This document shows, piece by piece, positions 1-64,000 of a stretch of DNA of 64,000 nucleotides (position 1 is the first letter of the stretch; each line of letters opens with the position of its first letter). The position numbers were made by a program, and so were the translations under genes. The stretch is taken from sequence record LR535910.1. One strand, 5' to 3'. The notes beneath the pieces are model-generated. The model made no database searches. It had not been told where the DNA came from and was given only the letters and a program-made list of their open reading frames with translations.

Positions 1-333
1 TTCTGGTACACCGCAGTAGATGACGCTGAGCTATTGTCTGACACTAAGACGTGGAACGGCTTTACGGTCTTTAACGACCAGATCACCGCTGACTGTTATG
101 CTGCCCACACACAGCGTAAGGTTGGCGACCCGCGGACGTATTTCCGCTACACCCTGAAAAAAGACAGCGATTTGATGAATCGGGTGCAGTTTATTCCGCT
201 GCGTTCAGGTTCATTGAACAAAACTTCCCGGTTGGCCAAGATTGCAGATGTGGAACTGAAACAGGGTATCCGTTCTGCACTCCAGGTCGATCCGGTACGT
301 GCAGAGCCACTCGAGGATTTGTATATGAGGTAA
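1..333 (+). CDS. C-terminal part of virion RNA polymerase subunit (phiKZ gp176-like), 5'-truncated
   Basis: Frame is open from base 1 (FWYTAVDD...IPLRSGSLNKTSRLAKIA...GIRSAL...EDLYMR*). It lies directly upstream of the prohead protease, as gp176/gp175 do in phiKZ-like phages (recalled synteny). Confidence 0.55.
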   Translation, partial: FWYTAVDDAELLSDTKTWNGFTVFNDQITADCYAAHTQRKVGDPRTYFRYTLKKDSDLMNRVQFIPLRSGSLNKTSRLAKIADVELKQGIRSALQVDPVRAEPLEDLYMR

Positions 334-395
334 CTGAGGTAGGGTTATTGTACGTCCCCAATAACCCGCTTCGGTAATAACAACTGGGGAAACCA

Positions 396-1199
396 ATGGA
401 AAACTTGTCACTACGTTATAACTGCGTGGCACTCGCTGGGGTCAATAAAGGGGCAACGCTAAAGAAAGATGCGGACGGATATTACTACGTCCTGTTAGGT
501 GCACTGAATATTTTCAACTCTGAGAATATTTACTACGCCTATAACGAGTCAAAACATGTCTTCGAGCGCTCTAACGTTTTCATGCGTAAAGTTTTGGCGG
601 GGAATCTCTTCGGTGAAGAAGACCATCCGCAATACGAACAAGGCATGAGCGAAGCCCAGTGGATCGAACGTAACGAATGGATCGAAACGCGTAACGTGTG
701 TATGCACATTCGCGAAGTAGAAGTGAAGCCGACCGACCAGATGTGTAACGGTCTGCCGGTGATGGAAATCTGGGGTTGGATTAAACCTAACCGTGAACGT
801 GGTCCGCTTCTGGCGGAAGCACTAGAGAACCCACATCAGAACGTGTGTTTCTCACTGCGTGCTATCGTTCGTGAAGGTCGTCTGGGTACGACAATCGTAC
901 GCCGCATCGATAAACTGGTCACCTTTGACTGGGTTATTGAAGATGGCCTGCAAATCTGTAACAAATACTCTGCGATTCAACGCGGTAGTAAAGTGGCACA
1001 GAAATCTACTCGCACTTACGTCGACCGCCCTATCAGTCGTCAAGTGTTGGAAGACATTCTGTACAATCCGACAACGACCAGCGCTGTTGCCACTGAGTCC
1101 CGTCGTGGTGCTCTCCAGCAACTCGCGCAGGAATACCTGCAGCTGGCTCCGAAAGTGTCCAATCTGCGGGTAATGGGCATGGGTGTAAGGAGCTGGTAA
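396..1199 (+). CDS. Prohead (head maturation) serine protease, phiKZ gp175-like
   Basis: GEEDHP (catalytic His), CFSLRA (catalytic Ser) and FDWVIEDG motifs of T4 gp21-type proteases; C-terminal AVATE|S candidate self-cleavage site. Confidence 0.85.
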   Translation: MENLSLRYNCVALAGVNKGATLKKDADGYYYVLLGALNIFNSENIYYAYNESKHVFERSNVFMRKVLAGNLFGEEDHPQYEQGMSEAQWIERNEWIETRNVCMHIREVEVKPTDQMCNGLPVMEIWGWIKPNRERGPLLAEALENPHQNVCFSLRAIVREGRLGTTIVRRIDKLVTFDWVIEDGLQICNKYSAIQRGSKVAQKSTRTYVDRPISRQVLEDILYNPTTTSAVATESRRGALQQLAQEYLQLAPKVSNLRVMGMGVRSW

Positions 1200-1202
1200 A
1201 AA

Positions 1203-1832
1203 ATGGCAGAACATATCGACCCGTCATTAGAGCGGTGGTGTGAACGCCAGATGCCGCACGTCGCCAAAAAGTTGACGTTACGTAAACTGACTGAACAGCC
1301 GCTGCATTTAAGCAAGTGTAAGATACCGACGTTTTCGCCGCGTATCCCACTTTCGTGCGCGCCAGATGAAGACAAGACCGTGCCCAGGATTTGCTGCTCG
1401 GTAGATTTAGAGCGAGCGATTAAGGGTGCACGTCACAACTTCTCTGCAATCGAAATACCCACACGATTATATCTTTACGGTTTTGATGAACGTGATGTAG
1501 CGCAGCCTTCGGTCAACCTGACACAGGAACCGAATCGGGCGGGTGAAGTATGGATTGTACCACACCGCATGTCGAACTGGGATATCAAACCGATTTACCT
1601 GGGCGAGATGCGATTGTCAGAACTTCGCAACGGTGGTCATGTTTTTGTCTATCACTTAAGTTTCGGACAAGATGTGCGCCTGTCTACCAGTCAACTGCTG
1701 AAAGCCGGCGAGTTTTATCGGCTGATTATCAGCGTCAACTGGGAGCGCGGTGAAGTTAAGGTCTCGGAGGCGGTCGCCACTGCGCGTACTGCTTTTGATA
1801 ACGCACTGAACGAATACGTCGTTTCACCGTAG
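1203..1832 (+). CDS. Conserved phage protein, possible ADP-ribosyltransferase-like fold
   Basis: 209-aa ORF with LHLS...FSPRIP...EDKTVPRICCS motif; the fold is inferred. Confidence 0.5.
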   Translation: MAEHIDPSLERWCERQMPHVAKKLTLRKLTEQPLHLSKCKIPTFSPRIPLSCAPDEDKTVPRICCSVDLERAIKGARHNFSAIEIPTRLYLYGFDERDVAQPSVNLTQEPNRAGEVWIVPHRMSNWDIKPIYLGEMRLSELRNGGHVFVYHLSFGQDVRLSTSQLLKAGEFYRLIISVNWERGEVKVSEAVATARTAFDNALNEYVVSP

Positions 1833-1887
1833 TGCCTAGTTCGTGGTCTGCAAATCACAACTAAAAACCACTACAGTAGGGGGACGC

Positions 1888-2187
1888 ATGAAGGTCGTTA
1901 ACATCGCAATACCTCCGACCCTTCGTTGTTTGACGCCGGAAGAACTGAAAGCGTTAGCGATCTACGCCATCCAAGGAAAGGCTGGTAAGGAAGTGCTTGC
2001 CGAAATCTTATCGGAACGTTTTGATACAAAACGCAAGGTTAATAACATTATCTCCGGAATCGCGTCGCTAGATATCATGGCGCTCTATTGCGACATTAAA
2101 GAGGCCGGAGTGACAATCGACTATCGCCGTACTTACTTTCTACTCACTGAGCCGTATCGTTCGAATATGGCAATAAAGCAGATGTAA
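1888..2187 (+). CDS. Hypothetical protein
   Basis: ATG at 1888 after a GGGGG SD-like run; fills the gap between genes. Confidence 0.6.
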   Translation: MKVVNIAIPPTLRCLTPEELKALAIYAIQGKAGKEVLAEILSERFDTKRKVNNIISGIASLDIMALYCDIKEAGVTIDYRRTYFLLTEPYRSNMAIKQM

Positions 2188-2213
2188 TTTTTACATGACG
2201 TTGGTTTCATGTG
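2186..2213 (+). promoter_or_regulatory. Putative middle promoter
   Basis: AATTTTTAC-N11-TTCATGTG upstream of the 2240 gene; resembles the phiKZ middle motif AAanntTAC. Confidence 0.4.
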
Positions 2214-2239
2214 TTGGGGAACAAAATAAGGACAAGAAA

Positions 2240-2788
2240 ATGTTTTATCTGGATAGCGATGGCGTTTTTGCACGCTGGCGTAAATACGTTTTATCCACAC
2301 ATTTTCCCGGAATGACGATTAAAGAGTTTAACGCATTACCTGAACTCCGTCGTCGTAGTTTGGTTCGTTCGATGTATCAGAACGATCCTGACTTGTTTTA
2401 CAAACTCGAACCAATTGAGGGTGTAGAGCGAATCCTGGAAACGGTAGATAGACTTTGCGACAGTTGGGCAATACTCACCTCTGGGTCAGAAGATCACTAC
2501 GACCACCAATTGGTTGTGGATTCAAAACAACGGTGGTTCATGAAGCACTTTGGGGTACCAGCTGACAAAGTCATCGTCACCGAAAGTTCAGGGCAGAAGA
2601 AAGCTTACGCCTCGCGAGGTAATTTGCTTGTCGACGATTATGGTCGTAACTGTCGAGAATGGATTTTGCAAGGTGGTGCGGCGATATGGTCGCGAACTGA
2701 AGAACCGAACATTGATGGTATTTGCCTCCAGTGTGAAGCATTCTACAATGACCCGATTACTTACTCGGGGACACTACTGCAAGTCTAA
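2240..2788 (+). CDS. HAD-superfamily 5'(3')-deoxyribonucleotidase (NT5C-like)
   Basis: YLDSDGV (DxD motif I), ILTS (motif II), K and LLVDD (motif IV); AAGGA SD before ATG 2240. Confidence 0.8.
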   Translation: MFYLDSDGVFARWRKYVLSTHFPGMTIKEFNALPELRRRSLVRSMYQNDPDLFYKLEPIEGVERILETVDRLCDSWAILTSGSEDHYDHQLVVDSKQRWFMKHFGVPADKVIVTESSGQKKAYASRGNLLVDDYGRNCREWILQGGAAIWSRTEEPNIDGICLQCEAFYNDPITYSGTLLQV

Positions 2789-2796
2789 GCTCCACT

Positions 2797-2840
2797 AGGC
2801 TCATCCTATCTTCGGATACGGGTGAGCCTTTTTATTTTAT
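2797..2840 (+). terminator. Intrinsic terminator
   Basis: AGGCTCATCC-TATC-TTCG-GATA-CGGGTGAGCCT followed by a T-tract. Confidence 0.8.
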
Positions 2841-2862
2841 TAATTGCATTCAAAAAGAACTG

Positions 2863-2882
2863 AGATATATATTACTTAGGTG
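2863..2882 (+). promoter_or_regulatory. Putative early (vRNAP) promoter
   Basis: AGATATATATTACTTAGGTG contains TATATTAC (phiKZ early consensus) and sits after a terminator. Confidence 0.7.
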
Positions 2883-2934
2883 AGCGTTACACGTTAACGC
2901 TTTAATCGACTATTACCCAGAAGGAGTATTTACA

Positions 2935-3333
2935 ATGACTAACCAACTACACCAAGACCCGTTTGTTGCCATGATGGTTTGTGCTAAAGCCGAGAGCAAC
3001 GAAGCCGATTTAATTCGTCTGTTGACTGATGACGAATACCTTATCTCCGAGCGCGATAAACGTTTAAAAGAACTCTACAAGCCAGAAACCGGTGAATCGC
3101 TCGGCAATCAAGACGCCTGGAAGTTTCTTATTCTTGTTGCTGATGAAACGTGGCGAGCAAAAAATCCCATCGTCTGTGATATTACAGACCTACCGTACAA
3201 ATACGGCGGACTCATCACTAGCGACCTGTATCTTAAACCGTTCTTTGTTGGTGAAGCAATGCAAGAACTGCAAGATGTTCTTGTTACAGCAACGAACACT
3301 TTGAGACGTTTGCGCGCTGAGCAGCTAATCTGA
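2935..3333 (+). CDS. Hypothetical early protein
   Basis: 132 aa; AAGGAG SD. Confidence 0.75.
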   Translation: MTNQLHQDPFVAMMVCAKAESNEADLIRLLTDDEYLISERDKRLKELYKPETGESLGNQDAWKFLILVADETWRAKNPIVCDITDLPYKYGGLITSDLYLKPFFVGEAMQELQDVLVTATNTLRRLRAEQLI

Positions 3334-3339
3334 TCTCTC

Positions 3340-3364
3340 AAAAATCACGAATCGTACAAATCCT
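3340..3364 (+). promoter_or_regulatory. Putative middle promoter
   Basis: AAAAATCAC-N11-ATCCT. Confidence 0.35.
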
Positions 3365-3387
3365 TTGACTGTGTAGGAAGGAATAAA

Positions 3388-3777
3388 ATGAAAATCGCAG
3401 AGGGGTTAGTAGATGCGTGCAGAGACCCATTCACGCTATGGGTTCTTTGTGGCTTGCGCCGAGACGATCGTTTCGGTGAGTTTGTTCGAAATCCAGATGC
3501 TTTACTAAGCTTCGTAGAAAGCGAGGAGAAGCGTTTAGAGGAGATTAAAGAGGAAAGTAGTACCCTTACACCAGATATGGTGGTTTATAGCCGTATGACG
3601 TCACACAGGTGGCGTACGACCCATCGGCTGAAGGGAACCACAATGAAGGAATTGATTGAAGGGTTATCAAAGGCGCTTTCGTCTGATAACATTATCTGGC
3701 CGGTGGTGTATACCAACGAAGACCATTCTGATAACGTGAAGGTTACACTGACACGTTGTTATCACACATTCTCGTAG
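3388..3777 (+). CDS. Hypothetical protein
   Basis: 129 aa; AAGGA SD. Confidence 0.7.
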   Translation: MKIAEGLVDACRDPFTLWVLCGLRRDDRFGEFVRNPDALLSFVESEEKRLEEIKEESSTLTPDMVVYSRMTSHRWRTTHRLKGTTMKELIEGLSKALSSDNIIWPVVYTNEDHSDNVKVTLTRCYHTFS

Positions 3778-3811
3778 TAGTTAATCGACCATTATCGTAA
3801 GGAATATTTAC

Positions 3812-4483
3812 ATGCAGGGCACTGAACTCAACAAACTTTGGGAAAAACTGGTTCGTCAATTCCGCGACTTCTATCGTTATACCGATAGTGCGCATCGCAT
3901 GGATCACATCAACTCAGTTAAATCAAATGCGATTCGTATCGCGTATATGCTTGGGCAAACCGAACACCTGAAGCTGGTACTGATTGCGGTGGCAGCTCAC
4001 GATATCTTCTCTACCAAAGAAGACCGTGCGTCGCACCACATCAAAGGGTATAGCTGGATACTGGATAACAAGCCAGTGCTCAAACGTAAGTATAAACTTA
4101 CCGATGATGAATGTTTGACGATTGCCCATGCAGTCTTAGAACACCGCAGTTCTCACAAAGGGAACTACAACGGGATTGTCTCTGAGATAGTTGCCGCAGC
4201 TGACCGTGGTATACCGTCTGTAGATGACGTGAGCAATTACATGCACCGTTCTTATCTGTTTGCCCGTGAACAGGGTAAAAGTAAAGGCGATGCAAAATTC
4301 CATGCCGTTGGTCACGTCCAACAGAAGTTCGGACGCAACGGTATTAGTAATGTCCCTAGTTGGTACGGTACGCTCTTCGCAGAGCGCATTCTGGAACGCA
4401 GGGATTTCGTGGAGCAGCTAGATATTAGCTATTTCACAGATACCATTATCGACGACCTCGAAGCTCGTCTTTCACACGATTAA
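3812..4483 (+). CDS. HD-domain phosphohydrolase
   Basis: H..HI (AHRMDH), AAHDIF, LEHRSS and AADRG: the HD-superfamily H...HD...H...D pattern. Confidence 0.8.
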   Translation: MQGTELNKLWEKLVRQFRDFYRYTDSAHRMDHINSVKSNAIRIAYMLGQTEHLKLVLIAVAAHDIFSTKEDRASHHIKGYSWILDNKPVLKRKYKLTDDECLTIAHAVLEHRSSHKGNYNGIVSEIVAAADRGIPSVDDVSNYMHRSYLFAREQGKSKGDAKFHAVGHVQQKFGRNGISNVPSWYGTLFAERILERRDFVEQLDISYFTDTIIDDLEARLSHD

Positions 4484-4509
4484 TCACACTGACCTTAAGG
4501 AATATTAAG

Positions 4510-4998
4510 ATGGCTGAAGTAACTTCAATGAAAGCACTGCACAAACTGATCGCTGAACTGGACACGCCGGCAGCAACCCTGTCCGAAGACCTGGCGCTGA
4601 ACGCCGACCCGCTGGTTAAGATTTACGAAGACACATTGCCCGTAACGAAAGTTGGGGATGTGGACTATCGCTTCACACTGGAAGACGCGGACGCTCTGCG
4701 ACAGCACGACGCAAACTTCACTGAACTGTTCGGTGGCGTTGCCGGTGGTCTGATTGCTGACCGTGCGAAAGCGGATAGCGATATCGGTGCACTGGACTTA
4801 ACGCTGGATATCGGTAACGCAGCATTCTCTACCGTGTTCTCTCGCCCGGTTACTGAAAACCCAACTCAGAAAGAATGGGCAGCATCCATCTCTTACGGTT
4901 TCGGTTCTCCGAAGTCTAAAGCGTTGGAAGGCAAGCTGCGTAAAGAGTTTGCCAAGTCCATGATGGCAACTGATGAAGAAGACGAAGACGACGAATAA
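4510..4998 (+). CDS. Acidic hypothetical protein with high-expression codon usage
   Basis: 162 aa; AAGGA SD; ends ATDEEDEDDE. Confidence 0.8.
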   Translation: MAEVTSMKALHKLIAELDTPAATLSEDLALNADPLVKIYEDTLPVTKVGDVDYRFTLEDADALRQHDANFTELFGGVAGGLIADRAKADSDIGALDLTLDIGNAAFSTVFSRPVTENPTQKEWAASISYGFGSPKSKALEGKLRKEFAKSMMATDEEDEDDE

Positions 4999-5201
4999 TG
5001 ATTCCGTCCAGCCCAAAGGAACTCGCTGAGCTACTCGGGGCTAAAGTGGAATGCCATCCTAATGTGAATCCTGCTACTGGGTTACGTTGGGATGGCACCA
5101 TTGCGTCACACGAGGAAATCGGTCTCACCGTCACCTTCCCTAAACCCATGCCGAAGCCGCTGCAGTTAGAAGGGCTTGCTTCGCTATACGGTCGGAAGTA
5201 G
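4998..5201 (+). CDS. Small hypothetical protein
   Basis: 67 aa; TAATG stop/start overlap with the upstream gene; followed by a terminator. Confidence 0.6.
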   Translation: MIPSSPKELAELLGAKVECHPNVNPATGLRWDGTIASHEEIGLTVTFPKPMPKPLQLEGLASLYGRK

Positions 5202-5209
5202 TAAACAAT

Positions 5210-5242
5210 GGGGTGGTCTTATGACTGCCCTATTTTTTTTTG
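5210..5242 (+). terminator. Intrinsic terminator
   Basis: GGGGTGGTC-TTAT-GACTGCCCT followed by a T-tract. Confidence 0.65.
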
Positions 5243-5256
5243 ATTTTGGAGCTACA

Positions 5257-5799
5257 ATGAAGCAACTTAATACTCTCGGTCAGGATGATATCAAACCGAT
5301 TCCATCTGATATGAAACGTGAAGACATTATTCGCCACATCAATCAGATCGGTGACGTGTTTACGTTGTCCATGAAAGCTATACTGGAAGATGCTTTCGAA
5401 ACCATTGCCGAATATCCGGTTGAGATTATTCCGCACACCATCAACGGCTACCAGCGTTTTCTCGACACGATCACCAAAGGTAGTAGCGGTCGTATTATCG
5501 CGGGCTTTATCATCCGCTTTAAGTGCCTGTTGCAAGTAGAGCTGGGTGACGATGTACTCCGTCGGCTGGAACACGAACTCATTAGCATGTCCGCCAACGA
5601 CATTCTCGCGGCAGAATCAGGACAAGGTTATAAAGACGGGATGTCTCTCTGGAAGATTGCCCACCCTGACTTGGGCGATGTTCAACCGCCGTCTGAATTC
5701 GATGTGCTTGTAACTTATCTGTTATTGCTGCAAATCAAGAACTTGTTGATTCGTGCCAATGCGCAGCGTGAAATCGATGCTGGTCAACCGAAAAAATAA
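5257..5799 (+). CDS. Hypothetical protein (180 aa)
   Basis: GGAG SD before ATG 5257; the upstream extension in the ORF track runs through a terminator. Confidence 0.7.
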   Translation: MKQLNTLGQDDIKPIPSDMKREDIIRHINQIGDVFTLSMKAILEDAFETIAEYPVEIIPHTINGYQRFLDTITKGSSGRIIAGFIIRFKCLLQVELGDDVLRRLEHELISMSANDILAAESGQGYKDGMSLWKIAHPDLGDVQPPSEFDVLVTYLLLLQIKNLLIRANAQREIDAGQPKK

Positions 5800-5848
5800 A
5801 ACGTACCTCTCTCCAGACGGAGAGAGGTAACGCTTGTTTTTTTTTTGT
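5792..5848. terminator. Bidirectional terminator between convergent genes
   Basis: A-tract, TACCTCTCTCC-AGAC-GGAGAGAGGTA, T-tract. Confidence 0.8.
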
Positions 5849-5849
5849 C

Positions 5850-6725
5850 TTAGCGCATCTGGTTGGCCATCTGCTCGTCGGAGACAGAGTTGTAGCCACC
5901 TGGGGTTGCGTTGACGTCCGGGTTGATACCATCGGTCTGCTGAGACGGAGTAAGCCATAGTTTGCGTTCGTAAGGACGCAGACCGTACAGCTTCATACGA
6001 TCCAGCTCTTTCGCAGCGGCCTGCATCGGACCCCAACCTGTCCATTGCTGGGAGGTAAAGGCGATTGACAGTTCGTTAATCTGCGGACCGGTGTTGGTTT
6101 CACGCTCACCGATATCCTGGCCAGCGGTTTCCGGAATCATGTTCGTTAACCACCACGCGTTCTGCGGTTTACGCTGATACGCATCTGGCTCGATGAACAG
6201 CACGGTCATGCTGTACATATCCGGCAGGTGGTCAGGAACGTTCGGGTTGATTGCGGCCAGGCCTGGATGACCAGTCTGGGGATCACAAACACCGTAAACC
6301 AGCCACGCCCACAGCATGTTTTGGTACACCTTCCCGAGTTTATCCGGGGTGGTGAAGGTAACAGAGGACAGTGCTTCCGTTACCAGACCAGCTTCATACT
6401 GGGTACGGTTGTTACGGCCCTGCTGAGTTTCAACAGCCGCATGGCTCAGGGTTTTATCCAGGCCAGTAATCTCGGAGTGAACCTCGATAAAGGACTTGAT
6501 AGCCTGACGCCACATCTGCGGGTTCGGCATGTAATCCACCCAACGAGGGAATTCCATGACGCGCGCAATGACGTTACGACGCAGACGAGAGGCGTTAGTA
6601 ACGAACTTGCCAACCTGTCCAACCGGGCCGTTTTGGCCCGAGGAGAACGCGTTGACCATATCGTACTGGCCGCCGTCGACGTGCAGACCCTGATCAGGCA
6701 AAATGAGACGATCTTTGATTGCCAT
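5850..6725 (-). CDS. Tail tube protein (phiKZ gp30-like)
   Basis: 291 aa directly downstream of the sheath; size and position match the phiKZ-like tube; high-expression codon bias. Confidence 0.75.
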   Translation of the reverse strand: MAIKDRLILPDQGLHVDGGQYDMVNAFSSGQNGPVGQVGKFVTNASRLRRNVIARVMEFPRWVDYMPNPQMWRQAIKSFIEVHSEITGLDKTLSHAAVETQQGRNNRTQYEAGLVTEALSSVTFTTPDKLGKVYQNMLWAWLVYGVCDPQTGHPGLAAINPNVPDHLPDMYSMTVLFIEPDAYQRKPQNAWWLTNMIPETAGQDIGERETNTGPQINELSIAFTSQQWTGWGPMQAAAKELDRMKLYGLRPYERKLWLTPSQQTDGINPDVNATPGGYNSVSDEQMANQMR

Positions 6726-6728
6726 CTA

Positions 6729-8774
6729 TTAGCTCTCCCGACGGTAAACTTTGATAGTGGTGTTGAACTGGGTGAGCAGCACACCGCCTTCAGCGATCAG
6801 GTCCAGCGTCACAGAGTAACCATTGGATTTATCGTCTGCAGTGAAGTACGCCTTCGGAGTGACGACAGCAACGTTATCGAGACGGCCTTCCAGACGTTCG
6901 ATAATTTTGTTCTCAATCATCTTCGCACGTTCATCATCCGTCATGGCCGCTTCGCCAGACATGTCCGCCCATACACGGTCGGAAACACGATAGACGTAGG
7001 TCATCATGAAGTTGAACAGGGCGTTGTTCAGTACAGAACGATCTTCGCTGTAGATTGACTGAATCGCCGGAATGAACAAGCGATAGTAGTCGTAGGAACG
7101 GGCAGTGATCAGCGACACATCCCAGTCAGACGCATACACTTCGTTGCCTTTCCACGGCATACTCAGGTCAGTCAGATCTTCGATAATCGTCAGTTCGCCA
7201 CGGCTGAAACGATAAGCCGGTTTTGCACGACCGTCGCCTGCACCCAGGTACTTCGAGAAGAAGTTCGCCAGGGAGTAGTTCATCGGAACAGGCTTCTTGT
7301 AGGAAGAGTTCTTGATGAACGCCGATTGGCCGGTGACCATACCACGTGCAGCCGGAGTGCCGTAATAGGCAGATTCCGGTACCGCTGTGATCAATTCGAT
7401 CAGGGCGATTTTTGCACTTTCTTCTGTCTGCTCATCGTTACGGCCTTGGCTGTAAACGTGAGTCGCCAGCGTCAAGAAGGTGTTACGTGAACGACCGATG
7501 AAGTTCACGAGCGCAGCTTTAGTATCGAAGCTAAAGCCAGAGTCCCAGAAACAACCCAGCGAGTATTTCAGCTCATTGTCGTAACGGACTTTACCGCCAT
7601 CCGGGAACAGCAGCATTTCACGGCGAACGAGTTCGTCGTAAACGTCGTTGTTCATGGTACCATCGCTACCACCTTGCAGGTAGTGGATGTTGGATGCGGA
7701 GAACACAACTTTACCGGTTTCAGTAGCCGGGTTTACCTGAAGACCATCGTAAGGCTGGCCCAGTAAATCATAGCCGCCAAAGATGTCAACCATATACGGG
7801 TCAGCAGGCGCATCAGTTGTGATAGCGGCCTGAGCCAAGCCCAGTACAGTTTCCAGGTTCTCGCGATACAGATAGAACTGCTCGAAAGGACCATAATCTG
7901 GCAGCTCGCCAATGTCAGGCATCGTCTGACGATATGCATCCGCAACAACAACTTCGAAGTCGAGTTGCGTTCTCATCGGCTGATAGTATGCATCGGGCTT
8001 AAAGCTAAAATTGATGCTACTCATGCCAGTGAGAGTTTTCCACACTACCGGAGAAGTCACGCCTGCCAGGGTTTCGAACCATTGCAGGGTGTAAACACGA
8101 CCACCGACTTCATTTTGATAGGAGGAGGTCAGAGCCGGGCTGGATTTCTCGCTGAGTGGGATCAGTTTGAAACCGAAACCGTTGACGTCAGCACCCGCAT
8201 ACGGGCCTGCGATATCGAACAACGGATACAGCTTCGATTTCGTGCCGCCTTCGCCAGTCATCGTCCCTTCGATAACCACACCTGCGCCGATGGCCGGGGT
8301 AGTTTCGTCGATTACGACAGAACGGAAGACGATTACCAAACCGTCAACTTGTTCTTTGATCTTGGGCTTGCCCGAGTTGTCGTACTGAACGATCCCGTTG
8401 CTGTCGCGTTCGTAGGACGGAACTTTCGTTTCGAGTACGTCGGCGAATACGCGAACACTTGCGGTTTTCGCATCTTCAGGGATCAAGCGCTGATACATAC
8501 ACTCGTTTGCGTTAGCGTTGAACATCGCCTGATAGGGCGTGTTGAACGTCGCGTAGGGGCCTCGCAAGTCAAAGACATTGCGACCAAGCAGAGACAGTGC
8601 ATTATCCCCGGTTAACGGGAACGCCTCGTTGTCTACCCCGCGCGCGGCAAAGGTGAAGATCAGCGGCTTATGAATTGCGTCACCCGTAGGGGTACGCACA
8701 AGCTCGGGGACAGAGTTATCCTGCCAACCTTGCTTGTTATTCAACGGCGCGCCGTTTCGTGGAATAAAAGTCAT
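6729..8774 (-). CDS. Contractile tail sheath protein (phiKZ gp29-like)
   Basis: 681 aa; GGSDG and FWDSGFSFDTK motifs; C-terminal sheath-like domain; sheath-tube order. Confidence 0.85.
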   Translation of the reverse strand: MTFIPRNGAPLNNKQGWQDNSVPELVRTPTGDAIHKPLIFTFAARGVDNEAFPLTGDNALSLLGRNVFDLRGPYATFNTPYQAMFNANANECMYQRLIPEDAKTASVRVFADVLETKVPSYERDSNGIVQYDNSGKPKIKEQVDGLVIVFRSVVIDETTPAIGAGVVIEGTMTGEGGTKSKLYPLFDIAGPYAGADVNGFGFKLIPLSEKSSPALTSSYQNEVGGRVYTLQWFETLAGVTSPVVWKTLTGMSSINFSFKPDAYYQPMRTQLDFEVVVADAYRQTMPDIGELPDYGPFEQFYLYRENLETVLGLAQAAITTDAPADPYMVDIFGGYDLLGQPYDGLQVNPATETGKVVFSASNIHYLQGGSDGTMNNDVYDELVRREMLLFPDGGKVRYDNELKYSLGCFWDSGFSFDTKAALVNFIGRSRNTFLTLATHVYSQGRNDEQTEESAKIALIELITAVPESAYYGTPAARGMVTGQSAFIKNSSYKKPVPMNYSLANFFSKYLGAGDGRAKPAYRFSRGELTIIEDLTDLSMPWKGNEVYASDWDVSLITARSYDYYRLFIPAIQSIYSEDRSVLNNALFNFMMTYVYRVSDRVWADMSGEAAMTDDERAKMIENKIIERLEGRLDNVAVVTPKAYFTADDKSNGYSVTLDLIAEGGVLLTQFNTTIKVYRRES

Positions 8775-8812
8775 GGAACGTCTCCATATATTCGTCTTAA
8801 AGACCTGATGGT

Positions 8813-8817
8813 CATAC
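8813..8817 (-). promoter_or_regulatory. Putative late promoter (GTATG) for the sheath/tube operon
   Basis: CATAC on the + strand 39 nt upstream of the sheath ATG. The phiKZ late consensus is TATG; a motif this short is weak evidence alone. Confidence 0.4.
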
Positions 8818-8831
8818 TAAGGATCATACTC

Positions 8832-9737
8832 ATGGCACTCGAAAACGCTTACAGCGGTAATCCCTTTAATGCACTTGACCTTACTCGCACCAAGGCAGAC
8901 CTGGAATTAGCCCGTAAACTTAACCAAACTGTCGCACAGTCCGATGAAGTTCATTACGTTGTTGAGACCGCTGATGTAAAACCGTTTCCTTTGCCGATTG
9001 TTATCGGCGACGACGTTTATGTATACGCAGCCACGTTTACCACGCTGGATAAGACCAACGAGCTAAAAATACGAAACCCAGTCGAACACGCATTGCGTCT
9101 CGACCAGGCTCGCTGGGAATTGGTGTGGAAACGGAGTAATGGTAAGCTTGCTGCACTGATGGCACAGATGCCCTACCACCATGAGATTTTCAGCAAATGG
9201 GTGTCGGATGCGATTACCCACACGTTTGCACTTGCTCCATATCAAAGTGGGCAAATCAAAGCGTTGGCTGCATTGTTCTCTGTGGGACAGTTCTATAATC
9301 ACGTCGAAGATGATGTGAAAGCTTTACGTTTGCAGCAGATGCTGGAGCAACAATTAGGCTTACCTGCGGAACTGTTTGAATCAGTGACAGGCCACACAGA
9401 ATATCTTTTCCCGCGTAATATCGCAGAATTCGTCGAAATGGTGCAGGCTGCAGATATCACTCCGCGGGTGCGTGACCTGAGCATTCTGTCTCTGCAGCAG
9501 ATGTTGAATACCAGCTTCTTCGGGGTGAGTTATGAAAAACAACTCGCTACTAGCGCCATCGAATATCCGCCTAGTCTCTTCGTTATGATTAAGGCTTGTC
9601 TGGATAATAACATGTTTAACCGCAGTCGGTTAGGTGGGATTGTGAAGAAGTCAGACACCGCTAAGAAACGCGATAAGTTTGAATTCACCTACAACCTTCT
9701 GATGAATCAAAACACCAAACCACTGAACATCAAGTAA
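8832..9737 (+). CDS. Virion structural protein (phiKZ gp28-like)
   Basis: 301 aa from ATG 8832 (AAGGA SD); divergent from the sheath; first gene of the conserved block leading to the terminase. Confidence 0.7.
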   Translation: MALENAYSGNPFNALDLTRTKADLELARKLNQTVAQSDEVHYVVETADVKPFPLPIVIGDDVYVYAATFTTLDKTNELKIRNPVEHALRLDQARWELVWKRSNGKLAALMAQMPYHHEIFSKWVSDAITHTFALAPYQSGQIKALAALFSVGQFYNHVEDDVKALRLQQMLEQQLGLPAELFESVTGHTEYLFPRNIAEFVEMVQAADITPRVRDLSILSLQQMLNTSFFGVSYEKQLATSAIEYPPSLFVMIKACLDNNMFNRSRLGGIVKKSDTAKKRDKFEFTYNLLMNQNTKPLNIK

Positions 9738-9747
9738 GAGGCCCACT

Positions 9748-12261
9748 ATGGAGAACTGGCTGGTCGCTCACGCCGTTAAAAATGCGTGGCAGCGTCCGTA
9801 CCTCGATGGGGTGTTGAACATTGCGCCTTTTCGATTAACTGAAAAGACCGGAGCGATCGGGTTTTTCAAGCACGGGCGTAATCCGATTCCTTTACCTGGC
9901 GAGGGGTGGTGGCACGCGTTTGTAATTGACAAGCTCCACCTCAACTACGGCAACTTGAGTATCCCTCCTGAGCGCTGGAAGAAACTTACTACGTGTGTAA
10001 ATAACTTCCATGCGTGGATGCAGGTGTACAACGAAGATGGGACAATTATCCCGTCGAACTCTGTGTATTTCTGGCGGACACTCTCTGGTCAGATTTACAT
10101 GGCGATTCCGCAAACGGAACGCTACAAGTGGTTAGACGACACGCCGTGTTATCTACGCATTTATGCTGGTAATGATGGCGGCGAAAACGCTCCTGTTGTT
10201 AAACCGACATTCATCGAACCGTATAATCCGCCGAACCCACAACAGATCCAGATCGTCTTAGACCGTTATAATCTGTTGAAAGGCCAGAAAATCGGCTATG
10301 TCGATTTCTGGGTAAACGGAAAGATGATTGCTGATCCTAAGCCCGCGGATATCAAAGCATGGGATGATGTTGAAATTCGTGTCGACGGCCGCATTCGTCG
10401 TGTAATTGAATACCGTTGTGGGGATTTGCAAACGTTCTACTCAACGCTTGACCAAACACGAAAATACCTGCTGCACATTCCAAAAGGGGATGGTATTTGG
10501 ATTTTCAACAACGACTGTGAAATTCAGTTGTTGTGGAAAGGCGAAGGGCGTTACTACCACCGCCACCGTCATCAGGCCGTGCGTCAATTGACGTGGAACG
10601 ATATATCGATTCCATCGATGCGGATTTCGAAATACCGCACCGCTTTCACTAACCCAATGAATGATATCGACGAACTAACGATTCGTTTATTGATACGTGA
10701 CGATTTCCTTGACCTGAAGCCACTGTATAACTCCACCCACACGCACGACCTCTATCGTCTTAGTGACGAGCAGATCATCGGTGCGATGGTGGGGGCAAAC
10801 TCCAACGTACCAGAGTGGACCGCAGCAGCGCTCGAGGAATCGGCAGCGAATCGGTTAGCGGCAGCCAAACTCCGGAACATCACACGCGATCTCTGCACTG
10901 ATGCGTACGGCTACAATGCCGCCGCACGTTACAGTGCCGACACTCCGCAGCGTCTGGAACTTACATCCGGTGGCTATCGCGGTACTTTGCCCGACTTACT
11001 GGCAACGCTGTCAACTGTATACGAGTACGATGCCGATGGGTTGCTGTTAGAACATCACCGTAATGCAGGCTACGATGTTTACATCCCTCGCAATCCAGAA
11101 GCGCGAATCATCGAGGCTATTGCGGGTGAAGTCTCGGATGCGGTGAAGATCGTTGACAACGCTCCTGACTTTGAAATTGAGCCAGGTTCAAACGTTGGGC
11201 TGTGGATTCGAATGGTCATCGGGGAAGTTCCAACCAACGACTACTACAAAGCCGAGGAAGGAACGGATTATACTCGCGACGGAAATAAAATCACCTGGAC
11301 CGTAGATCGGACACGACGTCACCCGACAGTGATTTACGACGACTTCCATCTGTTCTTCGAAGTGGATGTTAAGGTGTCGGAAGGTCAGATACGTATTCCG
11401 ATTGTAGCACGCAACCAAGACGGGCAGCAGCGCACGCTGTGGCTACCGATGGAAACGGTTGAAGTGTGGTTGAACAACCACCCACTGGTGCACGGTATCG
11501 ATTACCACACCCGCTGGCCGGAAATTGTGGTGGTTTGTAAAGCGTGGATGGCGGACGGGGATACAAATAAAGTCTCAGTGCGTTGTCGTGGCGTGACCGG
11601 TGAACTCCGTATTCCTAAACATGGTTTCGTGTCAAGCGGACTGCTGTCTAATAACAGCCAGTTTGATTGCCGTGACGACAAAGTGATTCGTGTCGTGGGT
11701 GGCGGCTCACTGCTATTGCGTGACGAAGTCGTGTTCCGTGAAGACAACACTGTAGGTGTTGACATCGTGCAAGACGGGTTCCCATACTCGGTCGACGATC
11801 CGACTATTCCGTTGCGGACGCTGGTAAGCGGCGATACGTACGACTTGCGCGACACTGCCCGCGATTTGGACACACGCGTCGAGGCTTACCTGTCTAACTG
11901 GTTCCCGACACCTCCGCCGGTTAACCCGGTACCGTTGCCGTATCTGTATCACCTCTATTCGCCAACCCTGAACAAAATCTTGTGGGACTACTTGCAAGGT
12001 ATTCTGATTCTGCGGGAAGACGATCCGGAGTATCGTATTTCGACATCACAGCTGGATGACATCATGGAGCGTTATAAAGACCTCCTGCCGTTTGACCCGG
12101 CCTATATCGGTTACGATAAAGCGTTTGTGAAACTGCATCCGCATGTGAAGTACGAAACGGTAGAAATCAACGAACTTGGCTTTGCCTTCTTAGACCGCGT
12201 CAATGAACGTTATCTGAATGGCGAAGTGCAGCTTAATCAGTATCTGATAATCAAGGGTTAA
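9748..12261 (+). CDS. Virion structural protein, probably tail/baseplate (phiKZ gp27-like)
   Basis: 837 aa; N-terminal WLVAHAVKNAWQRP pattern and synteny. Confidence 0.7.
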   Translation: MENWLVAHAVKNAWQRPYLDGVLNIAPFRLTEKTGAIGFFKHGRNPIPLPGEGWWHAFVIDKLHLNYGNLSIPPERWKKLTTCVNNFHAWMQVYNEDGTIIPSNSVYFWRTLSGQIYMAIPQTERYKWLDDTPCYLRIYAGNDGGENAPVVKPTFIEPYNPPNPQQIQIVLDRYNLLKGQKIGYVDFWVNGKMIADPKPADIKAWDDVEIRVDGRIRRVIEYRCGDLQTFYSTLDQTRKYLLHIPKGDGIWIFNNDCEIQLLWKGEGRYYHRHRHQAVRQLTWNDISIPSMRISKYRTAFTNPMNDIDELTIRLLIRDDFLDLKPLYNSTHTHDLYRLSDEQIIGAMVGANSNVPEWTAAALEESAANRLAAAKLRNITRDLCTDAYGYNAAARYSADTPQRLELTSGGYRGTLPDLLATLSTVYEYDADGLLLEHHRNAGYDVYIPRNPEARIIEAIAGEVSDAVKIVDNAPDFEIEPGSNVGLWIRMVIGEVPTNDYYKAEEGTDYTRDGNKITWTVDRTRRHPTVIYDDFHLFFEVDVKVSEGQIRIPIVARNQDGQQRTLWLPMETVEVWLNNHPLVHGIDYHTRWPEIVVVCKAWMADGDTNKVSVRCRGVTGELRIPKHGFVSSGLLSNNSQFDCRDDKVIRVVGGGSLLLRDEVVFREDNTVGVDIVQDGFPYSVDDPTIPLRTLVSGDTYDLRDTARDLDTRVEAYLSNWFPTPPPVNPVPLPYLYHLYSPTLNKILWDYLQGILILREDDPEYRISTSQLDDIMERYKDLLPFDPAYIGYDKAFVKLHPHVKYETVEINELGFAFLDRVNERYLNGEVQLNQYLIIKG

Positions 12262-12263
12262 TC

Positions 12264-13907
12264 ATGGCGAAGATTGCGTCCAAATTAATCGACAAGGATC
12301 GCGGGTTCGAAGTCTGGGACCCGAGTGAATTGTACGAACCAAACAAACCAACAGGTTACGTACCTAACCCACGTGACCTTATCGTGAACGACATGACCTC
12401 CGGCTTTGACCGCGTGGTTAGCGTAAACTATTCGGTACCGTCGTGGGAAACAGAACCGTTCGGTGGCGTTGGTGTGGCAAACCAAGACGGGCGTCTTAAT
12501 GGTCACTACCCACTACGCTCTGACAGATATCGCGTCTACGTGGACAGCACCAAACTTCCACCGACGATGGTTATCGATGATGCCGTCACTTTCAACGGTC
12601 CCGATATCGACGGTGTGCGTATCCTGCGTGGGTCATCTGTAAACGATGATGCGGAAATCCTGTCTGGTTATTACAAAGACGGGGTTCTGAAAAAGAACTA
12701 TCTGCCGGTGCAGACCATCAGTGCGGCTGACGCAGAAACTGTGGTGAAACAAGCGATTCCTGGGAGCTGTCTGGCTGAAGTCAGTAACGGTGAAGAGTGT
12801 ACTTTCCTGGTTTACTCTGACACCGGTAACGTTGTTCAGATCGCCCACGGTCACATCATCAAGACCAATCTGGTGATGGCGCAAGAGACTCCGTCTCGCA
12901 CTGTGCTAGGTATTAAACTGGTTTCACCGTTCCTGGTAGACGACAATGGTACTACGCTGACGCTGCCGATTAACATCCCGCTGGAATCTATTCCGCTGTG
13001 GTGTGACATCCAGTACAGCGACGGAACCAAACGCCTACCTATCGATGGTTCGCGTGTGAAGTTTAACGGTCTGCGTAACTCTGGTGCACATGACACGTTT
13101 TACATCGCTTCAAATGCCGGTAATGAGTTACCTTGCCAGTTAAGCTATCAGTTGGCTCGCGGTGAAACCTACGGTGGTACTGACATTGTTAAAGATACAA
13201 TTGTCAAAGACTACACCGCTGTAACCGAAACAGTCGATGGTGCTTATTCCATGAAGCTGTTTGTGGTTCCGCGTTGGTTGGATGCGAACCGTGGTTATCG
13301 TCTGTCGTTCCTGCTGTACAACCTGACACGCGGCCAAGTCTACGACGCGACCGCAAACATCCAGTACACCACAGGGACTACATTCGACCCACTGTTGATG
13401 GGTGTGAAACAGCGTCTGAATGTGCAGGTGGATATCAGCAAAGTAAATCCACAATTCCGCGCATTCATCCAGGCGCAGTCTTTCGCCATCACGTTAGTGA
13501 ACCCAGGTAACGAGTTGAATACCAACTTCCTTATCGAATACCTGCCCGATGGGCTGGTCTACGGTAATGAAATTTGGGCGGAGTTCAAATACTCTAACGT
13601 CAACTACTCCACGCTGAACCTTCGTTGTGGTTGTGCCTCTAAAGCCGAGTGGCTTAAAGCGTTGTACGAGCCGATTTATCCGCTCTACGATCGTCGTAAT
13701 GAATCTGAGGCTCCCGAGCCTACACACTTTGAGGTGCATGTCGGTGGTAAGGTTTACACCCACAGCATCGATGAGTGGTTAAATGAGCAAACGGTAGATT
13801 ATCGTATCGCTCTGGACGATTCGTTAGTTATTCGCTGGATTCGTCGCACTCCTACGGATACGCTTAACCTCGCGGCTACGCCAATGCTGGCGCACCACAT
13901 CGAGTAA
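12264..13907 (+). CDS. Virion structural protein, probably tail/baseplate (phiKZ gp26-like)
   Basis: 547 aa, beta-rich, directly before the terminase. Confidence 0.7.
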   Translation: MAKIASKLIDKDRGFEVWDPSELYEPNKPTGYVPNPRDLIVNDMTSGFDRVVSVNYSVPSWETEPFGGVGVANQDGRLNGHYPLRSDRYRVYVDSTKLPPTMVIDDAVTFNGPDIDGVRILRGSSVNDDAEILSGYYKDGVLKKNYLPVQTISAADAETVVKQAIPGSCLAEVSNGEECTFLVYSDTGNVVQIAHGHIIKTNLVMAQETPSRTVLGIKLVSPFLVDDNGTTLTLPINIPLESIPLWCDIQYSDGTKRLPIDGSRVKFNGLRNSGAHDTFYIASNAGNELPCQLSYQLARGETYGGTDIVKDTIVKDYTAVTETVDGAYSMKLFVVPRWLDANRGYRLSFLLYNLTRGQVYDATANIQYTTGTTFDPLLMGVKQRLNVQVDISKVNPQFRAFIQAQSFAITLVNPGNELNTNFLIEYLPDGLVYGNEIWAEFKYSNVNYSTLNLRCGCASKAEWLKALYEPIYPLYDRRNESEAPEPTHFEVHVGGKVYTHSIDEWLNEQTVDYRIALDDSLVIRWIRRTPTDTLNLAATPMLAHHIE

Positions 13908-13915
13908 CAAACCTT

Positions 13916-13943
13916 CCTCCACCCCTTCGGGGGTGGAGGTATG
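13916..13943 (+). promoter_or_regulatory. Strong hairpin without a U-tract, followed by a GTATG late-promoter motif
   Basis: CCTCCACCCC-TTCG-GGGGTGGAGG then TATG (13940-13943), upstream of the terminase SD GGAG. Confidence 0.45.
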
Positions 13944-13951
13944 GAGATTGT

Positions 13952-16063
13952 ATGATACTGCGAAAAAACGATTGGCGACACTATCCGGGGGCGATTGTTG
14001 ACGATGTCACACCAAACGTGCACTTCCTTCAATTCGCCACAACACTACAAGGATTAGGTGTCCAGCATTGGTACGTCCACCTGGCATTACACAATCCCGA
14101 ACTCCGTGGTGTTGATCCGTTTAGCCCGGATTTAACACTCGAACAAAAAGCGATGATTGTTACGGAGTGTGCGGAAAACCCATGGTACTTCTTCCGTGAG
14201 TGTGTCCGGGTCCCTGCGGATGGTGTAAAGAACGGGATGCCGTTTCGTCTAGACCGCGGTAACTTTTCGATGTATTGGATTTTCTTCAACAACATCGACG
14301 CCGCTATCGAGTTTCTCCGTCAGCATGGTAAAACTGTCGGGATGTCCGCATTGCTATTGTGGCTGATGCGCTTCCTGGAGAACTCACGTACGATTCTTAT
14401 CACGAAGGGTCCTGCCCTGCGTGAAGAAACTATCAACAAAATGAAACAACTGCGTAACGCGTTACCGGATTATCTCTGGCCACATCACCCGGACGATCCT
14501 GATAACCGTGAGACATTTGCATGTCTAGCGCAGGGTAACAAACTTATCACCGGCATCGGTCAAAACGATAAGGAAGCTGCGAACGGGGTAGGCCGTGGAC
14601 TCACAGCCGGACGCCTGTTCTCGGATGAAGGACCGTTTACCAACAACATCCACCATATCCTCCCTGCTGCACTAGCATCGGGTACCGCGGCGCGTCGTAT
14701 TAACGAAGCCGAGGGTGTTCCATACGGCAACGTCTTCGCAACAACGCCTGGGGATTTGGCGACAGAAGAAGGCGAGTACATGTACAGCCTGATGACGTCG
14801 GGGATTTCGTGGGATGAACGGTATATCGACATTCCGACTCGTGCACAGCTGATTGACATGATTCGCAAAGGCTCTACTGCGAAGATTCCACGTATCATGT
14901 TCTACGTGAAATACAACCACCGCCAACTCGGTACCACGGACGAAGAACTCGCAGATATGATTGCGAACGCCCCAGGTACACCAGACCAAATCCGCCGTGA
15001 CTTCGGTGGTGAATGGACAACCGGTGGTTACAACAAACCGTTCTCAGGCGATGATGCAAGACGTATGAACGCCTCGCGTATTCGGGCAGCACAGAAAATT
15101 ATCTCTGCTTCCAACTACGTAACGGATTGGTATTACACCGAAGAACAGATGCTGGTTAAAATGCAAGACCGCCACATCATCGGTTTGGATACTTCCGAAG
15201 CCGTGGGACGTGACGCCATTGCCATGTCAATCGTCAACTCTGTCACTGCCGAATATGCCGGCAAGCTCACCGTGAACGAAACAAACGTCATCGGGTTTGC
15301 GATTCACTTAGCAGACTTCATGATCGAATATCCGAACACGGTACTCATTCTGGAACGACGGTCTACCGGCTCCTCGGTAGCAGATGCCATCATACTGCAG
15401 CTGCAATCTAAGGTTCGCGATTTGCATCGTCGTTTGTACGTGAAAGTGACCCAGGATTACTCAAGGAACGATGAACTTTACAAAGAGTTCCATCGTGGCC
15501 CTGTGGGCAGTCCAGAGCGCTTCTGGGACAAATTCCGTAAATACATCGGTTTCTCAACCGACCAGGATAAACGCCGTAAGTTGTATGGTGAAGTATTTAC
15601 CACGGCGTTGCGTCTTTCTGCGGACTTACTGCGGTCAGGCGAATTGATCGACCAAATCCTCGGTCTCGTCGAACGAAACGGGCGCATAGACCACCGTGCA
15701 TCCGGTCACGATGACCTGGTAATATCCTGGCTTCTGGCAATGTGGTTACTTCTGTTCGGCAACAACTTAGGCCACTACGGTATAAGTAACAGCCGACTGA
15801 TGATGCGCAACCGCAATATGCTCGGGGGCATGGCAGGTGAATTCGATGAAGAGGCTGCAGTCGAGGAAGAAGAAAAGCAACAACAACTGATGGGGCAAAT
15901 TGAAACGATGATTAGGCAGAGTCAAGTTGTAGCCGACCCGGTACAACAGCTCATGTACAAGAATCGTATTCAAGCGCTCGTCTCTCAACTCAACACTGAC
16001 GTTCGTAACGTCGCATCGATGGAAAGCTTGAAAGAGCTAATCCAACGACAGAGGATGAAGTGA
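13952..16063 (+). CDS. terL: Terminase large subunit
   Basis: Walker A LRQHGKT, Walker B LFSDEG, RNase H-like nuclease motifs GLDTSEAVGRD, LERRSTG and HDDLVISW; 703 aa. Confidence 0.92.
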   Translation: MILRKNDWRHYPGAIVDDVTPNVHFLQFATTLQGLGVQHWYVHLALHNPELRGVDPFSPDLTLEQKAMIVTECAENPWYFFRECVRVPADGVKNGMPFRLDRGNFSMYWIFFNNIDAAIEFLRQHGKTVGMSALLLWLMRFLENSRTILITKGPALREETINKMKQLRNALPDYLWPHHPDDPDNRETFACLAQGNKLITGIGQNDKEAANGVGRGLTAGRLFSDEGPFTNNIHHILPAALASGTAARRINEAEGVPYGNVFATTPGDLATEEGEYMYSLMTSGISWDERYIDIPTRAQLIDMIRKGSTAKIPRIMFYVKYNHRQLGTTDEELADMIANAPGTPDQIRRDFGGEWTTGGYNKPFSGDDARRMNASRIRAAQKIISASNYVTDWYYTEEQMLVKMQDRHIIGLDTSEAVGRDAIAMSIVNSVTAEYAGKLTVNETNVIGFAIHLADFMIEYPNTVLILERRSTGSSVADAIILQLQSKVRDLHRRLYVKVTQDYSRNDELYKEFHRGPVGSPERFWDKFRKYIGFSTDQDKRRKLYGEVFTTALRLSADLLRSGELIDQILGLVERNGRIDHRASGHDDLVISWLLAMWLLLFGNNLGHYGISNSRLMMRNRNMLGGMAGEFDEEAAVEEEEKQQQLMGQIETMIRQSQVVADPVQQLMYKNRIQALVSQLNTDVRNVASMESLKELIQRQRMK

Positions 16064-16302
16064 TGACTCAACTCTACTACGCAATCGTGCTGGTAATGTG
16101 GATTTGCCTATACTTTGGCTTACGCCACACCATCGAAGTAATACGCATACACGCACAAAGCCACGATGTCTGCACACGCACAATGCGGCTCGGTCAGATT
16201 ATCTGTAGCTTTGGCGTATTGCTTATCGGTGGACTATCGACCGCGGGGCTACACGTTGTGTATACCCTACATCAAGTTGCCGTATCGGGAGCACTCGCCT
16301 GA
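16060..16302 (+). CDS. Small membrane protein (2 predicted TM helices)
   Basis: ATGA overlap with the terL stop; two hydrophobic stretches. Confidence 0.55.
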   Translation: MMTQLYYAIVLVMWICLYFGLRHTIEVIRIHAQSHDVCTRTMRLGQIICSFGVLLIGGLSTAGLHVVYTLHQVAVSGALA

Positions 16303-16314
16303 ATCAACTTTAAC

Positions 16315-16370
16315 TCGAAAAAATACGACGTAGCCACCTCTCCGAAACTGGAGAGGTGGCATTTTATTTT
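16315..16370. terminator. Bidirectional terminator
   Basis: GCCACCTCTCC-GAAACT-GGAGAGGTGGC flanked by A- and T-tracts. Confidence 0.8.
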
Positions 16371-17745
16371 ATTTCTGCAAAGAGCGGATCAAGAAGTACA
16401 ACAGTAACGCATTACGTAAGGCAGCCAGAGCGGCTTCATGACGGATGTGTGTTTCCCGTGCGGCCAGTTTCTCAATCCGTTCACGCAACGATAACACGTA
16501 TGGGTTAGGGGACTTCGAAGCCTGGTACAACGAACGCATACGCAGTAGAACCGTACTCGCATCGTTAAAGTTCAGACGAGAGGTAACAATTTCATCGAAC
16601 GCGTGCGATAGCGTGTCCTCCATGATAGCGTTAATCTCATCACGCTTTTTGCCAAGCGGTAGACTTGCAATATACGCCAGCAAAGTTTTCAGTGCCGCGG
16701 GAGATGCTTTGGGTACTAGCTCCAACACCACTTTTGCTAATTGCTCTTTGTAAAGATTGTTGATATCGTAAGACGCATCGAACAGATTCTGCTTAGCGAT
16801 ATCCAGCGCACCCACTTTGTCACGAATAATCGATTCGCCGTCTAACTCTATACGAGTTGACTGCGTAATCACACGGCTATTATCGCGACGTACTTTGTCC
16901 AGTACCGCGTAATAGTCCTTCACGGTTTGTTTGGTACGGGTGTTCAAGTCGGTGATGAAGCGCAGCACCAAATCCGGCGTATCGAAGCGTTTAACCGCAT
17001 CGTAGTTTGGGTACTCTGGGGAACAGAAGTATTCTGAACGCTCCTGCATGTGCAAGCCCCAGTTACCTAAACGTCGAATATCGAACTTTAACGACAGCAT
17101 TGAATACGCAGCGTCGGCGGCGGCCATGTCGACCGGCTTGGGGAAGAAGTGGTAATATATACTGGAGTAGAATTTGAATTGCAGAAGCGTTACTAACGAT
17201 ACAGCCGCGGTGTGGATTTCACGATCGGCGAATTTCGACATCATTCGATGTAGAGTATACACCGTAGAGAGGTTATACGGATCACCCGCCACTGCCCAGT
17301 CGGTGTTAATCGTGCCCGATTCTTTAATCATCTCGAACAGATAGTCTTCGTCGACTTTCAAGACATCTTCAAAAAAGCGGTTACGGTCAGAATCGTAGAA
17401 ACGAATGGTGTGGACGCCTAATAGATTAGACCCTAGCCACTCCACATTGCCTTCACGTTTAAGGATGTTGTCTACGTGAAGTTGAATTTGCTTTGCAAAA
17501 CGACGATCGATGACGACGTGTTTAAAGCATTCGTCAAACACTTTACGTAATCGGTCATTCTTCATGGCTTCTGCAGCAACCACCAGTCCCATCGGGACGT
17601 AGCCGCCAAAACCATAGTCGTAATACAAGCCCGTAGAATACGTGTCATCGTCGAAGAATGGGTCACGTCCGAATGATTCGACGGCAACCTTCACTCCGGT
17701 ATCACGATAACAACCGGCACTGAAATCATAAACCAATTCAGACAT
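16369..17745 (-). CDS. Conserved virion/head protein with an AxE-ending propeptide
   Basis: 458 aa; GAGG SD; GTATG motif upstream (17783-17787); two N-terminal repeats ending AVE and AAE. Confidence 0.7.
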   Translation of the reverse strand: MSELVYDFSAGCYRDTGVKVAVESFGRDPFFDDDTYSTGLYYDYGFGGYVPMGLVVAAEAMKNDRLRKVFDECFKHVVIDRRFAKQIQLHVDNILKREGNVEWLGSNLLGVHTIRFYDSDRNRFFEDVLKVDEDYLFEMIKESGTINTDWAVAGDPYNLSTVYTLHRMMSKFADREIHTAAVSLVTLLQFKFYSSIYYHFFPKPVDMAAADAAYSMLSLKFDIRRLGNWGLHMQERSEYFCSPEYPNYDAVKRFDTPDLVLRFITDLNTRTKQTVKDYYAVLDKVRRDNSRVITQSTRIELDGESIIRDKVGALDIAKQNLFDASYDINNLYKEQLAKVVLELVPKASPAALKTLLAYIASLPLGKKRDEINAIMEDTLSHAFDEIVTSRLNFNDASTVLLRMRSLYQASKSPNPYVLSLRERIEKLAARETHIRHEAALAALRNALLLYFLIRSLQK

Positions 17746-17760
17746 GGCACTAAACCTCTA

Positions 17761-17785
17761 AAAATTTACGGATATATGTTATCAT
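17761..17785 (+). promoter_or_regulatory. Putative middle promoter
   Basis: AAAATTTAC-N11-ATCAT, an exact match to AAanntTAC. Confidence 0.5.
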
Positions 17786-17817
17786 ACTGAGAGTATACCT
17801 GAAGGAGATTTTACCCA

Positions 17818-18951
17818 ATGATGAACTATGAACGTAAGCACGCGTGGCAAGAAAAGCTACGCACGGGGCAGATACATTCTGCCCAACAAGTGAAGATGTG
17901 GGTGCTGCCGCACGGCGTCATCTGCGAAATGGTCCAGGTCGGGGGATTACCTATTCTTCGAAATGGCAAATACGATTCGATGAACACGGTACTCGCGCGC
18001 TTGCTGGCCGATGCAGGCATAATGGGTACCGTGATTTTATATTCAACCGCAACGATTCCTCAGAACCTTTCTCGCTGGTTAACACATTGGCTTTCCAATG
18101 ACCCTAGCGAGGACGATCCGTGGCTACGTTCGATGACAGTGACAACAATGGGTCAACGGCCGACGAAACCCCTCCCATTCCAGGTCAATGTAATTGAACC
18201 AGCTATTCTGGAAGCGGGTGAAGTGTTTGAAGCAATCAAACATCGATCTCGCGATGTTAGCATCAGTCAGTTTCTTATCGAAGCGAATGATGTGACTTAC
18301 CGGCTGGAGCCTGTACGACGTATGGACGCTCGTATCGTCGACTGCACAGAGTTCGGTTATGTCTTGCGTACACAGGGCAACCATACCTTCCTGGCATCGA
18401 TGCTCTCTCGCCGCGTGCAGGGACAGTTAGCACACTACAAAGTGTCCCCTGCTGACCTCGTCGGTACCGACGTTAAGGTCGAATACACAATGTTTACCGA
18501 AGGGAATCGACTGTGTAATTTTAAGTCTCCGGTAGTCTATCGGAGTAAGGCACTTGATGCCTTAGGCGACCAGAATGTCCCGACATACGATGGCCCCTAT
18601 CCGTTTAAATCGCAAGCATCTGCAAACCGTGCGCTCCTTACGGTAACTCGGTGTAAACGCGCAGCGATCACACGGACCGACGGGGAAATTTATGGTAAGG
18701 ACACTGAGTCTGACGCAAAACTCTTTTCGTTCCGGCGTGGTGTGAAACCTGGATTGTATGCCGCGACGTTTGAAAAGGGGGATGACGTCGAGTTCTGGCA
18801 GTTCGACAGCGATTTTGCAGTAGATGCGATTGACCCAGATGCGTTAGTGAGTGTCATCACAGACCAAATCTTTTACGCGACGGGTATGAGCCTGCTGGAA
18901 ATCTTTTTAATGTACGATGCCAGATTACCTTCACAGTCAGTCAAAACGTAA
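17818..18951 (+). CDS. Hypothetical protein with a degenerate ATP-dependent DNA ligase-like (NTase + OB) signature
   Basis: 377 aa; AAGGAG SD; LRNGK, GTVILY, YRLEP and LVGTDVKVEY...FKSPVVYRS resemble ligase motifs, but KxDG is absent. Confidence 0.5.
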   Translation: MMNYERKHAWQEKLRTGQIHSAQQVKMWVLPHGVICEMVQVGGLPILRNGKYDSMNTVLARLLADAGIMGTVILYSTATIPQNLSRWLTHWLSNDPSEDDPWLRSMTVTTMGQRPTKPLPFQVNVIEPAILEAGEVFEAIKHRSRDVSISQFLIEANDVTYRLEPVRRMDARIVDCTEFGYVLRTQGNHTFLASMLSRRVQGQLAHYKVSPADLVGTDVKVEYTMFTEGNRLCNFKSPVVYRSKALDALGDQNVPTYDGPYPFKSQASANRALLTVTRCKRAAITRTDGEIYGKDTESDAKLFSFRRGVKPGLYAATFEKGDDVEFWQFDSDFAVDAIDPDALVSVITDQIFYATGMSLLEIFLMYDARLPSQSVKT

Positions 18952-18961
18952 GGAGCCTCCT

Positions 18962-19471
18962 ATGTTTACTGCGCCAACCGTGCAGGTGGGGCAAGGTCTT
19001 AACCTGGTGGTACACGACCAGCGGTTAATCGACCTCTGCGACACAAGCATAATTACTGCGATGATGGACCATAACCCTTTAGGTGACTACGGAAATACCA
19101 GCGAGATTTTGGCTGTTGCTGCCGTCCTCCGTCGTATTTACGGTCAAATAACCATCGTAGATCTCTGTAACTTCATTGACAACCACAGAGATTTAACTAA
19201 AGGGTTGGTCGCACTTACTCAAGATGGGGTGTCAAGTTTTGACAGTTCTCTTGGTAATTTCCTAGACATCGGTTCCGGGTTCGACTCCGGGCTAATGTTC
19301 ATCACTCGTGAACGCTACGTCGCCGTCTGGGAATTTCTGCAACGCATGGGTGTGCATGTTCCTGCAAAGATCATGCATTACCAAACTTACGACCTGAATA
19401 TTTTCGGGGAGCCAGGGTTATGGATAAAACCAGTACACCTTGGCCTTGATGGCTACACCATCAAGTGTTAA
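18962..19471 (+). CDS. Hypothetical protein
   Basis: AAGGAG SD before ATG 18962; 169 aa. Confidence 0.7.
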   Translation: MFTAPTVQVGQGLNLVVHDQRLIDLCDTSIITAMMDHNPLGDYGNTSEILAVAAVLRRIYGQITIVDLCNFIDNHRDLTKGLVALTQDGVSSFDSSLGNFLDIGSGFDSGLMFITRERYVAVWEFLQRMGVHVPAKIMHYQTYDLNIFGEPGLWIKPVHLGLDGYTIKC

Positions 19472-19479
19472 GTCACTAG

Positions 19480-19529
19480 GCGTACTCTCTTCGGGGAGTA
19501 CGCCAATCTTATTTTTTTTTATTTTTTTT
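19480..19529 (+). terminator. Intrinsic terminator
   Basis: GCGTACTCTC-TTCG-GGGAGTACGC followed by a long T-tract. Confidence 0.85.
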
Positions 19530-20059
19530 GGTTACTTTTTAACCAACCGGTTAAAGGGGTCTGGGAAGCATCAGAAAACGATTAGGTGGTATCGACGTAG
19601 GGTAACTCGTTTTTGGCAGTTTATCGTTTTCTAGGGTCAGTTACGTGCGTTTTAGAGGGGGTTATGTATCGTGACAGAGAATTTATTTTTGTCGGGGCGA
19701 GGAAATTCAGGGAATGGGGATTCAGGATTGTATGTTTTTTAACCAGTTATTAAAAACGCTCTAGAAAGCGCTAGAACGAGATTTGACTCAGACCCAGTAC
19801 ACTTGGGTTCCCTATACCGGAAAATCGCGCCAGCGGGCCGCTGAGAGCGCGAGAGTGCCATTCCCGTTTCGGTTCCGAGGTGCCGGCCGCGACCGGCGAC
19901 GACGATCACACGTTGGGTAGCACTTCGTGCCATGTCTGGGTGAAAACTGGATCGTTCTGTAACCGACACACACTGTCGGTTACTTACGAGTTCTTTGGGT
20001 TGTTTAACTCGCTCTAAAATCCCCCTTAGGGGATAATTTAATCTAATTCTCAAAATTTC

Positions 20060-20320
20060 TTTTTAAAACAATCACTTAGATTGTTTTTTAGATTGATCCT
20101 GTGGATCGGGTCGAAGACCCTTTCCTTATACGCGTGCGCGTGCGCACACCCGTATCCTCCAGGATCTTTTAAAAGATATATAATAATATTAAATATAATA
20201 ATACCTTTAGGTATTATATTTAATTATTATAATTATTTATATAAATAAATATATTAATATATTAAGATCTTAAAACGCGTGCAGGCGCGCGCGTGATCCT
20301 TATTAAGAGATCGTGATCGG
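20060..20320. other. Candidate replication origin or packaging-initiation region
   Basis: 109-bp tract (20167-20275) with only 7 G/C, built from abutting palindromes, flanked by ACGCGTGC boxes and 7 GATC sites in 224 bp; no gene present. Confidence 0.5.
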
Positions 20321-20467
20321 ACGGAAGTCCTAGTTTGGGTACCCTGTGTATTTTTTACGTGGTTTCCCTATCGTGTGTTCAGACCACCACACGACGTCCA
20401 AAACCCATAGCTTCGGTGGTCGCCTCCCTGGTCGGTAGACTCTGACAAGTCGACCCACAACACCAAC

Positions 20468-20490
20468 CCGTCCGGGGACGGATTTTTATT
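20468..20490 (+). terminator. Intrinsic terminator in the non-coding region
   Basis: CCGTCC/GGACGG followed by ATTTTTATT. Confidence 0.55.
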
Positions 20491-20544
20491 CCAACGACAA
20501 GCTCCACGAAAATCCCCGCAGAGGGACTCACTGCTGTGTGACTC

Positions 20545-20585
20545 ACCGGCTCCTGGACGCCTACGCCTCGAGCCGGTAATTTTTT
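20545..20585 (+). terminator. Intrinsic terminator in the non-coding region
   Basis: ACCGGCTC/GAGCCGGT followed by AATTTTTT. Confidence 0.55.
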
Positions 20586-20982
20586 GATTACGTGAGTTTG
20601 TTGTTATATGCGAATAGCGATTGACCGCGCCAATGGTCCAATCACTTTTAAACCCTGCACGCTAGGGCTCCAAGTCCTGGGATTGTTACCCAGGACGCTT
20701 TTTCGAAAATACCTACCGTGGTGTCTTCGACAAAGCGCAATCTAACACTGCGTGATTTATTATGTTCTGGAAAACTTTCGCCGTGGAACAGAACCGGTGA
20801 GCGTCGGCGGGGATTCCGACAATCACCACCCATTCAGGTACTCGGTAAATAACCGGGCTATCGGCTTAAACGTCGAGGGCCTCGTTGGCACTGCAAGCGC
20901 CGGTGCATCCAGGACCGAGTTAGCCGTGGCAGCTCCAGAGGACTGGGCAGCGGAGAGACGTCGTTGAACTTACCTCCGATAG

Positions 20983-21173
20983 TCAGTCGCTGATTCCGCT
21001 CTGGGGTGCGGCCAGATTAAAATCGAATTCGGCGTTGCGTCGAAGCGTGGGTCTGCGTGTAGAACCGCAGACTTGGGGGATAACTCCGATGAGGAGGTTG
21101 GTCCATATCTTGCCGGCTCGGAACAGACGAGAGGGGTGGGTACTCCCGTTGTGAAACGCCAGTACCTGGCTGA
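20983..21173 (+). ncRNA. Candidate structured ncRNA (about 190 nt)
   Basis: Closing helix TCAGTCG/TGGCTGA, inner TTCCG/CGGAA enclosing several hairpins; no ORF with an SD. Confidence 0.35.
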
Positions 21174-21176
21174 TTA

Positions 21177-21203
21177 AAATTTACAGATTCTGCGTGAGGT
21201 ATG
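21177..21203 (+). promoter_or_regulatory. Middle-type (AAAATTTAC) and late-type (GTATG) motifs upstream of 21228
   Basis: AAAATTTAC at 21177-21185; GTATG at 21199-21203. Confidence 0.4.
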
Positions 21204-21227
21204 ATAAACCAAACGGAGAATTAAACC

Positions 21228-21803
21228 ATGAACTTGTATCGCATCGGGTTTTACCGAAACGAGATGCCTGAATCGGTTTTGGTTGTCTTAGCCGAAAACG
21301 AGGAGCAGGCCAAATCCTTCTGGCCGGTTAGCGCAGAGCGTCCAGCGGTTGCGTGCTGCTACGACGGCGCTGTGTCTACCCCGATGGTTACGCCTGGGGT
21401 GGTTCTGAAGCAAGGCCGTTGGGATGATTATTCCCATCCCGGTTTGGAATTTGTTTCCGAATCCGCCAGACACACCTGGAATCTCACCACGGGTAAAACC
21501 AGAGTGTACTTCGGCCACCAAGCCAAGCAACCGTCGCTCATCAAGCTGTACCTGGTTTACAGCGACGTCGCTACCGAAGACTATGTCGACACCGGAATCA
21601 TCGTCGGGGCAACAACCCCCGAGGCGGCATTCGCACATTGGGACGGCGATAAACCCGGAATCGTTTCGGTCTGTGAACTACCACTTGAAGCCGGTTTGGT
21701 TACGAACATCAAGTGTGAGCAAGGCCAGGAGCTGACTTGGATGCGCCAGGATTACCTGACGGAAACGACATTCGAGTACACACCGAGGAAGGTGACCCAA
21801 TGA
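21228..21803 (+). CDS. Hypothetical protein with two tandem copies of a small phage domain
   Basis: GGAG SD; repeats MNLYRI...VVLAENEEQA and IKLYLV...IVGATTPEAA. Confidence 0.7.
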   Translation: MNLYRIGFYRNEMPESVLVVLAENEEQAKSFWPVSAERPAVACCYDGAVSTPMVTPGVVLKQGRWDDYSHPGLEFVSESARHTWNLTTGKTRVYFGHQAKQPSLIKLYLVYSDVATEDYVDTGIIVGATTPEAAFAHWDGDKPGIVSVCELPLEAGLVTNIKCEQGQELTWMRQDYLTETTFEYTPRKVTQ

Positions 21804-22291
21804 CCACGATAGCGTTCGATGGAAAAGTCTTGGCTGCTGACGGTCAGCTGACCCGCGGGTCGAATATCTGCAACCTGAACACCCAGAAGTTATTCATCTG
21901 CCCTTCTGACGAGGAATGGTGGATTACTGGTGAACGGATTGTGGCGTTCGGAGTAAGCGGTGACATCACAGGACAGTTGGCCTTGCTGGAAACTGTCCGC
22001 TTGAGACCCGGATACAAGGGGTTAACACAAAGCTCGCAGTTACCTGCGAAGATGGATTTTACTTTCCTGATGCTTTTGGCCTCAGGAAAAGCGATAGTCG
22101 GCGGAAAACGTGAAGACGACGTGACGTTGTGGTGGAGTGAAGCCACACCACCTCTGGCAACCGGAAGCGGTTACGAGTATGCGTTGGGTGCGATGAAGAT
22201 GGGCGCGAATGCGGTTCGTGCTGTTGAGATTGCGTCCGAATGCGATATCTACACCGGTGGTGAGATTAGCACTTACGAACTACGGAGGTGA
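21800..22291 (+). CDS. Ntn-hydrolase, HslV/proteasome beta-subunit-like peptidase
   Basis: Starts MTTIAFDGKVLAAD (N-terminal Thr nucleophile); ATGSG, ALGAM and D-I-Y-TGG motifs; ATGA overlap with the upstream stop. Confidence 0.75.
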   Translation: MTTIAFDGKVLAADGQLTRGSNICNLNTQKLFICPSDEEWWITGERIVAFGVSGDITGQLALLETVRLRPGYKGLTQSSQLPAKMDFTFLMLLASGKAIVGGKREDDVTLWWSEATPPLATGSGYEYALGAMKMGANAVRAVEIASECDIYTGGEISTYELRR

Positions 22292-22384
22292 ATCATGCGG
22301 GAGTCAGAAGCACGCAAGCTTGACCCCATCAATCGCCTGCGATAACGGGGTAGCGCATCCGTATAAACACGTTTAAAGAATTCT

Positions 22385-22460
22385 AGGAAAGTGACGCAAT
22401 TGGTAGCGTACCGGTCTCCAAAACCGGCTGTTTAGAGTTCGAGTCTCTACTTTCCTGCCA
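22385..22460 (+). tRNA. trnW: tRNA-Trp(CCA)
   Basis: Full 76-nt cloverleaf: AGGAAAG/CTTTCCT, ACGC/GCGT, CCGGT-CTCCAAA-ACCGG, TAGAG-TTCGAGT-CTCTA, encoded CCA. Confidence 0.95.
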
Positions 22461-22526
22461 CATTTAGCCAACAAGGCCATGATTCAAAGCAGAATGACAC
22501 CGAATGTCTAACTGCGGAGAATAATC

Positions 22527-22769
22527 ATGAACTTGTATTTGCTAGAACGAACTGACGATATCGGGTATGATGAATTTGATTCCATAATCGTGGCGGCTCC
22601 TACGGAGCAAGCTGCGTGTGCAATTCCTCCCGACTGTGGTCATTGGATGGACTGCCGCTGGTTACCGAAAGAGCGCTGGGATGAAGGGCTTACCCTGACC
22701 GTTACTCTTATCGGTACTACGCACTATCCTGCTGGGACCGTCGTTCATGAATCGTTCAATGCTGGCTAA
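22527..22769 (+). CDS. Small hypothetical protein, single-domain paralog of 21228
   Basis: GGAG SD; MNLYLLERTDDIGYDEFDSIIVAAPTEQAA. Confidence 0.7.
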   Translation: MNLYLLERTDDIGYDEFDSIIVAAPTEQAACAIPPDCGHWMDCRWLPKERWDEGLTLTVTLIGTTHYPAGTVVHESFNAG

Positions 22770-23043
22770 ACAGTGGGCTTCGGCCCACTAACCCTATTCG
22801 AGCCGTGATACTTACTCAGATTGTGCGGGTTGATGTCCCGCATGAGCCGGTAGCAGCTCAGACCTACGGTAGACCAATAAATCCGTAGCAGCCAGGTACA
22901 CAAAGCACCAGGTCGCTTGTACAGGATGCTGGGTATCTGACCGGTCATAACCTCATTCGATACGAGACACGTTTATGCATGAAATACTCCAGTACATCAG
23001 GATGTTGATTTCCAACGTCCGGTTCTGGGTATTCAATCATGTT

Positions 23044-23345
23044 TGGTTTACAGGCGATGGGTTTTCCCGCAAGGGCCCCACTTACAGACTGGCGTCTCCA
23101 CGACAACCGTCCCTAGGGGACAGGCAAGCACCGGCCCATTAAGCCGCTACGCTACGCCTGTAAATCCACAATCTGATAACCGAATGGGGTTGAGTTCCCA
23201 GTGTTAGGGTGACTGTGTGTCACCGTAGGCGCGGTACCTCATACGGCCGGAACGCCACGAATGTACGTGATAGCGGGTGGTGCTTGGAGGCGCTAAGACC
23301 TGACCTTGCGGCCAGGCTCAGAAGAAGAAGAAGTCCATCACCCGC
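23044..23345 (+). ncRNA. Candidate structured ncRNA domain(s)
   Basis: 12-bp closing helix 23045-23056/23155-23166, GCAA tetraloop, 10-bp helix 23273-23282/23336-23345, single-stranded (AAG)4 tract. Confidence 0.4.
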
Positions 23346-23418
23346 ATTCAGAAATGAATTTAGGTTAATTATTATTTATGGAAGTGATGAAATCGTTTAC
23401 GTGATAACTTAGTAGTAT

Positions 23419-23790
23419 GCAACGAACAATACCAGAGTGACTTTACGAGGTTACTGTGGTATATGTCGGTGCTCCGGGCAACGTGTTGCCGCAGATAAGC
23501 CCGAGGGAGCTGAGTGCACTAACACCCGCCGGGATGCACCGGCACCTTACAATGGGAGCGCTGTCACCATCAGTGATGACAGGAGTGAAGGATTCGTACC
23601 TCACTCGACTGGGCGGAAGCCTGGGCGTTCCCCCATCTTCACATCATGGCCGGCTTGCCGGTTCAACGTAGACGTCTCGTAAGAGATTTCCAGTCAGGCA
23701 ACTGATAACACACCTAAGCGTCGACCTGGACGTATGGTGTCTGGTTAAGTCCCCCGAAACGGAAACCAGTAGGGGTGTGGTACGTTGAGT
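23419..23790 (+). ncRNA. Candidate ornate ncRNA (about 370 nt)
   Basis: Begins at the G of a GTATG motif; at least 7 consecutive hairpins including a GNRA loop; no SD-bearing ORF. Confidence 0.4.
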
Positions 23791-23816
23791 GTAACTATCA
23801 TGATGCCGTGAACAAT

Positions 23817-23886
23817 GGCTTTGTAGCTCAGGTAGGTAGAGCAACCTCTTCGAGGAAGGTCGCCGGTTCGAGTCCGGTCAAAGCAA
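23817..23886 (+). ncRNA. tRNA-like element with a collapsed anticodon arm
   Basis: Acceptor GCTTTG/CAAAGC, D arm GCTC/GAGC with AGGTAGGTA loop, T arm GCCGG-TTCGAGT-CCGGT; the anticodon arm is only CCTC-TTC-GAGG; no CCA. Confidence 0.7.
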
Positions 23887-23967
23887 GAGCAGCGAAGTTA
23901 GAGGAATTAACACCCGACTCATAATCGGATATTTCGACGGTTCGAATCCGTCCGTTTGCTCGCCCCA
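23887..23967 (+). tRNA. Degenerate tRNA with CAT anticodon (Met/Ile2-type), bulged acceptor stem
   Basis: D arm GTTA/TAAC, CCGA-CTCATAA-TCGG, GACGG-TTCGAAT-CCGTC; acceptor GAGCAGCG/CGTTTGCTC with one bulge; ends GCCCCA. Confidence 0.6.
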
Positions 23968-24252
23968 TTTGTGTTACCCTTATCCCGAAGGCATTCGAAT
24001 TAAGACGCGTATCCACACACGGGTCAAGGGTAACACGAACCACTTCCGCGGTCACCGTGTCCATTGCCGCCTACCTGCATGGGCTGTCCTCCGACACGGT
24101 GACTTCGGGCCAACTTACAGGCCAGGGCCGTTTGGGTTTTTCTTACGCATCCATCCAGAGCCACCTCGCGCCCTAGTCTGTATACCCCTTTTCTGTTCCT
24201 GGTTTGCCAACTAAATCAATTAAGCCTGGTGCGTTGCCCTGGGAACAGAAAA
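23968..24252 (+). ncRNA. Three long-stem loop units downstream of the tRNA-like pair
   Basis: Stems of 14 bp (23968-23981/24026-24039), 11 bp (24051-24061/24093-24103) and 11 bp (24189-24199/24242-24252). Confidence 0.4.
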
Positions 24253-24340
24253 ACTTATTCGGTTACACACCGAACCCACCCACGAGGGATATGTCGTGGA
24301 CTACCAATAGAAGCAGCAATAGTAGTAAGAAGGAAGCAAC

Positions 24341-25162
24341 ATGTTTACAGTTAAACGTGTAATTGATGGTGACCGCATTATTACCGAACATGAAAAAGTT
24401 CGTATCGGTGACCGTAAGTCTCGTGTATTCCGCGAGGCGTTAAAGATGCTCGAGAACGAGCGATTCGACATCGTTGTCGATGATGAAAAGTTAGCCCTTA
24501 ATCCGGGGTTAAAACGCGTTGCCCCTGATGTGCCTGATCCGAACACCATGCATTTGTCTGACTACTGCAGCTGGTCGCACAGATTATATAAAAGTCAGGT
24601 TTATGCACACACGTATTTGCGGCAGCTTTTCCCCAACCTTATTATCCCCGATTTGGAAACGGTCGAGGTGTTTAACTGCAACGCACGCGAGTTTATTAGC
24701 TACGTGCTAGATAATAAGGGCAATGCTATCTTGGTACTGGACACAAATTCCCGCATACCTGATGCTGTGGCTAGCATACGCGGTGAAATCATCGGTTACG
24801 GTACTCCCCCAGAGAAATTAGGCTGGTACAAACCATCTCCTGATAGCGACATGGCGATCATTGTCTACACTCAGGAAGAACTGCAACAAGTCGAATTAGA
24901 GCCTGGTCCATCTATCGAGTTCACTGATGTCCAGGAGCAGTCGCAGTGGATTAACGGTGAGTCTGTTGTTACTGTTTTAAAAGGCGCTCGCCCTGGCGAC
25001 CGGTCAGTCGATGAACTGATTGGCGCAATGTGCATCGAAGAAGAATCTGGATACGATCCTGATAACCAGATCAGTACCGGTGCGTTGTACGAACTGTTTT
25101 ATAAAGGCGACGAAGTCTACGTGGTTAACTCTCACGGTAAGACTACCGACGTCCTTCGCTGA
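24341..25162 (+). CDS. Hypothetical protein
   Basis: 273 aa; AAGGA SD; ends YVVNSHGKTTDVLR, a pattern common in phage proteins. Confidence 0.75.
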   Translation: MFTVKRVIDGDRIITEHEKVRIGDRKSRVFREALKMLENERFDIVVDDEKLALNPGLKRVAPDVPDPNTMHLSDYCSWSHRLYKSQVYAHTYLRQLFPNLIIPDLETVEVFNCNAREFISYVLDNKGNAILVLDTNSRIPDAVASIRGEIIGYGTPPEKLGWYKPSPDSDMAIIVYTQEELQQVELEPGPSIEFTDVQEQSQWINGESVVTVLKGARPGDRSVDELIGAMCIEEESGYDPDNQISTGALYELFYKGDEVYVVNSHGKTTDVLR

Positions 25163-25252
25163 ATTAGCTAACGCCCAGTAGCTATGTTCCTGACGATTAG
25201 CCCTCGTCTGACCTTGTAAGACCTTGTAGATTTACATGCCAACACCAGGGAA

Positions 25253-25294
25253 GTCCTCACTCTTCGGAGTGAGGACAACTCTTTTATTTTTTTT
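25253..25294 (+). terminator. Intrinsic terminator
   Basis: GTCCTCACTC-TTCG-GAGTGAGGAC followed by a T-tract. Confidence 0.85.
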
Positions 25295-25311
25295 GTATCC
25301 CAAATATTCAC

Positions 25312-25331
25312 AGATAGATATTACCTAAGTG
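25312..25331 (+). promoter_or_regulatory. Putative early promoter
   Basis: AGATAGATATTACCTAAGTG. Confidence 0.7.
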
Positions 25332-25385
25332 AGATGAGAAAGCCTCATCTGAATTCCCCCAACTCGACTATAAAAGGTAAGCATC

Positions 25386-26333
25386 ATGTACAGACCAAGT
25401 AATCCTAGTGCTATTGAAGGATTAAACCAGGATGGCTTCAGCCTCGCAGAAGCAACCCGCATTCGACCTTTCTTACCTCGCAGATTCTTCCCTTTCGGTT
25501 CGTTATACAGAACGAATTTCGACGCTTGGGAAGCGATACGTGCTGTAAAAGATGCACTACAGTACAAGAACTTCGAATTCCGATTTGTTTTCAAATGGGG
25601 CAACGGCGAATTGCTCCACCACTTCGGATTCCAACAGAACGAGTTCATTGAGTATACCTCACCTACGTACCACACCAGGTTCTTAAGTATCGAATTCGTT
25701 CGCCATTTCGGCGATGCACTCTTTACGGAACGGGCTACAGATGAAAACCACGGACGTAGGCTGATGTTAACGAACGGCGCACTGCGCATCAAGATGAATC
25801 GTTTACGGGAAGCGTATAACCAGCTTATCAATCCTGAACCGGTAATGTTTCCAACTGTAGCTGATTTGAACATCACACCGCTCCAGTTACCTGTGGATGT
25901 GGATAGACCGATTCTGGCAATCCACGCTCTCCAGGCAGGCTATGCAAACTGGTATAAAGAGCACAGTCTCCCGAACACCAGATTGAACATCGCACCGTTT
26001 GAGTTGTGCCTGTTCTTAACGTTACGCAAACAGCTCGAGCCAGAAAACTTAGACTTACGTTATCTGGCTAAAACAGATAGCGGTAGTTACTACCCAACGA
26101 CCTGGATGCTGGCGGCTGTACTACCCGGCGGTGAAATTATCGGTAACCCAGTCACCGATGTTCAACAGTTACCATCACCGTTAGCACCACCGAAAGATTC
26201 AATCTATCCGTACGCTTCGTGGTACGCGAGCAGTATTGGCGTGAGATGGTTAATGTTACACGTTCCTGAAGAGGTCTATAATTTATTCCCGCATGAGCAA
26301 TGGCTCCGTGCGTATGAAAATCGGTTTGGTTAG
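25386..26333 (+). CDS. Hypothetical early protein
   Basis: 315 aa; AAGG SD; lies between an early promoter and a terminator. Confidence 0.75.
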   Translation: MYRPSNPSAIEGLNQDGFSLAEATRIRPFLPRRFFPFGSLYRTNFDAWEAIRAVKDALQYKNFEFRFVFKWGNGELLHHFGFQQNEFIEYTSPTYHTRFLSIEFVRHFGDALFTERATDENHGRRLMLTNGALRIKMNRLREAYNQLINPEPVMFPTVADLNITPLQLPVDVDRPILAIHALQAGYANWYKEHSLPNTRLNIAPFELCLFLTLRKQLEPENLDLRYLAKTDSGSYYPTTWMLAAVLPGGEIIGNPVTDVQQLPSPLAPPKDSIYPYASWYASSIGVRWLMLHVPEEVYNLFPHEQWLRAYENRFG

Positions 26334-26347
26334 TAGTCGATGCTTTT

Positions 26348-26377
26348 GAGGGAACTTCGGTTCCCTCTTTTTTTTTT
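26348..26377 (+). terminator. Intrinsic terminator
   Basis: GAGGGAAC-TTCG-GTTCCCTC followed by a T-tract. Confidence 0.85.
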
Positions 26378-26378
26378 C

Positions 26379-26404
26379 TTTTTTCACGACTGCCTCAGAA
26401 TCTT
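26379..26404 (+). promoter_or_regulatory. Putative middle promoter
   Basis: TTTTTTCAC-N12-ATCTT(ATAG); closely similar to the site upstream of the DNA polymerase. Confidence 0.35.
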
Positions 26405-26420
26405 ATAGGAGGAAGTTACC

Positions 26421-26837
26421 ATGATTACGCAGTGCTACTACCAGACGCAAGATTTATTTAAAGCATTGGAAGAAAATAAGCTACCCACGACTTTAAGACC
26501 GCAGTGCAGTTATTCAAGAATGCTTGCAAGTGAGGTCTTTCCGGTGCTAATGCAGTTGCCTCAATTCCAACCGTGGCTCGACTCGCTAGATGCGGTAGAT
26601 GTTGTGGCTATCTACACTGGGTCAGACACACCAACAATAAATACAAGCGAGTGTTTATCCCGTAGCGAATCGTCGGCGATAAATGAAATGCCGCAGCTAA
26701 TGCCTTCTTTATTCGATTCGATGTGCGCTGCAGTTATGCAGAAACGACTACCTTATGAGGAAGTATTCGCCATTGTGTTAGACAGCATCCACGCAATGAA
26801 TTATAAACACTATAAAACCCTCGGAACCTTACACTGA
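26421..26837 (+). CDS. Hypothetical protein
   Basis: 138 aa; GGAGG SD. Confidence 0.7.
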   Translation: MITQCYYQTQDLFKALEENKLPTTLRPQCSYSRMLASEVFPVLMQLPQFQPWLDSLDAVDVVAIYTGSDTPTINTSECLSRSESSAINEMPQLMPSLFDSMCAAVMQKRLPYEEVFAIVLDSIHAMNYKHYKTLGTLH

Positions 26838-26904
26838 CTTTTTTACGGCAGGCACCTATCTTGTAGGGAGTCTGTGCTGTAATAGATTCCAAAGGAGATG
26901 CTCG

Positions 26905-27294
26905 ATGAAAAACAAACTGCGTCCGCTGGACGTGATTATGGCGCATCCGGATACCCTCAAGAAAATTAAAGTGGTCAATGAACTTGACCGTGGTCTCCTG
27001 GATACTATTCAATGGGGTTTTACTTTCCACCCCGATGAAGAGAACAACACGCGTCAATTAGATGTCTGCGACGGCGTAGAAATTGATTGGTCTTCTAACG
27101 AAGGCTTTGATGATGTCGTCGATTATGTTAAACAGGCCACCGTTCCTCCTGTGTTCCCAGTAGCGGGTTTAGCGGAACACACAATTTCTCTCCGCCGACT
27201 GGTTAACGCTCAACCAGAAATCGTGCGTGAAGGCGAGGCGTGGACGTCAGGCATTACCCATCATCTTAAGGATGTGCTGGGTGTTGCCGGTTAA
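26905..27294 (+). CDS. Hypothetical protein
   Basis: 129 aa; AAGGAG SD. Confidence 0.75.
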   Translation: MKNKLRPLDVIMAHPDTLKKIKVVNELDRGLLDTIQWGFTFHPDEENNTRQLDVCDGVEIDWSSNEGFDDVVDYVKQATVPPVFPVAGLAEHTISLRRLVNAQPEIVREGEAWTSGITHHLKDVLGVAG

Positions 27295-27345
27295 AAAAGA
27301 AGAAGTACCTCTACTCACGTAGAGGTACGGAATCTTTCTTTTTTG
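27295..27345. terminator. Bidirectional terminator
   Basis: GTACCTCTAC-TCAC-GTAGAGGTAC between convergent genes. Confidence 0.75.
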
Positions 27346-28158
27346 TTACGACTTGAAGCGACCACCGTTCATGTAGTTCCAACGGTTTCCGATGTTGTCG
27401 TTGTGGACCAGACAACGTTGCATTTTCGGCAAGGTGTCTTCGAACATTTGACCCGCGTCCGAGTAACCTTCAATAACGTTTCTGAAGGCACCGAACTCCA
27501 TACCATTTTCCAGTTTACCGGAGTCCATGTCGAAGATCATGGTGTTGTAAATATATTGCTTAACAGCCATGACTGCCAGCTCACCTACAACCGGATAGAA
27601 TGCTGGTTTGATTTCGTTCATCTCCTGGGATAGTTCGTACTTCACCACGAGTTTGGTAGAGTAAACGAACATGCCTGGGTCTTTGATACGGATGGTATTC
27701 GGGCCGAGTACCTCGACCTCTGGTGAGGCGATACGTGGCATCGCCGACTGACTATCAACTACTTGTTGGGTGGATGCTAATACGCCAGAGGTGGCACCGT
27801 CCAGATATGAACCTGCGGGAGGCATGGTGTACGCCTGTCCGGCAACGGGTGTTACAGAAATGTGGGCATCCAGAATAGGACGACCGCCTGTTTTGATGTC
27901 GTCGAGATAATACACGCGACTGAAATAATCTTGCGTGTCGTTATCCCAAGGGACACCTTGCAAATCTACTTCTTGATACTGCCCCATTCTGGAGATTTCA
28001 GGGACCAGAATCTCACGAATAACACGTTGTTGGATTTCGTTATCTACAGAGCTTGCAATTCCCAGTAACTTGAGGTTTTCTGGAACAAAAGCCGCCTGTA
28101 GAATCGGGGCAGGAATATGCTGTCTGATTTTACGCAGACAGTAGTCGATAACATTCAT
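27346..28158 (-). CDS. Conserved phiKZ-like virion structural protein (270 aa)
   Basis: True start is probably MNVIDYCLRKIRQHIP (ATG 28158, AGGAG SD, GTATG at 28191-28195); N-terminal pattern typical of a conserved phiKZ-like virion family. Confidence 0.7.
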   Translation of the reverse strand: MNVIDYCLRKIRQHIPAPILQAAFVPENLKLLGIASSVDNEIQQRVIREILVPEISRMGQYQEVDLQGVPWDNDTQDYFSRVYYLDDIKTGGRPILDAHISVTPVAGQAYTMPPAGSYLDGATSGVLASTQQVVDSQSAMPRIASPEVEVLGPNTIRIKDPGMFVYSTKLVVKYELSQEMNEIKPAFYPVVGELAVMAVKQYIYNTMIFDMDSGKLENGMEFGAFRNVIEGYSDAGQMFEDTLPKMQRCLVHNDNIGNRWNYMNGGRFKS

Positions 28159-28276
28159 TCTAAGGCTCCTATGAAGCTCGTAGGACAACTCATACCATCG
28201 GGTAATGCTATCCCATTGCCTGACATTAAAATACGTTTTACGACCTTTATGTGCGCACCATACTCGAAGAAATTTT

Positions 28277-28296
28277 GCATAGATATTATCTTCGTG
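28277..28296 (+). promoter_or_regulatory. Putative early promoter
   Basis: GCATAGATATTATCTTCGTG; intergenic once the reverse gene start is set to 28158. Confidence 0.6.
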
Positions 28297-28321
28297 AATT
28301 ATCCTTAAGGAGCATTTCTCG

Positions 28322-28642
28322 ATGACGCGCATGTTCTTTAATTTCTCTCCAGGGACAAATGAACAGATTGTGCCTGCGGACATGTTACTGTGCGCGATAC
28401 AAGAAGTCATTTATCCCGGCACGCATGAGTTTCCACGCGAGTGGACACGCATTGCCGAAAGTTATTTTGGCACGGAAGCGTGGTTTGTTATTTCGGCGTT
28501 GGGCCGAAACCATAGCTATCCCTTTCATTACAAAAATGGAGTTGTGCAAACGTGGTCAGAATATACCTCGAACCAGCTGCGGTTCATTCTAGCTTCTGGG
28601 GGCCTGTCGATGCTTCCCAGTACGCTACCGCTCTGCGGATGA
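28322..28642 (+). CDS. Hypothetical protein
   Basis: AAGGAG SD; 106 aa. Confidence 0.65.
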   Translation: MTRMFFNFSPGTNEQIVPADMLLCAIQEVIYPGTHEFPREWTRIAESYFGTEAWFVISALGRNHSYPFHYKNGVVQTWSEYTSNQLRFILASGGLSMLPSTLPLCG

Positions 28643-29202
28643 GCCAAAAAGAACGCGAGATGTTAACTGTACAACTGTTACACACTGCGCTCGAAGATAT
28701 CTTTTACTCCGTTCCGGAAATGCCTAATGCACGTATGGAACCTTTGCTGGAACCTTATACTGACGCTTTTAATCTCACGATGATGTTGGTGGCTGACCAG
28801 ATCATACTTCCACCGAAAACAGTTCCTGTGGAACGTACACACGTTTCCAGTGGCGGTTTGGGTACTCCGGTTAATAAGACGAAAGAGACCGTAGCGATTT
28901 TACGTTCTACCGAATATCTTATCGGATTAGCATTCGAAGACTGTTACAACAGTTTCCTGGACAGTATCCATGCGCTTGTGGAGAATGCTGTGAAAGCCGC
29001 CAAACACCCGTTTAATCGTTATGCGACGATTAAACTGGAACCACACATAACCCGTCGTGGGCAGGTGCAATCTCTGGAGTTACAAATTGGAGAAGACATC
29101 AGATTCATCCACTACCGCCAATGCTTCCCAAACAAACGATATCGTCCGTCTGGTACTGATCGATCACATTGCCTCGACGGCATACGTCAGGATATTGAAT
29201 GA
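28639..29202 (+). CDS. Hypothetical protein
   Basis: ATGA overlap with the upstream stop; 187 aa. Confidence 0.7.
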   Translation: MSQKEREMLTVQLLHTALEDIFYSVPEMPNARMEPLLEPYTDAFNLTMMLVADQIILPPKTVPVERTHVSSGGLGTPVNKTKETVAILRSTEYLIGLAFEDCYNSFLDSIHALVENAVKAAKHPFNRYATIKLEPHITRRGQVQSLELQIGEDIRFIHYRQCFPNKRYRPSGTDRSHCLDGIRQDIE

Positions 29203-29524
29203 CCCCAGCGACATCATGTTCAGCATGTATGATGTTAACACGGGGTTGAAGCATATCATTCTCTGTATGCTCGAATACATGATTCCGACATTTACAGAAC
29301 ACGGTGCGTGGGACACAGAAACAGTCTCACTGATTGTTAGGTGTTATCGTCCCAGAAGTCATTCGCGGGAAATCCACACCATCGCGTCACACGTTCATCG
29401 TGCTATCTGTGAGGAAATGGGCATTCCTCCGAAAGGGTATCGGTATCATTATAATCAAGCAGACAGAATTCTCCGTTTCATTCCACGTAAGGTAACAGAT
29501 GTCTATGATGACGGTTTATACTGA
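29195..29524 (+). CDS. Hypothetical protein (start uncertain)
   Basis: Fills the gap in a tightly coupled operon; TTG 29195 or ATG 29216. Confidence 0.55.
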   Translation: MNDPSDIMFSMYDVNTGLKHIILCMLEYMIPTFTEHGAWDTETVSLIVRCYRPRSHSREIHTIASHVHRAICEEMGIPPKGYRYHYNQADRILRFIPRKVTDVYDDGLY

Positions 29525-29906
29525 GTTCGTGCGATTGACTTGCCGACTCACCGCACTCGTCAAAGAGAATCTCGGCATCGATTACCAGGATGCTGCGGTA
29601 GAGCTTGACGACTATATCGAGCAAATTGTTCGGTTGCATGTTCTGCGGAAAAAATATGGCGTTATCGATAGCATGATACGCCAGTTCTTCATGGAGTATG
29701 TTCACGATAACCCAATCATTACTCCAACCACGTCGGCAAAATACTGGGCTCTTTGTCGATTTGAGTTGTTGATACGGGACACCGATTGCATCTGGCAAGC
29801 AATCGACGAGGACATGACTTTTTTACCACAATCCGACTTTCTCCTCTGGCATGTAGGAGACGGTGTCTGGAAAATGTTAACTACAGGGGTTACTTACAAT
29901 GATTGA
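29499..29906 (+). CDS. Hypothetical protein
   Basis: 135 aa, overlapping neighbours. Confidence 0.65.
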   Translation: MSMMTVYTEFVRLTCRLTALVKENLGIDYQDAAVELDDYIEQIVRLHVLRKKYGVIDSMIRQFFMEYVHDNPIITPTTSAKYWALCRFELLIRDTDCIWQAIDEDMTFLPQSDFLLWHVGDGVWKMLTTGVTYND

Positions 29907-30408
29907 GCGATCTCATTTTTATATCCCCGGCTATCAGTTATTGGCTGGGCCGTTAACGGAGTTTTCGCCAAACGATGTTCTCCGCGAAGTGAATGACGAT
30001 TTGAATTCGATAATCAATACCGCCATGAGCTTCGTGGAACGTGGAACCATTGGTAGTGAGTTAAAGTTTATGATGAACAATACCTTTGGGTTTGTTTCTC
30101 GTACACTGAATGCACACGGTGTTGTGTTGGAAAATGAACAAGTAATCACGTACGGCACTGCAATTCAAAACATCGGTCGAGCGTATATGACTGCTGTGTC
30201 ACAGTCTCCGTATTGGTTCACTCACTACGGTCGCTGGGTAGGGGCACAATACACAACGCGCAATCCGGCGGATGTCGAATTCTTACTGGACTATAATGGC
30301 GGTGATAAATTCCCACAGTTTGCCAGCCAGGAAGCGTACGAGCGCATTACCCCACAGCTTCTGCCTGTTATCGATTTGCTTATCGGTAATCTCGGAGGCC
30401 GTGTATGA
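29899..30408 (+). CDS. Hypothetical protein
   Basis: 169 aa, coupled to neighbours. Confidence 0.7.
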   Translation: MIERSHFYIPGYQLLAGPLTEFSPNDVLREVNDDLNSIINTAMSFVERGTIGSELKFMMNNTFGFVSRTLNAHGVVLENEQVITYGTAIQNIGRAYMTAVSQSPYWFTHYGRWVGAQYTTRNPADVEFLLDYNGGDKFPQFASQEAYERITPQLLPVIDLLIGNLGGRV

Positions 30409-30893
30409 GCGTTCTGTTTGATGTGGCGGATATTGCGAACCAATATAGCGCGACTCGGTTTTACGAGCACGTTCGCGAAGCAGCATTGCGTGTATTGGAA
30501 GCCAGTAACCTGGAGATTGATGAAACGCAGATACGTGATTTTTATCAACGTTTTGCGTTTGCGTATATCATCGGTGTGAAAACTCGTGACCCATCGACAA
30601 TGGTTGATTTGTTACAGGAAGACACGCTTGAACCTCTGGGCAATTGGGAGTTGGTGACCGATGGTCTGTCCGTTGACCAGTTCGCTAAAGAAACGTCTGT
30701 CGATACGACGTTTCTGGCAGCACAAGGTTCGCCCGAACAACATCAAGCTGCCTTCGGCGCTGCGGTAAGTTTGTTGGTCGAAGAGTTAACAAACTTAACT
30801 GGTTTCGCTGGATTGATAGAGTCGCTGTATCCGGGTCGATATCAAACGTATGTAGGTGATAGTTTTAACGATGTGGTGTTAATCTGCGAATGA
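30405..30893 (+). CDS. Hypothetical protein
   Basis: 162 aa; GGAGG SD; ATGA overlap. Confidence 0.7.
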   Translation: MSVLFDVADIANQYSATRFYEHVREAALRVLEASNLEIDETQIRDFYQRFAFAYIIGVKTRDPSTMVDLLQEDTLEPLGNWELVTDGLSVDQFAKETSVDTTFLAAQGSPEQHQAAFGAAVSLLVEELTNLTGFAGLIESLYPGRYQTYVGDSFNDVVLICE

Positions 30894-31321
30894 AACTGTA
30901 CATGACCATAGGCGAAGTCTTCAAATATGAGTCGTTGTTGGCACGGGCCGAGATTGCTGATACTAGCGAGATCGAGCCCGCTGTCGCTTATTTGTTTCTG
31001 GCCAGTTACGCCGAATTAACGGTTCGTTCTATTGTTAATGGGCTAGGTAAGGGTAAGAACTTTCTTACTTTTATTCCCCCAGACCCTGCGTTGATACTGG
31101 AACAGTTGCGCGGGATGTGGGGTACTGAAAAGGTGCTGCCTCTAAACTGCTACAGCATGAGCAGTGGGATTAAGGATGATGTTCGGTTCTATGAAATCCT
31201 TTCCGTGATAGAACGTGTGTGGGGCATGGCTGGCTTGACTCCAGAAGACGGAGCAAAAAAGACAAAGGTTTCACTCCTTATGAATGAAATTGGCAACGCA
31301 CTCATCTGTGTTGAATGTTAA
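30890..31321 (+). CDS. Hypothetical protein
   Basis: 143 aa; ATGA overlap. Confidence 0.7.
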   Translation: MKLYMTIGEVFKYESLLARAEIADTSEIEPAVAYLFLASYAELTVRSIVNGLGKGKNFLTFIPPDPALILEQLRGMWGTEKVLPLNCYSMSSGIKDDVRFYEILSVIERVWGMAGLTPEDGAKKTKVSLLMNEIGNALICVEC

Positions 31322-31330
31322 GGAGTACGA

Positions 31331-31930
31331 ATGATCTACAAGGTGATCGCCAACCACTTGATTAATGTGGACTTGGGGGTCGTGGGGTATCTTCCGGACG
31401 GTATGCGGTTTTTGGATTTGGTGGTTGACACCGTGGTCCGCCTACCGCGTATCACCGTGGAGATACCCGTAAAAGAATTGGACCAGGACGAGATACACGA
31501 ACTTATACGTGAAACGCTGACTAGCTATACGTACGAGTTTCGTTGCATGTTGCCTCGCACCGACCTTACGTTCTTGCACGACTTCTTTACGTTACTGACT
31601 GACGAGTACCGTCGGTGGAAGTTTAATGTTGCAATGGAAGCCAGCACTGAGTCACATTTTAACGGGCTGACACCATTGTTAGATTTAGCGTTGGTGTACA
31701 AAGAGCAAGACAGTTCACACTGGGCTACGCTCAAGCACTACACGTTGGATCTAATGGCGACCGCCGTAACGGAGGCAGTTATGGCGCATTATGTTGAGCC
31801 GGTGAAGATGTTCTTAGAGGCGCATAATGGCGCTATCCGTACGTTGGTTCTCAAGGTGGACTTCCCGAAAACACCAGTGACCAATGCTTTGGATATGAGG
31901 CTGCTTATTGATGTTCCTGAGGAGGAATAA
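31331..31930 (+). CDS. Hypothetical protein
   Basis: 199 aa; AAGGAG SD. Confidence 0.75.
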   Translation: MIYKVIANHLINVDLGVVGYLPDGMRFLDLVVDTVVRLPRITVEIPVKELDQDEIHELIRETLTSYTYEFRCMLPRTDLTFLHDFFTLLTDEYRRWKFNVAMEASTESHFNGLTPLLDLALVYKEQDSSHWATLKHYTLDLMATAVTEAVMAHYVEPVKMFLEAHNGAIRTLVLKVDFPKTPVTNALDMRLLIDVPEEE

Positions 31931-32340
31931 TGTTCGATTTACGCACACTGGTCGCTGGGCAAAAAGTTAACATTGTTTACGACACCCCTTTGAAAGGGCA
32001 AGAGACGCGTGTAATTATTCTGGCAACCGGCGTTGGCTACGAGATGGCCAAAAGTTATATGGATGTGATGGCGGAGCAGAAGAATATCTACTCGTCCATC
32101 GTTTCCCAGCCAGAAGATAATGTGAACAAATACACGTATCTGATTTTCAAAGGTGTTGACGGCAAACCAAAAGTCGCTGCCGATGCCTGGATTCGTGATG
32201 TTCAGATTATCGAAAACACGAAGGTGCGCTTCACCGTCACCCTGGATAACAAACAGGAGATTGACGACCTTAAACGCGCCCTGGCTGCCAATGGTTTCAA
32301 TGACGTCGATTTTGAAATCGTTGAGAGTATTGCCGGTTAA
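31930..32340 (+). CDS. Conserved phiKZ-like small protein (gp49-like, SH3-like fold)
   Basis: 136 aa; YTYLIF...AADAWIRDV pattern; directly upstream of the DNA polymerase as in phiKZ. Confidence 0.6.
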   Translation: MFDLRTLVAGQKVNIVYDTPLKGQETRVIILATGVGYEMAKSYMDVMAEQKNIYSSIVSQPEDNVNKYTYLIFKGVDGKPKVAADAWIRDVQIIENTKVRFTVTLDNKQEIDDLKRALAANGFNDVDFEIVESIAG

Positions 32341-32343
32341 AGT

Positions 32344-32382
32344 AAGCCCACTCTTCGGAGTGGGTTATTTTTTTTCTTTTTT
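32344..32382 (+). terminator. Intrinsic terminator
   Basis: AAGCCCACTC-TTCG-GAGTGGGTT followed by a T-tract. Confidence 0.85.
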
Positions 32383-32401
32383 CACGTATCCCGCAAGTCT
32401 T
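32377..32401 (+). promoter_or_regulatory. Putative middle promoter for the DNA polymerase
   Basis: TTTTTTCAC-N11-GTCTT(ATAG). Confidence 0.35.
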
Positions 32402-32431
32402 ATAGCTGAGTAAAAAACCAAGGGGCCAGAC

Positions 32432-34711
32432 GTGGACTACAATTCACCATTTCGTCTTAGTCAAGACGAGTATCATCGCGACATTGACGTTATCGATGCG
32501 TACTACGAACAACTGGCGCTCTACATTCATACCGTCACCAACGGGAAATATTCTTTGGAGTTCTGTCGACAGCAGGTCGAAGAAATGTTCCAACCTGGTG
32601 GTGAGTTAGTACACGAATTCCCCGTGTGTAAGATGTGGGTGCGCAATCAAAAGACCGGCGATCGCGAAGAAAAATACACCACGGTAGATAAACTGTTCCG
32701 TACAGTGATTGATAAGCAGATTATCTCTGCACCGTCGCTGACCTTTTATCTGCCTGAGCACGTCAAGCGCTCTAAGCTTGCTGAATTTACCGCAGAGAAC
32801 GTGCGTAAGCGTGCGGTTGTTAAGAAAGAGATGTACGCAGCAGGTGCTGCGGGTAATGAAGTTCTGCGTATTAACAAAAAGAACGAACAGAACGCTGTTA
32901 AGACGTTGAACAACGGGATGTCGGGTGCATTCTCATCACCGTACACGGTAATCTTTAACCAGTCTTCGCACTCTGTATTGACGTCAACCTGCCGTACGGC
33001 TACATCGTTCGGTAACGCGGGCAACGAACGTCTACTGGGCGGTAATCGTCACTACGACACGCCGTCCCGTGTTATCGACCACTTACTGTCTATTGGTACA
33101 CTGACTAACTTTGCGGAGTTCAAGAAGTGTATGGAACTCTATAACCTCCACTACCCAACAGTGGACGAGGTTATGGAAGTGGTTATGTACTCTGCAGAGT
33201 TTTACTTCCGTAACGACGAAGGGCTGGAGTTCATTCGTCACTACGTCGGTAATTGTAGCCCGCTGGTACGTGCAGCGTTTGTCTATATGGGTGACTTCTA
33301 CCACCTGGCGAAATACAACGATGAATTCATGCGCGGATTTATCGGTGCGCTGATTGCCGAGGAGATGGAAGACGAGATCACCGATTGGGATGCTGCTGAG
33401 CGCTCTATCGACGGTGACATGCAGATCATTATCTCGCAGTTCCGTACTGATATCGTGCCGTTAGGTAAGTCGTTCTCTGACGTTAAACTCAAAGACGAAA
33501 ACACGAACAAAGCGGAACCGTGGGATAAGCAGGAAAAATACAAAGAGCTGATTCGCTCAGCTGTGTATCTGCAGAAAACCATCGGTAAGTACGCGTGCTT
33601 GATTCGTAATATCCTGACTACCAAAAACCTGCCGATTAACATTGCCAGGATGCCTGACGTGGTTCGTCGTGTCGGTGTGGTATCTGATACCGACTCCACG
33701 ATGATGACTGCACAGTGGTGGGCACAGTGGTATACCGGTCAACATTACGGTCGTGAAGCTACGCGCGTATCGGATGCGATGATTTATATTGCAACCCAGC
33801 ACTTACGTCATCTGATGGCGAGTATGTCGGCGAACATCGGTGTGGCGAAAGAGCGTCTGTTTTTGTACGCAATGAAGAACGAATTTAAGTTCGACTCCTT
33901 TGCGTTAACCACAAAAGCAAAACACTACTTCTCCATCATCACTGGCCAGGAAGGACAATTGAAGTCCGACCCTGAGTTAGAAGTTAAAGGTGTGTCTTTA
34001 CGTACGTCGAACATACCGCCTGTGGTCATGAAAGAGTTCAAACGCACGATTAAAGAACTCTGTGAGATTGTAGCGCGCGGCGATAAGATTAAGATTCTGC
34101 CTCTGCTGGAAAAGGTTGCTGCAATTGAGCACGTTGTGGTGGACTCTATTCGTGCTGGTAAAGCAGGCTACCTGAAAACAACCAACGTCAAAGACCGTAG
34201 TGCGTACTCTGAAGATGATGAAAAGAGCTACCACTACCACCGCATGTACAACGCCATCTTTGGACCGAAGTACGGCTACCTGGACGAACCGCCTTATGAC
34301 GCCGTGAAACTTCCGGTAAATCTGGAGAACAAAACAGCCGTTAAAGAATGGCTGGAAAATATTAAAGACCCGATGATTAAGACCACCGCAACACGGTGGT
34401 TCGAAGAGAACAACTATCGTACCTATCGTACACTGATACTGCCAGAGTTCTTGGTGGAAAACTTCGGTATTCCGCCGGAGCTGATTGATGCTGCAGACAC
34501 ACGTCGAAGCGCATTCTCCACAGTAGAACCTTACTATCACATCCTGGAATGTCTGGGTGTGTTCATGATGGACAAGAACAGAACTCGTCTGCTTTCGGAT
34601 TACTACGGCGAGTCCGTAGACTCCGTCAAGGAAGAATTAGGTAGCGGCGAGTACGTTAAGAAATCTGAACGTGATGGAGAGGAAGAGGATGGGGAAGAAG
34701 CGGAGGAGTAA
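32432..34711 (+). CDS. Split family-B DNA polymerase, subunit carrying motifs B and C (phiKZ gp50-like)
   Basis: QNAVKTLNNGMSG (motif B), VVSDTDS (motif C), KHY and KGV; GTG start; acidic tail; lacks motif A and the exonuclease domain. Confidence 0.88.
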   Translation: MDYNSPFRLSQDEYHRDIDVIDAYYEQLALYIHTVTNGKYSLEFCRQQVEEMFQPGGELVHEFPVCKMWVRNQKTGDREEKYTTVDKLFRTVIDKQIISAPSLTFYLPEHVKRSKLAEFTAENVRKRAVVKKEMYAAGAAGNEVLRINKKNEQNAVKTLNNGMSGAFSSPYTVIFNQSSHSVLTSTCRTATSFGNAGNERLLGGNRHYDTPSRVIDHLLSIGTLTNFAEFKKCMELYNLHYPTVDEVMEVVMYSAEFYFRNDEGLEFIRHYVGNCSPLVRAAFVYMGDFYHLAKYNDEFMRGFIGALIAEEMEDEITDWDAAERSIDGDMQIIISQFRTDIVPLGKSFSDVKLKDENTNKAEPWDKQEKYKELIRSAVYLQKTIGKYACLIRNILTTKNLPINIARMPDVVRRVGVVSDTDSTMMTAQWWAQWYTGQHYGREATRVSDAMIYIATQHLRHLMASMSANIGVAKERLFLYAMKNEFKFDSFALTTKAKHYFSIITGQEGQLKSDPELEVKGVSLRTSNIPPVVMKEFKRTIKELCEIVARGDKIKILPLLEKVAAIEHVVVDSIRAGKAGYLKTTNVKDRSAYSEDDEKSYHYHRMYNAIFGPKYGYLDEPPYDAVKLPVNLENKTAVKEWLENIKDPMIKTTATRWFEENNYRTYRTLILPEFLVENFGIPPELIDAADTRRSAFSTVEPYYHILECLGVFMMDKNRTRLLSDYYGESVDSVKEELGSGEYVKKSERDGEEEDGEEAEE

Positions 34712-34767
34712 GAATAAGTCACGATCGTGTGTACCACAAACAATAACCGTTACGGGGGTGGAAGGGT

Positions 34768-34968
34768 ATGTATCGAAATAGTGGGAAGTCCACAGAGATG
34801 ATAACCGCAATCCGTCGCGACCTCGAAGAACGGGGTTGCGTGGATATTGAGTTACATCAGGCAGGCGAAACGGTGCATATCACGGCATTGGATGCCAAAC
34901 GGAAACGTAGTATCACTGTGTGGGGTAAACCATACGCAAGTGATTTTACGGAGACGATAAAATACTAG
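34768..34968 (+). CDS. Small hypothetical protein
   Basis: 66 aa; GGAAGGG SD-like sequence; followed by a terminator. Confidence 0.5.
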   Translation: MYRNSGKSTEMITAIRRDLEERGCVDIELHQAGETVHITALDAKRKRSITVWGKPYASDFTETIKY

Positions 34969-34981
34969 ACAGACAAAAAAT

Positions 34982-35015
34982 AAAAAAGAACTACACACCG
35001 AAGTGTGTAGTTTTT
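34982..35015. terminator. Bidirectional terminator
   Basis: AACTACACAC-CGAA-GTGTGTAGTT flanked by A/T tracts. Confidence 0.75.
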
Positions 35016-35064
35016 GTATATAGTATGAATACTCGAAAGAGTGTTCGCGAGGAGAGAGTAAGTC

Positions 35065-36132
35065 TTATTTTTCTTCTAGCTCTGTCGTCAATGGGATAAT
35101 CAAATCCCGTTGGATAAAGTTATAGAAGGATTTGGTCAGACGTGTGAGGACTTTAGAGTCCACATAACGCGCCAAATCAACCAACATCGTACGTTTATGC
35201 TTTTCCATATTCCCCTGGTTGTATTGAAGACAAAACAGTGCCCAGTACCAGTTCACCATGTTCTGGTGCCAGGTGTTCTGCAGTGTTTGACCTGGTTCTC
35301 GAAAGACAATCAGTTCCAGTGCTGTGTGGCCTTCTTCATCAGGGTGTTGGAAGAACAATGGGATGTTGTTTAAGACTTGTCCCGGTAACGGGTTGGCAGC
35401 CAGTAGTTTACTACGGATGCCTTTTGCGTGCTTCACAGCTAAAGCTTGAAGCGGCGGAACAGGAATGACACGTAATGTTTCATCCGGTTCAATCTCTTTC
35501 CCGAAGGCTATCGCACGATGTATATTTACAAAGGCGATATCCATGTAGCTCGGCAACATGCGAGAGATCACATGTCGTTGGAGATACACAGGTGTGGCAA
35601 TAGGTTCGGTACCGCGACTGTAGTGCTGCTGACCTTTGACATATTGCCAAAGCAAAGCAACCAGGTTGATTTCGATCACCGTAACACCTCGGGGCCGTCC
35701 GTCACCGAACTTCCAATTGAGGTTGGTATACTCATGGTAGAGGTAACGTGCGGGGGTGTAGTCGCGGAACGAAAGGTCTGGATTTACTGGGCGGGCTACG
35801 AGAGAGATTACCTCATCTTGGCCCTGGATAAACTTGCTATTAAAGATTTGACCGTACTCACCAACAGACGTCAAGCGTAAGGCGTTACCGATCTGAACAA
35901 GTTTGCGACGGCAAGCCCATTCGATGTCTTCGTACTCTGGTTCACCGGCATAGCCGATGGCAGACAACACCTCTTGCAACAAATGGCCATTACCAGCACT
36001 GCGATTAAGCTGTTCGTAGTAGTTGCGTATACGCTGGCTGTTGTTTTTTACGTGAGCCGCTAATGTTATAGCGGAGGGGTCCGTGCTGTGACCCTTTATG
36101 GCCACTTGGTTTAACTCGGCTTGGCTGAACAT
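35065..36132 (-). CDS. Conserved protein divergent from chimallin
   Basis: AAGGAG SD before ATG 36132; 355 aa. Confidence 0.75.
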   Translation of the reverse strand: MFSQAELNQVAIKGHSTDPSAITLAAHVKNNSQRIRNYYEQLNRSAGNGHLLQEVLSAIGYAGEPEYEDIEWACRRKLVQIGNALRLTSVGEYGQIFNSKFIQGQDEVISLVARPVNPDLSFRDYTPARYLYHEYTNLNWKFGDGRPRGVTVIEINLVALLWQYVKGQQHYSRGTEPIATPVYLQRHVISRMLPSYMDIAFVNIHRAIAFGKEIEPDETLRVIPVPPLQALAVKHAKGIRSKLLAANPLPGQVLNNIPLFFQHPDEEGHTALELIVFREPGQTLQNTWHQNMVNWYWALFCLQYNQGNMEKHKRTMLVDLARYVDSKVLTRLTKSFYNFIQRDLIIPLTTELEEK

Positions 36133-36184
36133 GGCAGACTCCTTAGATTCCACATAGGAAGTCAGTCACAGTCAAAAATATCTC

Positions 36185-36204
36185 AGATTGATATTATCTA
36201 TGTG
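36185..36204 (+). promoter_or_regulatory. Putative early promoter 1 of chimallin
   Basis: AGATTGATATTATCTATGTG. Confidence 0.7.
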
Positions 36205-36277
36205 ACAGTTCCTGAGAAATGTCTGGACTATGTGCCTTGTAAGTAAGCGACGGCGTACTTGCATTCCATGAAATTAC

Positions 36278-36297
36278 AGGCAGATATTATCTCTGCG
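36278..36297 (+). promoter_or_regulatory. Putative early promoter 2 of chimallin
   Basis: AGGCAGATATTATCTCTGCG. Confidence 0.55.
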
Positions 36298-36338
36298 AAC
36301 CGAACTATGATTGCAATCACTATTAAGGAATATTTAAA

Positions 36339-38192
36339 ATGGTAAAAATCGTTGACTCTAACAACAACGCTCAGCAGAACAACACTCAGACTCAAGACAC
36401 CGCACCACTGGGCGGTCTGGGCAACGAGACTGTAAAAGTGCAAACTGCTGTGCCGGGTACTTCTACTGTCAGCCAATTCGATAACGCATTTGGCATCCGC
36501 AACATCAGCACCTATGCAATGCACTTCGTCAACCTCCTGGACGAGCTGAAGAAAAGCAACGAATACCTCAACGCATTCCGCTGGGGCACCATCGCCGGCG
36601 TAGGTAACGAAATGGGTTCCGCGGCGTATGTCGCAGGCCAATGGCAGGGCCACTGGCTGTACGGTATTATCTTCTTTGAACGCGGTCAGTCTCTGCGTCT
36701 GAAAGAAACTACCAACAACGGCCAGGAAGACTACTACACCATCACTGAACTGTTCAACAAAGACGTGCTGGCAGTAGTACAGAAAAACATCATGGAAGCG
36801 CATGGTCTGACCAATGCGAACTTCATGATCATCAACTCCGTACCAGACCTGGGTAAAGTTCTGGATGCTGAGTGGGCACGTACTCTGATGGGTCAGATGA
36901 TGATGGGCATCTTCGGTCGTATCGCAGGCTACCTGGGTACGCTGAACCTGCGTAAGCATGACCGTTATCAGGCTGCAGTAATGCCGCTGGAAGATGGTGC
37001 GGTTGTGGATGCTAACGGCCACGCACAACGTGCTGATTTCGCAATCACCGTTGAGCACAGCCCAAGCAACGTATCCGACGCCACTCCGACTCTGCTGGAC
37101 ACCAATCAGGTACAGGTGTATCCGCGTGTATCCGGTACTGGTTTCGTCAACATGCGTTTCACCGGTCAGAAGCCTGTCGTTAACGGCGTTTACGACCTGA
37201 AACAGCTGCAGGCTGAAATCGTAGTAAGTCTGGTCGATTCTCAAACTGAAGGTGCAATGGCACCGTATGAACGTCAACTGCTGCTGCTGGCTGCATTTGC
37301 AGAAATCGCGGCAATCGGTGGCTGGCGTGACCTGTTTGTGAAACGTCTGAACAAACAAGATCGCAAGTTCTCCCGTGTGGCAGAATACCTGTCCTGGGGT
37401 GCTGACGCTCGTCCTGATGTATCCAAAATCGACGGTAGCCGTGAAGCCATCGAAGGTTGCCTGGATATGTTCGCACCGCGTGAAGCAGCACTGGTAGTTA
37501 GCCATCGTGCCGGTAACGGTCTGGGTGGTCTGTCTACTATGCTGTCTGAAATTGCGGTCGGTTACGACAACTCTCTGAAACAGCTGCTCGCTATTCTGAA
37601 TTCCATGTCCCCGCGTGATCAGAACGGCGAAGTTGTTGCAGCGACCAGCTTCACTGCAGTATTTGCTTCTGCACTGAAAGCACAGCTGGGCGATGCCTTC
37701 AATGGTACCATCCATTGCAGCCACATCGTGAAAGCAGCCGTACCGACTGTTTCCGGTGTTTACACCGGTACTGCACAGAAACGTAGCTTCCAGGATATGG
37801 ACCTGATTTCCGTTGTTACCAAACTGGGTGATAACGCGAACGACGTCTATAGCTACCTGAACGCACAGTCCTACAGCCACCGTGAACTGAACGAGCGTCA
37901 ACAGCGTATCTACATGCTGAAACTGGCCGCTTCTCTGTTCGCATCCAAAGCACCGCAAGCTACCGGTGAATCTCTGGATATGGCTATCAACCCGATCTTC
38001 GGTAAATGCCTGCTGGACTTCGTCCGTAACAATTGCACCTGGTCTATGACTGGTGTAAATGCCTACAACACGATGGCGACCTCTCTGTTCTTCAACAACG
38101 GTGGGGAAGACTTCACGCTGTCTGGCAACGGCCTGTCTGCAAGCGGTTCCGATTTCGGTCTGGGCGTGTCTCTGAGCAACTTCAAACTGTAA
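36339..38192 (+). CDS. chmA: Chimallin, major phage nuclear shell protein
   Basis: 617 aa; extreme high-expression codon bias; low-complexity N-terminus and extended C-terminus; directly upstream of nvRNAP beta'-N (phiKZ gp54/gp55 order); tandem early promoters. Confidence 0.8.
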   Translation: MVKIVDSNNNAQQNNTQTQDTAPLGGLGNETVKVQTAVPGTSTVSQFDNAFGIRNISTYAMHFVNLLDELKKSNEYLNAFRWGTIAGVGNEMGSAAYVAGQWQGHWLYGIIFFERGQSLRLKETTNNGQEDYYTITELFNKDVLAVVQKNIMEAHGLTNANFMIINSVPDLGKVLDAEWARTLMGQMMMGIFGRIAGYLGTLNLRKHDRYQAAVMPLEDGAVVDANGHAQRADFAITVEHSPSNVSDATPTLLDTNQVQVYPRVSGTGFVNMRFTGQKPVVNGVYDLKQLQAEIVVSLVDSQTEGAMAPYERQLLLLAAFAEIAAIGGWRDLFVKRLNKQDRKFSRVAEYLSWGADARPDVSKIDGSREAIEGCLDMFAPREAALVVSHRAGNGLGGLSTMLSEIAVGYDNSLKQLLAILNSMSPRDQNGEVVAATSFTAVFASALKAQLGDAFNGTIHCSHIVKAAVPTVSGVYTGTAQKRSFQDMDLISVVTKLGDNANDVYSYLNAQSYSHRELNERQQRIYMLKLAASLFASKAPQATGESLDMAINPIFGKCLLDFVRNNCTWSMTGVNAYNTMATSLFFNNGGEDFTLSGNGLSASGSDFGLGVSLSNFKL

Positions 38193-38221
38193 TCGAATCG
38201 GTTACTGAGTAGTTAGGAAAC

Positions 38222-38259
38222 GGACGGGGGCTAACGCCTCCGTCCTTCCCTCTTTTTTT
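38222..38259 (+). terminator. Terminator or attenuator after chmA
   Basis: GGACGGGGGC-TAAC-GCCTCCGTCC followed by a T-tract. Confidence 0.75.
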
Positions 38260-38274
38260 GTTGAGGTTGACAGA

Positions 38275-39870
38275 GTGAGAAAGGTACCAAAATTCTACGG
38301 AATATCCGGCCGGTTGGTTAGTCAGGATAACTATTTGTCCGATTTGCAAATAGAAGCTGCAGCCAAAGGTATTAAACCACCCACTATTATTAACGATGTC
38401 GCCGTTAACGGGGATGCGATCGAGGTTGCTGAACTTATCGATCGCATGGTACAGAACAGAATCGTTGACGAAGAACTGAACTCTGCACCGATTTGTAGTT
38501 TGGATTGTCCGGCACCGATCGCGCATCGTTACAATCTCGGTTGTAAGTGTCCGACGTGTGGCTATGTTGTAACTGAACATCGAATTGAATCCGATGTCTG
38601 GTTACGTGCACCTGATGAAATGGGTAACTTCGTCAACCCACGATTCTGGGCAATGTTCAATGCTTTCTTTAATAGCAAGTTGAAGAAGTTTGAACGTAAC
38701 AAGGTCACTATCGAACGCGGTAATGACTTGATGATGTGGATGATTGACCCGTATTACCGTATAGAAGAACCAGACGGTAAACGCGCACATGCTGTGAAAC
38801 GTGTATTGGAAGAACATGGTTTCGTTCGTGGCTTGCGCAATCTGGTTGATAACCACGTTAGTATCTTTAACATCCTTACCACGCCAGAAGCCTGGAAGGA
38901 AATCTTCGCACCTAATCGGCATAACGCCGCTGAAGGTGAACGCTTACGTTTACAATGGAAGGAGCTATTCGAAACGCAACGTCACGCATTCTTCCCAAGA
39001 CATTTACCGCTAATCTCCTCTAAACTTATCGTTACTGAGGAAGGTCGTCGTGGTGTCATGGTAGACCCAGTGTTCACGGGTGCTATTGACGCGGTGAAAA
39101 ATATCGCGTTGCTCTATACGCGGCGTAAAGCGATCGAACCACGTTTTCTGATTAGTCGTGCTTTGAAGGCGAACCGTCAGCTAACGTACTTCCACATGGA
39201 CTTCCGTCGTGAGTCTATGGAAGGTAAACCGGGTGACTATCGTGCGAAATTGGGTTCTACCCACATCCCGTTCGGTGGTCGTGCAACCATCTCACCTATC
39301 TCAGAACCACACGATGCCTGGAAGTTAAAAGCACCATGGCGTTGGATGGTTGGGTTGATGTCGACCCACATCGAGAACAAACTGCTACGACGGGGTTATT
39401 CGTCACGGCAATGTGAACGTATCGTTGCAAAAGCGGCAATGCAGTATGACCCGCTTGTAGATGAAATCTTTAAAGAGCTAATTCGTGAATCCCCAGGCGG
39501 TCTTGGGATCATGGTCATACCGTTACGTAACCCAACGCTGGTACAGTTGTCTATTCAAACGCTGTACATCGATGAAGTTGTTACCGATGTTAACCAGTGT
39601 TCGCTGCGTATCTCTGACCGTGTGATCAAGATGGCAAATGGAGATTTCGATGGTGACCAGTTCCAGGTACGTTTGCCAGTCGATGAAACTGAGATGAAGT
39701 TGGCGCTCCAATTCCGTCCAGATAACGGCTTTATGTCTTCTACTGATGTGGACCGCGTAGAACACGGCATGGTTTTACATAACGAGCTAATCAGTATGCA
39801 GAACCAGTTCCTTATTGAAGCAGATGAGGATGATGAAGAAGGCATTCCGTTGGAAGCGGTGATGGGCTAA
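38275..39870 (+). CDS. Non-virion RNA polymerase beta' N-terminal subunit (phiKZ gp55-like)
   Basis: Zn-binding CSLDC/CKCPTC; catalytic NGDFDGD; RNPTL; GRATISP. Confidence 0.9.
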   Translation: MRKVPKFYGISGRLVSQDNYLSDLQIEAAAKGIKPPTIINDVAVNGDAIEVAELIDRMVQNRIVDEELNSAPICSLDCPAPIAHRYNLGCKCPTCGYVVTEHRIESDVWLRAPDEMGNFVNPRFWAMFNAFFNSKLKKFERNKVTIERGNDLMMWMIDPYYRIEEPDGKRAHAVKRVLEEHGFVRGLRNLVDNHVSIFNILTTPEAWKEIFAPNRHNAAEGERLRLQWKELFETQRHAFFPRHLPLISSKLIVTEEGRRGVMVDPVFTGAIDAVKNIALLYTRRKAIEPRFLISRALKANRQLTYFHMDFRRESMEGKPGDYRAKLGSTHIPFGGRATISPISEPHDAWKLKAPWRWMVGLMSTHIENKLLRRGYSSRQCERIVAKAAMQYDPLVDEIFKELIRESPGGLGIMVIPLRNPTLVQLSIQTLYIDEVVTDVNQCSLRISDRVIKMANGDFDGDQFQVRLPVDETEMKLALQFRPDNGFMSSTDVDRVEHGMVLHNELISMQNQFLIEADEDDEEGIPLEAVMG

Positions 39871-39883
39871 TAGGAGTATTGTA

Positions 39884-40465
39884 ATGTGGCTACAAGGTAG
39901 CACGGTGTGGACGAAACAGACCGAAGGTAGCGGGGCACTCAGCGTATTCAAAGAATCGTTTTCGCTGTCTAGCCTGGCACCCGATCTCGTTGACCGTGTA
40001 AAAGAACATTGTCAGGACTTAATCTCACTGGAGCGTTTCCGTGAAACATTCAGTACCGCACGTAAATTGCGTTATAGCGATGCGGTAGAGATGGTAAGAC
40101 AGATCGAAGAGTTGGGTGAATTCCAGTTCGCCAATGCTGCTTTACAGCCATTCCTCGTTGCCATGCCGGAATATCGTAAGTTGTATAATGACGGTATGGC
40201 GACTGGTTATGAGAACGGCTTTTCGCGGTTGGATGTGTTCAAAGGCAATGCGTATATGCGTACCGATGACCACTTCCGCGAAGCAACATCGGGCATTTCG
40301 ACGAAGTACGATGAAGATAAGATTTGGCAATGGGCTACCAATGAAGATCGTGCAGTACGACTGAGTCGAATCGATAAAGTGGATATTCAACTTAACTGGG
40401 CACGCATGTCAGCTTTCGACTGGGAAGATGGTGATCCCTGTTCGGAACTTGGCGCGACGTGTTAA
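39884..40465 (+). CDS. Conserved hypothetical protein
   Basis: 193 aa; AGGAG SD. Confidence 0.75.
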   Translation: MWLQGSTVWTKQTEGSGALSVFKESFSLSSLAPDLVDRVKEHCQDLISLERFRETFSTARKLRYSDAVEMVRQIEELGEFQFANAALQPFLVAMPEYRKLYNDGMATGYENGFSRLDVFKGNAYMRTDDHFREATSGISTKYDEDKIWQWATNEDRAVRLSRIDKVDIQLNWARMSAFDWEDGDPCSELGATC

Positions 40466-40495
40466 AAAGATGGGGCTTCGGCCCCTCTTTTTTTC
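40466..40495 (+). terminator. Intrinsic terminator
   Basis: GGGGC-TTCG-GCCCC followed by a T-tract. Confidence 0.8.
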
Positions 40496-40510
40496 TTCAC
40501 TGGGGGCTGT

Positions 40511-40936
40511 ATGCAGCATCCTATATTGGCGTATATCGAGGGCTTGGTAGCACGGTATCGATACCGACCATTACCCAAGAAAGTACGTGAAGAAGCTTTG
40601 TCAGTTTATCAGCAACACTTAAACGGGTTCGATAAGGTAAGGGCTGCCACAATAGGTGGCGTGTCTGTGTGCCTACGTTGGAACCGTGTGGTGGTTGGTG
40701 ATTATGGTGCGTATCTCGAGATAGATGAGAAGGATCTGCTCGTTGGATTGGATGTGCCTCCTGAACAAGCCTGGCGGTTAGACGAAGAGTATATCGCTGG
40801 CCGTAAGCTGAGTATCAAATATCATTGGTTAACATTTCGGGGTGTAAAAGTTTACCATCAAGTCGACACCGTTAAGTATGCGGACTATCGACCGGGCAAA
40901 TATTACATTTCCGTCCTTGAATTTGACAGGAGCTAA
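40511..40936 (+). CDS. Hypothetical protein
   Basis: 141 aa; VVVGDYGAYLEI...VYHQVDTVKYADY...GKYYI pattern. Confidence 0.7.
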   Translation: MQHPILAYIEGLVARYRYRPLPKKVREEALSVYQQHLNGFDKVRAATIGGVSVCLRWNRVVVGDYGAYLEIDEKDLLVGLDVPPEQAWRLDEEYIAGRKLSIKYHWLTFRGVKVYHQVDTVKYADYRPGKYYISVLEFDRS

Positions 40937-40937
40937 C

Positions 40938-41324
40938 ATGATTGCGGTAGGAACCTTATCCACACGTGGCTGGGCACGTACACCCCAGGAAAAGGCGCGT
41001 GAGTTGATGAACCATTACACCGAGTCTGGCTATAGCCAATCGGTGGTATATCGTGGGAACATTAAATCACTCGCGTATACGCAAGCTGTGTTTGCACAAG
41101 ATCCCGACGGGATGGTTGCCCAGATTAAAATGGATTTGGAGAACCTCTACGGGAACGTATTTCCTGCTGGCGTTGAAGTTGAAACCAGCTGGGAGTTTTT
41201 AAAAGATTCAGATGTGCGTTACCGCATCTTCATTAGTGTCCGTGTGCAAGAAGTTGTAGACGGTGAATGGTACGATGTTGAGCGGTACGTGGATACCGAG
41301 TCGAGTGCGATTGAGGATATGTAA
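40938..41324 (+). CDS. Conserved small protein, possibly T4 gp25-like baseplate wedge/sheath initiator
   Basis: 128 aa; AGGAG SD; TLSTRGW...SQS pattern. The gp25-like fold is inferred. Confidence 0.45.
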   Translation: MIAVGTLSTRGWARTPQEKARELMNHYTESGYSQSVVYRGNIKSLAYTQAVFAQDPDGMVAQIKMDLENLYGNVFPAGVEVETSWEFLKDSDVRYRIFISVRVQEVVDGEWYDVERYVDTESSAIEDM

Positions 41325-41998
41325 TGAGCCAGGAACCTACATTTAACGGTGTACCGTTAAGTCAGATGAATGAGCAGATGCGCTTTGAGTATAACAAACT
41401 CAAAGAGATTGAAAACGATTTGGCGGAAAGCCAGAACGTCTGTAGTGTCTTCACCGAAGCACAGTTCCGTCGACAGGGCTTACCACTGCTGTCCGGGATG
41501 CTTGATGGTACTTTTAACGAAGAGACCTGGACGGCTTACGTAGGAAGTCCATTTGTACCCCTACAGATTGTGGACGATGCTGATAACAGCAAACTGCTAT
41601 TTACCATCCCTGCTCTGTTGAACACCGGTCGCTCGTTAATCACCGTTGACGGCGAACCCTCCCTCTCCGATGAGACTGAGTACATCCGTCGTCAGGTTGA
41701 TGTGATTGCAACCGTCGGTGAAACCCAGATGTACAAGATGATCGATTACACCTTAACCGGGATCGAAAATATGTCTCTGGCTGAAAATTCAGTTCGTGCG
41801 AAGTACATTATTGACTTGCTGAACTGGATTTTCCGACGCTACGGTGTGGGTGGTCAATTGCCATATCCGGAAGGGTTGGTTGAATACGTCGATAAAATTA
41901 CCGGCGGTAAAAACACAGCGACAGCTGCAGAGACTTCGGTGCAAGCCCCAGCTCAAACGCAGCCAATCGTAGGGATCGGTGATGGAGAAGATTACTAA
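41324..41998 (+). CDS. Conserved hypothetical protein
   Basis: 224 aa; TAATG overlap. Confidence 0.75.
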   Translation: MSQEPTFNGVPLSQMNEQMRFEYNKLKEIENDLAESQNVCSVFTEAQFRRQGLPLLSGMLDGTFNEETWTAYVGSPFVPLQIVDDADNSKLLFTIPALLNTGRSLITVDGEPSLSDETEYIRRQVDVIATVGETQMYKMIDYTLTGIENMSLAENSVRAKYIIDLLNWIFRRYGVGGQLPYPEGLVEYVDKITGGKNTATAAETSVQAPAQTQPIVGIGDGEDY

Positions 41999-43130
41999 AC
42001 CTCCTAAGAAACCAGAAGGCGTTAAGCGCCTTTTGAACACTAACGATATCCATTTGTTGCATAAACGTGTGCCTACTTGGCACATCGTGGATGTGATACG
42101 TGAGGTACTCATTAGCTGCGAAAATACGCTTGATGCCTTTTATATAGCAGGGGATTTATTTGATGATTCCCGACATCTTCGCCAGGAAGATTCTCAAGAA
42201 GCTGTGGGCTTCTTGACGTGGTTGCTCCAGTGGTCTAAGGCCACTAATACCGCAGTTCGCATCGTTGAGGGAACACCGTCCCATGACCATGGCCAGTCCA
42301 AAATAGTTGAGTCGCTGAACATCAGTATAGGCGCAGACTGTTTGTATTTGGCAGGGATCGGGATATTTTACGATCCGGCTCTCGATGCGATGGTAGGTTG
42401 GGTGCAGGACGAATATAAAGCTGCTGGCGTCGATGAAATTAATGCTGCTGCCACTGAGGCAGAAATGGCAGAACTGATGGCGACACGAGGCTTGGAGAAG
42501 TTAGACTTTATCTTCATGCACGGCTGCTTCCAGTTTCAACTCCCTGTCGAGTCCCCTCGTTCTTTCCACGAGGAGTTCTGGTTGCCGAGAGTCAAGCACC
42601 TGATATTTATCGGGCATGACCATCGACCCAAGGAATTAGACAAGATAAGAGTTGTAGGTAGTCCTGAGCGACTATCTCAAGGTGAAGAGGAGGACAAAGG
42701 CGTAGCTCTTGTCGATTTCACCGATACGGTTGCCAGGGATTATTTCCTGGTTAACCCACGCGCGTGCCCGCAGAAAAAGATTCGGGCACAGGAAGACTTT
42801 GATGCGCAGTTAGCAGCTTGTCTTTCTGCATTAGAATACATCGACAATCATCCCTCGTCCGCTATTGGGCGATTTGAGGTCGAGTATTACGCAGGCTCAC
42901 CGATGGCCGAATACGTCAGTCGGTGGAAAAAAGAATACACGTTCCACATTTCTGGAGAGCGTGTGCGCTCCTCTGAAGAGGAGGAGTTGTTAGTGAAGAG
43001 TTTTTCGAACGAGGCCCCAGTGTACGAAAAACCTACTCCTGAGAACTTCGAACGGTTGGTTCTCGAAGAGCTAACATCAGTGAAGTACGACCCTGATGTT
43101 GTTACTGCAATCATTAGGAAAATAGAATGA
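41979..43130 (+). CDS. sbcD: SbcD/Mre11-like metallophosphoesterase nuclease
   Basis: DIH, AGDLFD, EGTPSHD, MHG and GHDH metallophosphoesterase motifs. Confidence 0.85.
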   Translation: MMEKITKPPKKPEGVKRLLNTNDIHLLHKRVPTWHIVDVIREVLISCENTLDAFYIAGDLFDDSRHLRQEDSQEAVGFLTWLLQWSKATNTAVRIVEGTPSHDHGQSKIVESLNISIGADCLYLAGIGIFYDPALDAMVGWVQDEYKAAGVDEINAAATEAEMAELMATRGLEKLDFIFMHGCFQFQLPVESPRSFHEEFWLPRVKHLIFIGHDHRPKELDKIRVVGSPERLSQGEEEDKGVALVDFTDTVARDYFLVNPRACPQKKIRAQEDFDAQLAACLSALEYIDNHPSSAIGRFEVEYYAGSPMAEYVSRWKKEYTFHISGERVRSSEEEELLVKSFSNEAPVYEKPTPENFERLVLEELTSVKYDPDVVTAIIRKIE

Positions 43131-43963
43131 ATCCAATCAGTGTTGATCGCACTTTCGGGTTCTATTCAGTGTCAATCGCCAGTTCGCTGGCGTTTGAAGG
43201 TCTGCTGCATACCGGCGAATACGCCGACTGGAAAGGCGAATTGCCTATCCATTCCTATCAGGAAATATACCTGAATCTCCGGACATTGTTCCGTAACGCC
43301 TTCTATGCGTTTGAAGAGAATAGAGAACGGTTAACACCCGACGTGATGCTAACATCGATTGAAGAAGATATTAATAATCTTACGGCTACCGCGAGAGCGG
43401 TAGCCCCTTCGGTGTTATGCGTTCCGTACCTTTGTAGCTATCGTAGCGCTAACAAAGTGTTTCCCGAAGCCTCGTTCAAAAACATTGCAGGCGGTCAGGA
43501 TAAGATGACGCCAAACCAGCTGCACTATAATGCACTGGAACACGACACCTTAAAAATGTACGGTGAGAAACACGAAAATGACTTCCGTCAATTCGATGTT
43601 TTCCCAGAGGGTAGCCGCGACACACTGTTACTGACCCACATGCCAGCTGATCTCCTGGCACGTAAAGATTTCCCTAAACTGGGTTTGTTGGAATCGCACA
43701 CCGGTAAAGTGAAAACACAACTGGAGTGGTACACCAAACTTAACGGGAAACCCCAACATATTCCGTTTAACAAAGCGTTCCTGACGTTGTTTGGCGACGG
43801 GATAATGTTTTCACCCCTCGATCGCAAAACGCGTGGGGTGGTGTTAAAAACCGCAGAGAAGTACAGCTGGAAACAGGATACCACAATGGACCGTATTTAT
43901 AACTGTCTAAAACTGGTGAATGAGCCATTTGTAATTGAACTGCTCCGCAGGCTTATGAAGTAA
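43127..43963 (+). CDS. Conserved Chimalliviridae core protein (phiKZ gp66-like)
   Basis: 278 aa; R.FG.YSVSIASSLAFE N-terminus; synteny between SbcD and ChmC. Confidence 0.65.
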   Translation: MNPISVDRTFGFYSVSIASSLAFEGLLHTGEYADWKGELPIHSYQEIYLNLRTLFRNAFYAFEENRERLTPDVMLTSIEEDINNLTATARAVAPSVLCVPYLCSYRSANKVFPEASFKNIAGGQDKMTPNQLHYNALEHDTLKMYGEKHENDFRQFDVFPEGSRDTLLLTHMPADLLARKDFPKLGLLESHTGKVKTQLEWYTKLNGKPQHIPFNKAFLTLFGDGIMFSPLDRKTRGVVLKTAEKYSWKQDTTMDRIYNCLKLVNEPFVIELLRRLMK

Positions 43964-43966
43964 GTT

Positions 43967-43994
43967 AAAATTTACGTTAGTGGGACATCATGTG
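43967..43994 (+). promoter_or_regulatory. Putative middle promoter
   Basis: AAAATTTAC-N11-ATCATGTG. Confidence 0.5.
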
Positions 43995-44028
43995 TGAACC
44001 ACTAGACTGCTTTTCCGAAAAGGATGAA

Positions 44029-44688
44029 ATGATGATTAACCAAGAAATTTTCAAAGACAAATGGCTTTACCCGCAGACCGAACCGGATCAGCAAAACCGT
44101 ACGCGTAAACTCAACATCGAACCGAATGATTTCAACGGTGATGTTGAAACTATGAAGTTTAGCTACTCCTTTGGTAAGGGCGAAGGTCTCTATTTCTCTG
44201 CGCCGATTACGGTTTGCCGTACCATTATCGAAGCTCTGCAGGATTGTCTGCGTAAGAGCGAAAAGAGTATGCTGAAGTTTACTAACGAAAACGGCAACAA
44301 ACCGCCCGTTAGTCTGATTGTTGGCCGTGAAGACAACCTGGTACCGTTCATCGCTATTGCCGGTGAAATCCAGGGCGTTGGTGCCCGCCAGAAGAAGTTC
44401 TACTTCTCCTACCCGAAAGGTTTCCGTATTTTCCGCGACGGCCAGCAGGTTTCTGATTTAGAACTTGCCGAGCGCTGCGCACGTGCGTTTATCACTAACT
44501 TCGAGAAGTTCTTACAGAACCTGGAAGAGAAATATAAGCCGCGTGAATTCCAGCAAGGTGGTGGTAGCTTCGGTCGTGGTGGATACGGCGGTGGCCAGGG
44601 TGGTGGTCAGCGTAGCGGCGGCGGTTATCAACAGCAGCAACAATCTGCACCTCCAGCAACCACTGATTCTTACGACGAATTCCTCTAA
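44029..44688 (+). CDS. chmC: ChmC-like nucleus-associated RNA-binding protein (phiKZ gp67-like)
   Basis: Directly upstream of the sigma-like nvRNAP subunit; RGG/YGG/polyQ disordered tail ending DSYDEFL; AAGGA SD. Confidence 0.6.
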   Translation: MMINQEIFKDKWLYPQTEPDQQNRTRKLNIEPNDFNGDVETMKFSYSFGKGEGLYFSAPITVCRTIIEALQDCLRKSEKSMLKFTNENGNKPPVSLIVGREDNLVPFIAIAGEIQGVGARQKKFYFSYPKGFRIFRDGQQVSDLELAERCARAFITNFEKFLQNLEEKYKPREFQQGGGSFGRGGYGGGQGGGQRSGGGYQQQQQSAPPATTDSYDEFL

Positions 44689-44694
44689 GAAACA

Positions 44695-44732
44695 AAATAA
44701 AAAATACGCCCAAGGGAAACCTTGGGCTATTA
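44695..44732. terminator. Hairpin/terminator after the chmC-like gene
   Basis: GCCCAAGG-GAAA-CCTTGGGC; the following U-tract is weak. Confidence 0.5.
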
Positions 44733-44774
44733 ACGCTTATGCGTGGTCCTGCAACACACACTGTAAGAAGATTG

Positions 44775-44794
44775 AGATAGATATTATCTCAGTG
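44775..44794 (+). promoter_or_regulatory. Putative early promoter
   Basis: AGATAGATATTATCTCAGTG. Confidence 0.75.
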
Positions 44795-44823
44795 CAATCG
44801 ACTATTCGCGGAGTTCAACTATA

Positions 44824-46458
44824 ATGAAAATTATGAAGATTAAAGACCGGATGACAATCGAGCATCATGGTCAAGAGGTCACGTTTATTGGCTTACGTTA
44901 TCGGAAGGATAACAACGCACCCGACTACATCACTGTTAAAGGTAAACAGATTGCACGCGACAACATTCTCTTCATGGAATTACAACGCGTGTGGGATTAT
45001 TTAACGCCAGACGAACAAGATGAACTGTTCATGGCGTATCTGATGCTGGACGAGCTGGCAAACGAATCGACGGAAACGCAGCGTAAGCACATGCCGAAGA
45101 TTGTGCAGACGATTGCGAAGTTCCACAAGGCCGAAGTGTATCGTAAGCTGTATCCCATCGATAAGCTGTGGATTCCGCAGAACATGGAAGATACGCACGA
45201 TGAAATGAACAGTAATTATCCGGAAGCGATGACGTACATTCGTCCGGACTATTACGAGTTGTTGATACTGGTCCTGATGATTAAACCGTATATTCCGGTG
45301 TTCCTCACCATGGGGACGTTCCCGATAGGTAAGAACTTGCCAATCGAAACACACCGGAAAATGGTGTACAATCTGACATACTGTCTGGAGATGCTTCAAG
45401 ACACGGAAGTCATGTCTTTACCTGCTATTCCGAAACTGCGTGGGTTCCTACAGACAGTGATGGAAAAGGTAGAAAAAGAACTGGCAAACAAAGGTACGAA
45501 CAGCACCAGTTTGTCGGTACTGGCTACGGTGCGGGGCTATGGCACGGATATGATGGAAGATTATATCCTGGCGTATGCTATTATTAAATTGTTGGCTGTC
45601 CGTGAAGTCGGTGGTGAATTACCGGTTGAAATCATGGTTAACAACAATATCGTCACCGGCATGTATTTTCTGGTTAAACAAGAGATTGAAACAGGTTTTG
45701 CAAACAAAATCTCTAACCAGCCGGTGCTGTTAAAAGCGCATCCGGAAAGTGTGGTATTCAATGGCGAAAAGGGTAAGATAAACGCCATGGATTTGGTGCA
45801 GGCACGTTCTCCTGCACAGATGAAAGAATACGTCCGTACCGAGTACGTATTTAAAGAATACCGCTCTTTCTTGAAAACAATGCGTCTGGATAATGCCGCT
45901 CCAGCAGATGTTAAGTTATTGATTGATTCGCAACTGGCAACACATGACGGTCCTGTCTATACGTTGCACGAATGGTTAGTCGCATTAGCACTCCATCGTA
46001 GCGCGCATTATAAGACGTATACTGAATGTGGACCAGAAGCGTTTCGCTACGGTATGGCGTTGGCACAGGCAACTTATCTCAATTATGGAATGTATGACGT
46101 TGCGCAACTATTAAGTTGCAATATGGTGCGTTCTGAGATGTCCGCCGGTTATGCAGCCGACCCAATTCGATCTGAACTCAAAGCAGATTTAGATAGATAT
46201 TATCTTCAGGAGTATCGCAACCCGCGTAATCTCGAACCGCAATCTACACCACGGGAATCACTGACCTTGTTACACAAGGATCACATCAACCCGTATCTGT
46301 TCCATCTCAGGGCTACACCAGAAGCAGCTGCGCTGCTGAAGTGTGAGACGGATCAGCCAAACTATATACCTCACTTGTCACTGCACAATAGCCTGGCGGA
46401 GTTTATGGTGTTGAATGCACGTCGCAAGTTAGAAGAAGTTGAATGGTTTAATTCTTAA
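44824..46458 (+). CDS. nvRNAP promoter-specificity (sigma-like) subunit (phiKZ gp68-like)
   Basis: 544 aa, helical; position in the conserved gp67-68-69-70-71/73-74-75 block; early promoter upstream. Confidence 0.65.
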   Translation: MKIMKIKDRMTIEHHGQEVTFIGLRYRKDNNAPDYITVKGKQIARDNILFMELQRVWDYLTPDEQDELFMAYLMLDELANESTETQRKHMPKIVQTIAKFHKAEVYRKLYPIDKLWIPQNMEDTHDEMNSNYPEAMTYIRPDYYELLILVLMIKPYIPVFLTMGTFPIGKNLPIETHRKMVYNLTYCLEMLQDTEVMSLPAIPKLRGFLQTVMEKVEKELANKGTNSTSLSVLATVRGYGTDMMEDYILAYAIIKLLAVREVGGELPVEIMVNNNIVTGMYFLVKQEIETGFANKISNQPVLLKAHPESVVFNGEKGKINAMDLVQARSPAQMKEYVRTEYVFKEYRSFLKTMRLDNAAPADVKLLIDSQLATHDGPVYTLHEWLVALALHRSAHYKTYTECGPEAFRYGMALAQATYLNYGMYDVAQLLSCNMVRSEMSAGYAADPIRSELKADLDRYYLQEYRNPRNLEPQSTPRESLTLLHKDHINPYLFHLRATPEAAALLKCETDQPNYIPHLSLHNSLAEFMVLNARRKLEEVEWFNS

Positions 46459-46470
46459 GGAGTATTTAAA

Positions 46471-48171
46471 ATGCAGCTTGTAAATCTACTGATGTATCCG
46501 GTCTACGATGTTCCAGAGCAAGTTCGTCGCCGCATCGGCTTTAACGCATCGACGGGTGCACTGGATGACTTAGCAGCAGCGGTTGAACTGGGCGGGGAAA
46601 AAGCTGTGGGAACACAGCAGTATCAAGAAGCATTATCTGCCATCGTGGGCTTCGATGGCACCCAGAATGGTTTTGAGCGTCCATTCATCAACGTGTCCGA
46701 TGATGACAATCGTCCTGTACAGTTCCAATGGGAATCACGTGATACCGGTATCTTTAACTTCGTGGCGGTGTTTATTGCTAAACCTCTGAATGCAACACGC
46801 ACTCAGGAAACGCAATACATCGTATCCGGTTATACCAGTCAGGCAGAAACCAGCCTGGGTAGCTTGCTGCCGGACGATATGGTGTTGTACATTAACGACA
46901 TCTACGGCTTACAGGCAACGTATACACACGATGCCCTGGGCGGCAAAACATTGAACCCAGACTCATTCCGTCTACTGGATAACTACGTTTTATCGAAAGC
47001 GCTGTCTGTTGAAGGCCAAACAGAAAGTACGGTAGATATCATTTCGATCGCGAAAGCAGCGGATATGGTAAAACGTATTGAAATGAACAGTGGTGAGAAG
47101 TTCGTCCCTACGAGCGACTCTGTGCTATCCGCAACTAGTAGCTCTGCACCACAGTTGATGGTATCCCAACTCCAGCGTCCAGAAAACTACGTATCTGCCA
47201 TCAGTAATGCGTATCTGGCAAGCTCTGGGGTAGATACCGAACTCGGTAGCGTGGAAAGCTTCTTTGCAGGTAATAACTCCATCGGCGTTGAATCTGAATT
47301 GAAGCAACGTGGTGTTATCCGTAACTACAGCAACCACGAACTGATTGCTGCGATGCGTCAAGCACTCCAGAACGGGATGTCTGATGTATCTGGCGGCTGG
47401 AAAGCAACCAGTAAGGCGACGTTCCGTTTGGCTGATTTGCGTAATGCGATTGTCAACCCAATGCGGTTGGATGAATGTATCCGTGAATCGCTGGCGCTGG
47501 CAAGTCGCCGTGGGTTGGGTGCAGGGCTGGTTAACCAAACCGACCACTGGATTGGACGTAATGGCTTCTCCACGCAGGGTAGTCTAGTTGCGTATGATCT
47601 GGCTATGTCTATCGGGCCGATTATGTCACGTAACCTGATTGGTGAAGTGAGCTTTGTCTTTGATAACCGCAACACAGATATCATGATAGAGCCTACGCTG
47701 GAAGTTATTCCTAACTCAGTCAGCAGCATCACGCACCATCAGTTACCTGCTGCGTTAGGTCGTCGTTTCTTGCAGAACATGAAAGAAGCGATGGTTCAGG
47801 TTACTAAACATAACCATATTCGCTGCCACATGCTGGTCACCGCATTGTTGGGGACCGTTACTCGTATTGAAATCCGTGTCGACGACGAACCGCTGGAATA
47901 TTACACCTACGCGTCGTTTATGCAATTCCGTCTCCATACCGGCAACACCACCGATCTCAAATACGTTGGTGAGCTGGCACAGAACACCGCAACGCTGTTG
48001 AAAGCCGTGGAAGAAGGTTATACAGAATTCGAGAAAGGCCAAGGCCGGGGTCGAATGCTATCTAACATTCCAACTAACACAGGTGGCTTAGATCCTCTCG
48101 GAGGTCTTGACCTGGGTGGTGGCTTAGGCGGTATAGGCGGAAACGGACTCGGCAACGGTCTCATTGATTAA
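46471..48171 (+). CDS. picA: PicA/Imp1-like phage nuclear import factor (phiKZ gp69-like)
   Basis: 566 aa directly after the gp68-like gene. Called mainly on synteny. Confidence 0.6.
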   Translation: MQLVNLLMYPVYDVPEQVRRRIGFNASTGALDDLAAAVELGGEKAVGTQQYQEALSAIVGFDGTQNGFERPFINVSDDDNRPVQFQWESRDTGIFNFVAVFIAKPLNATRTQETQYIVSGYTSQAETSLGSLLPDDMVLYINDIYGLQATYTHDALGGKTLNPDSFRLLDNYVLSKALSVEGQTESTVDIISIAKAADMVKRIEMNSGEKFVPTSDSVLSATSSSAPQLMVSQLQRPENYVSAISNAYLASSGVDTELGSVESFFAGNNSIGVESELKQRGVIRNYSNHELIAAMRQALQNGMSDVSGGWKATSKATFRLADLRNAIVNPMRLDECIRESLALASRRGLGAGLVNQTDHWIGRNGFSTQGSLVAYDLAMSIGPIMSRNLIGEVSFVFDNRNTDIMIEPTLEVIPNSVSSITHHQLPAALGRRFLQNMKEAMVQVTKHNHIRCHMLVTALLGTVTRIEIRVDDEPLEYYTYASFMQFRLHTGNTTDLKYVGELAQNTATLLKAVEEGYTEFEKGQGRGRMLSNIPTNTGGLDPLGGLDLGGGLGGIGGNGLGNGLID

Positions 48172-48183
48172 GGATTATTAACC

Positions 48184-49551
48184 ATGAAATTGATTGAATT
48201 CTACCGTTCGTTTCTGACCTCGCTCGGATACGGATTCGAAGGTGACATGCTGACTATCGATGATGGTCATCCGGCAATGTTCACCTACAACAAAGTGAAG
48301 CGCCGCTTGGTGCTTCCAACTGCAGCGATGATTAAGCGTGGGTTGGAAGATGACGAAGGTAGTGAATGTCATGCGTTCCACCCGCTGTGTGAATCGGTGC
48401 TGGCTGGCGAATCTGGAACGATTCGTTTCCTGAAGAAAGCCATCAACGCGAACCTCTTCCTGAAAAGCTTCGAGTTAATCGATGCGATTTTGGAAACAGC
48501 AGCCGAAGGAAAAAATATCCGTCTGGCAGCGTACAAGAAGTTTTTAAGCGATGTGGTTTGTGCTGACCTGAAAGATCCAACGATGGATAAGAAACTGGTT
48601 CAGAGCTGGCACGCAGTGAAGAACTACGTTTACGGGTTGCTGGAAGAAGATAAAAAGACAAAGATCACCAGTATCTTCATCTCCAGCGATATGACCATTG
48701 AAGGTATCAAATATATCCGTGTGGCGAACTACAAACACATGTTTGAAGAAGAGTCACTGGATGGTACGGCAACATTCTTCGGTGTCAAGCTCCAGCGTAA
48801 GCAGGATAAGGTCATTATCTTTAACCTGCTAACTGCAGTGTTTGGTTGGTATCCTTCGGTTACTGGTTCTAACGATCCGCGTCCGTACTTCGGTTCTTTG
48901 GCACGCGGTTGGGCACAATACGTGACCAACTACAATCAAGTGGTTCGTGGTCTGCGTGACCACACTCCACTGCGTCCGTTAGAAGAAGAATGGATTGGCC
49001 AACTGGATAACATGAGCGTTTATGATAACGTTATCCAAACTCTGCCGTATAATACCGGCCCACGCACCGATCAGGCAACAGACACCACCGCAACGGATTT
49101 CCGTATCGGGCGTACACCTGCCGGCACAAAGCCGGTCGTTGCTTTAGCTTCTCAACAAGCTCCGCAGGAAAATCTTGATCTCAACGATCCGGTAAACTAT
49201 TTCCGTGCGAAGAAAGCGCAACAGGCGTCTTCAGCTAATAGCTTCAATGCGTTAGCACCGAAGATTCAGGAAGCGCTGCGTGAGAACAACGGCCATTTAC
49301 CGAAAGGGACAATTAAAGAACTGTCTCTCGGTGAGGCGCTGCGTGGTAATGCGGTGACGAAAGAAAGTGGTCTGGGTTCTGGTTTGCTGGGAAGTAGTAA
49401 TAATCTCTTGGGGGGTAGCACGCAGTTGGGCGGCGGTAGCACCAACCTCTTAGGAGGGAGTAGTGACGTGTTAGGTGGTCTGGGTGGTTTAGGTGGCGGA
49501 AGTAGCAGCAGTTTAGGCAACCTACCATTCTCATCAGCTAATTTACGTTAA
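48184..49551 (+). CDS. Conserved nucleus-block protein (phiKZ gp70-like) with a Gly/Leu/Ser low-complexity tail
   Basis: 455 aa; FHPLCES motif; AAGGA SD. Confidence 0.7.
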   Translation: MKLIEFYRSFLTSLGYGFEGDMLTIDDGHPAMFTYNKVKRRLVLPTAAMIKRGLEDDEGSECHAFHPLCESVLAGESGTIRFLKKAINANLFLKSFELIDAILETAAEGKNIRLAAYKKFLSDVVCADLKDPTMDKKLVQSWHAVKNYVYGLLEEDKKTKITSIFISSDMTIEGIKYIRVANYKHMFEEESLDGTATFFGVKLQRKQDKVIIFNLLTAVFGWYPSVTGSNDPRPYFGSLARGWAQYVTNYNQVVRGLRDHTPLRPLEEEWIGQLDNMSVYDNVIQTLPYNTGPRTDQATDTTATDFRIGRTPAGTKPVVALASQQAPQENLDLNDPVNYFRAKKAQQASSANSFNALAPKIQEALRENNGHLPKGTIKELSLGEALRGNAVTKESGLGSGLLGSSNNLLGGSTQLGGGSTNLLGGSSDVLGGLGGLGGGSSSSLGNLPFSSANLR

Positions 49552-49557
49552 GCGTTA

Positions 49558-49589
49558 GAAAGAAGGGACTGGGCGTCCCTTCTTTTTTT
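49558..49589. terminator. Bidirectional terminator
   Basis: AGAAGGGAC-TGGGC-GTCCCTTCT followed by a T-tract. Confidence 0.75.
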
Positions 49590-49912
49590 CAAGATTCTAC
49601 GATAGTCGATAAGATGTTACTTACCACGCCGACACTAGGAACCAATAAGGTTCTTATCTCTGGCGTGAAATCAAACGGAGTAGAAATTCCGTTCATTAAC
49701 ATCATCGGATAAATAATACTATTATCGTACTGTTTGAGACGACAGTACGCGTAGAAACTGTGTACCTCTGGGTAGGCATATTTTGGGTCAACAACTTCTT
49801 CTGTAGTATCTGGGTGTTTGCGAAGGAAGTCTGTATAGTCATGCAACACCTTATACTTGGTCGAATCAGGCGAAGGTATTATTTCGGATAAGGTAGCAAA
49901 TTTATCTAGCAT
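49589..49912 (-). CDS. Small conserved protein, LysM/T4 gp53-like baseplate wedge candidate
   Basis: 107 aa; AAGGAG SD; ...IIYPMMLMNGISTPFDF...LLVP resembles the LysM-type wedge C-terminus (inferred). Confidence 0.5.
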   Translation of the reverse strand: MLDKFATLSEIIPSPDSTKYKVLHDYTDFLRKHPDTTEEVVDPKYAYPEVHSFYAYCRLKQYDNSIIYPMMLMNGISTPFDFTPEIRTLLVPSVGVVSNILSTIVES

Positions 49913-49933
49913 CGTCTCTCCTTAAAATAAAAC

Positions 49934-49953
49934 AGATAGATATTATCTTACCG
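49934..49953 (+). promoter_or_regulatory. Putative early promoter
   Basis: AGATAGATATTATCTTACCG. Confidence 0.7.
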
Positions 49954-49978
49954 AGGTAACCAAAAGGAGCATTTACGA

Positions 49979-52216
49979 ATGAAAACACCAGTCGAACTCA
50001 TGTCAAGCGTTGCTGACCGTGAGGTGAATATCACTGGCGTATCTGGGGCACGTGCCTCAATGGTGGGTGGACATATGAAGTCGGCGGTACCACTGGACAA
50101 TCCAGATCCGACTATCCATTTTACCGGCGCTGATGTGAACTACCACGATTATTGTTTTAACGATATCGTGGAAGACAGTGGTACCGTGTGCAGTTACACA
50201 ACCAAAGAAGGTGTTACTCGTGCAGCTGTTTTTGCACGCTATGGTCGTGAAGGGGATCACGATCCGCTCCAACATGTTATCTTCTTCACGCGCGCAGATT
50301 TAACCAACCAGCGCAAAGTGATGATTGATGTAATCGATATCAAGTATTACACCAACCACGATAACATTTTCTCGTCTAAGAAAGAGGCTACTGGGAAACT
50401 TCAGGCGTTGCTGCGCGGGCAGACTCAGCACCTGGAAAAAGATGAAATGCTTACCGTGCTGCCGGCACAGAAAGACGGTGAGTTTGTCGATGGGGTCAAC
50501 CTGCACACCGTGACAATGTCGCACCCGGACATTATCGAGGACTCGTACACCATCTCCGAAACTGCAGCGAAGGCGATGCACGCTTATGGTTTGCGTGCAA
50601 TTGACTTTACCCTGCGTGACGACGAGTACCTGCTCGACACGTATGGGACAACGGGCATTGATGGCGTTCGTCGACCACAGTACCTGCCCAATAAAGGACA
50701 GGCAATTCGTGATGATGGGTTGGTTATTGCCGCGCGCCGTTTCGATAAGCTATGGGCAGCCATTGACTCGCACGTAGGTGAAACACAACATATCTCTCCG
50801 CACTTCGACCGTTGTGAGTATGTTGATGCCGACCCTGAGCATTACAAAGCGCGTCAGGCTGGCGACTTTGAAAAGATGGAACGTACTGGTTCTCGTGTCG
50901 TTGATATTCAGGTATGGCGGGACGAAACCAAATGCGATCGTGGTGTTAACAATATCGCATGTACCGAAGAGAACAAACGCGAGTTAGATCACTACGCGAA
51001 CGCTTTGAAACGTTTTTACAATGATATCGTGCGATTCTATTTTGCGATGTCCAAGGACAAGAATATTGTCTGGTCACCGAAAGCGTTTGAGATTCTTGAC
51101 AAGGCGTTCTGTTCTGAGACGTATGAAGTCTATAACGACTTCCGTGAAGAGATTGGTCGTGAATACGATGAAGCCATGCGTAAAGGTGAGTATAACCGTT
51201 CTGCTGATAAGAACGTGTTGAACAAACTGGCGCAGCCGGTTCAGCGTGGTCTCTGGGACCCAATTGGTAGCTACACGATACGCATCGTGGTACGTTATCC
51301 AATCCCAGTTACCGTCTCATCGAAAATCACCGACCGTTCAGGTACAAAAGGTATCGTGGGCGCAGTGCGGCCTGATGAAGAAATGCCGATTAACGAGTTC
51401 GGAGAACGTGTGCATGTCATTCGTTCCATGAACGCCGTAATTCGTCGTTCGACTTATGCTGCGCTGTTCCACATGTATTGGTCTGCTGCATCCGAGCAGT
51501 TGAAGATGCGGTTGAAACCATTACTTGCTGCCAACCAGGTTGATGAAGCCTGGGAAATCCTGATGGACTATATCGATCGCTATAACCCGCGCTGGACATT
51601 CTATCTCAATGCCAGTCACCCAGATACTGAGTCACGTCTGGAACTCTTTAAAGAGATTTACGACTTCACGATTCGTATCTGGCTTCCCCACGAATTGAAT
51701 GCCACCCAGGTAGAAATCTGCCGTGCTCTAGGCGAGTACGCACCACGCAAGTCTAAGCTACTGATTACTAACTATCAGGGTGAGAAAGAGTGGACGAAGA
51801 ACCAGTTCTACGTCGGCATGGTAGAGACTCTGCGCCTGGATAAAACCGGTCGTGAGTTCTCCAGTATCTCGTCGATGTACACGAACTATTTGGGTTGTAT
51901 TGATGCATCCAACCAAGGACGTGGTTCATATCCGATTAACCTGAAAGGGTTGAAGTGGGGTGGTCCTTCCGAGCAGCGTCTTACCGACGGCTTTGGTCCG
52001 GGCAACTTCCCCGAAACTCATGACCGCGCTAATAACCCTGCGGTACACCGTGCGATCGTAACGGGGTTGTATAACTCGCCAACACCAACCAATCCGGGGG
52101 TGCTGGTCGATCGTAAGAAACTGCCAATGGGAGATTCGCAGATTGACAGGATGATACGTAACATCCATCGCTGTGAAGGTTTTGAATTAGTGCGTCCAAT
52201 TCGGGAGGATAAATAA
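49979..52216 (+). CDS. nvRNAP beta C-terminal subunit (phiKZ gp71/73-like), uninterrupted
   Basis: RASMVGGHMKSAV, GVNL...IEDSYTISE, SKITDRSGTKGIVG and GLKWGGPSE are RpoB region H/I equivalents. Confidence 0.88.
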   Translation: MKTPVELMSSVADREVNITGVSGARASMVGGHMKSAVPLDNPDPTIHFTGADVNYHDYCFNDIVEDSGTVCSYTTKEGVTRAAVFARYGREGDHDPLQHVIFFTRADLTNQRKVMIDVIDIKYYTNHDNIFSSKKEATGKLQALLRGQTQHLEKDEMLTVLPAQKDGEFVDGVNLHTVTMSHPDIIEDSYTISETAAKAMHAYGLRAIDFTLRDDEYLLDTYGTTGIDGVRRPQYLPNKGQAIRDDGLVIAARRFDKLWAAIDSHVGETQHISPHFDRCEYVDADPEHYKARQAGDFEKMERTGSRVVDIQVWRDETKCDRGVNNIACTEENKRELDHYANALKRFYNDIVRFYFAMSKDKNIVWSPKAFEILDKAFCSETYEVYNDFREEIGREYDEAMRKGEYNRSADKNVLNKLAQPVQRGLWDPIGSYTIRIVVRYPIPVTVSSKITDRSGTKGIVGAVRPDEEMPINEFGERVHVIRSMNAVIRRSTYAALFHMYWSAASEQLKMRLKPLLAANQVDEAWEILMDYIDRYNPRWTFYLNASHPDTESRLELFKEIYDFTIRIWLPHELNATQVEICRALGEYAPRKSKLLITNYQGEKEWTKNQFYVGMVETLRLDKTGREFSSISSMYTNYLGCIDASNQGRGSYPINLKGLKWGGPSEQRLTDGFGPGNFPETHDRANNPAVHRAIVTGLYNSPTPTNPGVLVDRKKLPMGDSQIDRMIRNIHRCEGFELVRPIREDK

Positions 52217-54321
52217 TGGCGGGTCGTTCTGTACACGTACGTGATTTGCGTATGCTTAACTCTGATCAGGTGTGGAAACTACGCGGGCGTTATTACGTGA
52301 CATTCGACGATGGTAAGTCGTTGGAAATGTCTAGTCGCCACATCAAACTCAGCTGGCCGTATTGGGGTGTGTCGCGTCTGTATCCGCAGGTGCCCACTCC
52401 ATCGACCATGGCGTATCGTCCAGGTCAGGTAGCAACAGATGACCTGCATCTGGACTTTATGTCGGAAGCAGCGGTACTGGCCCGTAAAGCAGGTGTCGAC
52501 CTTGCTGAAACGCGTTATATCCTGAGTCAACATGTCTACGCCGATGCGTTCAACATGACAGTGAAGAACTTGCTGTCGTATTGTACGACAATCGACTTTG
52601 ATACGATGATGGAGATCTACGACCACCCGAACTTCGAACTCATCCGTCAGTGGGAAGTGCAATACCCTACTGGCTACGATGAAGATGGTCAGGATATGGT
52701 TGAAGAAGCGTACAAGCTTATCGAGAAAATCTTCAAAGACCCTGCGCTACGGTATAACCCGGTCGTGATGTCGGTACTGGACGGTACTGTGAAGATGAAC
52801 CAGGTACTGCAAGCCTTCGTGCGTGGTAAAACGTCAGAAATTGACTCACGTGTATACACCAATCAGGTGTGGGAAGGCTTCTTTACCGGAATGCACTCGG
52901 TTATTTCGCGTTTGAAAGAATCCGGTGCAACTTCACGTTCCCACTTGTACAACACTGACAAGATTGCCGAAGCAGAATACGCCTCACGTAAACTGCAGTT
53001 GGCAGCAAACGTACTGATGTATTTCACGTACGACGACTGCGGTACAACTCACGCACACCGCTACACGTTTAAGGATACGCAGCTGGATGAGCGTGCCTAT
53101 AAAGCGATGGTGGGGATGCGTTATCGTTTAGAAGGCGATAATGGTCCGTGGTTGAGATTTGAGAAAGGTGGATACGCAGACCTGGTTGGTAAACCGCTGG
53201 TCTTCCGTAGTGCAATGACCTGTAAAGAGATGGCGAATCAGTCCATCTGTGCGACCTGTATGGGGGATTTGATTTATAATCTCTCCGAAGGTACGTCACC
53301 AGGTCACCTGGCCTCCACGTCCATCTCGGAAAAGGGTACACAGGGAATTCTCTCCACCAAGCACCTTGACTTCTTGCGTTATCTGCTCAACCTGGTACTC
53401 ACCCCACGTATGCGTGAGTACATGACCGAATACAAACATAACTCTCTGAAAGGGTTGTGCTTGCTACCAAAACCACAGCGTGGGAATTGGTCAGAATACG
53501 AGTTGGTTGTTACCGATAAAGTTTATTCGGAGCTGAGCCAGATTGCGTACCATGAAGATCTCGATGCAATTGATGAAACGGCATTGCCGGAAATCACCGA
53601 CTTGACATTCCAGCGTCGTTTAGAAGATGGGCAAATCATCGCTGCAGATTCTATCGATGTGCGAATGGGTGTTTGTGGGAACTTCTCTAAACCGTTCTTG
53701 CATTACTTCTTGAAACAACGTGCGAACATTCGTATCGAGAAGAAGACGGTTCAGATTCCTTTGAAAGGATGGAACCCGAAACACCCGGTACTGGTATACA
53801 CCAACCGTTCTGAATCGATGGCAGAATTCGTGGCAGGGTTAGAAACCAAGCTACGTTCAATCGCAGCCGATAAGAACGAAGACATTGTGGAAATCATCAA
53901 CACAGCATCGACTGTGAAGTTGAACAAGAAACAAGGTCGTGTGAAACCGGTAACGTTGGTTGAAATGGGTGGTGCTACAGAGAAACAGTGTACTTATGCG
54001 TTGATGGACACGTTTAAGTATATCCAGCGTAAGCTGAGCGGTATACCGATGACGCACATTGCGATTATGTTGGCGATATCTCGTGTAGAGTCACCAACCA
54101 ATCCGTTCCCGGCAGTAGGATTTGACAGTGAGGATTCTACTAATGCCACCGGGAAACGGTTTGTCGATCACAACACGCTCATTAGTTTGCGCTCGGCAAT
54201 TCCGATGTTGTTGTTTGAAGGACAGCAGGGGAATATCGATCGCGTTGGTTTTTATACCGAGTACAAAATCCCGGCATCGTTGTACGATGACCTAGGAGCC
54301 GCTGTGGTAATTGAGTTGTAA
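52216..54321 (+). CDS. nvRNAP beta' C-terminal subunit (phiKZ gp74-like)
   Basis: DDCGT, RSAMTC...ICATCMG Zn site, GHLASTSISEKGTQGILSTKH (trigger-loop region). Confidence 0.88.
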   Translation: MAGRSVHVRDLRMLNSDQVWKLRGRYYVTFDDGKSLEMSSRHIKLSWPYWGVSRLYPQVPTPSTMAYRPGQVATDDLHLDFMSEAAVLARKAGVDLAETRYILSQHVYADAFNMTVKNLLSYCTTIDFDTMMEIYDHPNFELIRQWEVQYPTGYDEDGQDMVEEAYKLIEKIFKDPALRYNPVVMSVLDGTVKMNQVLQAFVRGKTSEIDSRVYTNQVWEGFFTGMHSVISRLKESGATSRSHLYNTDKIAEAEYASRKLQLAANVLMYFTYDDCGTTHAHRYTFKDTQLDERAYKAMVGMRYRLEGDNGPWLRFEKGGYADLVGKPLVFRSAMTCKEMANQSICATCMGDLIYNLSEGTSPGHLASTSISEKGTQGILSTKHLDFLRYLLNLVLTPRMREYMTEYKHNSLKGLCLLPKPQRGNWSEYELVVTDKVYSELSQIAYHEDLDAIDETALPEITDLTFQRRLEDGQIIAADSIDVRMGVCGNFSKPFLHYFLKQRANIRIEKKTVQIPLKGWNPKHPVLVYTNRSESMAEFVAGLETKLRSIAADKNEDIVEIINTASTVKLNKKQGRVKPVTLVEMGGATEKQCTYALMDTFKYIQRKLSGIPMTHIAIMLAISRVESPTNPFPAVGFDSEDSTNATGKRFVDHNTLISLRSAIPMLLFEGQQGNIDRVGFYTEYKIPASLYDDLGAAVVIEL

Positions 54322-54324
54322 ACC

Positions 54325-54350
54325 GAGGGGCCTTGCGCCCCTCTTTTTTT
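54325..54350 (+). terminator. Intrinsic terminator
   Basis: GAGGGGC-CTTGC-GCCCCTC followed by a T-tract. Confidence 0.75.
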
Positions 54351-54367
54351 GTGCGAAGAGGGGCAGC

Positions 54368-56074
54368 ATGGTAGAAATTCAAATGACTTACACGAGTATG
54401 GGGGTACGGGTTGAAGTCCCCATCCGCCAGGCTGAAAGGGCCATACTCGCGTGGGCCGAAGAGAATATGCACGCCCCAAAGATGGGCAAGCAGCATGGAC
54501 GAATAACTACGGAACGCGGCGATGCGTACTACGCCCACATTCCGTCTTTAAGGACATTCATTTTCCATAAAGTGTTCGCTGAGAAGATTAAACATATCCT
54601 CCAACGGGCAGCAATTGAATACGCTTTTCAGTACAAGCTTACAGAGCACCATCCTGAGCGAGGAACACCTTACAGCTGTACATTCGATAACTACGGTTTC
54701 TCGATGGTAGAAAGCGATCCGGAGTCGCGGTTCTATTATCAGAACGAGGTTGTGGATGCAGCGTCCGATCCAAACCGACCGCAGACAATCTTTGCCATTC
54801 AGACAGGTCGTGGGAAGACGAAATCGTGTATGAAGTCGATGGTTAAACGGGGAACCCGTACCGCATTGATTCACCGTCCGTCATACGTTCCCAAATGGCT
54901 GTTTGACGTCTGTGATGATGAAACAGGACTTCGTATACTTCGTGACGAGGTGTTAGTTTGTACAGGCGTACAGGCGATTTACGACGCGCTGGAGATGGGT
55001 AAGTCGGGAGAGCTAGATAGACGCGGTATTAAGGTAATAATCCTCCCCACGGTCTCTCTACAGCGTTTCCTGAAGGAGTACATTAACACTGCTGCGACTA
55101 ACCCTGTAGACCTGGATACGTTTTATGATGTTCTGGGTGTGGGTCTGGTGGCGATGGATGAGGTGCACGAGCATTTTCACCTCGTTTACATGGCTGGTAT
55201 AATGTTGAACCCGCCGGCATCGATAGAGATGTCTGCAACTCTTAAACCGGGTAGCAGTAAAGCCTTTATCGCGGAGCGGTATTTAGAACGTTTCCCAATG
55301 GAGTACCGAATCAGTATTCCAATCATTCCGGTGGTTGACGTGAAAGCGTTGTACTATCGACTGGATGATAAGAAGTTCGCGTGGTGGGCGTCGAAGATGA
55401 CGCCGTATAACCACAAACTCTTCGAAGGGAAGCTGATTAAAGAGAACTTGCATTTAGAATACGCGAACATGATCTGGGATGTGGTTGAGAAATCGTTCCT
55501 TAAACGGTATCAACCCGGCCAGAAGTGTTTGCTGCTATTTGCCACGGTTGCAATGTGTGAGTTCTTTACCGAGTATGTGAAAGATAAGTTATCGCGTGAC
55601 CCTGTATTCCATCCACTGATGGTGGCGAAATATAATGCAGGCGATTCGTATGACGACTTTATCCAAGCAGACTTCTCTATCTCCACACCGGGGAAAGCGG
55701 GGACTGCGGTCGATAAACCTGGGTTGGTGCACATGTACATCTCAACCCCGGTAGAAGACCAGCAACTGAACGAACAGATGGCCGGTCGTCCACGTAAGAT
55801 TCTCCACAACGAGTGGGGTGAAATAGACCCAACGGTGTGGTTATTCCATGCGTATAACGTACCGAAGCATTGCAATTACTTGAATGCCCGCCAGAAATCA
55901 CTCAAGGATGTCGTATTGTCGTTCCGTATCGCGACATCCCCCTACGTTGTAAGGAAATCACATGCTCACTCCGCCGCGTCCAGCAGAGCCACTGCCGCCC
56001 TACATCGGAATGACTTTAGCAAGTTTTCTCGAAAACATTCTAAAGGCGTATCCCGGCGTAGAAGACGTCGCTAA
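54368..56074 (+). CDS. Superfamily 2 (DExH) helicase (phiKZ gp75-like)
   Basis: QTGRGKT (Walker A), MDEVHE, SAT (motif III), QMAGRPR (motif VI). Confidence 0.88.
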   Translation: MVEIQMTYTSMGVRVEVPIRQAERAILAWAEENMHAPKMGKQHGRITTERGDAYYAHIPSLRTFIFHKVFAEKIKHILQRAAIEYAFQYKLTEHHPERGTPYSCTFDNYGFSMVESDPESRFYYQNEVVDAASDPNRPQTIFAIQTGRGKTKSCMKSMVKRGTRTALIHRPSYVPKWLFDVCDDETGLRILRDEVLVCTGVQAIYDALEMGKSGELDRRGIKVIILPTVSLQRFLKEYINTAATNPVDLDTFYDVLGVGLVAMDEVHEHFHLVYMAGIMLNPPASIEMSATLKPGSSKAFIAERYLERFPMEYRISIPIIPVVDVKALYYRLDDKKFAWWASKMTPYNHKLFEGKLIKENLHLEYANMIWDVVEKSFLKRYQPGQKCLLLFATVAMCEFFTEYVKDKLSRDPVFHPLMVAKYNAGDSYDDFIQADFSISTPGKAGTAVDKPGLVHMYISTPVEDQQLNEQMAGRPRKILHNEWGEIDPTVWLFHAYNVPKHCNYLNARQKSLKDVVLSFRIATSPYVVRKSHAHSAASSRATAALHRNDFSKFSRKHSKGVSRRRRRR

Positions 56075-56345
56075 GAAACTCTGCACCGACGCCACTATCA
56101 ACCAGGCGTTTCATTACTACATGGTCACTGAACATTACAGCGGCCTGTTCCTTAACCAACGCGGGTTGACGTATTACGTCACCCGCACGTCAAGTATCCG
56201 TAACACTTCGTCGTACGAGTTATATACGTACGTGTTGTGGAATGAGAACCCGGCCGGTAGTGTCGATCAGAATCCAAAGATGGCTTATCGTCTTTACTCT
56301 GAAAAATGGCACGATTGGGTGACTGTTCCACACGATGCAAGTTAA
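55962..56345 (+). CDS. Hypothetical protein overlapping the helicase 3' end
   Basis: AAGGA SD; 127 aa; 113-nt overlap. Confidence 0.6.
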   Translation: MLTPPRPAEPLPPYIGMTLASFLENILKAYPGVEDVAKKLCTDATINQAFHYYMVTEHYSGLFLNQRGLTYYVTRTSSIRNTSSYELYTYVLWNENPAGSVDQNPKMAYRLYSEKWHDWVTVPHDAS

Positions 56346-56368
56346 TCACGTTTTGGGTGTATATTGTG
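56341..56368 (+). promoter_or_regulatory. Possible middle promoter
   Basis: GTTAATCAC-N11-ATATTGTG. Confidence 0.25.
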
Positions 56369-56405
56369 TATACACCCAACCCCTAATTGCAAAAGGATTA
56401 TTACG

Positions 56406-57026
56406 ATGAGTCGTCGCAAAAAGAAACCCGCTTATAACCCACGTAAAGACGCACGCGATTTCGTCAAAGCGATGATGCAGTCTGTGTTGAAAAAACAAGC
56501 TGTGTTTATCGAAAGTACCGAATTCCTGTCGGGCAAAATTGATCGGGAGCGTGAAGTAACTGAAGCCATTGCGCACGAAGAGCTGAAAGCTTTCACGTTG
56601 AAAGCGCTGGATGAAGCACAAGCAGCATTCCTCGGCATGTGCCAACAAGGCAAAGAGCTGTTCGGTAAACTGATTGTTGAGGCAGATGCTAAGGCTGTGC
56701 CGGTGTTTGACATGCTGAACGATAGCAGCAAAACCTGGAAAGAGGTTAAAGACCAGTTCCATGTCGATCACACCGAGCTGTCTTTGATTGACCAGCGGGC
56801 GAATATGCTCGCGATGGATATCCAGGGCACCAGTATCGAAATCTTCTCTACGTATAACGCGAAAGTGAAGTTCGTGAAGCAGGCGCTGAATAACGGGCAT
56901 ACCGTGGAACAAGCCGAAGTTCTGTTGGCCGAAGCTCTGGCTAATAATTCGAAAGAACTCCCTAAAAACGCCATCGTCGATCACAACGACGTTGTAGTAG
57001 AAACCGAGGAAGCGGCACATGTCTGA
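56406..57026 (+). CDS. Hypothetical coiled-coil protein with a basic N-terminus
   Basis: AAGGA SD; starts MSRRKKKPAYNPRK. Confidence 0.75.
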   Translation: MSRRKKKPAYNPRKDARDFVKAMMQSVLKKQAVFIESTEFLSGKIDREREVTEAIAHEELKAFTLKALDEAQAAFLGMCQQGKELFGKLIVEADAKAVPVFDMLNDSSKTWKEVKDQFHVDHTELSLIDQRANMLAMDIQGTSIEIFSTYNAKVKFVKQALNNGHTVEQAEVLLAEALANNSKELPKNAIVDHNDVVVETEEAAHV

Positions 57027-58986
57027 GATCCAAGATCAGCGTCCGGGTAATGCCCGTCGCCCTAATCCCGATCAGCCAGCCCCTGTGGCGGCTGCTACCC
57101 AACAAGAGATGATTCTTCCGACCGTGCCTGATGACGCGAATCCGGATGCAATCATCATGGCTATTAAACAAGCCAACCCCGATTTTTCTTTTGCCCGTGC
57201 AGAAGAAGTTTATCACCAGCATTATCATCAGCCGGAGCCTAAGCTCGAGCGTCCGACGTTTGTAGAAGAAGCTTTGCCCGAACCGGCACCGGTACAGCCT
57301 GTAGCCCAGACCTTCTCTGAACAGGTGCACGAGCATATTCATCACACCCCAGAACCGGTGGTAGAGAAAGCGCCTGCGGTAGAACCTGCTCCGCAGCCAA
57401 AAGCTCCGGAAGCGGTTGCACCGGCACAGCCGGCTGTAAAAGAAATGGAAGACGCAGCACCGAAGGTTCCGGAACAACAACAGGTCCGTGAGATTGACTT
57501 CGGTAATACCCATTTAGCTGAAACCGCCGAAATGGGTGAAGATGAAGCTGATCGTATCCTGACACAGTCGAAGATGTTGATTGGTCTGAAACAAGACCCT
57601 AACATCATTGCAGACTCCCTGCAAAAGTTCCTCGGTAATATTAAACGTTCACCGAAAGACGGTCGGCTGCTGTTCGAAAGTCCTGAACAACAACAGGTCT
57701 ACGACGACATCTATCGTGCTTTGAACATGACACCGCCACGTCTACAGGACGGCGTACCGGCATTCGCTGGTGCACTGGACCGTGGTGACACCGCTTGGGA
57801 ACAGCGTGTGATGTTGCCGGACGGTAAGGCATCTGGTGCTATTGCACCGCGTGACAATATGCACACTGGCGCGCTGGCTGCTTTGCGTCGTGTACGTAAG
57901 TCGGGTATTCCGAACATGGTTTGGCTGCCGGCCACAGGTATCTACGTGGGCTTCCGCGCACCACATGAACGCGACCTTTGTGACTTCGACATGCGTCTAA
58001 CACTGGAAACTGCGACCATCGGTATGCAGACCTACGGATTGATGCTGTCGTCGTCTTCTGGCGTGTACATGCGTCACATGGTTGAATTCGCACTTCAGTT
58101 TGTTACCGAAGCAACCATCGATTGCGCGGGTAACGATCTGCGTACGGTGCTGTTGGATACCATTGATCTGGCTGACTACTGGCTGGTTATTCTGGGTCCG
58201 TTGCAGGCGAAGTGGCCGTCTGGTATTCCATGGACGCTGATGTGTGGCGAAGACGGTTGCACTCAGCAGGAAGATGTGAAGCTGAATATCGCACGTTGTA
58301 TCCGTTTCGGTTCCGGTCTGTTTAGCGACCTGCAGAAACAACTGTGGGCACGTCAGCGCGGTACTGAGCGTCCAGTGATTTCTATTGCTGAACAGCGCGA
58401 ATATATCGCGGCGCATCAGGTCGACCCATCCTCGGTATTTGAATACCACGACGTGCGTGTTGAATTTGGCCGTTCTACCCTGGGTAGCTTCTTTGACTCC
58501 ACCGAGAAGTGGATTGAAGACGTTAACGCGTCAACTACGGCAGCGCTGTCTGAATTTGCTACCGAGCGTGAACGTGAATCCCATATGCGTTTAACTGCGG
58601 AAGCCCGTCGCTTAACGCGCTACGCTCACATGGTGAAATCTATCACTGTTAATGAGCAACGTGAAGTAAACGGTGAAATGCAGGTTATCCCACAAACTGA
58701 AACCGACACAGCGAAAATCGTTGAGATGCTGGAAGAGCTGTCTTCCGACCGTATCTACGTTGGTCAGTTTGAAAACGCGATTGCTGAATACAACGAACGT
58801 ACACGTTTAGCGGTATTCGGTTACATGGGTAAACGCTGCCCGGCGTGCGGTAAAACACACGGCGAGAAAGACGGTCTGTATCGCGGTATTGTTACCATCT
58901 CACCGGACAGGGTTTTTTTCGTGCTCTCTCGAGTGGTGTCCGAGATTCAGAAATTCTTGCTGGATCAATACGCCGATATTGGCTAG
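57019..58986 (+). CDS. Candidate tail/baseplate-hub assembly chaperone (gpG / T4 gp26-like), 655 aa
   Basis: Pro/Glu-rich N-terminal region; C-GEDG-C and CPACG Zn-knuckle motifs; slippery site near the 3' end. Confidence 0.55.
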   Translation: MSEIQDQRPGNARRPNPDQPAPVAAATQQEMILPTVPDDANPDAIIMAIKQANPDFSFARAEEVYHQHYHQPEPKLERPTFVEEALPEPAPVQPVAQTFSEQVHEHIHHTPEPVVEKAPAVEPAPQPKAPEAVAPAQPAVKEMEDAAPKVPEQQQVREIDFGNTHLAETAEMGEDEADRILTQSKMLIGLKQDPNIIADSLQKFLGNIKRSPKDGRLLFESPEQQQVYDDIYRALNMTPPRLQDGVPAFAGALDRGDTAWEQRVMLPDGKASGAIAPRDNMHTGALAALRRVRKSGIPNMVWLPATGIYVGFRAPHERDLCDFDMRLTLETATIGMQTYGLMLSSSSGVYMRHMVEFALQFVTEATIDCAGNDLRTVLLDTIDLADYWLVILGPLQAKWPSGIPWTLMCGEDGCTQQEDVKLNIARCIRFGSGLFSDLQKQLWARQRGTERPVISIAEQREYIAAHQVDPSSVFEYHDVRVEFGRSTLGSFFDSTEKWIEDVNASTTAALSEFATERERESHMRLTAEARRLTRYAHMVKSITVNEQREVNGEMQVIPQTETDTAKIVEMLEELSSDRIYVGQFENAIAEYNERTRLAVFGYMGKRCPACGKTHGEKDGLYRGIVTISPDRVFFVLSRVVSEIQKFLLDQYADIG

Positions 58987-59402
58987 ACCAGGAAGACGTT
59001 CCGTCCGAGCAAATCATTACAACGCTCAAGATGGATACCACCTCTCTCTTCAAGCAGCGTAGCACACGTCCTATTACGTATCAGGAAGCCCATAACGAGC
59101 TTCTGGAAGCGTATGACCGTACACTGGCTCTTAATACCGGCGACCATCAGGTAGGGTTGTCGGATTTTGAAAACCCGGTATACGGTAGTCTTTACGATAT
59201 CTGGTACGCCACTTACTTACGTGAAGAGGTCGGTGAAAACTACCGGATGTCGATAGACGAGTTCCTCGACCGTCCCCGCTGGCAGATACTGCTGATGCTC
59301 GACAATATCCGTCGTCGCAAAGCAATTATCGCCAAAGCCGGCGAACAGGTGGCAGGTGAACGTGCGCTAAAGGAGCTGGAGAAAGATCTGACGGGACATT
59401 AA
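58917..59402 (+). CDS. -1 frame extension (gpGT-like); includes the 59031-59402 ORF
   Basis: The -1 frame is open from 58854 to the stop at 59400-59402; ATG 59031 has no SD; SIDEFLDRPRWQILLML resembles chaperone T-segments. Confidence 0.6.
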   Translation, partial: FRALSSGVRDSEILAGSIRRYWLDQEDVPSEQIITTLKMDTTSLFKQRSTRPITYQEAHNELLEAYDRTLALNTGDHQVGLSDFENPVYGSLYDIWYATYLREEVGENYRMSIDEFLDRPRWQILLMLDNIRRRKAIIAKAGEQVAGERALKELEKDLTGH

Positions 59403-59410
59403 TAGAAATT

Positions 59411-59440
59411 CGGGGCTTCGGCCCCGTTTTCTTTTTTTAT
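59411..59440 (+). terminator. Intrinsic terminator
   Basis: CGGGGC-TTCG-GCCCCG followed by a T-tract. Confidence 0.85.
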
Positions 59441-59481
59441 TCGCCTTGGTATGAATGCCCTTTTCACTATGGAACAGAGCC

Positions 59482-60339
59482 ATGATTGATATTTATACCG
59501 ACTATGCGGCTGTATTGACAGTCAACCGTCACGAAGGTCGTGCAGCACCGATGCTAGATTTAGTGACGCTCGGTATGGATTACGGTTACGATGTGGCGTT
59601 ATCCGATGTTTATAGCAACCCGTTGTCTGACCCTGCGGACGAAACTGTTCGTCTGGAATCCATTATCGTGAAGGTAGCGGTTGGGTTAGGCAACCGCCTC
59701 GGTATCGGACTTAATCCACAAATCGTCTTCCAGAAACCGAAAGAAACCGTACGTATCCTTCACGGTGTGTTGGAAGCCTTCGAAGAGTTCGAAGACAGTG
59801 ATGCCCTTTACGGGATTGTCTCCTCTGGTGAGACACCAGAGTATATCCTGGAGAACATGTGTCGTTATGTTTACGGTGACGAAAACCTGCACTTCGAAGA
59901 CCTGATTACTGTTGTCAGCCCACGCGTGCTTACCGTGATGGAAAACTTCTTAGCGGCAGAGTCGTTGGAAAGCCAGAAAAGAAATGGCGATGATGAGCGC
60001 CAAGAGCGTATCGTCACTTACTTGCGGTTGTTCCCTGAGAACCCGTCAGCGTTTGTCTTTATGAATCTGCCTGCTGAACCAGACTTAACAGTGGTGCAAC
60101 AATCGTTAGAATTTCGCGTAGAAGACATTAGCGAAATTGATTTGCTGACGATGTATGCGGTAGGTTTATCGATTATTCCTCATGCGGAGTTTGACGGGGC
60201 TTACGGTGACTTAGAAAAGAACCTTGCCTTGTTGAACGTCGACAACGTCCCGCCTGGAGAAATCTTGCGGAAAGGATTGGAAGCGTTGAAAGTCATATAC
60301 GCTAGTGGGGACGCGGAGGTAGATGATGAACAAGATTGA
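59482..60339 (+). CDS. Virion/head protein (phiKZ gp79-like)
   Basis: 285 aa; GTATG at 59449-59453 upstream; precedes vRNAP beta'-C. Confidence 0.65.
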   Translation: MIDIYTDYAAVLTVNRHEGRAAPMLDLVTLGMDYGYDVALSDVYSNPLSDPADETVRLESIIVKVAVGLGNRLGIGLNPQIVFQKPKETVRILHGVLEAFEEFEDSDALYGIVSSGETPEYILENMCRYVYGDENLHFEDLITVVSPRVLTVMENFLAAESLESQKRNGDDERQERIVTYLRLFPENPSAFVFMNLPAEPDLTVVQQSLEFRVEDISEIDLLTMYAVGLSIIPHAEFDGAYGDLEKNLALLNVDNVPPGEILRKGLEALKVIYASGDAEVDDEQD

Positions 60340-61621
60340 TTATCTGGTTGCTGCGTGTAAAGCAGAAGCTTGGCGTAGACTGGTGTGGCGTATTGCGGTT
60401 TTCAACGTGGCCATCTTTAATGAAAAAGGTGAGCCACCTGAGCAATACGACCTGAACTACATTGACGGCTTACCCCACTACTGGGAAAACGAAGAAACCA
60501 AGTGGGTGCCGATTGAAGGGTGCAAAAAAGATGAAGAGCTGTTCGTGCCGGAAGAGCAGTTTGAATTGCGTCCTGAGATGTACCCAGGTTTAGCTGGTCC
60601 CATTCCAACTACTGTGGGTCGCTATGTCTTTAACTGGATTGCTATCTACTATGCTTTCGGTACCCGTCTCCCGTATCTGGCAGAGTCTCGTGACCCGCTA
60701 GCCTACCGTAAAGAGATGTATGAGCGTTGTGTGGAATATGATGACACCGATCCAGACAACGAAGACGCGATTCGACCGTACATGATAGGACGCTTTGTAG
60801 GGGGTCTACACGAGCTTGCTCCGTTGTGTCGTGGGATTGCCCCAACAGGAACTATTAGAAGCCTTACAACGCATCCTGACGCGTATAAGGTACGAGATGC
60901 GTTGCTGTTGAAGCACAAAGACGAACTGGATAACCCTGCGGTTATCGTTATGATTGAAAAAGCTCTCGACGAACTTGATAAAGAGTGGTTGAGTGGCGAC
61001 CAGTCCGTTGAGTTCTACAGCTCTCCTAAAGCGCGTATGCGTCGCCGTAAGCTGATGCTGATGTATGGTATTCAGACCGCTTTTAAAGAAGGTGCAGATT
61101 TTACCTTAATCCCAACGAGTCTGATGGAAGTTGATCAGACCGGGATGAAGTATCTGGTAGAGAAATTCAATGATACGCGAGAAGGTTCCTTCATGCGTGG
61201 TGCAGAAACTGCCAAGGGCGGGGAGCAAGTACGTATCATCCAGATGATTTTCCAGAACCACAAAATCGTGCCTGGGGATTGCGGGACAAAACTGACACAT
61301 GCACTTGTAATTAACCAGTATAACTACAAGCGTTATGTTGGCATGAACGCGATGATTAACGGTAAAGTTACCCAACTTACTGAAGAGTATTTGAAAACGC
61401 AATTTGGTAAAGTTGTTCGACTCCGCCGACCCATCTTATGTCAGCAAGGTCACGTAGACTGTTGTGCGGCGTGCGCCTCTGCACACAAAGCAGAAGAGCC
61501 ACGGGCAATCGCTGCGGATATCTCTTCCGGCTTCTCGAACGTTATGACCACTGCAATGGGTGCGATGCACGGTCGTGAAACCGTGGTTAAAGAGTACATC
61601 CCTAAATTCCACATCACCTAA
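60323..61621 (+). CDS. Virion RNA polymerase beta' C-terminal subunit (phiKZ gp80-like)
   Basis: REGSFMRGAETAKGG (bridge-helix-like), PGDCGT, RRPILC, CCAAC, AMHG. Confidence 0.85.
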   Translation: MMNKIDYLVAACKAEAWRRLVWRIAVFNVAIFNEKGEPPEQYDLNYIDGLPHYWENEETKWVPIEGCKKDEELFVPEEQFELRPEMYPGLAGPIPTTVGRYVFNWIAIYYAFGTRLPYLAESRDPLAYRKEMYERCVEYDDTDPDNEDAIRPYMIGRFVGGLHELAPLCRGIAPTGTIRSLTTHPDAYKVRDALLLKHKDELDNPAVIVMIEKALDELDKEWLSGDQSVEFYSSPKARMRRRKLMLMYGIQTAFKEGADFTLIPTSLMEVDQTGMKYLVEKFNDTREGSFMRGAETAKGGEQVRIIQMIFQNHKIVPGDCGTKLTHALVINQYNYKRYVGMNAMINGKVTQLTEEYLKTQFGKVVRLRRPILCQQGHVDCCAACASAHKAEEPRAIAADISSGFSNVMTTAMGAMHGRETVVKEYIPKFHIT

Positions 61622-61634
61622 GGATTGTTTCCTC

Positions 61635-62135
61635 ATGACTAAGAAAGACACTACTACCCTTGACCCGCGTACAGAAGGCGTGGTCCGTGATAGCGCTTCT
61701 TACAGCAACGACGACCAATATCGTGTTAAACTGATCACCACGATGCTCGATGAAGCAGGTAACAATGCCGGCCCACGTAAAGCATCTGGTACCCAGGCTG
61801 AGAAAGATGCGTATAATAAGCTGCATCACTCTTTCCGTGAGCTGTTTAAACTGCGCGGTCAGGCCTTCCTGGATGGTTTCTACGCCTTCGTAGAAGCGGC
61901 TAATAAGCACCGTAACGGTATTTTCTACGCACCGGCTGCTAATAACCGTATCAGTGAGAACTTCCCGAATCGTGACGAGCGTGAAGTCTTCGTTATCTTT
62001 ATTAACATGCTGATTCGTTACGCACGTTGCGCCGATAAAGGCCGTTTCCGTGATACCAACGATGTTGACCGTCTGGCTCGTCGCCTGAACGACCCGGACC
62101 TGCGTTCGCTGGTTATGCACGCCTTTGGCGGTTAA
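61635..62135 (+). CDS. Conserved hypothetical protein
   Basis: 166 aa; AAGGA SD; high-expression codons. Confidence 0.75.
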   Translation: MTKKDTTTLDPRTEGVVRDSASYSNDDQYRVKLITTMLDEAGNNAGPRKASGTQAEKDAYNKLHHSFRELFKLRGQAFLDGFYAFVEAANKHRNGIFYAPAANNRISENFPNRDEREVFVIFINMLIRYARCADKGRFRDTNDVDRLARRLNDPDLRSLVMHAFGG

Positions 62136-62186
62136 ATAAAAGTACCTCTCTACCCTAGGGTAGAGAGGCCTTTCTTTTTTTGTTTT
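62136..62186. terminator. Bidirectional terminator
   Basis: CCTCTCTACC-CTAG-GGTAGAGAGG flanked by A/T tracts. Confidence 0.8.
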
Positions 62187-62790
62187 AGAACCCGCAGATG
62201 TACTCCATAGGCTCTGTCACTACTTCCCCTTGCTTACGTAAGAACGTAGACAGGACAGTGTCTTTGTCCGGTAAGCAGAAGAAGTCTGTCGCTATTTCCA
62301 TGGCATTAACTCGCCCAGCAGTTAAGTTGACGCCCGTGCGACGTCGAATCTCTTCACTAACCCCATTGATGGACAGTAGTTCGATGAGTGTGGTCTCACG
62401 AGACTGGTTCATCATGTTTGTGGCCGAAGGGTAGGCCTGGGTTAAGTCCGCATCCGCAGTTTGTCCACGGAACGCAGAGTAATATTCGTCAATCTCCTCC
62501 AGAATGTTATTCAGACCGTTCTCAGCATTCATACATGCTGTCAGGGTAACAATCCAACCGTCTGTACCGATAACCTCTTCATCGTAATCGTTACGCATTG
62601 CAGACCCTACGGAACCGATGACGTATCCTTTGTCATACAGATAGTAGGTAAAGGCCACACAGATACGTTTTGGTAGCGACGGGAAGATATCGTACATCGA
62701 GAAACCTGCCAGAATGGATATTGCCGAAGACAAGTCGTTCGTCTTCTTATCCAGCAACACGATTAACAAGTTATCCATCATGTTGTATAC
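62185..62790 (-). CDS. C-terminal fragment of the second DNA polymerase subunit (exonuclease + motif A; phiKZ gp82-like), cut by the assembly junction
   Basis: TADADLTQAYPS is family-B motif A (DxxSLYPS); its 5' part is replaced by adapter sequence. Confidence 0.75.
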   Translation of the reverse strand, partial: VYNMMDNLLIVLLDKKTNDLSSAISILAGFSMYDIFPSLPKRICVAFTYYLYDKGYVIGSVGSAMRNDYDEEVIGTDGWIVTLTACMNAENGLNNILEEIDEYYSAFRGQTADADLTQAYPSATNMMNQSRETTLIELLSINGVSEEIRRRTGVNLTAGRVNAMEIATDFFCLPDKDTVLSTFLRKQGEVVTEPMEYICGF

Positions 62791-62865
62791 CTGTTCTCTT
62801 ATACACATCTCCGAGCCCACGAGACTAAGGCGAATATCGTATGCCGTCTTCTGCTTGAAAAAAAA
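62791..62865 (+). other. Illumina Nextera adapter read-through (artefact)
   Basis: CTGT(T)CTCTTATACACATCT-CCGAGCCCACGAGAC-TAAGGCGA (N701 index)-AT(A)TCGTATGCCGTCTTCTGCTTG-AAAAAAAA. Confidence 0.98.
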
Positions 62866-64000
62866 TATGAAGACACAGGTTCTTTCAATAAAATTCTCGA
62901 CTCATTCGGAATCGGAGGGTCAGCTGGATCAGAAGACTTTGCTACAGCAGCAGCCATTGCTGACAAAGACCTAGCCGGTGTTTTCACTTCAATACCGTAT
63001 GATTCCAAATTACCGGTAAGAATAATCATGGTAACACGGGATGCACGGCCTTTTGTTTGTTGATACCACAATGAATCACGACCAGCTTTATATGCTTTTT
63101 CCCAATCTCCGGCTAACATAGCAGTTAACATTGTGTTAAATTTAGCTACACCGCCAACACCCATCTGAAATGCCATATTTTCTAATGCCATTTGACGAGA
63201 ACGATTAACCGCTTGCCAAACTGGGCCAACTTTAGAATGTGATTTAATGTCACGTTGCATATCAGCTAAATCACGTTCAAATAAAGTTACCGCTTCTTCC
63301 ATTGTAATAGAACCTGGATTTCCGGTAATTTCACGACCAACTTGTTTTGATAAAACTTTATTAATTTGAGTCATATCACGAACTGGCTGCTTCATGATAA
63401 GATGACCAATGCCAATTGTCGGATATCCTTCAGTATCCCAATAAACTTTTAGTCTTAATCCTTCATCACGGCGAAGCATTTCAGCCATTGACATATTTGG
63501 ATTATCATCAGTTGGAATTTCTGATAGCGGTCTATCATCAGGATTTATCGCAGTATCTAGATTACTATCTTGGATAATATTAGAAGACGAATCATATCCT
63601 ACTTCTCCGCCTTGGTTTAATACGTTAGTATCATTTCCTAGACGTCTAGGATACTGTCCAGTCGGGTCAGAAAATCCTTCGAGTCTATTAGGCTTTTCGC
63701 GAACTATTCCGCCATATGTGCCAAGGACAATTCCGTTAGTTTTCCATTTGTCTAAAAAATGACCATAAACTCTAGTTCCTTCTACCGGACCAGTAACGGA
63801 GCCTCCAATTCCAGACATTGCTGCAGAAGTTATAGGTTGAATAACTGACATCCATGGTAATTTATCAGTTGGAATACCCATTACATCACCTTGTGCTCTT
63901 TGAGGTGGATGCAAACCAACCACACGAACACGAACACGACCTAATTTTAATGGGTCCATTCTATCTTCAACAACACCAACAAACCAATTAAGGTTATTAC
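62866..64000 (-). CDS. gp5: T4-like baseplate hub and tail lysozyme gp5 (partial, contaminant)
   Basis: (S)NNLNWFVGVVEDRMDPLKLGRVRVR OB domain and RRDEGLRLKVYWDTEGYPTIGIGHL T4-lysozyme motif, near-identical to T4 gp5 as recalled; visibly more AT-rich than the rest. Confidence 0.95.

Follow-up and report, generated by a model that had tools for sequence, protein, structure and literature searches.

Recoded genes in phages and bacteria

A known programmed -1 ribosomal frameshift (PRF) in phages is that of lambda G/GT, which is reportedly conserved among the tail assembly chaperones (TACs) of long-tailed phages (Xu et al. 2004), with P2 E/E+E' and the Mu equivalents as further examples. In these systems, a -1 shift on a slippery run (G_GGA_AAG in lambda) near the 3' end of an upstream ORF of about 100–150 codons, located between the tail tube and tape-measure genes, yields a short product and a C-terminally extended product in a fixed ratio. 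No RNA stimulator is known to be needed, neither product is known from the virion, and the arrangement persists across very divergent phages despite low sequence identity. In the E. coli dnaX gene (tau/gamma), a -1 shift on the homopolymeric heptamer A_AAA_AAG gives two products from one gene; the heptamer is accompanied by a strong upstream SD and a downstream hairpin, and the shifted product is the shorter one. T4 gp26 and gp51 (Pfam PF12322, T4_baseplate) are baseplate-hub (assembly) proteins for which no frameshift extension is known; gp51 acts catalytically, and gp26 is not known to have been seen in T4 baseplate maps.

Organization of the locus

We analyzed a 64,000-nt stretch (the window) of record LR535910.1 from Salmonella phage SPFM13, an SPN3US-like member of Seoulvirus. 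The original prediction proposed that two neighbouring ORFs in this window are joined by a -1 PRF and encode a G/GT-type tail assembly chaperone pair. The sequence observation proved to be correct, whereas its interpretation is only partly supported: a programmed frameshift is strongly favoured by comparative evidence, but membership of the G/GT family is not supported.

ORF1 (57019–58986, + strand; 655 aa) corresponds to SPN3US gp39, phiKZ gp077 and Chimalliviridae core gene cg18 (phrog_8054), one of the 68 core genes of this family and without an assigned function. It consists of an N-terminal region rich in Pro, Glu and Gln (57019–57717), which is variable and contains many gaps among relatives, such that distant relatives match only from about profile position 265 onward, and of a conserved domain (57718–58983; roughly 420 aa) predicted to be globular, with four nearly invariant Cys residues (CxxxxC and CxxC). 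ORF2 (59031–59402, +; 123 aa), annotated as SPN3US gp40 (phrog_7580), lies in the -1 frame relative to ORF1. The 0-frame codons AGG GTT TTT TTC place a perfect X_XXY_YYZ heptamer, T_TTT_TTC, at 58914–58920, within a T7 run at 58913–58919. The last -1-frame stop is TAA at 58851–58853, and the -1 frame is therefore open from 58854 to 59402 (182 codons), overlapping the 3' end of ORF1 by 133 nt (58854–58986). By codon count, the two products would be of 655 and 794 aa (634 + 160), as originally predicted. The CPAC motif and the SIDEFLDRPRW segment highlighted in that prediction are present, but the inference that CxxC motifs and this segment fit a chaperone pair has no basis in any search.

Such an arrangement is unlikely to arise by chance. 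The window contains 33 in-register X_XXY_YYZ heptamers within open stretches of at least 200 codons, and the -1 frame following them remains open for a median of 8 codons (90th percentile, 31), compared to 162 codons here. The only longer case lies in T4-like DNA beyond a chimeric record join near 62791 and was rejected as not being part of the jumbo-phage sequence.

Conservation of the -1 frame among relatives

A search for related loci with the single protein returned only SPN3US itself, and we therefore used annotated phage records and encoding contigs. The 32 lineages examined, ranging from Seoulvirus to phiKZ, a Vibrio phage, a Bacillus phage and metagenomic contigs, comprise 16 SPN3US-supergroup genomes, PhiPA3, PA7, 201phi2-1, Noxifer, AH06, RAY, RSL2, VP4B, Bacillus phage AgentSmith and 7 metagenomic lineages. 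In all 32, ORF1 is followed by a -1-frame ORF of about 155–176 codons, which is open back into the 3' end of ORF1, and a run of 5–8 U is present in the overlap, with a Phe codon UUY preceded by U. The homologous extension measures 154–176 codons in every complete lineage. In relatives, the -1 frame opens 0–189 nt before the U run: -1-frame stops reach right up to the 7-mer in two lineages (0 nt) and are located 12–18 nt before it in five others, whereas the ORF1 stop lies 24–66 nt after it in the 30 lineages where this was measured. Together, these boundaries pin the shift to the Phe codons.

All database records except two annotate two genes, and ORF2 could in principle be translated on its own from the ATG at 59031 or by termination-reinitiation at the ORF1 stop, given that both ORFs belong to one operon. 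However, we consider this very unlikely. The ATG has no SD-like motif, neither an SD nor the positions of start codons are conserved among the relatives, and AgentSmith, AH06 and PA7 have no start codon or SD within 260 nt. Furthermore, the codon-position profile switches from 0-frame wobble upstream to -1-frame wobble immediately after the ORF1 stop, before any ATG. In the 'bridge' between the ORF1 stop and the annotated ORF2 start (58987–59030), the least conserved position is position 3 of the -1 frame (identity 0.65/0.78/0.36). The bridge and the overlap evolve as coding sequence in the -1 frame and align as protein across 50%-identity relatives. A tblastn search with the 182-aa -1-frame stretch matched Erwinia phages at 53–69% identity over residues 3/8–181 in one piece spanning two annotated genes. 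In the dual-coding stretch (58921–58986), which holds the 0-frame C-terminal tail of the short product and the first 22 codons of the -1-frame extension, conservation is raised at all three codon positions and both frames are conserved as protein.

A homopolymer sequencing or assembly error, or a decaying gene, appears even less likely, although the site is a T7 run. The same split with the same run is found in 16 SPN3US-group genomes from different laboratories, and the split is found in every distant lineage. The original prediction would have been undermined by relatives with a longer run and a single ORF, but relatives do not show this. The two records with a continuous ORF are of poor sequence: SEGD1, annotated with one 795-aa ORF, has the same run and differs by one net single-base length change elsewhere in the overlap zone, which removes residues invariant in 22 homologues, whereas the metagenomic fragment P0060 has 11 single-base gaps against its nearest relative in 1.6 kb. 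The ORF1 family has 1096 clusters at E<=1e-3, and none of the 150 listed best representatives leaves room for a fused extension after the family match. Moreover, of 177 family proteins, 161 end 7–44 residues after the F[FL] motif and none is a credible fusion.

The slippery site and its surroundings

The heptamer is invariant in 16 of 16 SPN3US-group genomes and always lies 63 nt before the ORF1 stop. In the codon-level comparison, xxT TTT TTC is fixed in 15 of 15 genomes, including synonymous sites, compared to an identity of 0.36–0.63 at upstream wobble positions; four other invariant Phe columns mix TTT and TTC, and T is used at only 32% of four-fold third positions. Phe-Phe is nearly invariant in 81 diverse family members, but it is also part of a conserved C-terminal helix in the predicted structure, and thus some of its conservation is at the protein level. 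Across all lineages, the motif is N_TTT_TTN in 30 and xTT_TTT in 2. Seven FF-type lineages have G or A rather than U before UUU_UUY, and two LF/VF lineages carry the run one phase earlier. The strict tandem-slippage heptamer is therefore not universal, and a single-tRNA slip on U_UUY must be invoked in these cases.

The same fused product would result if an RNA polymerase, of the phage or the host, added one U on the T run. This possibility is consistent with the homopolymeric nature of the site (T7 here, T8 in AH06, RAY and RSL2) and with the lack of a detected RNA stimulator, and the slippage behaviour of the phage's own RNA polymerases is not known. However, 10 of 32 lineages have only U5 or U6, shorter than the runs described to give productive transcriptional slippage, and the register of the run relative to the 0 frame is conserved, which matters for tRNA re-pairing but not for a polymerase. 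We thus regard transcriptional slippage as unlikely.

The original prediction also included a hairpin (TCTCG 58927–58931/CGAGA 58941–58945) starting 6 nt after the heptamer. These segments can pair, but the 5-bp stem with a 9-nt loop is weak (-4.5 kcal/mol; z = -0.52, not significant), is kept in 13 of 15 genomes and broken in 2, and shows no covariation; it is therefore not supported as a conserved stimulator. RNAalifold, single-sequence folding and shuffling revealed no conserved downstream structure (mean folding z of +0.15 in 30 lineages), an anti-SD duplex scan found an SD-like element in only 2 of 32 lineages, and an Rfam scan gave no relevant hit. An unexplained CCGGAC element (58903–58908), which is not SD-like, is invariant including wobble bases in 15 of 15 SPN3US-group genomes.

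Collectively, these data strongly support the view that ORF1 and ORF2 are one gene decoded in two ways. We propose that most ribosomes read the 0 frame to the stop at 58984–58986 and produce the 655-aa protein, whereas a fraction slip back by one base on U_UUU_UUC, where both Phe-tRNAs can re-pair, and continue in the -1 frame for 160 codons to 59399 (58920–59402 with the stop), producing a protein of about 794 aa. In the longer product, the last 21 residues, part of a predicted C-terminal helix, would be replaced by a predicted, mostly helical extension of about 160 aa. The anatomy of the locus, its conservation, the coding nature of the bridge in the -1 frame and the absence of conserved starts follow directly from the sequences, whereas ribosomal slippage itself, production of the transframe protein, the efficiency of the shift and the function of the products are inferred. 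As the U run is the only conserved cis element, we infer an unstimulated, probably low and fixed shift rate, as in lambda G/GT, although the efficiency may be very low. By contrast to dnaX, no stimulators were found here and the shifted product would be the longer one. Literature searches for a described frameshift in SPN3US, phiKZ, Chimalliviridae or jumbo phages found none, in agreement with the original prediction. The downstream ORF is annotated inconsistently in every genome, with starts 11–215 nt after the ORF1 stop, and was not found among the listed core genes. Recognition of a single recoded gene corrects the annotation of hundreds of jumbo-phage genomes and adds a conserved domain of about 160 aa to the core proteome. 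It also provides an unusually clean example of a -1 frameshift site kept over very deep divergence with the U run as the only conserved cis element, which is useful for frameshift-prediction tools.

Predicted structure and possible function

Searches with both parts and their family alignments against Pfam, PHROGs and PDB gave no informative hit; a match of the single sequence to 5dmp (E 0.006) disappeared when the profile was used. No TAC family of Pfam or PHROGs matched either part, nor did Pfam TAC families match 81 and 24 relatives, and the PHROG families to which the two parts belong have unknown function. Furthermore, ORF1 is 4–6 times the size of G-type proteins, with only the 160-aa extension being of fitting length, the slip motif is U_UUU_UUC (more generally U_UUY), and the neighbouring genes encode helicase, gp38, gp41, RNAP subunits and DNA polymerase rather than tail tube and tape-measure proteins. 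Thus, despite the similar inferred frameshift logic, no sequence or family relationship to lambda G/GT was detected, and true membership of this family, with binding to the tape measure and tube protein, is unlikely.

The AF2 model of the ORF1 domain is confident (pLDDT 92.7, pTM 0.91), but has no fold match in the PDB (best E 0.32). However, a Foldseek search against BFVD returned at least 7 entries annotated as baseplate hub subunit or hub assembly protein of the T4 gp26/gp51 type (E 3e-5 to 1e-2, target-normalised TM 0.31–0.55, rmsd 7.5–19), all of which are predicted models, whereas an entry named 'tail assembly chaperone' appeared only at E 0.26. The ORF1 domain and the gp26/gp51-type proteins share a C-terminal CPxCGKTH-like motif, but the T4-type proteins are of 208–285 aa, compared to a domain of about 420 aa plus a variable N-terminal region of about 230 aa in ORF1. 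Sequence profiles did not support membership of PF12322: the Pfam model hit one of 81 members at E 0.0076, which is below significance, hhalign gave a probability of 10–15% over 12 columns, on the CPxCG motif alone, and phmmer gave E 0.01–0.05 in a 168-protein set. The link to gp26/gp51 thus rests on predicted structures only. The AF2 model of the extension is mostly helical and of low confidence (pLDDT 58).

A non-virion location is indicated only through homologues. The Churi homologue is listed among non-structural proteins expressed at 15 min (PMC11849849), and the protein is absent from the fully assigned Goslar hub and inner baseplate (bioRxiv 10.64898/2026.04.21.720040). By analogy with G/GT, we infer that the two forms of this probably zinc-binding, four-Cys protein may act together as a fixed-ratio assembly factor, although detection at 15 min after infection is early for a tail-assembly factor. 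An inferred fixed ratio of two products, the apparent absence from the virion and the predicted hub-assembly-like fold offer a concrete handle on the function of cg18. Tentatively, one could envisage an ancient, family-wide recoding event, whereby a core gene of nucleus-forming jumbo phages and their Bacillus and Vibrio relatives has always been expressed as two proteins through an unstimulated -1 slip on a short U run. The pair would then be a fixed-ratio baseplate-hub or tail assembly chaperone built on a gp26/gp51-like scaffold, an independent invention of the G/GT logic in a different protein family, and would supply the frameshifted assembly chaperone so far missing from phiKZ-like phages. 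This scenario is not excluded but remains less likely than not.

Flanking genes and transcription signals

The upstream partner gene (56406–57026, +), corresponding to SPN3US gp38 and the phiKZ gp078 family (phrog_8045), overlaps the start of ORF1 by 8 nt and precedes ORF1 in all annotated relatives retrieved. Downstream of the extension, a hairpin followed by a T tract (59411–59434, +) resembles an intrinsic terminator and would close the transcription unit, whereas no promoter-like site lies between ORF1 and ORF2.

Genomic context and anatomy of the overlap

The region 56900–59500 is 100% identical to ten Salmonella phage SPFM records and 96–97% identical to SPN3US (Seoulvirus). By contrast, the SPFM records LR535901, LR535903–LR535908, LR535911–LR535913 and LR535917 (SPFM1, 5–10, 12, 14, 15 and 20) match it only as 5–40 short pieces and yield fragmented or garbled protein calls (P0026, P0029–P0031, P0036, P0038 and P0040 in our protein set); they appear to be error-rich assemblies and should not be used for frame analysis. 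ORF1 (57019–58986, 655 aa) corresponds to SPN3US_0039 (ACQ60_gp227) and ORF2 (59031–59402, 123 aa) to SPN3US_0040. Through the notes in the PhiPA3 and 201phi2-1 records, ORF1 can be equated with phiKZ gp077, 201phi2-1 gp136 and PhiPA3 gp074, and in the supplement of Prichard et al. 2023 it is Chimalliviridae core gene cg18, listed as ‘hypothetical protein’. The gene is always flanked by a gp078-family gene (56406–57026), whose end overlaps the ORF1 start, and by a gp079-family gene (59482–60339; core gene cg19), both of unknown function (phrog_8045 and phrog_7807, respectively).

Everything observed in the original prediction is present in the sequence at the stated coordinates. The codons AGG GTT TTT TTC place a slippery heptamer at 58914–58920, inside a T7 run, the preceding −1-frame stop is TAA at 58851–58853, and the −1 frame is open from 58854 to 59402. 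A 5-bp inverted repeat begins 6 nt after the heptamer, and the ATG of ORF2 lacks an SD. Codon counts give predicted products of 655 aa and 794 aa. To assess whether such an arrangement could be incidental, we scanned the long open frames of the window and found 33 in-register heptamers, after which the −1 frame stays open for a median of 8 codons, whereas here it stays open for 162. The scan also flagged a spurious ‘heptamer plus long −1 ORF’, which does not represent a gene break, as it lies in T4-like DNA beyond a record junction. Namely, the SPN3US-like sequence stops near 62790/62791, inside the DNA polymerase gene (minus strand, from 62185), and the rest (62791–64000), up to the end of record LR535910.1 (SPFM13; the last 1.5 kb of the window maps to the very end of this record, so that window position 64000 equals record position 241405), is 95–99% identical to T4-like coliphage gp5/gp53 DNA, with Gp5_OB and lysozyme domains, indicating a chimeric record end or contaminant join.

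Conservation of the −1-frame arrangement

We examined 32 lineages, namely, 16 genomes of the SPN3US supergroup (Seoulvirus, Erskinevirus, Machinavirus, Wellingtonvirus, Derbicusvirus and four metagenomic contigs), PhiPA3, PA7 (Phikzvirus), 201phi2-1, Noxifer, AH06 and RAY (Agricanvirus), RSL2, Vibrio phage VP4B and Bacillus phage AgentSmith, five metagenomic lineages picked through homology to ORF2, and two lineages picked because their ORF1 lacks the Phe-Phe motif. In all 32, the downstream ORF is in the −1 frame and is open back into ORF1, and a run of 5–8 U lies in the overlap, placed so that a Phe codon UUY is preceded by U. In the 16 SPN3US-group genomes the heptamer is T_TTT_TTC, always 63 nt before the ORF1 stop. 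In lineages where Phe-Phe is replaced by Leu-Phe or Val-Phe (loci L035, at about 2640, and L036, at about 1890), the U5 run is kept one codon phase earlier (xTT TTT), and in L036 it is directly preceded by a perfect AGGAGG. The −1-frame extension, counted from the site, spans 154–176 codons in all but one lineage, the exception being a contig that ends after 54 codons, and is recognisably homologous across the 25 lineages aligned. Across the family, the nearest upstream −1-frame stop lies 0–189 nt before the run, directly abutting the 7-mer in two metagenomic lineages, whereas the ORF1 stop lies 24–66 nt after the run in the 30 lineages where this was measured. Together, these limits pin the shift to the Phe codons.

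The bridge between ORF1 and the annotated ORF2 evolves as −1-frame coding sequence. In a tblastn search, the single-frame 182-aa translation of 58854–59399 aligned to Erwinia phages at 53–69% identity over residues 3/8–181, in one piece lying over two annotated genes. In a gap-free block of 15 genomes, the least conserved codon position upstream of the site is 0-frame position 3 (identity 0.36–0.63), whereas directly after the ORF1 stop, well before the first ATG in any of these genomes, it is −1-frame position 3 (0.65/0.78/0.36). Between the site and the stop, all three positions are raised in conservation, as expected for dual coding. No conserved start codon or SD was found in the −1 frame: annotated starts fall 11–215 nt after the ORF1 stop, and three lineages have no ATG, GTG or TTG within 260 nt of the site.

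The site itself also appears to be under selection. In 15 genomes, the three codons at the site are xxT TTT TTC without exception, whereas four other invariant Phe columns of the same gene use both TTT and TTC. The codon before the site changes amino acid (Val or Leu) but keeps its final T, although T accounts for only 32% of four-fold third positions. Phe-Phe is nearly invariant in 81 members at 19–84% identity.

Recoding versus gene disruption

No credible natural fused form was found among relatives. A profile search of 1.84 billion representatives yielded 1096 clusters (E ≤ 1e-3), and in the 150 best hits the protein ends shortly after the family match, leaving no room for a fused extension. 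Similarly, of 177 family proteins collected, 161 end 7–44 residues after the F[FL] motif. Two records do read through. SEGD1 (KU726251.1; locus L003, 1120–3507), the only isolate record with a continuous ORF, annotated as 795 aa, has the same U run but differs from its 96%-identical relatives by one net single-base length change in a short divergent stretch within the overlap zone; that stretch removes residues invariant in 22 homologues and is thus probably a record error. The second, P0060, comes from a 1.6-kb metagenomic contig with 11 single-base gaps against its nearest relative. Both look like poor sequence, and we therefore regard the gene as recoded rather than broken.

The U run is the only conserved cis element. 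The hairpin proposed in the original prediction is present in 13 of 15 genomes and broken in 2, with no compensatory change, and is worth −4.5 kcal/mol. Folding of the 50 nt after the site is no better than that of shuffled sequences in any of 30 lineages (mean z +0.15; z −0.52 for the site in the window). An SD-like element precedes the run in only 2 of 32 lineages, and an Rfam scan returned nothing relevant. An unexplained CCGGAC (58903–58908), 6–11 nt upstream of the heptamer, is invariant, wobble bases included, in 15 of 15 SPN3US-group genomes, although only the 0 frame is read there; it is not SD-like and no covarying partner was found.

One extra U added to the mRNA by the polymerase would give the same product as a −1 shift by the ribosome. 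However, 10 of 32 lineages have only U5–6 and the register of the run is conserved, arguing against transcriptional slippage. On present evidence, ribosomal slippage is clearly more likely, although sequence comparison does not exclude the alternative. The anatomy of the locus, its conservation and the coding of the bridge in the −1 frame are established by the comparison, whereas slippage by the ribosome, production of the longer protein and the function discussed below are inferred. We found no paper describing a frameshift in this gene or in SPN3US, phiKZ or Chimalliviridae generally, including a 2025 review of nucleus-forming phages, and none of the records retrieved annotates a joined CDS. 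Although the mechanism is of a known kind, its occurrence in this core gene family appears to be new.

Predicted structure and possible function

Neither part matches Pfam, a PHROG of known function or PDB sequences. The first roughly 230 residues of ORF1 are variable and rich in Pro, Glu and Gln, whereas residues 234–655 give a confident AF2 model (pLDDT 92.7, pTM 0.91), with four nearly invariant Cys and a C-terminal helix that contains the Phe-Phe. The shifted product would therefore replace part of that helix. The extension folds with low confidence and is predicted to be mostly helical. A Foldseek search with the ORF1 model found no PDB match (best E 0.32). In BFVD, after the family itself, it recovered at least seven proteins annotated ‘baseplate hub assembly protein’, ‘hub subunit’ or ‘hub assembly chaperone’ at E 3e-5 to 1e-2, a resemblance between predicted models only. 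Both gp26 and gp51 of a T4-like phage belong to PF12322, but profile and phmmer comparisons with them recovered only the C-terminal CPxCG region at non-significant scores.

Published data on homologues point to a protein outside the virion. The Churi homologue is listed among non-structural proteins detected at 15 min after infection (PMC11849849), and the Goslar virion structure assigns all hub and inner-baseplate density without its cg18 homologue. Furthermore, the 201phi2-1 record flags the neighbouring gp138, the homologue of the gp079-family gene, as found by mass spectrometry, but not gp135 or gp136. Taken together, a non-virion assembly factor of the gp26/gp51 type is the best functional guess, at moderate confidence. 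The interpretation offered in the original prediction, a G/GT-type tail assembly chaperone pair produced by −1 frameshifting, is thus only partly supported: the frameshift is upheld by the comparative evidence, but membership of the G/GT family is not supported, given the absence of a family match, the wrong size and the wrong genomic context. With regard to the wider neighbourhood of the gene, relatives (loci L024, 1–587, and L031, 4988–5477) carry LAGLIDADG- or Hom_end-type (intein or homing endonuclease) Pfam hits in long neighbouring genes with products of 916 and 851 aa.
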